NCBI RefSeq assembly: GCF_964194155.1
Contig: NC_135890.1
Span: 90,396,001 to 90,460,000, forward strand
DNA length: 64,000 nt
Reading direction: 5' to 3'
Source of the DNA: Cetorhinus maximus
Taxonomy: Eukaryota
Positions 1 to 64,000 of this stretch are shown here, piece by piece; position 1 is the first letter of the stretch; every line of letters starts with the position of its first letter. The notes beneath the pieces are model-generated. The model saw only the letters and a list, made by a program, of their open reading frames with translations. It searched no databases and was not told the origin of the DNA. A program made the translations under genes and the position numbers.

Positions 1-237
1 TTCTGTCAGGGGGTCATTAGTGTTGGAATTCTCTCTCCTAGAGAGCAATGGAGCCTGGGTCATTGAATATATTCAAGGCTGGATTAGATAGATTTTTGCT
101 TGACAAGGAAGGCAAGGGTAATGTGGGACAGACAGAAAACTGGAGTTAAGGCCACATCAGATCTGTCAAGATCTTATTGACAGGCACAGCAAGCTCAAGG
201 GGCCAAATGGCCTACTTCTGCTCCTATTTCTTATGTT
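1..237 (+). mobile_element. CR1-type LINE 3' end fragment
   Basis: Ends in ...gggccaaatggcctacttctgctcctatttcttatg, the same tail as the CR1 copies ending near 45780, 10550 and 60510. Confidence 0.75.
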
Positions 238-244
238 GCCATCT

Positions 245-800
245 GGGGAGGAAGCCTCACCTGAGAGAGCCGCCTGCCAATCCAATTGGCCGTCAGCTCC
301 ATAGTCCCAGCAGTGTACGGTTTGAGTGATGGCCACTGCTGGGACTACAGGCAGTCCCCAAAGATGAGGAGCTAACGGAGGCTGGACTTCAGGTAAGGCC
401 AGGATAACAGCAGGGCCTGGTTGGTAGGGGGAATGAGGGGGGTGGGGTGCCAGATTTGAGAGGGAGGGGTGGGGATGGAGAGGGTTAAAAGGTGTGGGGT
501 GTGTATGATCTTGTGGGACCAACAAAAGAGGTTTCACCCCCCCCGCTCCACTTGCAGAAACGTTTGCCCAGTAAAAGCTCCAGGCTACTTCCTTGGCATG
601 GGCCTCCCCCGCCACAGGTTAAATTAATTGGCCACTAAAAGCTTTCAACAGGCCCAAGGGTGGGCAGGCCTACCAATGCCTCCATCGCCTTCCTGTAAAA
701 TGAGGAGCAGGTCAGCACAGTCAGATAGGTGGCGGGCAGGTGACGTGCTGCAGTTTACAAGCCTTCAAACCCGCTGGTGGGGGACCATAAAATTCCACCC
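245..800. mobile_element. Non-autonomous DNA element (Harbinger-like MITE), left part missing
   Basis: Similar to 46840-47679 (shared tagtcccagcagtg motif and an end ccataaaattccaccc vs ccataaatacagccc). Confidence 0.5.
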
Positions 801-859
801 CTAGATTCCATTGGCACTAACAATCTTTTGAACTGGTTTCTTCCCATGCAGTTTCCAGA

Positions 860-2590
860 TCACAGAATTTTAACCGCACCGAAGGAGGCCATTTGGCCCA
901 TTGTGTCTGCAGCAGCTCTCCAAATGAGCATTTTGACTTTGTGCCATTGCCCTGCTTTTTCCCCGTGCCCCTGCACATTATCTAAATAGAAACAATCATC
1001 TAATGCCCTTTTGAATGCCTCGATTAAACCTGTCTCCACCACACTTCCAGGCAGTGCATTGCAGACCCAAACCACTCATTGCGTGAAAAAGTTCTCTCTC
1101 ACGTCACATTTTCTTCTTTTGCAAATCACTTTAAATCTGTGCCCTCTTGTTCTTGATCCTTTTACAAGCAGGAACAGCTTCTCCCTATCTACTCTGTCCA
1201 GCCTCCTCATGATTTTGAACATCTCTATCAAATCTCCTCTTAGCCTTCTTCTCTCTAAGGAGAACAATCCCAACCTCTCAAATCTATTCTCATAGCTGAA
1301 GTTTCTCATCCCTGGAACCATTCTTGTAAACCTCTTTTGCACTCTCTCCAATGTTTTCACATCCTTCCTATAATTTGGCACCCAGAACTGCACACAATAC
1401 TCCAGCTGAGGTCTAATGAGTGTCTTATATAAATTCAGTATAATCTCCTTGTTCCTGTAATCTATGCCCCTATTCATAAAGCCCAGGATGCTATATGCTT
1501 TATTAACTGCTCTCTCCACCTGTTCTGCCACCTTCAATGATCTATGCACATATACACCCAGGTCTTTCTGCTCTTGCACCCCCTTCAAAATTTCACACCA
1601 TTATTTTGCATAGTCTGTCCATGTTCTTCCCACCAAAAATGCATCACATCACACTTCTCTGCATTGAACTTCATCTGCCACCTATCTGCCCACTCCACCA
1701 ACTATTCTATGTCCTCTTGAAGTTCTACACTGTCCTCCTCGCAGTTTACAACACTCCCAAGCTCCGTATCATCCACAAACTTTGAAATTGTCCCCTGCAC
1801 ACCAAGATCCACATCATTAATATATATTAGGAAAAGCAAGGGTCCCAATATCAACCCCTGGGGAATTCTGCTACAAACCTTCCTCTGAAAAATATCCATT
1901 GACCATTACTCTCTGCTTCCTATTCTTCAGCCAGTTTTGTATCCCACATTGCTACTGTCCCTTTTTATTCCATGAGCGATAAGTTATCTCACAAGTCTGT
2001 TGTGTGGCACTGTATCAAATGTCTTTTGAAAGTCCATGTACACCACATCAACAGCATTACCCTCATCCACCTTTTCTATTACCTCTTCAAAAAACTCCAG
2101 CAGGTTAGTTAAACACAATTTCCCCTTTAGAAATCCATGCTGGCTCTTCCTTATCAACCCATATTTTTCCATGTGACTACTAATTCTATCCCAAATAATT
2201 GTTTCTAGAAGGGCTCTTAAATGCCCTCTGAACAAGGACAATCAGGGATGGGCAATAAATGCTAGCCTAGCCAGCAACGCCCATATCCTGTGAATGAATA
2301 AAAACAAAGCTTCCCCATCACCGAAGTTTAACTGACTGGTCTGTAATTGCTGGGCTTATCCTTACAACCTTTTTTGAACAAGGGCGTAATGTTTGCACTT
2401 CTCCAGTCCTCTAGCACCTCCCCTGAGTCTAGGGAAGACTGAAAAATTATGGCAGTGCCCCTGCAATTTCTACTCTCACTTCTTTCAATATTCTTGGATG
2501 CATCTCGTTCAGTCCCGGTGCCTTGTCAACTTTAAGTACCAACAGTCTATTCAACACTTCCTCCTTATGAATTTTACATCATTGAATTTT
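860..2590 (-). mobile_element. CR1 LINE ORF2 (reverse transcriptase and C-terminus), decayed and 5'-truncated
   Basis: ORF fragments SQHGFLKGKLCLTNLLEFF, VDVVYMDFQKTFDTVPH, PQGLILGPLLFLIYIND, KFVDDTEL and LYKTLIRPQLEYCVQFW...LERVQKRFTRM are typical CR1 RT motifs. Confidence 0.92.
2212..2308 (+). mobile_element. 3' fragment of the tRNA-derived SINE, inserted in CR1
   Basis: ctcttaaatgccctctgaacaaggacaatcagggatgggcaataaatgc... matches the SINE body/tail junction at about 47190-47245. Confidence 0.8.
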
Positions 2591-5500
2591 TAGCCTTAAT
2601 TCCTATCTGTGTCCTAGAAAACAAATCGACCTTCTCAGAGAGGGGGAGAATGTTTAATTATCTTTTTGTCACGCCTGTGCATCTTTGATAACATCCCCCT
2701 TCCTTTTTGTTGTTTCTATCCCTGGCCTTTTTCGTGATGAATGGGTCATTAATACTTCAGTGAGGCATTAACCTTTCTGAGGCACTAAATAACCCTTTCC
2801 TCTTGAGCCTTATCTCAATAATATTCACGTTTATCAATTGTGTAGAACTGTACCAAGTTGATTGGTTTCAATACCGGACTGTCAATTTTGGACAATCATT
2901 CAGAACATTACAAAGCTAGATTTTATTTATTTTTATAATCCAAAATATGGTCTACTCATCTTGATTCAATGTTGCGTACTTCAATTTAAAAAAATTTGTT
3001 TCCACTAAATTCTCTGTTGCATTGTGATTATTTCACTTAATTTCAGATTATTGGATAATTCATAGTTTAGTGTCAAAATTAATTTGAATTAGTAAACATA
3101 GTTTAATCCTCTTTTAACTTTTCTTCTCCTTCAATGAGTTTAATCAGTATCATTTATTGCACCAAATACAAATATAAAAACAGCTGCTTTAACCCTTTAC
3201 CAGGATTGAAAATAATAGTACAAAAAGTTCTATTTTTGTAAGTTTTTATAAGGCAAGATTTATAGAAATTTACAAGACCACAGAAAGCCCTAATACTCAG
3301 TATTCCTCGCATTAATCCACACAACACTTCACTAAAAGCTAATTTAAAATTATGACTAGGACAAATGTAAACATAACACATATCATCAGTCTCAAATTCC
3401 CAAATGTATGAAGATCTTTGCAAAGGACTGTCAATAAATTCAGCAGAGCAAACACAAGCTGTGTCTGTATGTTGCATTTTTGCAGAAGTAAAAAAGAAAT
3501 GTACTTTTTTTTTTAAGAAGGATCACAATTTACGATTACAATCCTCATCGTTTGATTCCACAATGAGCATACAGGAGTCATGTGATCGTACTAAAGAGCA
3601 AAACACTTTACTAGTTCACTGATCTGTACATGCGGTTAATTTGTCTACTTGAGTGAAACTTCCTTCAACCTGCTAAATGGTTAAGGCCACTTGTACTGCC
3701 AGCCGCACCACAGCAATGTGAAAAGATCAATGCTATGTGATGAATCATATAATTTCAGCTGCACTATTCAAAGTGCAAACTCTGCTGATACAGTATAAAT
3801 GGATTCCAGTACAACATATTCAACACGCAAAAGGACTTGAGATCATTATATAGCAAACAGGAAATGTTTTTATGCTTCCTATTAACCCACAAAATGCTAC
3901 TTCTGTGTGGTAAGTAATTTGGTTATTCTTGGGTATGGGTTAATCAGGTGAAAATAAACAGAAGTATATTAGTTTCACAATCAGAACATGGAAAACAGCC
4001 TAAGGGACTAATAGTGTAACAGTGAACACTATAAAAAGTGTTGTTGAATTTTTATTTAGCAGCCTTCTGTTTTTTTTGGTGTTTGTAAATTAAAAGCTGA
4101 AGCACATGTTACAGCTGCACAGCTATAGACATTCACCAGAAAGCTTTCCTCGGCTAGTAAAAAAGCAGTGCCTCTCCCATGGATTCCTTATTTTTAAGCA
4201 TTCATTAATTGCCAGCCCATCAGGAATTCCATCTATCAGAAAAAAAGTCCTACTGTACATCTGAAGTGACATGAAACAAAATATGACTGAAATGTACAAA
4301 CTTCAACTTTAAAAATACCTGTTCATCCTTGGTATAGACAAGTACTTGCAGTTTTTTTTAAAAAGGAAAACAAATTAGTAGCTCAGAGACCAACAGCTGG
4401 TAATTGGAGAGCTGTAGCTTTTGAGGCGGTGAGTAAATAAAACAGCTATAAAGTAGCATCAATAGTCAAGCATGCACAATAGTTGCAATATGACAACAAT
4501 ATCCCATTAATCAAATCCTTAGCAGCTTATATGCTCAAGCAATAACCCACCAGTCACTGATTTAAGAAGAAAATGTATTTCAAGCTGTGTACCCTTTGAA
4601 GTTACTTGTAGCACAGCCACACGATCTTGCTCACTGCAAAGGACAAAAAAAATCCCAACATCACCCCTGACGGCTGTCTACAGTGCTTGCCATTAGTTAC
4701 ATCCCTCTACCAAAATTCTTACTTTGATATTTTTCTATTTGTTACAATTATTGCTGGTGATATCTGATATATTTTTTTCTGCTTTCTCCAGTCACACTGC
4801 CCCATCATTCTTGCCTTCTCCTAAAACTGGGCAGACTGCTATATTTTTCACTAGCCCTACCACAGAGCCAAATGCTATTCATTAGAAAAATAGCGAAATT
4901 ACATCCCAAAGAGACTTTGGTCTCGGCCCACAGACTATGAGATTTTGTAATGGAATTTACTGTATTAGAGAGTCAGAACATCGTGTGACCCTCTACAGGG
5001 GATCTGGACCTGTGTAAAGCGGCCAAAATGACTGCGTATCTCCTTAACCGATCAGATTGAAAAATTGTTAACAAACAGAGCAGAATCAGAACCAGGAAGT
5101 GTTGGTGAAGTACAGAAAGTAAAATAAAGATAGGAAAGGAAAGGTGGAATTATATAAATAAATTAAGGAGACAGAAAGAAAAAAAAATTTAAATCTCCGA
5201 CAATAATTCAATTTTAAGGAATGATACTTCAGGCTTATAGGATTAATTTTCAGTGCCAGAGAAGTTGTTAGGCAGTTATTAAGGTTATCGTTCCGTTAAA
5301 AATTTACTTACACTGGAATGGACAAACCCTAACTTTTCCTAGCAGATTTAGTGGGTACTTGTCATGAAATTACAGCAACTCCATACTGTTTCAGGGTAGT
5401 GGTATAATGCAGTTTCTGGAGTATGGCAGCTCAGTGCAGCAACTTCCTGATTTCCACATTTATTTGAGTATGTGCAGCTACCAGACGTTGCTGTCCAATT

Positions 5501-5880
5501 TACACTTTAATAACTATGAGCACCATGGCGCAAACCATCGTTGTCCGAGACATAAGGCTGTCATCAACGGTGAGCACTATTAGCCATTACTTCCACAGCA
5601 AAATTGTACCATTGTTTATTGGAGAATAGTCTCACTGACATATAAATGCAAATGACACACGTTATATTGTCCTTTGGTAGCTTCTAGGCAAAAGTCAAGG
5701 AAACCTTTAAGAAACTAAAGGACAACAGATACATTATTGAAGATTTCCCTGACCTTGACATAAGCTAAAGCCTCATGGGCCAACAGGAATTTTGAAGGCA
5801 TTAGCCCATTTCTTATCTCATTTTAATACGGCTAACTCAGTTCATAAACACCAACTTCCCTTCAATTTATACCGTCCAGT

Positions 5881-6499
5881 TGTTGTGGAATATCTAAAAG
5901 ACACTCAATATAGAGTCGACTGTAGGTAGATTCAACAGCAGTTCTTTATTTAGTACAAGTGTGCACACATGGAAAATGCTCTGAAAGGCAATTCTAAGTT
6001 ACACAGTCTCTGTTGGTTATACATACCGTCTTTGGGATAACTTATCACTAACACAATGTTTTTATCTTGTAGGGCTAATTGTTACATCCTTAATTACAAA
6101 TGAGTTTATAACATAAACACAGAATGACCTGTTAATCACCGCCACAGTTCGGAGGAATTTGTAAAACAATCAAGCAATGACCTGACCTTTAGCACAAATG
6201 ATGTTCATAGTTCATTCCAAAACATAAAATTTGCTTATTTATCCTGATACTTTGCTGCTGTGTCTAGTCATCTGCATATCTTGACTCTAAGGTCAAGCTA
6301 TCAGTTTATTACAGTATAACTTTTAGACCATTCATCAACTTATTTTGTCCTGACCCAAAGGTCACATTCATTAGCTTTATCCTGGACTGATCCATAGGCT
6401 AGTCATTCAAGGTCACATTCATTCTAGTTTTATTTTACTGCAAGCACTTTCGAAACTTATATCCACAACTTGGCAAAGCCTAGGTAATCCCATGATGCA
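5881..6499 (-). mobile_element. Solo LTR (copy 1), right end degenerate
   Basis: Colinear similarity to 40950-41497; starts TGTTGTGG; minus-strand AATAAA near 5946-5951. Confidence 0.65.
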
Positions 6500-8189
6500 T
6501 CCTGAAATGCCTCTTTGGAGTCAAGAATACTTTGTAAATAATAGCTTCCTAGAAAAAAATACTGTCATATAAAGGGTGCAAGCATTAATAACTCTTCATT
6601 GAAGTTTTTGTTAAATGCACCCTTCACATTTGACAGAGGCTTTTTAGCTTTTCCTTCCTTAGAGCGATTTCCTTATTACTCTCCACATGAAAAAATGCTT
6701 CATCAGTCCAAAACTTCAGTTATACTATATAATTATACCTTTTCCTTGTCCTGTAGTCAAAATTGTGCTCTAGATTTTCCTTTTCTATTTTGTATCTCTT
6801 TTGTATCTTGCCTCACTTTGAAGACTCGCTAGTCTTGAGTTTAACTTGCCCTCATAACTCAATGCTCTGATACTGGGAACAAGCCTCACAGACTATCTCT
6901 GCCTTTCTTTAGGGGCTTTGAAATTTCCTGTTTCCCTTGCCAGAATGAAATCCAACAAAGCAAATGTGGTTTGACCAGAGTACTAAACTGTTTCAACATG
7001 ATGCTTGAGTCAGAATTTACTGTTTTGATGATATATTCCACTACCTTGCACTAATTTCACCTAAAGAGTTCTGCTCATTTGCTATTTTGTATATTGCAAT
7101 ATAAATAATAACACAAAGAACTGGGTATTCTAAAAGTAATTTAATGGTCTTTCACCACTGGAACCCGTTCACCCAAACTGACAAAACAAAAGCCATTTCT
7201 GTCAGCAGTAATGTTCATTCGCAAAATAAGTCTGAAACACTTGTAATCCAGTTCCTAGAAGGTAAAAGCTAAACCTGATGCCAATTTTCAATTTCACCAA
7301 GGGAGGCAGAATTTGGTTGGTGTTTTGGGAACAGAAAAGTACTTCCACGGTTGGGATTAAGTACAGGAAGCTTTACTGTTATACCTGACACTGAAATTCT
7401 TGATGTGAGCAGCACAAAATTCATATGAAAGTAAATAAAACATGAACGAACTAAACACAATGGATGAACAATTGTTTTAATAAGTAAAGATTTCTGTGAC
7501 AGAGATATTTTTTATGAGGCAGTCGTAAACTTATACACAAATATGGAATTTCTGAAGAATGATTAAGTTGCACTAAAAGAAATTTGCAAATTTACAATCC
7601 ACCTTAAGTTTACTACAAAGTACGGCAAGTACTGGATGCTTATGGGTACTTTGATAAAATGATAACAGGTAATCTACCTGCTTTTACATACACACTCCAA
7701 TTTTGGGGCAGCTGCCTTCCATTCAAAGATGATTTAATGTCAGAATTCATGACTCATTAAACAATTTGGATGCTACTCAAAGCTGACTACGTGATGCAAC
7801 AAGTGTAGTGCATTCACTATAAAACACCTTATTAGATTTATTTAAGTCTCAACAGCATATGAACCATGATGAAATGGAGGCAGAAAAAGAGGCATATCAA
7901 AAGGATTGACTGAAATTTGCAATTACTTTATTCAGAGGGTTACACATGGTTCCCTGTATATTTGGGTAGTAACTTCCATTATTTACAATGACCAAACCAT
8001 GAACAGATAAATTGAGAATTATGACCACCACATACATGCAAATTTAAAACAAAATCTATAGCATAAAACATATTTAACCATCCAACATAAGACAGGTTTT
8101 ACCCAAAGTTTTGAAGTTTATCAAATATATAATAGCGCTCGTGATCGGTTCCCTGACCACCAGTTCAATCCCTATTCCTACCAAGTGTT

Positions 8190-9120
8190 CATAAAAAGAG
8201 TGTACTGTAAAGAGAGTGTAAAAGCTGGAATTTTGTGAAGGTGGGAATTCTTTGGCAAGATCTCAACTTAAAATTTAGTTTTACATTTTGACTTTAAATG
8301 AAAACTTTAAAAATTATAAAAGAAACTGCAAGCAAGCTAACAGAAGCTGCCTGTCAATGACAATTAAATGTCAATGAACTGTAAGTGATTACCTGAATGA
8401 TACTAACTACTGTGAGCAGGAAGCAGAGTAAGCACTTGTCGCTTGGGCATGGCACAAAAAGGTTCAATAGTAAACAGTATCTACTGATGCAGAGTGGTTG
8501 CAAAAGAAGCGCTGTGTAAAGAGAATGTAAAAGTTGGTATTTGGTGAAAGTGGGAATTTAGTGCAGAAAATGTTGCATTTTGCCTCCCAAACTTAAAGTG
8601 GTTTGTGTAAACTTGAGACAGTAAGTATATAAAATTCTTGTCTAGTGTTTTAGCGCTTAGTGTAAGTCACCGTGTAGAGAAAAAGAAAGAACTTACAACA
8701 AACCAAAATGTAGATCTGAATAATATAGACTAAGATATGACAGAGCAGGCTGTGTGTCTGGACTGCAGTATGTGGGTCTTGGCAGACATGTCCCAAATGA
8801 ACGCATTTGTAGTAGAAGTCTCTGTCTTGAATCTCTCTGGCTCAAGAGTCATTAAGCTAGGGTGCAAGTGGGAGACACTTTGACACATAAGGTAAGGGGA
8901 GCAGCAACTAGATAGTTTGCTCCAAACTTTGGACACATCTTGTAAAGAGGTGCAGGTTCAGAGTGGGGTTACTGTGACCAATAGTGTGCACAATAAAGGG
9001 AGCCCAAATGAGATAGAGAACAAGGACCTGCAGAAACTGATCCTATTCAACGTGTATAATGTACTTGCAACCTGTGAAGATAAAGATAAAGACTGTCATA
9101 GGGATAGCCAAAATATAGAC
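8190..9120 (+). mobile_element. CR1 5' UTR and ORF1 remnant (zinc-finger region)
   Basis: Duplicated 5'UTR-like motif (about 8195-8250 and 8501-8560), then a decayed ORF1 VCLDCSMWV... segment. ORF1 resumes after the insertion at about 10092. Confidence 0.55.
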
Positions 9121-10090
9121 CAGGCTTGTCCAAGGCTCAGCCCATGGGCCGGATGCGGACCACCCGAGGCACTTTCATCCGGCCTGCCTCATCGTTGGAG
9201 TTAACTGACCGAGACTTCCCGGACAGAATTTTGAAAAATACTCAAGAGTTTGCTCATCTAATCACAGGCTGGTTCCACCCTACATTGGCTGCTGGTTGCC
9301 TGCTGATAGGCAGCCACTGGTGAGCCTATGTAGGGTGGAACCAGCCTGTGATTGGACGAGTGTCACATCATCAATTGCTGGGTAAGTTTTTAATATCTCT
9401 GTTTCTGGCCGGGGAGTTCAGAGCCACAGGTAAGTTCACCAGGCAGCGGGTGTGCTCAGAGCTTTCGGTGGGGGGTGGGGGTGGGGGTGGGGGTGGGGGG
9501 GGGGGGGGGGGGGGGGCAGTGGCAACCGGAGCTGGCAGCCTGGGCGATCTTGGGCCCCGCATCAACCCTGACCTCTGGAGCCCCATAACTTGCGAGGCCT
9601 CGGATGGCCTCAATTTCGAACGAGGTGGGGGGAGGTTAATGATGATGGACCTGACCTCGGGCAGCCTCAATTTTCATTTTCACTGGCAAAGGGGTGCTTG
9701 GTAATGACAGCCCTGACCTCGGCCTCCAGAGGCCCAGACCTCATAAGGCCTAGGGTGGCCTCAATTTTTATTCTCACCACCAGGGGGTGCTCAGCGATGG
9801 CAGCTCATGGGGTGGGGTGGGGGGGGATGCTCAGGGCTCAGGACAGTGGATGCTAGGGGCTGGGGGTAGTTGAATGCTCAGAGCTGGTGGGTGGGGAGGA
9901 TTCTGGACACTTGGAGCTGGTGGGCTAGGGGAGGGGGTGCCCGGAGCTGGTTGGCTGGATTGCCTGGAGCTGGCGGGCTGGAGGGTGTGGGGGTTGTGGT
10001 TGGATGCTCGGAGCTGATGGGCTGGGGGGGGGGTGCGGGGAGAGAGAGATGGTGCTTGGTGCTGGCAGGTTCGGGGAGGTGAGTGCTTGG
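9121..10090 (+). mobile_element. GC-rich hAT-like non-autonomous element inserted in CR1 ORF1
   Basis: Begins CAGGCTTGTCCAA...gggccggatgcggacc...catccggcctgcc, resembling hAT (Charlie-type) termini and subterminal motifs; no matching right TIR seen. Confidence 0.5.
9467..9516 (+). repeat. (GGGGGT)n / poly-G tract, G-quadruplex-forming potential
   Basis: Directly visible: several GGGGGT units then a run of about 22 G. Confidence 0.9.
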
Positions 10091-10091
10091 G

Positions 10092-10556
10092 TGTGACTGA
10101 AGGAGTGGTATGGGAAAGAGAGGTTCCATTTCATGGGACACTGGAACCAGTTTTGGGATAGGGAGAAACTGTACCATTGGGACAGGCTCCAACTGAACCA
10201 GGGCCCTCGCAGTAAAAGATAAATAGGACAGTTAGAAGGACTGTAAACAATCCACTGGTTGGGAAAGTTTAGGATTAGAGGACATAGGCTAAAAATTTGA
10301 CCCAGACTTTTAAGGAATAGAATTTGCAAACACTTTTACACACAAAAGGATGGTAGAAGTTGGAACTTTCTTCCCCTAGTGATATTAGATCAATGTTAAT
10401 TTTAAATCCAAGATTGGTAGATTTTTGCTAAACAAAGGTATTCAGGAATATGGGGCAAAGGTGAGTATAAGGAGCTAAGTTGCAGATCAGTCATGATCTC
10501 AATGAATGACGAAACAGGTTTGAAGGGCTAATTGGTCTACTCTTGTTCCCATGTTC
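10092..10556 (+). mobile_element. CR1 ORF1 esterase remnant joined to a CR1 3' end
   Basis: Translates to LKEWYGKERFHFMGHWNQFWDREKLYHWDRLQLNQ (SGNH-esterase-like CR1 ORF1), followed by a CR1 tail. Confidence 0.6.
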
Positions 10557-10589
10557 CCTGGGTTCGATCTTTGGTTGAAACAGTCTGTT

Positions 10590-11275
10590 CAAGACCTATT
10601 GGATCCTGAACTGAGCATCCAGCCCCACAGTCTATCTATCATAAAGACTGTCTCCTTTCAACTCCATAACACTGCCCATCTCTGCCACTGCATATGCCAA
10701 ATCTGTCGCTAAATCCCTCACCCATGCCTTTGTTAACTCCAACCTTGCCTATTCAAATTCTCTCCTAACTAGCTTCCCATTTTCCACCCTACACAAACTT
10801 GAAATAATCTAAAACTGTATCCTAACTTGAACGAAGTCCCATTCACCATCACCAGTACATGTTGATTTACACTGGCTCGACTGCCAGTCCATTTTGTTAG
10901 TTTCATCCTTGTGTTCAAATTCCTCCATGGCCTTGCCTTTCCTATCGTTTGTTATTTCATCGAGCTCAGCGACTATCTGAGAAATCTGCATTATTTCAAC
11001 ACTGGCTTTTTGGGCATCCTTCACTTTCTTTGCCTCACCATTGGTGGTCCTTTCTTAACCTGTCAAGGTCCTAACCTCTGAAGTTTCCTCCTTAAATGTA
11101 TCTGCTTCTCTCCACGTATTGAAGACATTTCTCAGAAGCGGCCTCTTTGACCAAGCTTTGTCACCCATTCTAATAATGCCTGTCTAATATTTAATGTAAT
11201 TTTTATCTGATAATGCTCCCATGAAGCACTTTGGGATGTTTAAATACATTAAATGTGCTTTATAAATGTTGTTCT
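10590..11275 (+). mobile_element. L2 LINE 3' fragment
   Basis: catgcctttgttaactccaaccttgcctattcaaattctctc (HAFV-S-L-YSNSL-like) and an L2-type tail gaagcactttgggatgttt...attaaatgtgctttataaatg. Confidence 0.65.
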
Positions 11276-13663
11276 GTGCTCAGGCTATCATATCATAAAT
11301 TAATTACTGTAATTCTTAATCAACAGTCAGAGAAAGTCATCTTTGTAATATCAAACAATAGATGTGAAAATACACTTTTCATTTTTCAATACAACACTAA
11401 TTTTCTAGAAAGGGTATTAGAATATGCCTGACCGTCCATTCAGACATAAGGAGTTACGAGTAAATTGAGTCTGTTCTTAGTTGGGTTCGTGGATTGAGTG
11501 CCCTATTGTCCAAAGTACTCTCTTAGATGTCGGGTGAGCAGATATGATCAGCTCATCATGCAGAAGGCACACATGCAGCAGCCAACCAGAACGATACTGA
11601 AAGAATCCAGAGTCTCTTCAGCTCTAACTGATTCACATTAGGAAGAAAAGAAGAACCACAATGGATAAGAAAGAATTACTGAGTTCAAATTAGAAGCAAA
11701 CACTTATTTATTCTTGTGAATATAAAGAGTAATTTCTGGTGGGGCAGGGAGTTTCTCTCGTCGGAATTGAAAATATTTGAAATTGAAATAGTTTAAAGTT
11801 AATCCACTTTTCCTCATGTTTCTTTTAATCACACAATATCTGTCACTACCTTGTTTCAAGTATTTTGCTGTGTAAAAGGATGTGGTATGGCAGTGGCCTG
11901 AAATCAAGGCCTGGGTTTTCCTAGGGTAGTGGAATCTCCGAGCACCTTAAAAGAAATGGTAGGCAGGACCCGAATGTGGAAATCCCACCCCCATTTTCGA
12001 CAGATCCCAGTTTCATCAGTAGGGGAAAGGGGTAGGATGTGATTTGCACATGAGGGAAACCCAAACTCGGCAAGGCCATCAGAACTCAATGCTGAGTTCA
12101 GACAGACCCACTTTCGCTGTAGCAAGGGCCTTAACCTGCGGTTTGGAAGTCACAAATTTTTAAGAGGACAGCTCTTGAAGGATGACTAAGGTCTGTAGAA
12201 CTGTCATGATGTTAAGTTATTTACAAATTTAAAAAACAGGCCACCTGTGTCAGCAAGAGTTGAAAAAACTGTTCTAGCAGTTACAACAGCTGTTTGTTGA
12301 CGTTTTCCCAAGGGCTATTGTTATGTCATTACGAATGCTTCGCTGCTTTCCACAAGCTATAAATTATCTCAGCTGGGGGCAGGGGTCCTAAGTTCACAGC
12401 TTGACAGTTTAAAGTCGTGATGAAAGGATTAGTTATCTTTGATATGGGGTTATGAATAGAAGTTTGTTCTCATAAGAGTTTAAGCATTTGAAGAGATTTA
12501 AAAGATTTGAATGGGTTTTCATGAATGGGAGTTTGTTTTAATATAGTGAAGGTTGTAAGAGATATTTATACTTTTATTTTATTTCTTCTCAACATGGCTC
12601 CTGAGGTCTGCCCATGGTGGATACTGGGTGAGTTGTCTTTGAGGGTGCGTATCCGTGCCAAGGGTGGTGGGTGGGTTGGCATGAATTGACATGGCAGCTA
12701 TAAGAGGCCAAGGGGGTGGGTGGGGGGGCAATGGGTTGGCATTAAATCAGCATGGGAGCATGAAAGTGGTATGGGGAATGGGTGGTAGGGTGATGGGGTG
12801 TGAGGGATGAGGGCTAAAGGGTGTAAAATTTAACAAAACAATTGGGGCAAAGAGAACCCAGGTGGGCCTTTTAAACAGCCTGCCTAGGCATTGGGCAACC
12901 TCTGTGGCTGTTTCCGATCCACTTCTGAGAGCGCCGGGCCCCAACTCTGTCCTATACCCGCCTCCCCAGAATGAAAATCGCTCAATCAGCTAGGGAAGAA
13001 ATGGGGATAGAAAGAGAGGAAGATTGAAGGGAGAACATAGTAGGAAAAGGGATTGGAATGAAAATGTCTATGATATTAGTAAACATATATAGGTGTCTGT
13101 GAGGTGCTTTTTATGGCATGTAATGGTACACTAGGCATGTCTATTAATAATCTTATAATGTACCATTGTCTTCTTCCCACAATTTCTTTCAGCTGATTGA
13201 GGTTAGCCTGCAGCTGTTTTGACCTCACCCATGTACTACTAAGTAACAACATTGTAATCAATACAATTTACAACATCATGTCCTTGCTTATAAGATATCA
13301 AGCATTCCTTTGGATACAGGATGGGGGAGGGAGAGATGTTAGTTAAATGTTTGTCACCCTTCACAGCATGCATATTAGCTTTCACTTATGTAAAGGATAT
13401 TCAGTTGTCCCATCAGCAAAGCTAACCAAATGATGACAGTTCTGGTTAGCCACACCGTAAAAATATTATTCAGTATACTGCAGCAGATTCAAATATTTTT
13501 TGTTTAGGCATTTAGTACAGGAAACATTTTTTGCCCTCAAGCTTTTGAGCTTCATCGGGTAGAATTATTATAAAATCAGGGAGATCCTATAACATGGGCT
13601 TTAGATTACAATGCCTGAATCACAATTTTTAGTACTCAAGTGGTACAGTCAATTCACTGTTCT

Positions 13664-14446
13664 CCTCTACATTGGAGAGACTAAACGCAGACTGGGTGAC
13701 CGCTTTGCGGAACACCTTCGGTCTGTCCGCAAGCATGACCCAGATCTTCCAGTCGCTTGCCATTTCGACACACCACCCTGCTCTCATGCCCACATGTCCG
13801 TCCTTGGCCTGCTGCAATGTTCCAGTGAAGCTCAACGCAAACTGGAGGAACAACACATCATCTTCTGATTAGGCACTTTACAGCCTTCCGGACTTAACAT
13901 TGAGTTCAACTTCAGATCATGAACTCTCTCCTTCATCCTCACCCCCTTTTTTCTAATAATTATTATATATTTTTTATATGTATTTTTTTCTTTTCCCACC
14001 TATTTCTATTATTATTTTAAAAATGTATTTCCATCCATTGTTTTATCTCCACCTTTTAGCCTATTTCGATCCCTTCCCCACACCCCACCCCCACTAGGGC
14101 CATCTGTCACTTGTTCATCCTGCTTTCTACCCTTAATGTCACCATTAGCACATCCTTTAGTTAATATCACCACCGTCAACATCCCTTTGACCTTTTGTTT
14201 ATGACATCTTTGGCAATCTCCCCTTTGCCTCCACCTATCACTGGCCCTCTATCCAGCTCCACCTGTCCCAACCCCCTTAAACAGCTTATATTTCACCACA
14301 TTTATATTTCTCTTTAGTTCTGATGAAGAGTCATACAGAAACATTAACTCTGTCTTCCTCTCCACAGATGCTGTCAGGCCTGCTGAGTTTTTCCAGCAAT
14401 TTTTGTTTTTGTTTCAGATTTCCAGCATCTGCAGTATTTTGCTTTT
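13664..14446 (+). mobile_element. Penelope-like element, 5'-truncated (GIY-YIG endonuclease C-terminal part plus pseudo-LTR)
   Basis: LYIGETKRRLGDRFAEHLRSV (YIG motif); 13-bp TSD AATTCACTGTTCT at 13651-13663 and 14447-14459. Confidence 0.9.
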
Positions 14447-14759
14447 AATTCACTGTTCTGTATGCATTTACATAAAAAAGTTACCCCTGCAGAATAGGAA
14501 ATAAAAGATGCAGCTCATAAATGGGCAGAGGAAAAACAAAAAGAATTAGAAGTTCCAGTCATAGATGTTAGAAATTGCAACAGCTGGTGGTCAAAATGGA
14601 AACAGAAGAACATTGCAGAAACAAAAGAAAATCCTGACAGAAATAGACACCACTAAAATAGGAGGTATGGTAAATAATTCTGATCGCCAAATAAGCTGCT
14701 AGGGGATATTGGCAAGATGAAATAGAAGGCGGAGGATGAAATCCATTGTCAGTAAATCT

Positions 14760-15410
14760 GAGATGGTAATTTTGTTTTTAAAAATTTGAATGGGATAAAG
14801 CTAAGTGATGTGGAAGAGCAGAGAGATTTAGGGGCTCTGGTTCACCAGAGATTAAAAGCTACACATCAAGTTGAGAAGGCCATAAAAAATATGCTAAAAG
14901 AATACTTGGTTTATGGCAGGAACTTTAGATTATAAAAGTGTTATGGTGAATCTATACAACACCACATAGGATTACTTTGTGTGGTTTCATACTTTATGAT
15001 ATAGTAAGCATGTTGAGGCAATATAGAAAGTACAGCGCAGATTCACTAGGTTGCTGCCTAATGTGATGCAATATAAATATGGAACAAAACAACTTGAAAA
15101 ACTAGGGCTGCTTTTGTTGGAACAAAGGTAATTAAAAGTTGATTCGATAGAGGCATCTTATATAATGAAAGAGTGGGCCTGAATAGAAACACACTTTATC
15201 CAGGGGTTGAGGGATCTAGATATAAGATTTTGAGCAGAGAACAAAATAAACTATTTCACACAAAAGTTTGTGAGGCAGTGGAATGCAGTACCAGAGTTAT
15301 TGATAGAGGTTGAAACTATGTCAATATTTAAGAATAGATAATTGAAAGAAAGGAGAATAAGCCTGCATACCAACATGGGCTGGTTGGATTGAATGGTCTG
15401 TTTCTGTGGG
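14760..15410 (+). mobile_element. Old CR1 ORF2 3' fragment
   Basis: Decayed motifs gagagatttaggggctctggttcac (RDLG-LVH) and gtacagcgcagattcactagg (VQRRFTR). Confidence 0.6.
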
Positions 15411-15555
15411 GTGTATAATTTCTTTGCAAATGCTATGTAAATTGCAGTATCTAAGTGTTCCAGGCATATGATCTAGCCTGCAAACTTCAGAGACAGAATG
15501 ATGAAAAGTTTGCTACAGGGTTTTTTTTGGGAGTACAAAGGAAATTGAACAAAAT

Positions 15556-15661
15556 GGTTCAAGAAGGCAGCTCACCACCACCTCCTCAACAGCAATTAGG
15601 GATGGACAATAAATGCTGGCCTAGCCAGTGGTGCCCACATCCCATGAATGAATATAAAAAA
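15556..15661 (+). mobile_element. 3' tail of the SINE-headed LINE family
   Basis: ggttcaagaaggcagctcaccaccac...ggatggacaataaatgctggcctagccag...cccacatcccatgaatg matches 23228-23334. Confidence 0.8.
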
Positions 15662-16040
15662 CATTAAAAGCATAGTGCATGTCATGATTACAGACTGAAA
15701 CAAATGTTTTGGATAACATAAGATTGCTTCCTACAAAACAGTTTTCTTGAAAAAAATTTTGCAGTAGTGATTCATCATAAATCCAAAGAAGGGCCTAGAT
15801 TAGTACATGTCATACACTTAATTAACCAGCTTAACTAGAACAATGACATTGATAAATTACTCCCAAACATGTGTTTTGAAATAAAATTCCGACTCCAGTT
15901 ATTTTTCCTAGATATAATTAATCAACTCTAGATCTCTGGATTACCTTTTTGTTTTACATTTTGAGTCAACTGGTAGGAGGGTTTAAGATGTGGACTAAGA
16001 AGGAGAATTGTTACTGACCATTATCATATGCCTCTAAATA

Positions 16041-16203
16041 GAATTCCAGAGCTTAGGGCCTCGGCAGCTGAAGGCATGTCCAGTCCTGCCCATCCAGTGC
16101 TGGATATCCGACAAGCAGTCTGAAAATTTAGACACTAGGGAGGAGTTGAAAGAGGCAGTGGTAAGGTAGAGCCGGGGGTCATCAGCGTAAATGTGAAAAC
16201 TAA
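16041..16203 (-). repeat. 163-bp copy of the L2 segment at 16881-17043
   Basis: Ungapped alignment with 10 mismatches, offset exactly 840 bp. Confidence 0.9.
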
Positions 16204-16689
16204 ATGGCTAGACATTGGGAGGAGGTTAACCACATGCAATTTGTGCGTTGCTGAACAAGACCTGTATTTTATAGAGCCGAAGAAAAGATTTAACGATCAT
16301 GTTAGTAAATAAAAAAGTGCAATAAGTACAATAAAACACTATTTAAATGGTCAAATGGAATAGTCAATAGCAGTAGAGCTTGGTGAGGTTTGTAGGGGGC
16401 TTGGTGAGAATGGTGCATTTGCTTCCCATGGCATCTTGGTACCGAGCCATGACAGAGTTGTGACTGTGCACTGCACCCACTTCCCTGGTGCATTGATACA
16501 AACAGATTCACTACCACATGTAAGATCAAGTATGTCTTTTTGGAGAATGTGGTAAAAGACATCTTGGTTGCAGGTCATAAATATGGATGCCTGTAGTTCT
16601 CTTTAAAGTCTACTGAGTACAAAATTACAGAGTACAGTCTCCTTGTTGTTGCTATGATATTTTGTGTTTACAAGTTGTTGTTTTTGTCT

Positions 16690-17450
16690 CTGTATTTATA
16701 TCAATTTTAATGTAATAAAATGTCCCAAGATGCTTCACAGAAGTGGCATAAAGCAAAATTTGACTGAGCCCAAATGAGGAAATATTAGAGCAGATGGCAA
16801 AAAGCTTGGTCAAAGAGTAGGTTTTAAGCAGCATCTTAAAGGAAGAAAGGGAACTAGAGGGGAAGAGAAATTTAGAGCAGGAATTCCAGAGCTTAGGGCC
16901 TTGGCAGCTGAAGGCATGTCCAGTCCTGCTCATCCAGTGCTGGATGTCCAACAAGCAGTCTGACAATTTAGACGCTAGGGAGAAGTCGAAAGAGGCAGTG
17001 GTAAGGTAGAGCCGGAGGTCATCAGCATAAATGTGAAAACTAACTGTTTTCAGATGATATTGTCGTGGAGCAATATATAAATGAGAAATGGAAGGGGGCC
17101 AAAGATAGCTCCTTGGGATCATGAGAGGTAACAGAGGTAGAGAAACCACTGCAGGTGGTAATTTGGCTTCAATTAGATAGGTAATAGTGGAGTCAGGTGA
17201 GTAAAGTCCTATCCATCTAGACAAAGGTAGCAAGGCATTGGAGGTGAATGATGTGGTCAATTGTGTTAAGAAAGCTCGATAAGGATAAGGAGAGATCATT
17301 TACATTTGTCACATTCACATGATTTTGAAACAAGCTATTTCAGTACTGTGGCACTGAAGGAAACATGATTGTAAGGGTTCAAACATGGAGTTCTGGGAAA
17401 GACGGGCGCAGATTTGGGAAGTCACAACATGTTCAAGGAATCGTGTTTTT
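16690..17450 (-). mobile_element. L2 LINE RT and 3' fragments with internal deletions
   Basis: ORF 16652-17299 contains VSFHIYADDLRLYLTT and LSDCLLDIQHWMS (L2 RT), and GHAFSCQGPKLWNS...FKMLLKT (L2 C-terminus). Confidence 0.8.
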
Positions 17451-19708
17451 CCATGTGTAGTTTTGAAAATTATATTTCTTCTGTAAAGAAAATTACTGAT
17501 TAAATCGATTGACAATATATTTACTGAAATTACAGTTTGCTGTTAGTGAAGTTTGAAAAGTACTATACAGGTCTGTCCATAAGCACTGTTCTGAAATGCA
17601 CTGATAATTCCCAAATTGTTGTAACTGAAACAAGTCCATGAACTGATGACAAGAAAATTGTGCCATAGCTTCACATTAATGTCAACAGACTAGCAAATAT
17701 TATGATTATACCATTACCATAAAATGCTAAAATGTTAATACCCTTACCAAAGAAACTATTTACTTAAGCCATTTCCATGTCTCTGCTCCATCAGAGTTTC
17801 AAGATGGTGGACCTGACAATCTGTAGCCCTGCATTCCCACCCACCTGAATTATTTATCCCTGATTTTCTAGGAAAGATATTCGCAATTGCTTCTGTAACA
17901 GTACCTGACTGAGACGTGGAATAGAGGAAGGCAGGACCCAAATGGATTGAGGGTACATTAGCACCACTGAAATGTAAAAAAAAAACTAAATGCTTCTTTT
18001 AAAAATATAAATTCTTTTCTTTAAACTATTCTTGTTGCGGATGGATTTAGAAAGACTTTTTGTAACTACAGTTGGGGATAGCAGTACAGAAGGGTGAAAC
18101 ACAATTTCACCTCGCACATTGAGAAGTCATTTTAACAGTAGGCAGGAACAGCATTTGGGGGCCCGAAGCAGGTGATGGAACCTGAAATTGAAACATAGTG
18201 AATCTGGGACGATTTTAACTGCTAGGCCTCATTTACAAGCAGCTTGTTGGCATCCAACCAGAATGTGGCCAATACCACTAACTGGCTAATGAGCAGGAAT
18301 GGGATCTCAGGCAGCCCGAAACCATTGCCAGCGACCTGCAGGAACAGTTGCTAACACTAAAATGCTAACGCTAAAGTAGGTTGACTGAGGGAGTTGGCAG
18401 ATGATTGTGGGATTCACAGGATTTCCGGCACACAAGGCATCTTAAAAAACATGTAAAGAAACTTTCATCTTCCAGCATTCGATCCAGCTCTCGGCAGGTT
18501 TGGCCTGGCATGGAAACCACCACTGCTCCTAAGCTTATGACTCAGGTTAATTTTGCATTAAGCCTCAATGATGTCATCTGAGTTCAATTTGCATATTTAA
18601 AGAGGGACATTGCTGACTTTGGATGGATGCCCTTGCTGCTTGCAATTTAAAATAGCAGTTGTCAGATCAGGCTGGGAAACCAGTGGGTAAATCCATGCTT
18701 TACTGACCCTGACAGTTTCTGCTGTCAGGGGTTAAGATGCACCTCACAAGAGTCGGCATGAAGCTAGTAAGGCATAACATAGCTAGGTGTTCGCTACTTC
18801 AAAAATGTCCCCGAAGCCAATTTCAGGAGGGAATTTCTCCCATTTCTCAAGCTGCCATTGTACAATCCCCAAATGAGATTTTAGTTCTGATGCATCATAC
18901 TCGTGACCATAACCTATCTTTTTCTTTTCAATGTTAATTGAAATGCCCGCATTTCCAATATTTTCTTATTTAACAATGCTCCTTTTTAAAAAAATCTCTG
19001 TAAATTCAGTGGTAATTTGTGTTCAGTTTTCTGCAAAGGCTAATGCCCAGCAGAACCGTGTCAAGGTTGACTGAAAGGATACCATACTAATCCAATACAG
19101 TTCTAAATCAGAATTTCTTACTTCATATTTAAAAAGATTGAATCCCCTAACCCAATCAATTCAATCTCTTGTCCTTAGACTAACACCCAAGCACAAGGAT
19201 TGTATTCTTAAATTATCTTTCCCCAGGTCAATTCCTGTCCTCCCCACTACTAAAGAAACTGAACATTATTGTTTCACAGTCAACAGGTGCCTCTAGCCCA
19301 TGGCTGAAGACATGAGTCTAATCGTGGAGGATGAAGATATGGCAGAGATATTGGCACAGAATTTGCTGCCAAAATAGCAGCATGTTTAAGGTACATGCTG
19401 TTATTAATACGTAAATTGTCCAGCAACTTGTGGTCATGAAGAGATAATCCATAAACTGTGAATCATCACAAGTTTCTGAACTGCATTACCAGTTGTCAGA
19501 TCAGGCAACTTGACAAAACAAGGCAACTTGACCAAAATTGCTGTATTTCCACATTAATTGCCAACTGAATTTGCTGCAGGGTTGTGTTAGGATGGTAATT
19601 AACAATACAAATAGTCTTTTTAAATGACAAAATTTATGTTCCTGCATTGGAACCGCTCCAGTGCTGAAAGGGAACAAGTGAAACTGTGGAGTCTCAATCT
19701 TGCAGACA

Positions 19709-19979
19709 TAGGTCGAGTATCATTTATCCAAAACCCTTGGGGCTGATTGCTTATTGGTATTCAGATATTTTTGGTTTTCAGATCTACTGTATGTAGGGGC
19801 ATACTGACATTACAATAGTCTAAGCCTAGGTTAGCTATAGTCTACAAATACTAGGTTGTTTCTCCATTTGCTAATTCTCACACAACCTACTTTTTACCTG
19901 TTAACACTTATTACACCTGCATAGCTGTTCAAGAAAAACACTCAGTTTTTGGATGTATGGATAAAGGATACTCGACCTG
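19709..19979. mobile_element. Tc1/mariner-Tigger-type MITE (MER46-like termini)
   Basis: TIRs taggtcgagtatcatttatcc and ggataaaggatactcgacctg; followed by TA (left flank CA, probably a mutated TA). Confidence 0.75.
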
Positions 19980-20063
19980 TAGTGAATTGTTCCTAAAGAT
20001 TTTTACAAGTTTAATTTCAATTTATTTTCTTTTTATCTTACTTTTCCTTTCTGGCTCTTTTCA

Positions 20064-23000
20064 GGGGAGTCAATGGCGTAGTGGCATTGTCGCTGGACTA
20101 GTGATCCAGAGACCCAGGGTAATGCTCTGGGGACCTGGGTTTGAATCCCGCCACAGCAGATGGTGGAATTTGAATTCAATAAAAATCTGGAATTAAAGGT
20201 CTAATGATGATCGTGAAACCATTGTCGATTGTTGTAAAAACCCATCTGGTTCACTAATGTCCTTTAGGGAAGGAAATCTGAGATCCTTACCTGGTCTGGC
20301 CTACGTGTGTCTCCAGACCCACAGCAATTGGTTAACTCTTAAATGCCCTTTGAAATGGCCTAGCAAGCTACTCCGTTGTAACAAACCGCTACAAAAGTCA
20401 CAAAAAAAGGAATGAAGCTGGACAGACCACCTAGCATCGACCTAGGCACCGGAAACAAAAACGACAATCTCAGCCCCGTCGACCCTGCAAAAGTCCTCCT
20501 TATTAATACCTGAGGGCTTGTGCAAAAGAGAGCTGTCTCACAGACTAGTCAAGCAACAGCCTGACATAGTCATCTTTGCGGAATCATACCTTACAGATAA
20601 TGTCCCAGACATCACCATCACCATCCCTGGGTATGTCCTGTACCACCAGCAGGACAGACCCAGCAGAGGTGGCGGCACAGTGGCATACAATCTGGAGGGA
20701 GTTGCCCTGGGAGTCCTCAACATTGACTCCGGACCCTGTGAAGTCTCATGGCATCAGGTCAAACATGGGCAAGGAAACCTCCTGCTGGTTACCATGTACC
20801 GCCCTCCCTCAGCTGATGAATCAGTGCTCCTCCATATTGAACACCACTTGGAGGAAGCACTAAGGGTGGCAAGGGTGCAGAATGTACTCTGGATGGGGGA
20901 CTTCAATGTCCACCACCAAGAGTGGCTCAGCAGCACCACTACTGACCAAGCTGGCCGAGTCCTAAACGACAGAGCTGTTGACTGGGTCTGTGGCAGGTAG
21001 AGGGGGAACCAACAAGAGGGAAAAACATACTTGACCTCATCCTCACCAACCTACCTGCCGCAGATGCATCTCTCCATGACAGTATTGGTAGGAGTGACCA
21101 CCGCACAGTCATTGTGGACATAAAGTCCCTGCTTCACACTGAGGATACCCTCCATTGTGTTGTGTGGCACTGCCACCATGCTAAATGGGATAGATTTCGA
21201 ACAGATCTAGCAACTTACAACTGAGCCTCTACGAGGCGCTGTGGGCCATCAGCAGCAGAACTGTGCTTGAACACAATCTGTAACCTCATGGCCCGGCATA
21301 TCCCCCACTCTGCCAATACCATCAAGCCAGACGATCAACCCTGGTTCAATGAAGAGTGCAGGAGGCCATGCCAGGAGCAGGAACAGGCATACCTAAAAAT
21401 GAGTTGTCAATCTGGTGAAGCTATAACACAGACTACTTGCATGCCAAACAGCATAAGCAGCAAGTGATAGTTGGGTGATCACTTAGCCCTGTCTAACGGA
21501 TCAGATCTAAGCTCAGCAGTCCTGCCACAACCAGTCATGAATGGTGGTGGACAATTAAACAACTCACTGGAGGACGAGGCTTCACAAATATCCCCATCGT
21601 CAACGACGGAGGAGCCCAGCACATCAATGCAAAAATTAAGACTCAAGCATTTGCAACAACCTTCAGCCAGAGATGCCAAGTGGATGATCCATATCGGCCT
21701 CCTCCGGTGGTTCCCAGCATCACAGATGCCAGTCTTCAGCCAATTCGATTTACTCCACATGATATCAAGAAACGGATAAAGGCACTGGATAATGCAAAGG
21801 CAATGGGCCATGACAATATTCTGGCAATACTACTGCAGACTTGTGCTCCAGAACTTGCTGCGCACCCTAGCCAAGCTGTTCCAGTACAGCTACAACACTG
21901 GCACCTACAAATCAATGTGGAAAATTGCCCAGGTATGTCCTGTACACAAAAGGAGGACAAATCCAACCCAGCCAATTCTGCCCCATCAGTCTACTTTCAA
22001 TCATCAGTAAAGAAATGGAGGGGAGTCATCAACAGTGCTATCAAGCGACACTTGCTTAGCAATAACCTGCTCACTGACGCCCAGTTTGGGTTCCACCACA
22101 GCCATTCAGCTCCTGACCTCATTACAGCCTTGGTTCAAACATGGACAAAAGAGCTGAACTTCCAAGGTGAGGTGAGAGTTACTGCCTTTGACATCAAGGC
22201 AGCATTTGATAGTGTGACATCAAGGAACCCTAGCAAATCTGGAGTCAATGGGAATCAGGGGGGAACACTCCGCTGGTTGGAGTCATACCTAGCACAAAGG
22301 AAGGTGGCTGTGGTTGGTGGAGGTCAGTCATCTCAGCTCCAGGGCACCACTGCAGGAGTTCCTCAGGGTAGTGTCCTTGGCCCAACCATCTTCAGCTGCT
22401 TCATCAAAGACCTTCCTTCCATCATAAGGTCAGAAGTGGGGATGTTCGCTGATGATTGCACAATGTTCAGCACCATTCGTGATTCCGCAGATACTGAAGC
22501 AGTCTATGTCCAAATACAGCAAGACCTGGACAACATCTAAGCTTGGGCAAGTAACATTCGTGCCACACAAGTGTCAAGCAATGACCATCTCCAACAAGTG
22601 AGAATCCAACCATCGCCCCTTGATGTTCAATGGCATTACCATCACTGAATCACCCACTATCAACTTCCTGGGGGTTACCATTGACCAGAAACTGAACTGG
22701 ACTAGCCATGTAAATACTGTGGCTACAAGAGCAGATAAGAGGCCAGGAATAGCGCGACGAGTAACCCGCCTCCTGATCCCCAAAGCCTCTCCACCATCTA
22801 CAAGGCACAAGTCAGGAGTGTGATGGAATACTCTCCACTTGCCTGGATGAGTGCAGCTCCCACAACACTCAAGAAGCTTGACAACGTCAAGCACAAAGCA
22901 GCCCGCTTGATTGGCACCAAATCCACAAAACATTCACTCCCTCCACCACTGACGCACAGTAGCAGCAGTGTGTACCATCTACAAGGTGCACTGCAGTAAT

Positions 23001-23334
23001 TCACCAAGGATCCTTCGACAGCACCTTCCAAAGCCACAACCATTACCATCTAGAAGGACAAGGGCAGCAGATACATGGGAACACCACCAGCTGCAAGTTC
23101 CCCTCCAAGTCACTCACCATCCTGACTTGGAAATATATCGCCGTTCCTTCACTGTTGCTGGGTCAAAATTCTGAAACTCCCTTCCTAACAGCACTGTGGG
23201 TGTACCCACACTACATGGACTGCAGCGATTCAAGAAGGTAGCTCACCACCACCTTCTCAAGGGCAATAGGGATGGGCAATAAATGCTGTCCCAGCCAGCG
23301 AAGCCCACACATCCCAGGAATGATTAAAAAAAAA
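20064..23334 (+). mobile_element. Full-length single-ORF CR1-group LINE (APE + RT) with a tRNA-derived SINE head; ORF disrupted
   Basis: SINE head at 20064-20355. ATG at 20412 leads into APE (KVLLIN..., KQQPDIVIFAESYL, MYRPPS, MGDFNVHH, ILDLILTN, SDH). RT motifs QFGF, DIKAAFDSV, GVPQGSVLGPTIFSCFI, MFADD. A-rich tail ends at 23334. Confidence 0.92.
20074..20148 (+). promoter_or_regulatory. RNA polymerase III internal promoter (A box and B box) at the head of the LINE
   Basis: A box TGGCGTAGTGG 20074-20084 fits TRGCNNARYGG. B box GGTTTGAATCC 20138-20148 is GGTTCGANNCC with a CpG transition; the SINE copy near 47035 retains GGTTCGAAT. Confidence 0.75.
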
Positions 23335-24883
23335 TCTCTCTTTATTTCTATTTCTGTACTATGGTCCTTTGTGGACTATGGCTAGCTACTTACTCCACGT
23401 AACTTTAACTCAAACTATTTTCTTCTTTATTAATGTTGTTTCTTTCTCAATCCTTAAACCTCGTTGCTTAAGGAAATAGACTGTTGGCCCCGTTCACCAA
23501 TGTCCCAGATGCCATGTTGTCTTTGTCACGCCATTGCCAGCTCACACTTCCAGCAATTGATAACAATTTTTTTTTCAATCTAAAATTACATTCCAAAATC
23601 TATTTGTCTCTCCTACATTAAGAATCTTCTCATAACCTACCTCTTTAACCACCCATCCTAATATTTCCTCCTTTGATTTTGGTGCCAATTTTTGTCTAAA
23701 TATGCTTCTTCAAAGTGCTTGTGATGTTCTTCTACTTTAAAAATATTGTGAAAATGTAAGTTATTGTAATGTAAGCTCAGGAAGCCAAAGACCGGTTACT
23801 GGAATGGGCAAACAGCTGGCAGATGCAATGTGGCTAACTGTGAGGCCGAAGGAAAACCAAGGTTGAGGGTACACTTAATTTTAAGACACTGAAGGATGTA
23901 GATGAACAGATGAATCTGGGGATAAAATGTATAATTCCTCCTGTGAAGTGCCTTGGGAGGTTTTATTGCATTAAAACTGCAATATAAATACAAGTTGTTG
24001 TTGAAAGTTTGAGTGCAGGTAGATAAAGCCATTAAAATGCCCAATAGAATTTTGTGTTTTATAAATAGGAGAAAAGTGCAATGATTAATTTATTAAAAAA
24101 ACATTGGTTAAGACATAGTTAGAGTCCAAATTTAGGCATCATAGAAAAGATATTAAAGCCACCAAAAGCAGACAGAGTAGATTCATTAGGCTAATGCAGG
24201 GATGGCGAAATACAGATGAGGAGAGAACTGAGACACAGGTTATTTCCAGTGAATATCACCAGGAATATAGTTAGAAATAATACAATAGGCCTTTATGCAA
24301 CAGATGGTTAATGATTGATAGCAACTAGTTTTATATAGGTGAAAGTATAGGGATACTAGATAAGCATTGAAAGAACAATGAGTCACAATAAAACCTGACC
24401 CTATCTCTAAATAGGAGGGAAGAGTTGTCCCCTAAAACCTGTCAAATCCCAAAGAAAACAACATAAATCTCTTCAATATGATGTTGAAGCAGCTATTAAA
24501 TCATAGCAACTGCAGTACACTATTGTCTTCCTTATTAATAAATTCAGTATTGAAGACACTAACAATCTGAAAAACAAGCTGCAAGTTATGATCTGGAATG
24601 CACTGCCTGAAAGGATGGTGGAAGCACATTCAATAATGACAACTGGATAAATGCTTGAAGGAGCAAATGTTGCAGTGCAAGGAGAATCGAACTGATTGGA
24701 TAGTTCTTTCAAAGGGCCAGCAAAGGCAGGATGGACCAAATGGCCTCCTTGTGTACTATATCTCTCTGATGCAAGGTAAGGAATGGTAAAGATTGCTGAG
24801 GTTTTTTAAGAGTGTATCATCCCCACACCCTCCTCCCAAACCTGCAATATATGTAATCTCCCCCAGCCCGCTCTGCACCATCA

Positions 24884-24918
24884 GTTCTGACGAAAGGTCA
24901 CGGACCTGAAACGTTAAC
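24884..24918 (+). ncRNA. Minimal hammerhead-ribozyme-like motif in a Penelope pseudo-LTR fragment
   Basis: GTT-CTGACGA-A-AGGTC-acg-GACCT-GAAAC-GTT-AAC: core boxes, 5-bp stem II, palindromic ACGT stem III, and short stem I GTT/AAC. Confidence 0.55.
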
Positions 24919-25210
24919 CCTTCCTCCACAGATGCTACCTGAACTGATGTGTGTTTCCAGAACATTCTGTTTTTATTTGCTGTTCGACACTAAGCCCGTT
25001 GACCGCCCGTGCGATAAAGCAGAATCCGGTGAGTTTTCGCTGTATTTTGAGAAGATCACACAGACACTACAGGGAGCAGAGAATCGGAGGCAACTTGATG
25101 CAATGAAACGGAAAAACAAGATGCAGAAAGGGACAACAGCCACCGGGGGCCAAGAAAGTTGCATCCCTTAAAACTCTGACATTAAAAGTATAACAGATCA
25201 TAATGCCTAC

Positions 25211-25316
25211 TTTCGTTAGGGATTTCGTCTCTGTCATGGTCGGCGTTGATCCCCGTGTTGTCTTCTGTCAAGATTAAAGGGACATCATCGTCCACGGGGA
25301 GTGCCACCGCCATCAT
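25211..25316 (-). CDS. TPCN1: Two-pore channel 1, first coding exon (rest of gene presumably left of the window)
   Basis: MMAVALPVDDDVPLILTEDNTG... matches the TPC1 N-terminus (human MAVSLDDDVPLILT, containing a [DE]xxxL[LI] sorting motif). Phase-1 donor A|gtaggc. Head-to-head with IQCD as in mammals. Confidence 0.88.
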
Positions 25317-25600
25317 CTTGTCCGTCCGCGTACAACAAACTCTCGCTGCCGATCAAGCTAACTTCACGCGGGAGGGGAAGGGGCGGGGCCCTGCCTCACT
25401 TCTAGCCGATGATTGGTCCAGACTGACCATCGGCCTGGCAGGCCCGCTCCAATAGGAACGTCAATCAAAGCGCGGCGTCCAACAGGTTGGTTCTAAAGCC
25501 CCGCCCCTCTTCCAGCACCAACGTGAGTCCGGAAAGCTGCGAGCGTCACGGGGTCAGGGGGGAAAGGTCGCATGTATCTTAGCAACAGAATAACTGACTC
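25317..25600. promoter_or_regulatory. Bidirectional CpG-rich promoter for TPCN1 and IQCD
   Basis: High CpG density; GC boxes at about 25380-25388 and 25498-25507 in opposite orientations; CCAAT boxes at 25412-25416 (minus) and 25449-25453 (plus); CGTCA half-CRE sites. Confidence 0.8.
25574..25586 (+). promoter_or_regulatory. RFX X-box-like motif
   Basis: GTATCTTAGCAAC resembles GTNRCC(N0-3)RGYAAC and lies just upstream of the first exon of a motile-cilia gene. Confidence 0.65.
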
Positions 25601-25625
25601 CTCACAAACAGAAGCGCGGAGATGG
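25587..25625 (+). other. IQCD: IQCD 5' non-coding first exon (5' boundary uncertain)
   Basis: Strong donor GATGG|GTGAGT at 25625/25626, next to the promoter and oriented toward the IQCD coding exons. Confidence 0.6.
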
Positions 25626-26162
25626 GTGAGTCCGTTTGTTCGCTGCTGAGGGATAAGGGGATTCACAGCCGGGGATTTGCCTGTTGAAATGGGCTGGAGC
25701 TGGGGAGTGCTGCTGCGATTTGTAGTCCCAAGTGGGTGAGGTTGAGGTGTCAGCAGATGCCAATTCCGAGAGAAGATTAGTGGATACCCACAGTGAGCAT
25801 CCTGCTTGCGAGGCTTGGGAACCAGGAGACTCCGAAGTTATATTCTTGACCTTGGATCACTGGGCCCTCGTTGTCCATAAATTGAGGCAGGCCAAACCAA
25901 TATAACTTCAGGACATTGATTATGATTGATCAACTTGACTGTCAAAGTGGCTTTTTACTGGGGCTGAGAGACTTACTGCTCAGTTCCAGGTAGCCTTGCA
26001 CAGCACAAGTTCATTCTTTTTTATAGGTTACAAAGTGCTTACTGAATACTAAATGTCACTTGAATATTTAAATAAAACTTTATTTTTTCCTAATTTAAAC
26101 AATTCCCTGTCTTGACAGAATTCTTCACATTGTGGCTGTGATCACAAGGCAAATATATCACT

Positions 26163-27277
26163 GGGGAGATGGTGATATAGTGGTAATGTCACTGGATTAC
26201 TAATCCAGAGGCCCAGCCTAATGCTCTGAGGACATAGGTTCAAATCCCACCTTGGCATCTGGTGGAATTTAAATTCAATTAATAGATCTGAAATACATAA
26301 TGATGACTGACCATGAAATGCGGTTTCCTCTACATTGGCGAGACCAAACGCAGACTGGGTGACCGCTTTGCGGAACACCTTCAGTCTGTCCTCAAGCATG
26401 ACCCAGACCTCCCTGTTGCTTGCCATTTCAACACTCCACCCTGCTCTCATGCCCACATGTCCGTCCTTGGCTTGCTGCATTGTTCCAGTGAAGTTCACAC
26501 AAACTGGAGGAACAGCACTTCATCTTCCGACTAGGCACTTTACAGTCTTCCGGACTGAATATTGAGTTCAACAATTTTAGATCATGAACTCTCTCCTCCA
26601 TCCCCACCCCCTTTCCGATCCCCCTTCTTTCCAATAATTTATATAGATTTTTCTTTTCCCACCTATTTACATTATTTTTAAATATATTTCCATCCATTGT
26701 TTTATCTCTACCTTTTAGCCTATTTCGATCCCTTTCCCCCACCCCACCCCCACTAGGGCTATCTGTACCTTGCTCGTCCTGCTTTCTACCCTTAATGTCA
26801 CCTATTAGCACATTTCTTAGCTAATATCACTGCCGTCAACACCTCTTTGTCCTATGACATCTTTGGGGAATCTCCACCTATCACTGGCCCCCTTTCCAGC
26901 TCTACTTATCACCCCCCCCCCCCCCCCCCCCCCGCCACCCCCACCATCCCCAACCCCCTTAAACCAGCTTATATTTCACCTCTCTTCTGTTGAAGAGTCA
27001 TACGGACTCGAAACGTTAACTGTGTTCCTCTCCGCAGATGCTGTCAGACCTGCTGAGTTTTTCCAGGTATTTTTATTTTTGTTTTTATCATGAAATATCA
27101 TTAATTGTCATAAAGACCCATCTGGTTCACCAATTGCATTTGGAGAAAGAAATCTACCATTCTTACCTTTGGTTGACTTAACTGTCCTCTGAAATGTTTG
27201 GTTTGAAGGCAATTAGGGATGGACAACAAATTCTGGCTTTGTCAGTGACATCTACATCCCACAAAAGAATAAAAAAA
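26163..27277 (+). mobile_element. tRNA-derived SINE interrupted by a Penelope insertion
   Basis: Head ggggagatggtgatatagtggtaatgtcactgga...ggttcaaatccc; body resumes at 27089 (cccatctggttcac) and ends in a ggcaattagggatggacaacaaa tail. Confidence 0.8.
26320..27088 (+). mobile_element. Penelope-like element, 5'-truncated
   Basis: FLYIGETKRRLGDRFAEHL; 8-bp TSD CATGAAAT at 26312-26319 and 27089-27096; internal poly-C at about 26912-26933. Confidence 0.9.
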
Positions 27278-27384
27278 CTTTATCTTGACTACCAGTACAA
27301 ATAAAGTTAACCTCCCTACTGTGGAAATCAATTTATGGACATTCACATTCCTTCTGTGGGAGCATGTTTCATCTCAGAGCAAAC

Positions 27385-27860
27385 AACAACTTGCATTTAT
27401 ATAGTGCCTTTAACATCATAAAATGTTCTAAGGTGTTTCACGGAAAATCAGGCAGATTTTTACACTGAGCGACATAAGGAGATATTAGGACAGGTGTAGG
27501 ACAAAGAGGTTTTAAGGAGTAAATTAAAAGGAGGAGCGGCCCAAAGGTGTAGCGAGGGAGTTCCATGGCTTAGAGTCTGAATGATTGAAGGCAAGACCAC
27601 CATTGGTGGAGTGATGAAAATTGGGGATGTGCATGAGACCAGAATTGTAGGAGTGTAGAGATCTCAAAAGGTTGTAGAGCTGAGGAAGTCACAGCAATAG
27701 TGAGGGATTTGAAAACAAGGGAATTTTAAAATCGAGGCATTGCCAGTCCAGGAGCCAGTGTACACCAGTGAGCACAGGGATGATGTGTGAATGGGACTTG
27801 GTGCAAGTTTTGCAGCAGTTTTGGATGAACTCAAGCTTATGGAGAGTGAATGGGAAGAAC
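27385..27860 (-). mobile_element. L2 LINE 3' fragment
   Basis: Starts aacaacttgcatttatatagtgcctttaac (reverse complement of the L2 tail) and resembles 16690-16920. Confidence 0.65.
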
Positions 27861-28219
27861 AGTAAAAAAATCTATTAAAAATTTCCTGTATATACTAAAC
27901 TATATTTAAATTGTGATTCAATGTGATTTACCTTATGCACTTTTATTGTAAGTTACCTCCTTCTGTTGTGAAAGTATATTCAATGTACCTCTCCAAATAA
28001 TATATTCTTACTGAACAAATCTTAATAGATCAATCCCATCAGCTGTAATGTATGTTGTGTACATCAACTTCACTGAATGTACTCCTCTCTAATTTTTTTT
28101 ACATGAATTCTAAAAATCTTAGGTAACGTTTCTAGTCTATCCCCTGCCAATGCCCCAATTTATATCTGGCTCAGAGGTAGCATTCTTGCCTTGAAGTCAG
28201 AAAATTGTTTGTTCAAGTC

Positions 28220-28547
28220 TCACCATCTACAAAATGCACTGCAGAAACTCACTGAGGCTCATTAGGCAGCACCTTCCAAACCCACGACAACTACCATCCA
28301 GAAGGACAGGGCAGCAGATACATGGGAACACTACCACCTGGAAATTCCCCTCCAAGCCACTCACCATCCTGACTTGGAAATATATCGCTATTCCTTCACT
28401 ATCCCTGGGTCAAAACCCTGGAACTCCCTTCCTAACAACACTGTGAGTGTGCCTACACCACAGGGACTGCAGCGGTTCAAGAAGGCAGCTGACCACCACC
28501 TTCTCAAGGGCAATTAGGGATGGACAATAAATGCTGGCCTAGCCAGC
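28220..28547 (+). mobile_element. 3' fragment of the SINE-headed LINE family
   Basis: Colinear with about 22975-23300 (HCRNSLRLIRQHLPNP... through to the tail). Confidence 0.85.
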
Positions 28548-29299
28548 TGATCTTGTGCTATTTAGCTCGTTACTTATGCATCTAGAAGGAGCTCGCCAAT
28601 TCTCATAGCGGGGGCAGGCAGGAAGTCACTGTCCCCGCCGTTATCTCAAGTGGTCAAAGATCCAGGTACCATATTTAAAGGGTACCTGGACTACCTACAA
28701 TATCCCTCCCTGGACAGCTTGCACTAACCCTTCCACCTTTGCCCGGCCACTCCTCCACCCTTCCTCACTCCCTTAGTCATCTTCCGTGCAAATTGCACTG
28801 CCACCACCTAATCTCAAGCATAGGGTGGCATTTACAGGCGTTCCCCAAAGACGGCAATGCAGCGGCAACTCACTGCTAATGATGGAAGAAGTCAACCTGG
28901 CCAGTGCGCACCACTTATGCGCAGTCGTGAATGTGAACGTTCTAATTTCTCGTTGCGGTGGTCTTAATTCAGGCAAGGTGGCCTTTTAATGAGCATGCAT
29001 GATATGCTAATGTATGCAAAATGGAATCTCGACCTACCTTTAGCCTACTTTGAAGTCCCGAGAACATAATTGCTAAATTTCATCCCGCTGTCGGAAACTG
29101 ATTGTTGGCCTCATGCCAAATTCCCCCGCCCTCCAAGCTGCCCATTGCTAGAAGATTCCGCCCATAGTCTTTTGGATGTGATGCTAAACTCCATCTGTTT
29201 ACTCAGGTGTACGTGAAAGATCCCATGGTATTATTTCAAAGAAGAGCAAGGGCAGTTTTGCTCAACCAACATTACTAAAATAAAATTCTGTTTACTATT

Positions 29300-30835
29300 T
29301 TTATTAATGATTTAGACTTTGGAATCAAAAACACAATTTCTAAATGTGCGGATGACACCAAATTGGGAGGGACAGTCAGCACTAAGGAGGACTGTAACAC
29401 ATTACAAGAAGAGATTGTTATGATCTTCGGATGAGAGCCACAATTTTGTTAGGGTCCAGTTACGGACCAGTAAATTTGTTATGGACAAAATTTGAAATCC
29501 CAGGTATTTACTAAGAGAATAAAGCCACAAGATTCCACAATTTTAAACAAACAGAAATAATTTTACTAAACAAGAATCAACAAAGCAGCACTATCTATCT
29601 TATATTCTAACATCCAGAATTAACATGAGGTAAACATGAATTAACAGGCAAACTGTGGTCTAACATACCACAAACTGCACATTAAATGTCAGACACAACC
29701 AAGACAGATCCCACAAGTTTTCTCAGCAACCCACCTAGACTTCAGTGATCACTGTGAGTCACAAAAATCCTTAAAACTCTGTCTTCCTCATGAGAAATTT
29801 CAGCTCCTCTCCTTCAAAGAGCTATTCCAATCCCCAGCTGACAGCAGCTCTACTCCACCCAAGTTCCACAGGGTACAATCCTCACTAAAAGGCACAGTAT
29901 TCCAGATCTCTCTTGGATCTATCTGCTCCCAGATCCAGCCTTCTTTTCCAGCTGAGCAGACCCACTTCTGAGATTGCATTCCACTGTGTTGGCCAGGCTA
30001 CACTCCAGCGTTAAACACAGGCAGTCATAGCTCCTCAGCTATGCTGCTGCCAACAACTGCCCTTCACAGAGCAGATAACTACATCAGCTTCACTGAGCTG
30101 ACACTGCTCTCAGGCTCTCTCTGTGCCCCAGCACCCCAGCTGAGCTGCTACTAACAACTGCCTTTGGACTGATCTATGACCTGTTACGTCTCCCAACAGG
30201 TAGCCCCTGTTCTGAGACCTTGGTACATTCTGTACCTTAAATATTACAATTTCCAGTCAACCAAAGGTCATTCCTACAGGTGCCAACCCATAATGGCTCC
30301 ACACCAAAAACACAGACAAAAATCCAAATATTTGGATTCCCTCAAAACATTGATAAACTTGGAAGAATGAACATATAATTACCAAATGAACATATAATTA
30401 CCAAATGAATGTCATCACAGGCGAGTACGTGGTATTATATTTTAATAAGAAAAATATGAAAACTGCGTATTATTTAGTAAATAAGCATCTAAATGTGGTA
30501 GAGGAACAAATCACTAAAAGTTGCGGCACGGGTCAATAAGGCCATAAAAGAAGGAAACTAAGTATAACGGTTTATTTCTAGATAGAATTGAAAAATTAGT
30601 TAAACTTGTATGGAACTTTCATTAGACCATACTTGGAGGACTGAGTGGTGCTCCAGTCACCATGTTATAAAAAGGATATGGACACAAAGGTGTGGAGAGG
30701 ACCCAAAAAGATTGACAAGAATGATATCAAACAGATTAGGAAAGGATGGCCAGGTTTGGTCTCTTTTTCTAGGCAGACAGATGACCTAATAGAAGTCTTT
30801 AAAATTATGAAATGTTTTGATAGAGTAGACACTGA
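29300..30835 (+). mobile_element. Decayed CR1 RT fragment, host of an LTR-like insertion
   Basis: FINDLDFGIKNTISKCADDTKLGG before 29416; CR1 sequence continues after 30349. Confidence 0.65.
29416..30349. mobile_element. Probable solo LTR (934 bp)
   Basis: Interrupts a CR1 RT; TG...CA ends with a 7/8 inverted terminal match (TGTTATGA / TCAAAACA); no clean TSD. Confidence 0.5.
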
Positions 30836-32591
30836 AAGCTGAATTTTTGGGGCCTAATATTTACAAACCAGATGGTTTCCTGGCTCCGTTCCGGGTGTGG
30901 GAAAATTTGGCTGATGTGGGTTCAGGGCCTGGGAAGGCCATGCACTCCACAAGGCAGGCAAGCAGTTGACTCATTAAGTAATAAAAACAGAAAATGCTGG
31001 AAAAACTGGTCAGGCAGCATCTGTGGAGAGAGAGACAGAGTTAATGTTTCGAGTTCAATATAACTCTTCTTCCAAGTTTTTCCACCACTTTTTGTTTTTA
31101 TTTCAGATCTCCAGCACTCTCAGTATTTTAGGCTCATTATGTGCCTTGTTAACGGGGATTAAGGATGCTGACTGGATGGAGGTGCAGCCAAAGACTGCCT
31201 TGTAGAGGGGCTCCTAGCACTGCCACTCCCCACCCCCCACCCCATGGTTGCTTTTTGTATTTGGAATTCATTTTTTTTTAAATGGCTAGGAAGGCACTTT
31301 CTTATTGAAGCACCCTCTAAGTAACTTACCTTTTACTGCATACAACTGCACCTGTAAAGCTGAAGAGCCTCTGATCGGGCATCCAGCTTCAAGAGCCCAC
31401 TCACCACCCGTCATTGGACAGGGATCCTGTCTCCTTGTGGATTAAGAGGGTGCCCCGGACAAAATACCAACGAGTGACTTTCCCCCTGCCCCGGGCACAG
31501 GTTCCGTTTCCCCCCGAGGCAAAACTTATGCCCAGGGAATGTGTTTCCAATTGCGGGGAGGAGTAAAGCTAGAAGCCATCAATTTAAAATGGTAAATAAA
31601 TCAAATAGGGAATTCAGAAGAAACTTCTTTAACCAGAACGCGGTGTATATAAGTAGTTGAGGCGAATAGTACAGATTTAAGAGGAGGCTAGATAGGAATT
31701 TGAAGGAGAAAGAAATAGGGAGTTATGCTGATAGAGTTAGATGAGGAAGGATTGGAGGAGGCTCAAGTGAAGCATAAGCACTGGCATGGACTGGTTGGGC
31801 CAAATGGCCTGTTTCTTTTCTATATATTCTATGTAATGTGTAATTATCAAATTACTGTTTGTGTTTCCACATTACAATGTGATTATACTTCAAAAGCACT
31901 TACTGTGGTGGAACAGTTTGGGAATTTTGTGGTCATGATACGCACTATATAAATGCAAGTCTTTCTTTATATGCAAAAAAAAATGTTGTGAGGGGAAATG
32001 ACAAGCCAAATTTGGTAGGTGATAATTAAGTCAGTCATAACAAAATACTGCAGGTGCTGGAAATCTGAAGTAAAATCAAAACAAAAAAAAAGCTTGCCAG
32101 GCCAGGCAGCATGTGTTCTGAAGAGAGACGCTGAAGAAAGGCTGGTAGATCTCAGGGATGAGGGCCATCCCACTGATAGTGTTCCCTTAGGGGATCCCCC
32201 AGCTGAAGAATCAGCCATACCTCCTCTACTCAGTGTGGCTCTGCTATAGCCAGCGACCATTACCAGCATGTACTGTCTAAGGGAAAATATTGTCTAACAT
32301 CTAAAGTTGTTGAACTTTAATTTTAAAAAAAGACAAAAATAAGTTGATTTGTTGCTACTCTTGAAAGATATAGCGATGGATTACCGGGCTTTGCTTTTTA
32401 CTGCTGAAGCAAATCGTATAGGCACCATGGTCGATTGGCCTCCCTCTGTGCTGTGCACATCTGTGAATTTAAAGAAAGATTTTGAAAAGAACACTGCTAC
32501 AGACATTAGAAGAATATATTGTTATATGTTTCAGCAATACAGCTCACTGCAGATTTAAAGATATGAGAAAAATCTACTGAAGAAGGAAACA

Positions 32592-33320
32592 ATGACAAGT
32601 GAAACGATGGTACAGAGTCAGCAATTAGAAGACAAAAATATAGAAACCATCAGTAGGACCACAACTGATTATGATGCATCTTTGCAAGAGATCACACCCA
32701 AAGTGGATGCACTGCGAATTTTGGAACCTGTTAGAAAAAAGCTTGCATCAATTGAAGCAGAGCGGATTATTTCTGTAATTGAAAATACTATTAAGAAAAT
32801 AGAAATAGTCACTTTGATTCCTCATATAGTTGCCAACCTGGACAGGTTCAATGTTGCTATTGGTTTAGAGTTGACATGTGCTCTAAGGGAGCATAACAGA
32901 CTAGAGCAACATCTGAATTTTGCTGTTGGCAAACTGCGCAAAGAAAACTATCCTGTAGAGGAAAATGAGATTGCAATACACAAAGTAAAAATCAAAGAGA
33001 ATAAGCTAGATGTTAAAACCATTCAGCAGGCCTTTGGTAGCTCAGTTAAAAACGTCCTTCGACTCTTTCAGGGAAATCCCTCAGCATATCAAATAATCCA
33101 AACAGAATGTCAAACCCGAAATCACATCTATGTAGATCTCATTCTGTTGCTAATGGAACTGAGAGACTTTGTGTTTGAGAGACTTCTGATAACACCCACT
33201 GAAGAGAAAGAAAAGTTTGAATTTGTGAAAAAAATCATTAACCAAGATAAGCAAAACACAGAAATTATTGCAACTTTGGAGGCCGAACTGGCAGCAGCCA
33301 TCCAAGATAAAGAAAATGAG
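32592..33320 (+). CDS. IQCD: IQ motif-containing D / dynein regulatory complex subunit 10, coding exon 1
   Basis: MTSETMV...LRILEPVRKKLASIEAERIISVIENTIKKIE...ELRDFVFERLLITPTEEKEK; 729 nt; in-frame stop upstream at 32556; donor GAG|gtaaac. Confidence 0.9.
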
Positions 33321-33555
33321 GTAAACTCTTACATATATTGTATATCTGATGTCTCATGCTAAATAGCAACAAATGCCAAAAGTTGTAACAGACAAAACTT
33401 ACACTTCTAAGAGCACATAAAAACATGCATCAGATTTTGAATCATGTTTCAATATTGTAATCTGGGGCCTGCGAGAGGTGTAAAGTATATTAGCAAAAGT
33501 CACAATATGCTTATTTCTGGTACATTTTAACCAAAATGCTGTAGATTTCAGTACA

Positions 33556-35317
33556 TGGAGGAGGATGCTGCACAAGTATCCCCATCCTCAAACACGGGTG
33601 AGCCCAGCACGTCATTGCAAAAGATAAGGCTGAAGCATTTACTACAATCTTCAGCCAGAAATGCCGAGTGGATGATCCATCTCAGCTTCCTCCAGAGGTC
33701 CCCAACATCACAGATGCCAGTCTTCAGCCAATTCGATTCACTCCACGTGATATCAAGAAACGGCTGAAGGCACTGGATACTGCAAAGGCTATGGGTCCTG
33801 ACAATATTCCGGCAATAGTACTGAAGACTTGTGCTCCAGAACTTGCCGCACCCCCAGCCAAGTTGTTCCAGTACAGCCACAACACTGGCATCTACCCAGC
33901 AATGTGGAAAATTGCCCAGGTATGCCCTGTACATAAAAAACAGGACAAATCCAACCTGACCAATTACCGCCCCATCAGTCTATTCTCAATTATCAGTTAA
34001 GTGATAGAAGGGGTCATCAACAATGCTATCAAGCGGCACTCACTTAGCAATAACCTGCTCACTGACGCTCAGTTTGGGTTCCACTAGGGCCACTCAGCTC
34101 CTGACCTCATTACAGCCTTGATTAAACATGGACAAAAGAACTGAGCTCCAGAGGTGAACTGAGAGTGACTGCCCTTGACATCAAGGCCCCATTTGACCGA
34201 GTGTGGCATCAAGGAGCCCTAGCAAACTGGAGTTATGGGAATCAGGGAGAAAGCTCTCCGCTGGCTGGAGTCATACCTAGCACAAAGGAAGATGGTTGTG
34301 GTTGGGAGGCCAATCATCTCAGCTCCAGAACATCACTGCAGGAGTTCCTCGGCATTGTGTCCTAGGCCCAACCATCTTCAGCTGCTTCATCAATGACCTT
34401 CCTTCCATCATAAGGTCAGAAGTGGGGATGTTCGCTTATGATTGCACAATGTTCAGCACCATTACCGACTTCTCAGATACTGAAGCAGTCCATGTCCAAA
34501 TGCAGCAAGACCTGGACAACATCTAAGCTTGGGCTGACAAGTGGCAAGTAACCTTTGCGCCACACAAGTGCCAGGCAATGACCATCTCCAATAAGAGAAA
34601 ATCTAACTATCTTCCCTTGACACTCAAATGCATTACCATTGCTGAATCCCCCATTATCAATAACCTGGGGGGTTACCATTGACCAGAAACTGAACTGAAC
34701 TAACCATGTAAATACTGTGGCCACAAGAGCAGGTGAGAGGCTTAGAATCCTGTGGCAAGTAACTCACCTCCTAGCTCCCCAAAGCCTGTCCACAATCTAC
34801 AAGGCACAAGTCAGGATGAGTACAGATCTAACTTGTCTGGATGAGTACAGATCTAACAACACTCAAGAAGCTTGACACCATCCAGGACAAAGCAGTCCGC
34901 TTGATTGGCACCACATCCACAAACATTCACTCCGTCCACCACTGACGCACAGTGGCAGCAGCGTGTACCATCTGTCAGATGCACTGCAGGAACTCATCAA
35001 GACTCCTTAGACAGCACCTTCCAAACCCATGACCGCGAGCATCTAGAAGGACAAGGGCAACAGATAGATAGGAACACCACCACCTGCAAGTTCCCCTCCA
35101 AGCCACTCACCATCCTGACTTGGAACTATGTCATTGTTCCTTCACTGTCGCTGTGTCAAAATCCTTGTACTCCCTCCCTAACAGCACTGTGGGTGTACCT
35201 ACACCACTTGGACTGCAGCGGTTCAAGAAGGCATCACTTTCTCAAGGGCAACTAGGGATGGGCAATTAATGCTGGCCTAGCCAGCAAAGCCCACATCCCT
35301 TGAATTAATAAAAAAAA
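33556..35317 (+). mobile_element. 5'-truncated copy of the SINE-headed LINE family (RT region)
   Basis: Colinear with about 21570-23334; KAMGPDNIPAIVLKTCAPELAAP, NYRPISL; same tail. Confidence 0.92.
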
Positions 35318-36469
35318 TAGGTAGAGAGTTGTTTCACATACTGTATAATGTACACAAGTTGTAGCTTTCATATAACCTGTATTATATTTTATTATCATTG
35401 CACAACAGTTATGAAGACATGCAGTGGGTTAGCAGGGCACATCTGACGCTTTGGAGTTGGCAGGTACTGAAGGTGCATTATTTCGTTCCTGATGAAATAT
35501 TACAGTCTGAGTTGTTAATAGGGGAGTGGTGAGAGGTGCACATAGATGAAGCTGAGTATAAAGAGTAAAGTTTAAAAAACATAAGGATTGTTTTATAAAT
35601 ATAGGACTACCACATGTTCCTGCTCAGGTTCAGTAATGTCACTCACTTCCTTAAGTGGTCACGTTGCATATTTATTTTTGTGGAAGTTGAAGTCCAGTGT
35701 CCTGTATCCCCTAACCAAAATAGAGACCTAGGAGTGTAACATTTGTTCCATGGTGTGGTGGGTGTGCTCCAGACTGCACTCTTCCAAGGTGTCAAAGCCT
35801 TCACAGACATTCAACGCTGAAAACTGGTTTGAGAGCACCGCACTTCCAGTGTATTCCTGCATTGCCTGTCTCTTCCTATCCTGCTGGACAGCCATCTGCT
35901 TAGATTGTACCTGTGGGTAGACCATCTCTGGAATGTGCACTCCAGAAAATTCTCAACCCCCTGTATGTCCTGCAGAGACTCCAGCTGCTAGTCAAGCTCA
36001 GAAACTCTGAGCTTAGGTTCTAACAGCTGGAGGCACTTGCTGCACCTGTGTTTACGAGGACACACAACATGCCCTGGAGTTCCTACAGGGCACAGAAATT
36101 GCAGGAAATTGGTCTCAGCCGTTCCATCATTTTGTTTAAAACTTTATGTACTGTCATCATCATCATGTGTGCTCTGCCCAGTTGCTCTGCAAATGACTGG
36201 ACAGGGGTGCACAGTGAAATGTATAAACGCGGTGGTCACAGGGGATTTGATAGGGGGATTGACAGGTATTTCTGCAACTGCTGATGTGAGTCTTGCGTGG
36301 GGTTGAACCAAACCATCTTGCTCACATTAATTTGGTCATCTTTCAGAGAGATTAAGAGTACAAATGCTTAAAAGATATGGCCCAGATCACAAGGGAGTTT
36401 CACAAAGGCTGGTCTTTGGCTAATTGTCTGTAGATGTTTCATCCTGAACAATTTTATTAACAGTTTTTT

Positions 36470-36615
36470 TTTGTCAGTGGTGGTTTACCATTGCCTTCCA
36501 CTCTCAGGGGCAGGGCAAAGAGGTAGATCTCAAGTCTACCTCAGCTGAATGGGAATCGAACCTGCGCTGTTGGCATTATTCTGAACCATATCTAGCCAAC
36601 TGGGAAACCAGCCCC
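36470..36615 (-). mobile_element. tRNA-derived SINE head (different family)
   Basis: Minus strand reads ggggctggtttcccagttggctaga...caggttcgattcccattcagctgagg (B box GGTTCGATTCC). Confidence 0.55.
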
Positions 36616-37067
36616 TACTCTATGTACTGTATGTTATATAAAAATAATATAGTATGCCCTTATTCTTATTTACCTATATAACAGATTATTTAATGCAATT
36701 CAAATCCTTTAATGTTGGTATCCTCTACTTAGTTAATTTTAATCCCTTAGATCTAATTAATTACCCTGATTGTTTTATATTTACTGTTCTCCCTTCATTT
36801 AAATTACTTAACATCTCCTTTCCCTCTGTACCTAATTCACATTGTCACTCTGTATTAAACGATTGCATTTTGCAGATTCACCCAGCTCTATGCTTTAGCA
36901 GATATTTCTCTGATATATATCTTTTAGAAACACACTAGTTATAACTGGTCAGTCAACTGTCAGCCACAATAAGTAATATCTAGTCAGGGATCCTCTTAGA
37001 GCTTAACTGTCACTGACTTGCAGTATTTACCTAAAGTAATGAAGTAAGAAAACTAGGTTAAACTTAA

Positions 37068-38126
37068 ATAAAGACAGAAAATGCTGGAAAAACTCAGCAG
37101 GTCTGATGGCATCTGTGCATAGGGAAACAGAGTTAGCGTTTTGAGTCTGCATGACTCTTCAGAGCTAAAGAGAAGCAGAAATGTGATGGAATTTATACTG
37201 TTTAAGTGGGGGTGGAGCAGGTGAAGCTGGATAGAAGGTCAGTGATAGGTGGTGGCTAAGGGGAGATTGACAAAGATGTCGTGGACACAAGACAAAGGGT
37301 GTGTTAATGGTGGTGGTAAGGACTAAAGGTGTTGATAGTGGCATAATGATAATGCAGAACGTGTGAATAGCAGAACAAGGGTCAGCACTCTGTGAAGGAA
37401 CAACATGGAATAAATAACAGATGGCCCTTTTGGGTGTGAGTGGGAGGGAGGGGGCGGTGGTTGGGGAAAAAGGATAAAAAAAGGGATAAAAAAGGGGATA
37501 ATAGGGGATAAACAATGAATAAATGAATAAAAATAAAAATAAGTAAATAAAAATAAATTTTAAAAGGGATTGAAAAAGGGGTGAAGATAGAGAAGAGAGT
37601 TCATGGTCTGAAGTTGTTGAATCCAGTGTTAAGTCCGAAAGGCTGTAAAGTGCCTAATTGGAAGATGAGGTGCTGTTCCTCCAGTTTGCATTGGGCTTCA
37701 CTGGAACATTGCAGCAGGCCAAGAACGGACATGTGGGCATGAGAGCAGGATGGTGTGTTGCAATAGCAAGCAACAAGAAGGTCTGGGTCATGCTTGTGGA
37801 CAGACCAAAGGTGTTCTGCAAAGCGGTCACCCAGTCTGCGTTTGGTCTCCTCAATGTAGAGGAGACCGCATTGGGAGCAGCAAATGCATTGGACAAAATT
37901 GAAGGAGGTGCAAGTGAAGCACTGCTTCACCTGAAAGGAGTGTTTGGGCCCTTGGATGGCGAGGAGGGAGGAGGTAAAGGGGTAGGTGTTGCACCTTCTG
38001 TGATTGCATGGGAAGGTGCCGTGGGAAAGGAATGAGGTGTTGGGGGTGATGGAGGAGTGGACCAGGGTGTCCCGGAGGGAATAGTCCCTACAGAATGTTG
38101 ACAGGGGTGGTGAGGGGAAGATGTGT
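37068..38126 (-). mobile_element. Penelope-like element, 5'-truncated (GIY-YIG region plus pseudo-LTR)
   Basis: FTCTSFNFVQCICCSQCGLLYIEETKRRLGDRFAEH; 14-bp TSD TAGGTTAAACTTAA at 37054-37067 and 38127-38140. Confidence 0.9.
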
Positions 38127-39201
38127 TAGGTTAAACTTAAGTTTGATAACAACACACTATTTGTATTGCTCACCCACTAATTAGTTAATTCCCACTTTCA
38201 CCAAATTCCTGCTTTGTTGAGCAAGTTATCCTCTGATTAATATCAACAATTTAGGCAAAAAAACTTTTATTTCAATTGCAATTATTTTCTGGTCAGTATA
38301 TTGTTCCTATTGAGTTATCGAATTGAACATTTTTATTTCTTGCACTAATCTCAGCTTCGGATGCAACTAGCCCTAATATCGCATGTGTTATGTTCAGAAT
38401 AAAGCATTTTTTCATTTTCTAATTGCCTTAAGAAGGTGGTAGTGAGCCACCTTCTTGAATGACTGAAGTCCATCTGGTGCAGCTACACTCACTGTGCGCA
38501 CCTTACAAATTGTACCTTAGCCTCAATTTATTGTACTAGTATGACGCAAGTCATTTTTATGGCCTAAGTATGGCTGTCAATTGATCAAATGCAGGCAGAC
38601 TTGGGGATGAGTTTTCTCATCCAAAGTTTAAACCTCTATTAGCATTGCTAGCTCTAAATTCTCTATCACTACAACTCTACAACCCCAACTCCATTTCTCT
38701 CATTGCCTCTTGAGCATCTTCCTCCCTTTGGCAACATTGGCCGACGTGCCTTTTGCCACTTAGGGCATATACTGTTGCATTCTCTCCATTTCCCTTGCCT
38801 CCTTTAAAACTTCCCTTAAAATCCACCTCCGTGACTAAGCTTTTGGTTATCTACAGCCCTGTCTCCCTGATATCTCCTTTGGCTTAGTGTCGATTTTTTC
38901 CCCCTCATTATGCTTCTGAAACATCTCAGGACATCTTTTTACATTAAAAAGGACTGTAAGTGCAAGCTCCTGTTAGCAAGAAATTCCAGTTCTAATATTC
39001 AGCAGTTAAACAATCCCATTGTGCAGTACTGAACCATACAAAACAAGATTTTCCAGAATTGATCCCTGGGTAGCAGTACGTTAGCCAATGTCAGCCAAAG
39101 AAAATGATTGCTACAACTACTTTTAACACCTAGCCAGCGAATAAATACAGTCAGAAGTAGAGGTATGTGAACATGGGCTGAAAACAACATGATTATACTT
39201 T

Positions 39202-39384
39202 GGAGAGAGAAACAAAGTTAACGTTTCGAGTCCGTATGACCCTTCTTCAGAGCTGAAGAAGGCTTATACGGACTCGAAACGTTAATGTTGTTTTTCTCTC
39301 CACAGGTGCTTTCAGATTTGCTGAGCTTTTCCAGCATTTTCTGTTTTTGTTTCAGATTTCCAGCATCTGCAGTATTTTGATTTT
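39202..39384. mobile_element. 183-bp Penelope-derived insertion with inverted terminal duplication
   Basis: Arms 39201-39250 and 39253-39302 are imperfect inverted repeats; 13-bp TSD ATGATTATACTTT at 39189-39201 and 39385-39397. Confidence 0.85.
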
Positions 39385-40073
39385 ATGATTATACTTTAGC
39401 AGGGATGTTCCCTCTGCCCTTCAACAAATAACATTTGGGCAAGGTACCAGTTATAGAATTATAAGTGTTCATTTTCAAGAAAGAAGTAATAGAAGTGAAT
39501 TGCTGAAAACAAAACTTCCTAAATCCAATCTACTTTGAGACATTCAAAAAGGAATGAGACTGTTACCTGAAAAGGAGGAATGTGCAGGGTTACAGGGATA
39601 AGGCAGGAGAATGGCATTAAGTAAAATGCTCATTTGGAGAGCTGGTGCAGACACAATGGACTGAACAGCCTCCTTCTGCACCGTAACAATTCTGTGATTA
39701 TGAACTCTAGATACTAATGGCTATCAGAGAGAACACTTTCACTTCGGCAGTACGAGCAAGATTTAAACTTGGGTGTTAAGGTAAAGGAACATGGAATGCA
39801 TCTTCTGGTCCTACAGTACAATTACATTTGTGATTGCAAGCACTGTAGCCATATGTGTGAACAGGTGACTATATTTCAGTGTGAGGGAGAAATTGGAGGA
39901 CTAAAGTTTTGTCTGTCTCGTTGCCCTGTATATGTTGCCAAAGGGATAGGACATTATATTCAGTGGTAAATTTAATTAGCTGTGGTTTTAAAAATCCTAT
40001 TCCCATTTTAGCACAATAAAATATATTTTAATTGTATCTTGAACATCATATATACTTTAAATTGTATGACCAG

Positions 40074-40307
40074 ATGTTGAAGAAGAGCGAGATAATTCGG
40101 AAGCTCAAAACCAACTTGCTTCAACTTGACTTGTTCTCGGAAGATTACATTCGTCAGGTTAAACAAGATGCAGAAAAACAACAGCTATCTGATCAGAGAG
40201 ATTCAGAAGGGAGAATTGCCAAATACCAAGAAGAAATGTCTCAGCTCCGAACTCAGTTGAACAACTCGATAATAGAACACAGAGAATCTGAAGTAGCTTT
40301 AAGAAAG
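40074..40307 (+). CDS. IQCD: IQCD/DRC10 coding exon 2 (coiled coil)
   Basis: cag|ATGTTGAAG...AGAAAG|gtagag; 234 nt, phase 0/0; MLKKSEIIRKLK...EHRESEVALRK. Confidence 0.9.
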
Positions 40308-40429
40308 GTAGAGTGTCATGCTCCAATAGCAGCCATTATCAAATACAACCATACCATGTGATTTGCATTTTTTGTGGAAATACATAATTATTTTTGATGG
40401 CCAGGTGATTTAAAATAAAAATCCAACCA

Positions 40430-42060
40430 AAGAAACAGGAGTAGGCCATTTAGCCCCTCGAGCCTTTTCCACCATTCATTGAGATCATGCGTCTTAACTC
40501 CATATTTATTACCTGCCTTTGCTTTAATTCCCTTCATACTTATGGCTAGCAAAAATCTATCCATTTCAGATTTAAAGTTAACAATTAATTTAACATCGGC
40601 AATACAAGATGTTGTTTATGGAAGAGAGTTCCAAACTTCCAATACCCTTTGTGTGTACAAATGTTTCCTAATTCCTGAAATGTCTGGCTCTAACTTACTA
40701 TATCCCCAGTCCCGGACACCCTAACCAAAAGAGTTTCTCTCTATCTACCATGTCTGCTCCTGTTAATATATTGAAAGTTTTGATCAAATCACCCCTTAAC
40801 CTTCCAAGTTCCAGGGAATACAACTCTAGTTTGTGTAATCTCTCTGTAATTTAAATCTTGGAGGCTCATAGTACTCTAGGTGTGGTCTTACCAGGGCTTT
40901 GTATAGCTATTGCATGGCTTCTATCCCCTTGTATTCTAGTCCTTTAGACTGTTGTGGAGTATCTAAAGACACTCGACACAGAGTCAGCTGTAGGTGAATC
41001 AAGCAGCAGTTTATGCAATACAAGTATGCACCCAGGGGAATGCACTCTTAGAAAGCTCTAAGAGGCTATTCAAAGATACCGTTTCCATCATGTACTTATA
41101 CCATCTTTGTGATGCTTTACCACTAACTGTCATTGTTTTTATCTTGTATGCCTAGTTCAGTACGTCCGCAATTACATGTGAGTTTACAAAATAGTCATGG
41201 AATGACCTGATCCTTAACACAAACGATGCCCATAGTTAGTGAATCATGAACTTTGCATTATCTACTCTGATGATTTACTACATTGTCCAGTCATCTGCAT
41301 ATCTTAGCCTGGCCCTAATGGTCACGTTCCTTAGCTTATCATGGCCTGGCCCATTGTTTGGTCATCAACGCCTCACCTGACCCAAAGGTCACATTCCTTA
41401 CTACGTCCACTCTAGCGTTTTTTTCAAACTGCAAGCACTTTTAAATCTTAAACCAGCATTTAGTCAAGCCTGAGTAATCCCATGATATGCCACTTCAAGA
41501 TATAAAGTAGCCTATTAGCTTATTTGATTATTTTCTGTACCTGTTCATGACCTTTTAATGATCTATGCACCTGGACCCCAAATCTCTTTGGACCTCTATT
41601 GTTTGTAGCTTTTCAGCATTTAGAAAGAACCTTGTTCCATCCTTTTAGGTACAAAGTGGATGACCTCACATTTGCCTACATTAAAATCCATTTTCCACAG
41701 TATTGCCCATTCCCTTAATCTATAATCATTTTATATTTCCATCTACAGTGCTTACAATGTCACCATCTTTGAGCCATTGGCAAATTTGCATTTACGTGGC
41801 ATTCTATTCCATCATCCAAGTTGTTAATAAATACAGTCAATAGTTGAGGACCTAACACAAGTCAATACAGGACACTCTAGTCACATTCTTCCATTTAGAG
41901 TGCCTGCATATTAGACCTATTCTTTGTTTCCTTCCACTCAGACAATTTCTTAACCAGATCAATAATTTGCCTTCAATTTTATAGGTTTCAAGTTAAGCTA
42001 ACAGTGTCTTTATCAGAGACTTCAGGTCAATATAATAATGCCCTGTCCTCTACTTTAGTG
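40430..42060 (-). mobile_element. Decayed CR1 ORF2 3' region, host of solo LTR copy 2
   Basis: Reverse-complement CR1 tail (gaaacaggagtaggccatttagcccctcgagcc) and RT-like segments on both sides of the LTR. Confidence 0.65.
40950..41497 (-). mobile_element. Solo LTR (copy 2), 548 bp, possibly ERV1-like
   Basis: Minus strand runs TGAAGTGG...CCACAACA; 4-bp TSD AGAC/AGAT (one mismatch); interrupts a CR1; homologous to 5881-6499. Confidence 0.75.
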
Positions 42061-42320
42061 TCCTAGGCTCAACTATCTTCACCTGCTTCACCAATGACCT
42101 TCCCTCCAACATAAGGTCAACAGCAGGATGTTCATTAATGATTGCAAAGTTAATTAAATTCGCACCTCCTCAGATATTGAACTAGACCGTGGCCAGACAC
42201 AGTAACACTAGGGCAACGTTCAGGCTTGGCCTGAAGAAGGTTAAGGGATGATTTTCTAGTTATCTGGATTAATTTTTTTGTTGCCTGAATTTGACATCAC
42301 ATCTTTATGGCTTATTTTAG

Positions 42321-42392
42321 CGAAAATACAAAATTGAAACTGAGATTGAAAACTGGATACAGAAGTATGATGCTGACCTACAAGAAAAACAG
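42321..42392 (+). CDS. IQCD: IQCD/DRC10 coding exon 3
   Basis: ttttag|CGA...CAG|gtacat; 72 nt; [24 protein letters not shown], a highly conserved DRC10 motif (not in the ORF track). Confidence 0.92.
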
Positions 42393-43194
42393 GTACATTT
42401 GATGGCAAAGGATCGTGAGATCCTTAAGAGATGTTCTCTTTATTCTTTTCTTTTTGTACAATAACTATGAAGTTACTGTTCTTTAGTGTCTTGTAGAAAG
42501 AATGCAACTTTTGACAGAGTAAGGCCTGGGTAGTAGAGATTATATTAAAAATCTAATTAATAATTTGATGAATATTTCACTATCGTTAACACTGAAATCA
42601 AGGTAGAGAACTAAGTGGTACAACATAGGAAGATTTTTTTTCTGAATTGCTTGTACTAATTTTCCCCAAGGAAACATTTGATCTTGCAAGGGCTTGTGCC
42701 ATAATAGAAAACATGCGACTTTTTCCCTGTAAAAACATACTCAGCAAATACTAGCTAATCACTGAAAAAGAAAGTTCAAAAATCTGATACTGGTGAGAGA
42801 TCGGGACAATTCAAGGTGCTCTTACATGCCTTTGAACATCCTGTGTAGCAGAAGGATTGACAGAGCAATCTGTCATCAGAATTTCATCAGAAATGGTGAG
42901 AGAGGCCTGCAATTGAAGAAGGCTAAACACAAATTCATCCAATAAGTGTTTGAAATACCAAACTATAGTCACCTATGAGATATTTTTTTGATGTTTGTTG
43001 AAAGATATTGTCACGGAAAAATATCTCTAAAAGTCAATTTAATATAGTGTTTGAATAAAATACTCATTTGACACTGGATTTGCTTTAATATTCAATAAAA
43101 ACAGATCAGTTTGTTAGTTTCATAATTGTTAAGTACTCCACGGTGTTAAAACCAATGTATTACTAAAATGTATTAAAAATGTGCATCCTACCAG

Positions 43195-43467
43195 GATGAA
43201 TACGAGAACCTCCTTAAAATACATACTGAAGAAGCAGTTCTGCTGTTCGAACTAGAACAAAAGATGAACATGCTTGAACCAGAATATTCTCAGATTGTAG
43301 AAGAAAGAAAGATTAAGGCAGAGGAAAAAAAGGCCAAAGAGCAGCAAGCATATCTTATGGGAAAAGCAGCTGTCACAATCCAGTCTTTCTGGAAAGGTTA
43401 CAAAGTGCGCCAACTGTTGAAAGCATTGAAGAAAAAGAAAAAGGGAAAAGGCAAAAAGAAAAAATGA
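43195..43467 (+). CDS. IQCD: IQCD/DRC10 last coding exon (IQ motif, Lys-rich tail)
   Basis: ccag|GATGAATAC...; IQ motif AAVTIQSFWKGYKVRQLL; ends KKKKKGKGKKKK-stop. Spliced CDS is 435 aa. Confidence 0.92.
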   Translation, partial: DEYENLLKIHTEEAVLLFELEQKMNMLEPEYSQIVEERKIKAEEKKAKEQQAYLMGKAAVTIQSFWKGYKVRQLLKALKKKKKGKGKKKK

Positions 43468-43492
43468 AGACAGTGAGGAGATTCAAGAGCAG

Positions 43493-43516
43493 AATAAAAA
43501 AATGTGAAAAAATAAA
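43493..43516 (+). terminator. Candidate IQCD polyadenylation signals
   Basis: AATAAA at 43493-43498 and 43511-43516; further AATAAA occur downstream, so the used site is uncertain. Confidence 0.35.
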
Positions 43517-44249
43517 AGCATGTATCCTCCCAAGTTTTTTTTGTATACCATTGAAACATTTTTCTTATTATTACTGTATACATTTAAATAACGTATCCTA
43601 TAGCCTCCAAAAATTAAAATACGTCTTCAACTTTCCTTGTTGTGCATCAGCATATCTGATAGTTACCTCAGTTGTTGATTAAATGGTGCCTTTTTCTCTC
43701 AAATGGTTTTCTACTTTCCATTATTCACCACCATATTGGAGAAAAACATATTCTCCTCAATTATATTCTACCAAGAAATCTACCCAATAACAATGTGGCG
43801 AAAATTATTTTCCTAGATAAAGTCATTACACAATAATTTTGTTATAGTAGTGTTACTTTAAATGTTGTGAATTCTGAAGTGAAGGGATTAATGCTGCAAG
43901 AAATAAAATGGTGAAATTAACTGTAACTCTAGTCACAACACACTCACTTAGAAGAGCAGGGCCTCTGCAAGATTCAAACTTGATTTAAAAGCCCAGCTTC
44001 ACTATGCATCCAGTAGTGTTTTACTCCCAGGCTTAAACTTCAAAATTTTCTTCTTTTTTGCTAATGGACCCACCTTCAATCTGCTTGACAATCACCCCAA
44101 ATATCAGTTAGATACCCACACTCAGACCAAGACTTGCTGTGGTATCCACACCGAGCTGTTCTGCACAACTGACTTCCTCAGCCTGCAAATTATGCTGCAG
44201 GAGATGTGCTAATTTGAAGATCTAATAAAATGTACCATTCCATATATCC

Positions 44250-45240
44250 TTTTTTTTAATTCATTCATGGGATGTGGGCTTCGGTGGCTGGGCCAGCATT
44301 TATTGCTCATCCCTTGTTGCCCTTGAGAAGGTGGTGGTGAGCTGCCTTCTTGAACCGCTGCAGTCCATGTGGTGTAGGTATACGCACAGTGCTGTTAGGT
44401 AGTTCCAGGATTTTGACCCAGCAACAGTGAAGGATGGTGAGTGACTTGGAGGGAAACTCCAGGTGGTGGTGTTCCCATCTATCTGCTGCCCTTGTCCTTC
44501 TAGATGGTAGTGGTCATGGCTTTGGAAGGTGCTGTCGAAGGAGCCTTGGTGAGTTCCTGCAGTGCATCTTGTAGATGGTACACTCTGCTGCTACTGTGCA
44601 TCGGTGGTGGAGGGAGTGAATGTTCGTAGATGATGTGCCAATCAAATGTGCTGCTTTGTCCTGGATGGTGTCAAGCTTCTTGAGTGTTGTGGGAGCTGCA
44701 CTCATCCAGGCCAGTGGGGAGTATTCCATCACACTCCTGACTTGTGCCTTGTAGATGATGGAGAGGTTTTGGCGAGTCAGGAGGTGAGTTACTCGTCGCA
44801 GGATTCCTAGCCTCTGAGCTGCTCTTGTAGCCACAGTATTCATATGGCTAGTCTAGTTCAGTTTCTGGTCAATGGTAACCCCCAGGATGTTGATAGTGGG
44901 GATTCAGTGATGGTAATGCCATTGAACATCAAGGGGCGATGGTTAGATTCTCTCTTATTGGAGATGGCCATTGCCTGACACTTGTGTGGCACGAATGTTA
45001 GTTGCTGCTTGTTAGCCCAAACCTGGATACTGTCCAGGTCTTGCTGCATTTTGACATAGACTGCTTCTGTATCTGAGGAGTCATGAATGATGCTGAACAT
45101 TGTGCAATCAGCAGCAAACATCCCCACTTCTGACCTTATGATGGAAGGAAGGTCATTGATGAAGCAGCTGATGACAGTTGGGCCAAGGACACTACCCTGA
45201 GAACTCCTGCAGTGATGGCCTGGAGCTGAGATGACTGACC
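44250..45240 (-). mobile_element. 5'-truncated copy of the SINE-headed LINE family
   Basis: SQGSVLGPTVISCFINDLPSIIRSEVGMFAAD; IYKAQVRSVMEYSPLAW; tail poly-T at 44250. Confidence 0.92.
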
Positions 45241-45790
45241 TAATGTTTGGGGTCCCCTTATCTAAGGAAATATATAATGGCATTGGAGGCGGCCCAGAGA
45301 AGGTTCACTAGGTTGATTCCTAGTATGGAGGGATTTTCTTATGAGGAGAGGTTGAGTAGGTTAGGCCTGTACTCATTGGAGTTTAAAAGAATGAGAGGCG
45401 ACCTTATTGAAACATATAAGATTCTTAGGGGGTTTGACAGGTTAGTTACTGAGAGGTTGTTTCCCCTTGTGGGAGAGTCTAGGACCAGAGGGCATAATCT
45501 CAGAGTAAGGGGTCGCCCATTTAAAACAGAGATGAGGAGGAATTTCTTCTCTAAGAGGGAAGTTAATCTGTAGAGTTCTTTACTGCAGAGGGCCGAAGAA
45601 GCTGGGTCGTTAAGTATATTCAAGGCAGAGATGGACAGATTTTTAATCAGTAAGGGAATCGAGGGTTATGGGGAAAAGACAAGAAAGTGGAATTGAGGAT
45701 TATCAGATCAGCCATGATCTCATTGAATGGCGGAGCAGACTCGATGGGCCAAATAGCCTACTTCTGCTCCTATGTTTTATGGTCCTTTGG
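45241..45790 (+). mobile_element. CR1 ORF2 C-terminus and 3' end
   Basis: SPYLRKYIMALEAAQRRFTRLIP...YEERLSRLGLYSLE..RMRGDLIETYKIL; CR1 tail. Confidence 0.9.
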
Positions 45791-46688
45791 TCTGAAATCA
45801 CGTAATAATTCATTTACAAATATAAAGATTCACAAAGGAGAAAAAAAATCCAAAAAGTGATTCAATTTACTTAATTTTTAAAAATTATTTGAATATATAT
45901 TTCTACTAATAGCTCAAACATGATTTACACTGTATATTTTTATATGTACACAATTACTAGACACAGGTGCATTATTGGAATGGTATTAAGTAAAATAATG
46001 GTCAATAGCAAAAAAAATTACATATAATAATTTAATAAATGATATATTGATTTCAATGTAGCTTCCATTATGATACTATAGATAGCCTTCAAACTCCTAT
46101 AGTGTAAAAAATAGTCAGCTCCTGGGCTGGAAACTTGTAAAATTACAAAATTACTATTTAACATTAAAGAAAGAAAAAGATAGAATTTGCATTTATATGG
46201 CAACTTGCATACTGTCAGGACATCTTAAGTGTTTTATAGTCAATCAATTATAGGCTAATATGGCAGTTAATATGCATGCAGCACAAAGCCCCACAAACAG
46301 CTGTAAGCTAAATGTCTGCAGCCAGAACACCAGAAGAATTTACCAATGTCAAGGGATCTTTTATATCCACGTTATTAGGCAGATGGGCAGTAGTTGGTCT
46401 GATGTATTTTCCAAAAAAGACATTAACAATGCAGCATCCTTTAGTACTGCGTTGAAGTACCAGCCTCAATTATGTGCTTAATCCAAGAGTAGGGTTTGAA
46501 TCCATGACCTTCAGACTCAGAGACAGGAGCACTACTGAGGCATCTGAACCAAACATTCACTTCATAAACAGGAACACTGCAGCAAACCAAGAATAAATTT
46601 TAGAAAACACCTTCAACATTGTCATAGGGAATGACTGACATGAAACAAAGGCCAATCTTTACCCCCACGATAAAAGTTCGCTCCAAAG

Positions 46689-47679
46689 GGGCTGGATTTT
46701 ACCAGGCAATGTATTCTCTGCTCCGCCCATTCCTACCCCCTTCCCCAACTAAAAAGCTGCTATGGGACCTGGTCACCCTGCAGCCATTTTATGCTCAAAG
46801 CTGTGTTAATTGTTTTAAGGTCACGAGTTCCACCACTATCTTGGGAGGAGATCCCGCCTTAAAAAGTGGCCAGTCAATCCGATAGCCTTGCAGCTCTGTA
46901 GTCCCAGCAGTGACAGTTTTGAGCAGTAACCATTGCTAGGACTACAAGCAGTCCCAGAACAGGGGAGGCGGTGGTGGTGGTATTGTCACTGGACTGGTAT
47001 TCTAGAGATCCAGGGTAATGCTCTGGGGAGCTGGGTTCGAATGATGGTGAAATTTGAATTCAATAAAAATCTAGAATTGAAAGTCTGATGATGGCCATGA
47101 AACCATTGCCAATTGTTGTAAAAACCCATCTGGCATTAGGGAAGGAAATCTGTCCCTACCTGTGACTCCAGACCCACAGCAATGTGGTTGGCTCTTAAAA
47201 TGCCCTCTGAACAAGAGTAATTAGGGATGGGCAATAAATGCTGGACTAGGCAGCACAAACAGACGAATAAATAAAGAGGTTATGGAGACAAATTTCAAGG
47301 TAATTCTGGTGTATTGGCAGGCCCTGGCTGGCAGGTCCCATTGAGGAGGCCAGGGCCTGGATTTCAGGGGCTGGAGAAGGATTAAAGGGGGGGCTATGAC
47401 CGTTGAGGGGGTGCCTCCAAGTGGCACACCCAAAGGAGATTCTTCCCTGTTTCCCAACACACCAGCTCAAGCACTAAAAGCTGCCGGGCTCCCCACCTGG
47501 CGTGGGCCTCTCCCTGCCATAGGTAAAATAACAGTGAAGGTGGAATGAGGCACTTAAGCGGCCTCCCCACCCATCATAAAATTGGAGATGGTTGGGGCAG
47601 GTGGGAAGGGTACATTCTACGAGCTTCCCCTGCCACCCCCACCTTCAAACACGCTAGCAGGGGACCATAAATACAGCCC
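46689..47679. mobile_element. PIF/Harbinger-type MITE containing a SINE
   Basis: Imperfect TIRs GGGCTGGATTT / AAATACAGCCC; 3-bp TSD AAG on both sides. Confidence 0.7.
46962..47275 (+). mobile_element. Near full-length tRNA-derived SINE (MetaSINE-like core, recalled from memory)
   Basis: Head plus B box GGTTCGAAT, core aaaaacccatctgg...agggaaggaaatctg, and tail agggatgggcaataaatgctgg shared with the LINE at 20064-23334. Confidence 0.85.
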
Positions 47680-48339
47680 AAGAAAGTCTATCAGGGTTTA
47701 TTATCCAAGGAAACCCCAAGAGACTGCAAAGTATTCGTATGGGTAGATAAAAATGCACTCTTTGCTAACTTGGCAAAAGACAGTTTAGGCGAGTATTTGC
47801 CCTGCAGCGTCACAAAACTGCTCCAATTACATCGAGGATGGTCAGCAATGATCACAACTTGTTATCTCCTGAATAAACTTCACAGAGGAGAAGAACAGTT
47901 TTTTTTTGTTCTTTAAGATAGTTCCACTTGTACATATGCTTTCTGAAAACTCATGCATGCTCTGTTATCTTATAATCTTTGGATACCCTATATTTTGTTT
48001 CATGAAAACAGATTTATAATGACTAGAGGACCAAAAGCATAAACCTTGAATTCACTGTTGATTAGTTCCCATTCTATCATAGGCTTCAAGACTACTACCA
48101 GATTAATATGGGGAGTTAGTGTGTCTTTAACTGTGCATTATTTGGTACCAATAGATTATTAAATCCTAGTGATCCGGTGAAGGGAAAAACATAAATGGTG
48201 TTTTAAGACGGCAACATATCGTACCACTGTTGTTGTGAATTGCATTTTTCACCAACAAGTATATGTGACTCCTGCACTTCCAATGCAGTGAAAGAACAAT
48301 TATTATGAAAATATTGCACTAAAATCTGCCAATGTATTA

Positions 48340-49690
48340 GGAATTAAAGCAGGCTATTCAACCCCTTGGGGCCCGTTCTGCCATTCAATCAGATCTCACT
48401 GATTTGCGCCTCTGCATTACCTGCCTCTGTTCCATTGCCATTGATTACCTTCCTGAACAAAAAATCCATCTTTCTCAGTCTTGAAAATTCCAATTTCAAT
48501 TGTCCCAGTATTCACACCCTTTCAAAGAGTGTTCCAGATTTCCACTTCCCTTTGTGTGAAACAGTGCTTCCTGATTTTGCTTCTGAATGGCCTAGCTTTA
48601 TTTGGAATATTATGCCCCCTTGTTCTGGATTCCCCAAATGAAAGAATTAGTTTCTTTGGATCTACCCTTTAGAGTTTTCCTTGTCATTTTAGACACCTCA
48701 ATTAGATCATCCCTCAACCATCTAAGCTCAAGGGAATACAAGCCAAATTCATGCAACTAGTCATACAAACATATATATGAACATATAATTTAGGGGCAGG
48801 CGTAAGCCATTCAGCCTCTCGAGTCTGCTCCACCATCTGATAAGATTGTAGCCTCAACTCCATTTTCCTGTCTACCCCTATACCCTTTGACTCCCTTGTC
48901 AATCAAGGATCTATCTAAGTCAGCCTTAAAAATATTCAATAAACTGCTCTTCACTGCTCTCTGAGGAAGTGAATTCCACAAATGAACAGCCCTCAGAAAA
49001 AGTTTCTCTTTATCTCTGTCTTAAATGGGAGACCCCTTATTTTAAAACCATGACTCCTAGGTCTAGTCTCTCCCACAAGGGGAAACATCTTCTCATCCTG
49101 TCAAGTCCCCTCAGGATCTTATATGTTTCTCATTTTTCTAAACTCCAATGAATATAGGCCCAGCCTGCCCAATCTTTTCTCAGAAATTAGCCCCTTCATT
49201 CCAGGAATCAGTTGAGTGAATCTTCTCTGGACTGCTTCTAATGCTATTATATCTTTTCTCAAGTAAGGTGACCAAAACTGTATATAGTACGCCAGATGTG
49301 GTTTGTCCTCTTAATTAAACCTTTAAGGTTGGAATTATTGTGCTGAAACTGTGTACTCCACCCAAGGTGAATATATATTTCCCCAAGATGCAGTGCAACT
49401 AAGTGAAGTACTCCAAATGGGATCTGACCAAGGCTCAATATAACTTAAGTATAACTTCCTTCCCTTTGCATTCCAGCCCCTATAAGATAAATGCCAGCAT
49501 TTCATTAGCCTCTTGACTGTTTTTCTGCCCACTAGCTTTTAATGATTGCAGACCTGGACATCTAAATCTTGTTGCCCTTCTATAGTTCCTAGTTTTTCAC
49601 TTATAAGAAAATGTTCCAATTTGTCTTTCTTGGGTCCTCACACTTCCTCAAACTGAGCTCCATCTGCCATAGTTTTGCCCACTCACTTAA
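48340..49690 (-). mobile_element. Nested decayed CR1 3' fragments
   Basis: Two reverse-complement CR1 tails (about 48345 and 48790) and ORF2 C-terminal remnants. Confidence 0.6.
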
Positions 49691-49865
49691 ATGAACATGA
49701 TTTTTGAAAAAAAAATTCATAATTAGTAGGTTTTTTTTACAATCAACCAAAAAAGACACCATTGTTTCATGGTACTTAGAAATCTGAAAACGTAGCTACC
49801 ACCTCACTCCAAAGTGGCTTCGGAAATACCTCATTCTCTTTTATACCCCAATCCAGTCATTATCT

Positions 49866-50424
49866 TTAGTACTTCCAGGGTGGGTTTTTTGTGACAGAAC
49901 CTGTTGTCTTGGGTTGGTTGGATGAAACAGAATCTGACATACTACCAGGTCTCCACCTATTGTAATGCTGTGGTCCTGAGAGTAAAGTAAAAGCTGAAAT
50001 TGGTCTATACTGCAACTGCTCTGTATTCCCAGCAGTGTATGTGGAATCTGCTTTGACTATTATTTTTCTAGAGTTGTGCATCCTAGTTAAAGACTGTGAT
50101 CGTTCTCGAATAGGGGTATCATTAACAGAGTCACTATCACTGTTTGGCCTCTTCCAGTAATCTGCTTTATCTCTGTATTCAGCGATAAAGTCAGTAGAAG
50201 ATTCTTTTGTGACTGGATAAAGTGGTTTCACTGGATTTCCTTTGGCAGGTGAGAACTGAGAACAAAATTCATTTGAGCTAATTTTCTGTACTGAGGGAGT
50301 CCACAGGAGTGGCCGAATCTTTATTTTATCTTCTTCTGCAGTCCATGGTGCCTCCCAGCCTGGGTCCTCTTGCTTTGAGCCAAAAAGAGACTCGTCACAA
50401 TAGCTGGGCATACGGCATTTTAAC
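49866..50424 (-). CDS. RITA1: RBPJ-interacting and tubulin-associated protein 1, last coding exon
   Basis: Acceptor tttctttaaccaag|G; (R)LKCRMPSYCDESLFGSK...RPLLWTP...RSQSLTRM...KNPPWKY-stop matches the RITA1 motifs PSYCDESLFG, LLWTP and terminal PPWK. Confidence 0.93.
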
Positions 50425-51341
50425 CTTGGTTAAAGAAAAAAATAAAGAGAACATAATATTCAATCAAAGCACAAGACATCAATTTTTTAAAAATTACATT
50501 CTGGCTGCATTAGCTCTGCTTGGGGTCTATTTATTAAGATGGATTGTACTATTGTACATCTGCAATTTTGAAACAATGAGCAAATCTCTTAGCCAATATT
50601 CCAACTGGCTTTTTACTCACATGATACAGAATAAACTTCACTCTTTTGGTTTAAACAGAATGTTTCATGAAAGTGTTCCTTCAGTTCATCTAAAAAATTT
50701 GCTAGCACGATTAAGAACAGATGCTGAACAAACAAAACACAGCTTGGCAAGACTGTTCAACATAACTGGCCTCAAGATATTACAAGATATCAGTACTATG
50801 ACTGAAAGTCGCTAAATTTAAATTGAAACTAATCATGGCTACATAAGTTGAATAAAGAATTATCAATTCAATGGTGCCTTTTGTGTATCACTTTATTGAC
50901 TATTCTGCAGAAATGAAAGCATCTCTTTAAGCTGGATTCATTTCATGATGCTGGAATGTGACAAAACTATTTGGACTTGGCTTTTATATTTTCTAATCCA
51001 AAGAACATTTGATAAATTAAATTTGGTACAAATGATTTAGCATTCTGTTTTTACAAAAAGGTTGTTCTATATTTTTAGATGTACAAATTCTAAAGAAAAT
51101 AAAGACACAAGAACTTGGATATGGCCTGAAAACTGGCACAGGTGTGGCAATGTGCGTTAAATTTTTATTGAATACCAGCTCTACCCATGTTGTTCACTGG
51201 CTGCCTCGATCAATAAGGAGTCAATATTCCAAGTGTTATTGCAACTTAAAGGCAACCATCACCTCCTAAAAGGGAGGTGCACTGTGGCAACAAGTGGTGC
51301 AAGTTTTTTCAAGACTGAATCAGTGCTGTGATACTTTAGCA

Positions 51342-51570
51342 ATGGCTGAACATGTGAAAGCGCAAGGACCAAGGTTTTCAGACAATCCACTGGCCTTGGT
51401 GGAAGATGTGGAAAGGAGAGACATCCTTTATCAAATATGGGGATGGGGAAGGAGGCCCTCCAGACACATGCTCAGGAGACATCTAGAAGAAATAGCTACG
51501 ATCTCAAAACCAAGAGTGTTGCTCATTGATATGGTGCAGGATGAAGTTTAATGATCGCACAGGAGTCAAA
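51342..51570 (+). mobile_element. Harbinger Myb/SANT-like ORF remnant
   Basis: MAEHVKAQGPRFSDNPLALVEDVERRDILY...RRPSRHMLRRHLEEIA resembles Harbinger Myb-like DNA-binding proteins (PRFS..L..LV..V..R). Confidence 0.65.
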
Positions 51571-52213
51571 ATGATTGACTTCATCTTCAAATGGCATTTC
51601 CTATCAACTACTTCAACTGCATCATCAACTGCTCACTTATCTACCAACAATCTCTATCAGGACTCAACCCTACTATGCCCTCATACACTAGCACACACGT
51701 AGGCCTCACGCACAAACTCATAGCTTGCACACACAGGCAATTATTCAACCATGGTAGCCACATCACAAATATATTGCATGACATGACAAAGTTCCCTCTT
51801 TCTTGCAGGAAAAGGCTGTGATATCATGGGAAGATGCAGTGCAATGGAGATTAGTTTATTTTCTAAATGCATTGTCATGATTTAATATATAAATCTGGAC
51901 TGGAATGTGCATTTTCTGGTGCTTTTTTGTCTTGTAAGTAGGAGGATGATTTGATGGTTAGTAATAAAAAGGAAAGGAAATTGGCACGATTGGTGAATGG
52001 AGAGTTGTAGTTGGATTTACTGTATTGTTCATGAATAATTTGATCACGTAGAGGTGGGGCAGACAGGGTTTGAATGCACTCCCTTCCTCCACGTTCTGTT
52101 GCAATTCCTCCTCCTCCATTTCCTCGTGCAGTTTGTATACCATGCAGCATCCTACTGCATAACTTCATACCCGTTTAGCAGGAGATCAGGACCACTTGGA
52201 CCACGAATGAGGT

Positions 52214-53449
52214 CAGGACCACTCAGCTCCTGACCTCATTACAGCCTTGGTTCAAACATGGACAAAAGAGCTGAACTCCCAAGGTGAGGTGAGAGTGACT
52301 GCCCTTGACATCAAGGCAGCATTTGACTGCGTGTGGCATCAAGGAGCCCTAGCAAAACTGGAGTCAATGGGACTCAGGGGGAAAACTCTCCACTGGTTGG
52401 AGTCATACCTACTACAAAGGAAGATGATTGTGGTTGTTGGTGGTCAGTCATCTCTGCTCCAGGACATCATTGCAGAAGTTCCTCAGGGTGATGTCCTCGA
52501 CCCAACCATCTTCAGCTGCTTCATCAATGACCTTCCTGCCATCATAAGGTCAGAAGTAGGGGTGTTTGCTGATGATTGCACAATGTTCAGCACCATTCGC
52601 GACTCCTCAGATACTGAAGCAGTCTATGTCCAAATGCAGCAAGGTTTGGCTTCAGCTGACAAGTGGCAAGTAACATTCGCACCACACAAGTGTCAGGCAA
52701 TGACCATCTCCAACAAGAGAGAATCTAAACATCGCCCCCTTGATGTTCAATGGCATTACCATCACTGAATTCCCAACTATCAACATCCTGGGGGTTACCA
52801 TTGACCAGAAACTGAACTGGAATAGCCATATAAATACTGTGGCTACAAGAGCAGGTCAGAGGCTAGGAATCCTGCAGCATGTAACTCACCTCCTGACTCC
52901 CGAAAGCCTCTTACCATCTACAAGGCACAAGTCAGGAGTGTGATGGAAAACTCCCCACTTGCCTGGATGAGTGCAGCTCCCACAACACTCAAGAAGCTTG
53001 ACACTATCCAGGAAAAAGCAGTCTGCTTGATTGGCACCACATCCACAAACATTCACTCCTTCCACCACTGACTCACAGTAGCAGCAGTGTGTACCATCTA
53101 CAAGATGCACTACAGGAATTCACCAAGGCTTCTTCGACAGCACCTTTCAAACCTACGACCACTATCATCTAGAAGGACAAGGGGAGCAGATAGATGAGAA
53201 CACCACCACCTGGAAGTTCCCCTCCAAGTCACTCACCATCCTGACTTGGAAATATATCGCCGTTCCTCACTGTCGTTGGGTCAAAATCCTGGAACTCCCT
53301 TCCTAACAGCACTGTGGGTGTACCCACACCACATGGACTGCAGCAGTTCAAGAAAGCAGCTCACCGCCACCTTCTCATGGGCAACTACGGATGGGCAATA
53401 AATGCTGGCCCAGCCAGTGAAGCCCACATCCTGTGAATGAATGAAAAAA
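52214..53449 (+). mobile_element. 5'-truncated copy of the SINE-headed LINE family inserted in the Harbinger transposase
   Basis: VRVTALDIKAAFDCVWHQGAL, VFADDCTMF; same tail. Confidence 0.92.
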
Positions 53450-54200
53450 CAGTGGTCCAGGCAGTGGAAGCATTGTTAGAGGGCATCAATGGTGTGCTCT
53501 GTTGTGTTTCTCGTGGCAACATGGCTCTGTTGTGCATTGATTCCAGACAGGAGTCATGCCATGTCATCAGTAGATAACATGCCTTGATAGGTCAAATACA
53601 GCTGAGAAAAGGGGCTGCTGCAGAACAAAGGAATCATGACAACTATCAGGATAATAGACATTCGCTTGCATGATGAGCTGCCTGTGGTCACACACCAGCT
53701 TCACTTTGAGGGACTGCTTTCCCTTTGGGTTCAGGAAAATTGCAGCAATCACATGCAAAACAATGTCCATGCAGTGAATAGCACCTGGTACCATGGAGAA
53801 GTCTGCAACTTGAGCTAACATTCATGCTCACTCCACCTGCTTGTCTCTGGCAAGAGGGAATGAGATGCAACTGTCTCTCTTTATACAGAGAGCCTCAACT
53901 TCCTTATGCAGCAGTGTACTACAAAGAGATATTGCCTCTACCTTCAGCAGTTGCCTGGAAGGAGCCAGATGCACAAAAGTCAACAGACACGGTCACCTGG
54001 GCAGCCACAGGCAATGCGCTCCTTTCCCTACTTTGAAGTTGAAGCTGTAACTATAGCACTTGGCAGGTTTCTGTCACAACCTCTTTAGCAAGCTGAAAAC
54101 ATCTCATGCATTTGGTACTCTCTAAATTTCATGAAAGAGAATAGCAACCTAAAGACCCTGGGCAGATACTGCCTCCTGCTGAGAGCTCTTATCCCCAACT
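53450..54200 (-). pseudogene. Harbinger (HARBI1-like DDE) transposase remnant; C-terminal part probably at about 51990-52200
   Basis: ALPVAAQVTVSVDFCASGSFQATA and VPGAIHC...FLNPKGKQSLKVKLVCDHRQLIMQANVYYPDSCHDSFVL match Harbinger transposase blocks (GAIDC, NRKG.HS.NVQ.VCD, PGS.HD); contains stops and frameshifts. Confidence 0.8.
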
Positions 54201-57014
54201 CCTACTCCCACTTCTAGAAATGTGTCTTGCTCTGTGTGGCTCCACTTCATTCTTCCAGTCATGCTCAATTCCAAGAAAGGCAACTAACAGGCCACCCATA
54301 TCTGGAAGCACCCTGTTTCATTACAAGCCTTTAAACCACCAAAACAGAAGTCCAGCATCAGCCAGACCACTCCCTGTAGAAGACTATTCAAACTTTAGAC
54401 AAGTAGAGGAAAGCACTAAAAACATGTAGAATTGCACCAACAGCAAGAAGAAATAATCCACTAAATAACCTGCAAGTAGTGCCTGATCCTTTTAAGTAGT
54501 GCTGGTGGGAGATGTTCAGCTGTTGGGAGGTTAAAAGAAGACATTGGCTGAAGCGTGGTATTTGAAATGGCAGCACAGGTGTCAAAACAGCACTGGTGCA
54601 CTGCACACTGATTGGTGCCATAATCTACTTGTTCAGCATGTTGCTGGCAGCCATTAGTTCATGTGCACACACCTACTGTACGAGGGTGACATCCAGCGCA
54701 CTTCTCACTGGGAGTGTGAGTGCACACCTAGAAAATGAATTTTACCCTTTAGGAGGTCAATTAGCACTTATAACAGAAGCGCTACAAAGCCCAATTTCTC
54801 TCCTAGTAAGTTATTTCTCAACAAAACAAATGGAAAATAATTTGTAAAAGAAAACACCACATACTCTTGTAGAGTCTGGCTGCAATTCAAACAAGCTTTT
54901 ATTGTGTATATTTTTCTCACCTTGTGCACAATTCCCTGGCAGAGACTAACCATGCCTCCTCAAGTTAAGTTTCAATGAGTAGGAAGGAAAATCCACAAAA
55001 TGAAGCCAGTGTTATTCCATGAGTCACAAACTCAAATTTATAACCTATCAGAACAACACTTTTGGAAACTTTTCGCAGAATCTTTTTTTAAAACTGTGAA
55101 TAATAGATTAGGATTCATGCACTAACCAATGATAAACTCTGGTACAGTGGAGGCTTTGTAGAATGGTATCGGAGGGAAAGACTTCAGTTATGTGGCAAGA
55201 CAGGAGAAGCTGGGGTTGTTATCATTAGAGCAGAGAGGGTTAAGGGAAAGTTGATAGAGGTGTCAAAATCATGAAGGGTTTGATAGAGCAAAGAAGAAGA
55301 AACTGTCTCCAGCAGCAGAGGGACCAGCAACCAGAACACACCGATTTAAGGTAATTGACAAAAGAACCAGCACTGACATGGGGAGCTTTTATGATCTAAA
55401 ACTTAATGCCTGAAGGGTGGTGGTATTAGATTTGTACTTGAAAAGGAAATATTTGCTATGTTGTGGGGAAAGAGCAAGGCAATGGGACTAATTGGATAGC
55501 TCATTTAAATAGTTGGTACAGGCACGATGGGCTAAATGGTCTCCTTCTGTGCTGTAGCATTCTATAGTTCTACCAAGTTAAATTACACAACAGGCAACAA
55601 AAGACTTCCTAAAATATTTAGGTATATCTGATCACAGCCAGCCCTGTCTCTTTCACATAATGGAACCTAACTCAGAACTATGGACCAGCTTGAAAGAATA
55701 CCACCAAGATTTGCTGAGTCAGAAGAAAGTTAGAGCCAAAATAGTCTCTTTTCCTTTTCTTTAACTCCTCCCATCTTTCTTTGAACAGGCATGATGTCAA
55801 AATTTGTTTTAAAAGCCAAATTGAGGGTAAGCCTAAGTGTGAATAATATTGTCAAAGATTGAAAGACGGCAGGTAGGTGGCGGGTGTAGTTCAACATGGG
55901 AAAAGGCAAAGTAACACACTTTGGATGTAAGATTAATGAACAGAAATACATATAAATTGATAAGATTTGAAATGAGTAGAAAATCAGTAGACCATCCTTA
56001 ATTTGCAAATGTACATGTTACTAAAGGTGGCAATGCAAGTAGGTTAAGACCAAAACAATCCTTGATTTTGTATCTAAAGATACAGAATTCAAACATAGGG
56101 AGGTAATGTTGAACTGTAGCTATAGGTGGCAACATTGTGTATAGTTTTGGGTACCCCATAATAGAAATATAAAATGAATGGAAAAATGCAGCATGAATAA
56201 GGATGTACAGTTATAAGTGAGTTGTGGAAGTTGAAATATTTTTTCACTGGAGATTAGAAAGTTGCTGGGCCACCTGAGAGAGGTCTTCAAGATTCTTCTA
56301 CTTCTCTGCCTGAAGGCAGGTCCTTAGCGATTATTTGCCGAACCATTAAGTGCCACGATTTTTTACTTACAGCTAGAGCGAGGAAGCAGGCCCTGGGTGT
56401 TTCTCAACCAGAATGGAGAACAAACTGTTGTGCTGTTGGGATTAATTTGATCTGCACGCTAGCTGTCTAGCCATCTGAACTAACTGCCCCCCTCTTCAAG
56501 ATTATGAAAAGGTAAATAATGGTAGATTGTTTCCAATGGTCAATAGCAAGGACCCAAGAGGGCACAAATACAATCACAAAAAGAATTAAAGAGGACGTAA
56601 GCAGGAATTTATTTACACAAAGTATCCAGAATGTAGGATTCTCTACCACATAACATTGTTCAACCAGAGTCTATAAAGCCTTTTTATATTAAAAAAAATT
56701 AAGTTATGGGTGCAAGCAGGACTAGGATTTGGCTAGTGACTCTTGGTGGAAAATACAGCTGCAGACTTCATGGACCAGATGACATGCGTGCAAAATTCTG
56801 CAATTCAGTTCTACAATCTGGAAAAAACCCCAATCCAGAAAGTGTTGAGTTGGGTTTCCTGCATGCATCATCCACTTTCTCTTCCCATTCTATTCGGCCC
56901 AACACTTCATTTATCATTCCCATGTCAGGAGAATTCATTCATTCTCATGCTAGTCATTTTAGCACCTTAAGTATTACACTAAAATTCAGACATTCATACA
57001 CTGCCTGTCATTAC

Positions 57015-57319
57015 CTGTATTTGTTCTTTTTTATTGGTGTGCCACCACACTTAGATGGGGTTGGAACTGGATCAATTTTTCCACTTGCACTCGGTCTTAT
57101 TTGTGAACTTGGACTCCATAATAATGGTTGTTGAGAACCAGTTTGAGATGTGGAACCCCATGGTGGTTCAAATTCAGCCACTGACCTCTGAAGCCCATTA
57201 GAATGGCCAAATAAGGTTTCATCCACATAGGAAGTCTTTGCTCTAACTCTATAATGACTGCATCCTTTATGACGTACACGACTGGGTTGAAGATCAGTGA
57301 CTGCTAAATCACTTGACAT
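57015..57319 (-). CDS. RITA1: RITA1 first coding exon (exon begins at 57390 with 5' UTR)
   Basis: MSSDLAV...YRVRAKTSYVDETLFG...FEPPW...TPIKKNKYR matches RITA1 (YRVKARTSYVDETLFG, TPRKKNKYR). Donor AG|gtaatg is phase 2 and joins in frame to 50424. Total 287 aa. Confidence 0.93.
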
Positions 57320-57865
57320 GCTACTCCTCAAGATGATTTCTGGCACGTTGGTTTGGTCACTTTGGTCTTTTCAAGTCTAGTGAAGTTAATCTAAAGATGA
57401 GAAAAAGGGAGAGTTTTTTTTGATAAACTATATTTTCAGTCACTCTATATAATCAGTGTGTTATGATGCTCTGAAAATCGTTAAGACACAATTATTTCCA
57501 ATTGTAGCTCCTGTACCAACACCTGGATGAGGTCAGCTAATTCAACAGGGACCAGCAATTATACCTAAGAACTTATTGATTCTTGTGGCCCAAAGATTTA
57601 CTGTTTTCCTTAGGAAGCCACTGTGTGAGCCTTAACTGTTCTAATATATAAATCAGTGAAACATTCCATGTGTATCAATCTCAGTCTCAGCAGTTCAAAG
57701 ATACTGTATTGGTAGATTGTGCTGTCAGTGTAATATTACATGATAGGTTGAAAATAACAGGGGTTTCATGTAGCATAACGTGACAGCTCAAAAACACTTA
57801 CAAAATCCAATCCCCTTTCGCCCCCACCAAATAAAACACTATTTATGGTATCAAAGGAAGCAACA

Positions 57866-58640
57866 TTACGCCGCTCTGGTCCATTCCTCTATCACTCCAA
57901 CATCTCGTCCCCTTCCCTCAGCACCATCCCATGCAATCGCAGGAGGTGTAACACCTATCCCTTTAACTCATCTCTCTTCACCTTCCAGATGAAGCGGCGA
58001 TTTACTTGTATTTCTTTCAATTTAGTATACCGCATTCACTGTTCACAATGTGGTTTCCTCTACTTTGGGGAGACTAAATGCAGACTGGGTGACTGCTTTT
58101 CAGGATACCTTCGCTCAATCCGCAAGCTTGACCCCAACCTTCTGGTTGCTTGCCATTTTAATTCAGCACCTTGCTCTCACGCTCAATTTCTGTCCTTAGC
58201 CTGCTGCAATGTTCCAGTGAAGCCCAACGCAAGCTTAAGGAACAAACTCATCTTCCGATTAGGTACTTCACAACCTTCCGGACTCAACATTGAATTCAAC
58301 AAATTCAGACCATGAACTCTGTCCTCCATTTTGTTTTTTTGCCAAGTGCTAGTCTGTATCTTGTTTTCATGTTTTTGCTTTCAGATAAAGGTATTCTGCC
58401 ATTAACACTTACTCTGGACCAATGCGTTGTTTCTTTACTACAACATTACCATTCCCTTTTCTTTTTGTTCCATGACTTCGTCATTATTTAATCTCTCCCA
58501 CTCTCTAACCCATCCCTGACCTTTTTCAACAGCATAAAACCCATCACATTTTCAACTCTGAACAAAAGTCATATTGGACTTGAAACCTTAACTCTATTTC
58601 TCTCTCCACAGATGCCACCAGACCTGCTGTGTTTTTTTTT
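57866..58640 (+). mobile_element. Penelope-like element fragment
   Basis: PCNRRRCNTY...RFTCISFNLVYRIHCSQCGFLYFGETKCRLGD (Zn-finger-like plus GIY-YIG), GLNIEF; pseudo-LTR tail. Confidence 0.85.
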
Positions 58641-59679
58641 CTATTATGTACAAATAATTTCAATCAATGAGTTTTTAAACAAAAAATTCAGAATTATTTC
58701 TCAACACTACCGAGTCAAATCATCTAATGATGACAGTTCTTGTAGTAAGGAATGTAAATGGGCATGTGAAACGTGTGAAGAATCAAAAAACAAAACAAAA
58801 TCAGTTGAAGAAAATGATGAAGACCTGCCTCAGTAATAAACTGTGATAGCCCAAAACCTGGGAGCCGAAGAGATCCTTCGAGTCCACGAGTCTCTCCCCT
58901 GATCTTGTCCTCTGGCGGATGTAGAGAAAATTAGCTGCCCCCACCCAGCTGATTACATGTTTGGTCAATCATTCTGCACTTCCCTCAATTTCTATCAAAG
59001 CTGCTTCCAGTAAACCCCACCCTGCACCACCCTCTAAACTAAGCAATATGAGGTCCTCAGTGTCTCCTTCAATAACCAGCAACTTGGGCCTTAAAACCCC
59101 AGCAATATTTTGAACAGGACCCAAACACCCCTCCTACTGAGCATTATTTTAACTCTCCTAACCCCTCAACATTGAACATAATCTCAGCTACTCCCACCAC
59201 CACCCAAACACAGATCACCATATGTACCATTGCAAAACTCCTCCACCAATCAGCAACACAGCCAAATTCACACCCCTCCAAGCTTACTATCACCTTGGCT
59301 CACATGAGTACTTCCAAAGCCCTTTAACCATTCTTCCCATGTTCCCCCATCCCCAAGCCCTTTGTCTCACCACACAGCATTAGTTCAGACTTTCTACACT
59401 TTTTTCACTGAACAGGAGGAATAAAACTGGCCACTTTGTTGCCGCCATGGAGCAGAGAAATAGTTGCTAGCTTAATCTGATCAGTTTCTTTCCCCAGCTT
59501 ACCAAGCAGCAGTTGGGCGAGAAACAGTACTCTCTTCCCCCACCACTAATCAACCAAATATTGCCCAGTCCCTCCTCTTGAACCTCTTCCTCTCACAAAC
59601 TTCATCCTCCTTGTCCCCATCCCTCTCCTTCTCCTTATCCATATCTCCAACTCTCGCCTATCCCCTTTCTGCCATCTCA

Positions 59680-60515
59680 ATGGAATGAAGAAATGGCAAA
59701 GGCATTGAACAAATCTTGTGTGTCTGTCTTCACAGAAGAAGACAAGTTTTATACCAGAAATGTATGGTAACCAAGGGGGTAAAAAGGATGAGGAAATTAG
59801 GGAAATTAATATCACCAGATAAAAAGTATGAAGAAGCTTAAGGGACTAATCCCCAGGACCCAATGGCCTACACACTAGGGTCCTAAAAGAGATAGCAGAG
59901 ATAATGGACATACTGGCTATGATTTTCCAAAATTCCTTAGGTTTGAGAATAGTCCTATTGGACGTTGGCAAATGCCACACCACTTTTCAGGAAAGAGGGA
60001 GAGAGAAAACAATGAACTACAGGTCAGTGAGCCTAACATCAGTTGTTGGGAAAGTGCTGGAATCTAATAGTTAATGGGGAAAGTTTTAACAATGCACTCG
60101 GAAAAGCATAGTATGACTGGAACAAGTCAAGATGGTTTTTCTGAAGGGAAATCTTGTTTGACAAATTTATCAGCGTTTTTTTGAGGAAGTAACTAGTAGG
60201 GTAGATGAAGGGGAACCAGATGTAGTATACCTGGATTTCCAAAAGGCATTCAATAAGGCGCCACACAAAAGGTTAATAAGCAAGATAAGGGCTCATGGAA
60301 TTGGGGATGATATTTTATGGATACAGCATTGGTTCACAGATAGAAAGCAGAGAGTGGGCATAAATAGGGCTTTTTGAAGTTGGCAGGCTGTGAGTAGTGC
60401 AGTGTCGCAAGGATCAGTGTTGGGGCTTTAGCTATTTACAGTCTAATGATCGTACTGAATGGTGGATCAGGCTCGATGGGCTGTGTGGTCTACTCCTACT
60501 CCTATTTCTTGTGAT
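59680..60515 (+). mobile_element. Decayed CR1 RT fragment with internal deletion
   Basis: NYRSVSLTSVVGKVLE, GKSCLTNL, DVVYLDFQKAFNKAPH, VSQGSVLG; CR1 tail at about 60450-60515. Confidence 0.8.
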
Positions 60516-61239
60516 GCAATTATTCCCCCAAACCTCTAATCATGCTTGATCTTAAGACTTCAGTTGGTCTTGACTTCCTGTCATATAAATTTTCAGTGTC
60601 TCATGTTTCAAGTCTCATGTTTCATAGTCATTCCTTGCTGAGTAAATTAAGATAGAAGGTCTGACAAGAGATAGTTTCCCTAGTATTTCCTTTAAAGGTA
60701 AATGAAAAATCCTATTAGGTCTCTTGAATTGTTAATGACAGAACCAATACAGCAGTGATTTGAAGCAATTATGATGGATTGTTTCTCTAAACTTAACTTC
60801 CCTTGCTAAATTTAATCTTGCATAATTTATAAGAGGGAGAAATTCCAAATTTGCCAATGGTTTTTCAGCAGTAAGTTTATTTCTTACCACTTTAGATATA
60901 AAAAAATGAATAAAATTCTAAGCAAGACCAATCAATTATTTTTCAGCCTAACCTAAACTCAAGAATGCATATTTTTGTTGAGCACTGCTTAAAACAAAAC
61001 CTGATGACAACCAACAGTTGTTTATATTTTTTTGTTAGCTTTAGAACAATGCACTGGTATTTATATAATGAAGGCAGTTCTGAGGGCATATTGCATTGTC
61101 AGTAGTGCCATCTTTCAGATGAAGTATTAAACAGAAGTCCAGTCTGCCTGCTTAATTGGATGTATTCACACATTATTCAAAGAGGAACAGAGGAATTTAC
61201 CTGGTGTCCTAGCCCAAAACCCCCAGGTCGATAAGGATG

Positions 61240-62980
61240 AAGTCAGATAGTTTACATTTGTCACTGTCACATAGAATGTCGTTTATGACTATGATAAGAG
61301 GCGTGGCAATACTGTGCCAGGACCTAAATCGATTGGAAGAATTCAAACATGGAATTCCGAGAAAGATGAGCATGGATTTGGGAGGTGTCCTTGGAGGAGA
61401 GAGGGAGGTTAGAGTTAGGATGTGGATGGGGAGAGGGATTTATAGCTCTTTTTCTGAAGAAAGGGTGATGACAGTACATTTGAAGGAGAAGGCAACGGTA
61501 TCCGAGAAGAGAGAACTGCTAACTGTGCTATTAATTGTTGACTGCTGTTGTAAGTGAATAAGGAGAGAGTTTTTCTTCCAGAGTGGACACAGAAGGAAGT
61601 AAGGTTGGGAGGGGGAAGGGGGTGGTGGATGGAATGATAAAAGTAAGTGATTAGAAATGGCTTTATCTGTGATTAACAGTGTGGGAGTAATGAGGCCATG
61701 TGATGTAAGAAGCTGTAAACATGGGTTTGGGAGTTTATGTGGAGGGAGTGGTTAAGGGAGGCTAGGAGGAAAGTGAACTCAGAGGAGAGCATGGTGAATT
61801 GAAATGCAGGTTGAAATCATTGAGGACGAGACGTTTGCTGTACATGCTGAAGGAGGAAACCAGCGATGATATCCTGGTGAGAAAATTTTTATGATACTTG
61901 AGTGGGCGATAGAGAGAGGAGGATTTAAAATGAGAGGTCAAAAGGCAAGATGCTTAGAGGAGGAAAAAAAGTGCCAGAAGAATAAGAGGAGAGGTGAAGA
62001 TGTGATTTGGTGATAAAAGCCACACTGCCACTGCAAGAGTCTGGGCACAGCTAATGGTGCCAGGTGTAGCCAGGCAGGAGGCTTCATTGAGTGGGAAGGT
62101 GTCATCACCCCTGCCAGGTTTCCATCAAGGTCATGATGTCATTTCAATCATCCTCAATGAGCTCATGGATGGCAAGTACCTCGTTCACAATTTAGCAGAT
62201 ATTCTGGAGGGACATGTGGAGAAGGGCTATGATAGCTTATCAGCTGGTGGAAGTTACATGGTGAGCATTGGGAGGGATGAGTTGGGACTGGGAGACAGGC
62301 TCAGTGACTGGAGCAGTTGAGGCTGCTACTCATAATGAGGTAGTGATGAGCTCTTCAGAGGAATCCAAGAGAGGCACAGAGGGAAGCTGTAGACTTACCC
62401 AAGAGTGATTCAAGTCCAGGATGGCGATGGCAGGAAAGTAGGAAGGTTGAGGAGTACTGAAGGGTTGGGGTAGGGATTTGGGAGGGCAGAGTACCCAAGA
62501 GGGGAAAAATGACATGTGGAGAGAAAAAAAGTGGAAATAGAAATTTGATTGGTTCAGGTCCAGAGAGGCAGCCAAAGTTTGCACAAAAATGGACAGAGGC
62601 AAAACTAAAGTTACATGAACCTGGTTATGTATTAGATTACATTTAGCCTGGTTGTGAATGAGGAATGGAGATAGGACAACGGGAGGAGATCCAGAGTTAC
62701 ACTCAGAGTAGATAGGTGTGGCAGGCAAGTGAAATCCAAAGACTATTTCTAGGGTAGAGTATCAGGGGATGCACTGGAGACATTTTTGTGGGAATGAAGA
62801 TCTCGGAGATGTGAAGAATTGGATGCAGAGCAGAAAAAATTGTCATGAAGTTGGAGATCACCATAAGATCCAGAAGCGGTGGAGAATCATACCTCGGTCC
62901 AGGACAGTAAATTTGTGGCCAAAAACCAGACCGTATCTTAAGCTGAAAAAACAGTAGGTCAGTCACAGGCTGAGCTGGGA
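61240..62980 (-). mobile_element. Old L2-like LINE fragments (endonuclease and 5' region)
   Basis: Purine-rich plus strand typical of minus-strand L2; similarity to 17270-17430; reverse of a GGGVA-like APE motif near 62020. Confidence 0.45.
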
Positions 62981-63705
62981 ACAGCAGCCATGCTGAAGCT
63001 GATCAAAATTACTTTAAATTTAAGCAAGAATTAAGCAGATCAGAGACACAGCAGCTGAATCTTACTGTGAAGTCCAATGCAGAAAGATGCCATGGGCCCA
63101 AGTATATATTACTTAAAACCCATTTGTTTACACCAAGTTAAAATTGGTCATTTAGTCTTTTTGTCCAGAGAAATTCAGGAATTTGGAGGATAAATTTGAG
63201 GAAAGGTCCAATACTCACTGAGGAAGGCAGAGAGCAAGCATGGTCATGGGATAGGCAGTAGCAGTTTAAACTGCTTAACTTGTACTGAGAACTATAATAC
63301 ACCCATGGGTAAAGTTAGAGGAGCTTAAGCAGTACTAGAGAGGAGATGGGGGAGAAAGAACACAGGTGTCACTCCTCATAGCTCAGCCCTCTCATCCCAG
63401 GAATCAATCTAGTGAACCTTTACACCCCCTTCCAAGGTAAGTGTATCCTTCCTTAGGGAAGGAGCCCAACATTATACACAGTACTCAAGTGCTCTTACCA
63501 AAGTCGTATATAATTGCTGCAAGACTACTTTATTCTTCAAAACCCCTTGCAAGAAAATGGCTAATTTGTCATTTGCTTTCCTAATTACTACCAGCAAGTT
63601 AACTTTCTGTGACTTGTGCACAAGGATACCCAAGTCCCTGTACATACCAACCATGTGCTAGTTGTTCGCCTTTTTAAAAAAAAAAAATTCTGATTTTCCA
63701 TTTGC

Positions 63706-64000
63706 ATATCCCCACTCTACCATTACCATCAAACCAGGGGATCAACCCTGGTTCAATGAGGAGTGCAGAAGGGCATGCCAGGAGCAGCACCAGGCATACC
63801 TTAAATGTGGTGTCAGCCTGGTGAAGCTATAACACAGGACTACTTGCGTGCCAAACAGCATAAGCAGCAAGTGATACACAGAGCTAAGCGGTCCCACAAC
63901 CAAAGGTTCAGATCTAAGCTCTGCAGTCCTGCCACATCCAGTTGTGAATGGTGAATGACAATTAAACAACTCACTGGAGCAGGTGGCTCCAGAAATATCC
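63706..64000 (+). mobile_element. Copy of the SINE-headed LINE family (internal ORF part, runs off the window)
   Basis: Colinear with about 21297-21592 (HIPHSTITIKPGDQPWFNEECRRACQEQ). Confidence 0.88.

Follow-up and report, generated by a model that had tools for sequence, protein, structure and literature searches.

Avoidance of T-runs on the sense strand of an elasmobranch Zenon LINE with a SINE-type head, a candidate for transcription by RNA polymerase III

Runs of T, together with the tested terminators of RNA polymerase III (Pol III), are avoided on the sense strand, and on that strand only, of a LINE family represented at 20064-23334 of the analysed window (64,000 nt of Cetorhinus maximus contig NC_135890.1, positions 90,396,001 to 90,460,000 of the forward strand), and this avoidance is specific to T. 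Judged from its sequence, this element is a dead member of the Zenon LINEs of elasmobranchs (PMC13343379, excerpted text and supplement). The leading explanation is that this Zenon LINE, with A and B boxes in its head, avoids T-runs because Pol III would transcribe the whole 3.3-kb autonomous element, and we regard this explanation as about evenly poised between right and wrong. The T-run pattern in itself is consistent with Pol III transcription and is not diagnostic of it. A first-pass annotation of the window had proposed that the coding sequence was purged of Pol III terminators and that this independently supports Pol III transcription; the avoidance proved real and A and B boxes are present, but the zero count of runs of four or more T (T4) is a weak statistic and one LINE without a visible head (L220) displays the same avoidance.

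A Zenon element with a SINE-type head

The family is represented in the window by the following features.
20064-23334 (+): Zenon-type LINE with a single ORF, present over its full length but broken, 92.4% identical to the 3,291-nt consensus
20064-20160 (+): tRNA-like SINE-type head; intact copies begin at a 5' G-run and have unrelated flanks
20074-20084 (+): Pol III A box, predicted from sequence; fits the box A motifs quoted in the excerpted text of PMC10886601
20137-20148 (+): predicted Pol III B box; one CpG C-to-T change in the window copy, intact in the consensus
20161-20354 (+): SINE body common to the LINE and its partner SINE, putatively of Deu-domain type (label from the description excerpted from PMC5499810); its end marks the point at which the SINE departs from the LINE
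20412-20414 (+): AUG that is conserved and follows an A-rich stretch; in the family its frame differs from that of the long ORF, and only in the window copy does a private additional A near 20489 bring the two into one frame
20493-23268 (+): ORF with APE endonuclease and RT; stops and frameshifts in the window copy, 969 codons open in the consensus, of which codon 285 is the first in-frame Met
23258-23334 (+): 3' tail common to LINE and SINE, with AATAAA signals and a short A-tail
46962-47280 (+): partner SINE, the first ~292 nt of the LINE plus the LINE tail
28222-28547 (+): 3' fragment of the family, no T4
33556-35317 (+): 5'-truncated family copy, no T4
44250-45241 (-): 5'-truncated family copy, no sense T4
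52214-53449 (+): 5'-truncated family copy, no T4
63704-64000 (+): internal piece of a family copy ending at the window edge, no T4

The family has one ORF with APE and RT, lacks ORF1 and carries a short A-tail in its full-length copies, which are the characters of Zenon within the CR1 group. Pfam matches in the window copy fell to PF03372 and PF14529 (APE) and to PF00078 (RT), all of them broken. The elasmobranch Zenon consensuses of Stuart et al. 2026 (CarCar, HypSab, RhiTyp, ScyCan and SquAca; excerpts of PMC13343379) are likewise about 3.3 kb long, without ORF1, with APE and RT and with an A-tail. By eye, the first 400 nt of our consensus are nearly letter-for-letter those of the closest elasmobranch row in the supplement of that paper, and the published consensus measures 3,288 nt where ours measures 3,291 nt. 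The family is one already catalogued as Zenon, as the same excerpts indicate; in the main text of the paper as excerpted, the terms tRNA, Pol III and polymerase III have no occurrences, and the head, the promoter, the missing AUG and the T-run avoidance are not discussed. A quick tree placed the family in a clade separate from the canonical CR1 of this genome with support of 100 (25 rows), no row being a named Zenon; 95 of 98 rows were kept for the quick tree, the Tx1-like outgroup and two others falling below the RT cut.

A search of the animal's own genome (3.99 Gb) with the first 637 nt of the element returned 16,497 candidates. Among the 40 that were scored, the head continued into the ORF in 39 of 39 non-self copies and alignment ran from end to end in one piece in 21 of those 39. 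The family is a single unit of head plus ORF, and its 5' start is fixed. The majority consensus was built from 32 rows, namely the window copy and 31 of the 39 scored copies, and copies are 92-94% identical to it; it contains a single open frame that runs from stop to stop. This consensus has box A at +11 and box B at about +74, and the sequences that flank the first G-run on its 5' side are unrelated among copies. The layout is that of a Pol III type-2 unit: both boxes close to the 5' end, a start about 10 nt before box A and no internal terminators on the sense strand. Neither ARAGORN nor Rfam gave a tRNA match on the window copy; the Rfam tRNA model scored 14.8 bits (E 4.3) on copy L033, below the gathering threshold of 29. 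Preservation of the A and B boxes among copies is not clearly above that of the rest of the element. All six Zenon consensuses from five shark and ray species, inspected by eye over the first 400 nt in the supplement excerpts, start with the head and its A and B boxes and contain no T4 in that interval. Over the same 400 nt the hagfish and coelacanth rows there, also read by eye and with the coelacanth row mostly in low-confidence letters, lack the head and contain T4+ runs.

The partner SINE leaves the LINE at position 291-292 in 28 of 29 loci, and the remaining locus, allowing for a small deletion, is joined at that point too (30 loci were collected and one was removed by a filter). At about 370 nt this derivative answers to the usual description of a SINE as short and non-coding, which the 3.3-kb LINE with its selected ORF does not. 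A SINE is the probable source of the head, which would have been acquired by template switching before the split of sharks and rays. A capped RNA can leave a cap-derived extra G at the 5' end, and this rule is the basis of a comparison of the 5' G-runs in LINE and SINE. The modal G-run was four in both, in 12 of 35 scored LINE copies (38 unscored, and a few duplicated loci included) and in 11 of 23 scored SINE copies (6 unscored), and thus, in what is a weak test, there is no sign of a cap-derived extra G.

The window also contains other features. An exon at 49869-50429 (-) matches Pfam RITA (PF17066, E 3.5e-32) and places a host gene inside the window. A further repeat family occupies 13661-14420, 26317-27084, 37060-38065 (-) and 57876-58332, and its copy at 26317 interrupts an older head-plus-tail SINE (~26165-27275). 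The translation of the repeats at 13661, 26317, 37060 and 57876 resembles what we take to be the GIY-YIG endonuclease of Penelope-like elements.

Avoidance of T-runs on the sense strand

Recounting runs on the sense strand of the window copy (3,271 nt, 21.2% T) gave no T4+, 16 A4+, 12 T3+ and 52 A3+. These values bear out the first-pass counts of no T4+ in the 3.27-kb sense strand and at least 15 A4+, and its further statement that five other family copies of the window are free of sense-strand T4+ also held in every case, the minus-strand copy at 44250-45240 having no A4+ on the plus strand. The longest T4-free plus-strand stretch of the window (3,360 nt) contains the element, and the stretches ranked second and third (2,567 and 1,862 nt) likewise contain family copies. 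The contrast that had been drawn with a CR1 at 860-2590, credited with several sense-strand T4+ runs, stands at eight such runs, one of them inside an inserted SINE tail; this element lies on the minus strand, and the 19 runs of the plus strand are not its sense count. That CR1 fragment (-) is interrupted at 2233-2308 (+) by a 5'-truncated SINE/LINE tail in opposite orientation.

The 32-copy consensus, in which the first-pass annotation had asked for T4 to be counted, contains none. T4-free copies number 13 of 32, and the other 19 carry one to four T4, some of them in tail or flank; the most frequent newly arisen T4 stems from a single CpG site and is found in 21 copies. The significance of the zero depends on the null. 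Under base shuffling it has P 0.012 for the consensus and 0.004 for the window copy, under a first-order Markov null P 0.20 and 0.044, respectively, and P is 0.087 by synonymous permutation, 0.078 by shuffling of codon order and about 0.30 with CpG context held. The first-pass annotation had itself named frequent zero counts in codon-preserving shuffles as a result that would tell against it, and in part this is what was seen: against base shuffles the lack of T4 is more than chance, but 9-30% of codon-preserving shuffles also contain no T4, and zero T4 was rejected as stand-alone proof. Codon nulls are conservative here, as codon usage may itself be shaped: phenylalanine makes up 1.9% of the family ORF, lower than in all 71 relatives described below, with 4 TTT versus 14 TTC codons and no TTA.

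Codon junctions carry the signal much more clearly. Cross-codon TTT is absent where 10.8 were expected (0 of 2,000 permutations) and where 7.4 were expected with CpG context held (0 of 1,500), and NNT|T junctions number 7 versus 25.2 expected, or 18 with CpG context held, so the avoidance of TTT-T codon contexts that had been suggested for checking is confirmed. T occupies the third position of NNY codons in 7 of 55 cases before T versus 56 of 168 before C (Fisher P 0.003) and 52 of 189 before A (P 0.03). Windows with four T in five positions number 1 versus 10.7 expected. Runs of A, C and G are at normal levels in the consensus, which rules out a general avoidance of homopolymers. CpG avoidance as the cause of TT scarcity was also set aside, for it lowers the expectation and the signal remains, and avoidance of splice acceptors was rejected because tracts of eight or more pyrimidines are not depleted (7 versus 4.7 expected).

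Termination has been measured at 65% for TTTT, 50% for TCTTT, 42% for TATTT and 20% for TGTTT, with TTT minor (excerpts of PMC8466645), and a human study, as excerpted, finds four T effective and read-through common (10.1101/2025.10.17.683076). TTTT or TVTTT occurs nowhere on the sense strand and 24 times on the antisense strand of the consensus, and is equally absent from the sense strand of the younger and older subfamily consensuses; the window copy has a private TCTTT at ~20573. Four nulls predict 7.7 (P 0.0007), 3.6 (P 0.013), 4.3 (P 0.0035) and 3.3 (P 0.016) such motifs, the dinucleotide null resting on 150 shuffles. This terminator set was picked after the weak T4 result and about ten related statistics were run, a circumstance that the TTT results survive. 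TT and TTT are avoided as well, and since these cause little termination according to the same excerpts of PMC8466645, termination may be only part of the cause.

Three control LINEs of this genome, with 22-23% T, showed no T-run avoidance: a CR1 consensus (29 copies), the ORF of L120 and a second CR1 consensus (18 copies) contain 8, 16 and 8 T4, respectively. L120, whose clade we presume to be Tx1-like, belongs with L120-L149, a young, near-identical LINE with a 1,303-aa open frame in tandem arrays with a spacing of about 7.3 kb, which by its motifs we take to be Tx1/L1-like. A four-copy CR1 cluster gave a weak signal (224-codon ORF, P 0.03-0.05). A search for Rex1/L2 controls through PF09004 gave no match, and the control genomes were also empty.

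Of 80 relatives from metagenomes 71 were usable, nine without a matching ORF of 250 aa being omitted; a profile-free HMMER search added proteins without DNA. T4 is present in 68 of these 71 and the median ratio for cross-codon TTT is 1.01, each relative being judged only by its own permutations since most have about 30% T. L150, the sole clade-mate with DNA, has 20 T4 and no upstream B box and at 30% T is a poor compositional match. Low-stringency ARAGORN on the metagenome loci produced only noise. The avoidance is rare among the relatives; the exception is L220, a two-ORF metagenome LINE (17% T, 4,685 nt) that has no T4 and no TVTTT on its sense strand and a stronger NNT|T avoidance than the family (Fisher 1.6e-6). 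It has no visible A or B box in a 5' end that is possibly incomplete, and its ORF2 seemingly lacks a nearby AUG. The signature can occur without a visible head, and L220 is either a counter-example or a second case.

The open reading frame and its leader

Purifying selection acted on the ORF in the master lineages that carried the head. Consensuses of older (19) and younger (96) copies, a division in which 125 copies were scored, differ by 46 synonymous and 33 non-synonymous non-CpG changes; both have the head and identical six TTT sites. The dN/dS between them is 0.22, compared with 0.64 for single-copy changes, and the head-bearing lineage therefore made its protein. The search for an older subfamily favoured copies with a common leader deletion, and the deletion cluster was therefore not used. 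Varied small leader deletions just 5' of the endonuclease are seen in L280-L302, a set obtained by a search biased toward such deletions.

How this protein would be translated is less straightforward. Twelve AUGs lie upstream of the endonuclease, none of which opens into the ORF, and the consensus has no in-frame AUG there. The AUG-initiated ORF suggested by the window copy was ruled out because its extra A is private: at the site near 20489, 31 copies have three A and one has four (18 of 50 were unscored by the pattern). An AUG equivalent to that at 20412 is present, by eye, in all six elasmobranch Zenon consensuses of the supplement excerpts. From it, in our consensus, a short frame of about 35 codons (20412-20520) runs past the beginning of the long ORF in a different phase, and the same offset is seen by eye in the ray consensus excerpted there; this overlap is a possible frameshift or re-entry signal. 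In scanned LINE leaders upstream AUGs are expected to be selected against, and non-AUG entry has been raised as a possibility (excerpts of PMC3894237). AATAAA and ATTAAA also occur inside the element, at +115 and +129. The leader folds no better than shuffles (z +1.4 to -1.0) and the element has no Rfam match to a known ribozyme, and a ribozyme or a stable IRES-like fold was rejected on these grounds; with no leader structure above shuffles, internal entry therefore has no support of its own.

Transcription by Pol III and the competing explanations

Under Pol III transcription, TFIIIC would bind the A and B boxes of the head, and Pol III would start at the first G, read through the A-tail and stop at the first T-run of the flank, as in Alu. 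Its transcripts would include the 3' tail only if the 3.3 kb before it were free of terminators. Masters gaining TTTT or TVTTT would yield truncated RNA without the 3' recognition tail and leave no progeny, and selection would in this way have removed T-runs. The uncapped RNA would be translated without scanning, either by internal entry at a non-AUG codon or by a shift from the conserved out-of-frame AUG, and the protein would use target-primed reverse transcription to copy the RNA that encodes it as well as that of the SINE. The full picture, that of a protein-coding retrotransposon that is autonomous, transcribed over its whole length by Pol III, translated without cap or AUG, recoded against Pol III stops, using a SINE body as its leader and spread through sharks and rays, we put forward tentatively, as falling somewhat short of even probability. 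Pol III processivity is held to limit transcript length (PMC10886601, as excerpted), which counts against Pol III transcription of the whole element. The absence of ORF1 is no evidence for Pol III, because all Zenons described in the excerpts of PMC13343379 lack it. Assembled contigs from four runs presumed to be RNA (four organisms) cover 30 of 30 bins of the element, with depth falling toward the 5' ORF; such contigs show neither starts nor strand and are therefore silent on promoter use.

The strongest competitor, a serious one that we nevertheless consider clearly less probable than transcription by Pol III, holds that the captured head is or contains a Pol II promoter, that its boxes are relics, and that T-runs are avoided for RNA surveillance, export or codon-pair bias, in some headless LINEs as well. 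L220, in which no head is visible, fits this proposal, as do the reach of the avoidance down to TT and the AATAAA and A-tail, which are compatible with Pol II processing; LINEs are moreover generally regarded as Pol II units (excerpts of PMC5786205 and PMC10886601). Against it, the avoidance is rare in the relatives and missing from the three well-sampled genome controls, the boxes persist across the sharks and rays of the excerpted Zenon consensuses, polyadenylation-type motifs stand at +115 and +129, the AUGs before the ORF do not open into it, and the 5' G-run is not shifted relative to that of the SINE, weak though this last test is.

An arrangement with two RNAs, in which the head gives rise to a Pol III template RNA and the protein is supplied in trans from Pol II RNAs (host read-in or another master), would account for the boxes and the T-run avoidance without translation of an uncapped RNA, and it accommodates an element that has neither an in-frame AUG nor a detected leader structure. 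It appears improbable to us, since a dN/dS of 0.22 in a lineage copied with its head is most simply maintained by cis-preference, and when the genome was searched with a diverged protein of the clade, all 17 distinct loci examined, a lower bound, belonged to this family. The absence of any selection on T-runs, with low T content (20%), CpG avoidance and protein sequence sufficing, agrees with the passage of zero T4 through codon-preserving nulls but is largely refuted and very improbable, because cross-codon TTT and NNT|T keep their significance when protein, codon usage and CpG context are all held constant and because controls of similar T content show no avoidance.

Known systems approach parts of this arrangement. 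The DeuSINEs SacSINE1 and LmeSINE1 of sharks, skates and chimaera have a tRNA-like head, a conserved body and a LINE-derived tail, the layout of the local SINE (excerpts of PMC5499810 and PMC3747384). As excerpted there, DeuSINEs are non-coding and have only the tail in common with the partner LINE L2-2_CM, whereas here the LINE shares head, body and tail; the likeness to SacSINE1 is one of layout. The Persaeus SIDE of the lepidopteran Zenon is, like the present SINE, a short element made from both ends of a Zenon LINE, but it is described in the excerpts of PMC6740152 as without tRNA homology or a Pol III promoter. The TRIMp3 elements Cassandra, Helenus and Ajax are retrotransposons with Pol III promoters derived from small RNAs, as proposed here, but they are non-autonomous, of LTR type and 311-1,263 bp long, and PMC10886601 argues, in its excerpted text, that any autonomous partner has to rely on Pol II. 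Pol III RNAs of the Alu type, which encode their A-tail, are mobilised in the absence of ORF1; this would fit an element lacking ORF1 as a matter of compatibility and not of evidence, and Alu, unlike the 3.3-kb coding element, is short and non-coding (excerpts of PMC2666806).

The working rule holds that LINEs are Pol II and SINEs Pol III units and that the RNAs made by Pol III are short and not translated (PMC10886601 and PMC5786205, as excerpted). Among the titles and abstracts returned by searches of open-access literature, none described a Pol III-transcribed autonomous LINE. If the preferred explanation of Pol III transcription is true, a natural 3.3-kb Pol III mRNA would break the rule that ties LINEs to Pol II and would serve as a model for translation independent of both cap and AUG. 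The SINE and its LINE share both ends, and the pair would then offer a test for the role of conserved SINE bodies such as Deu, for which the excerpted text of PMC5499810 lists three unproven models.
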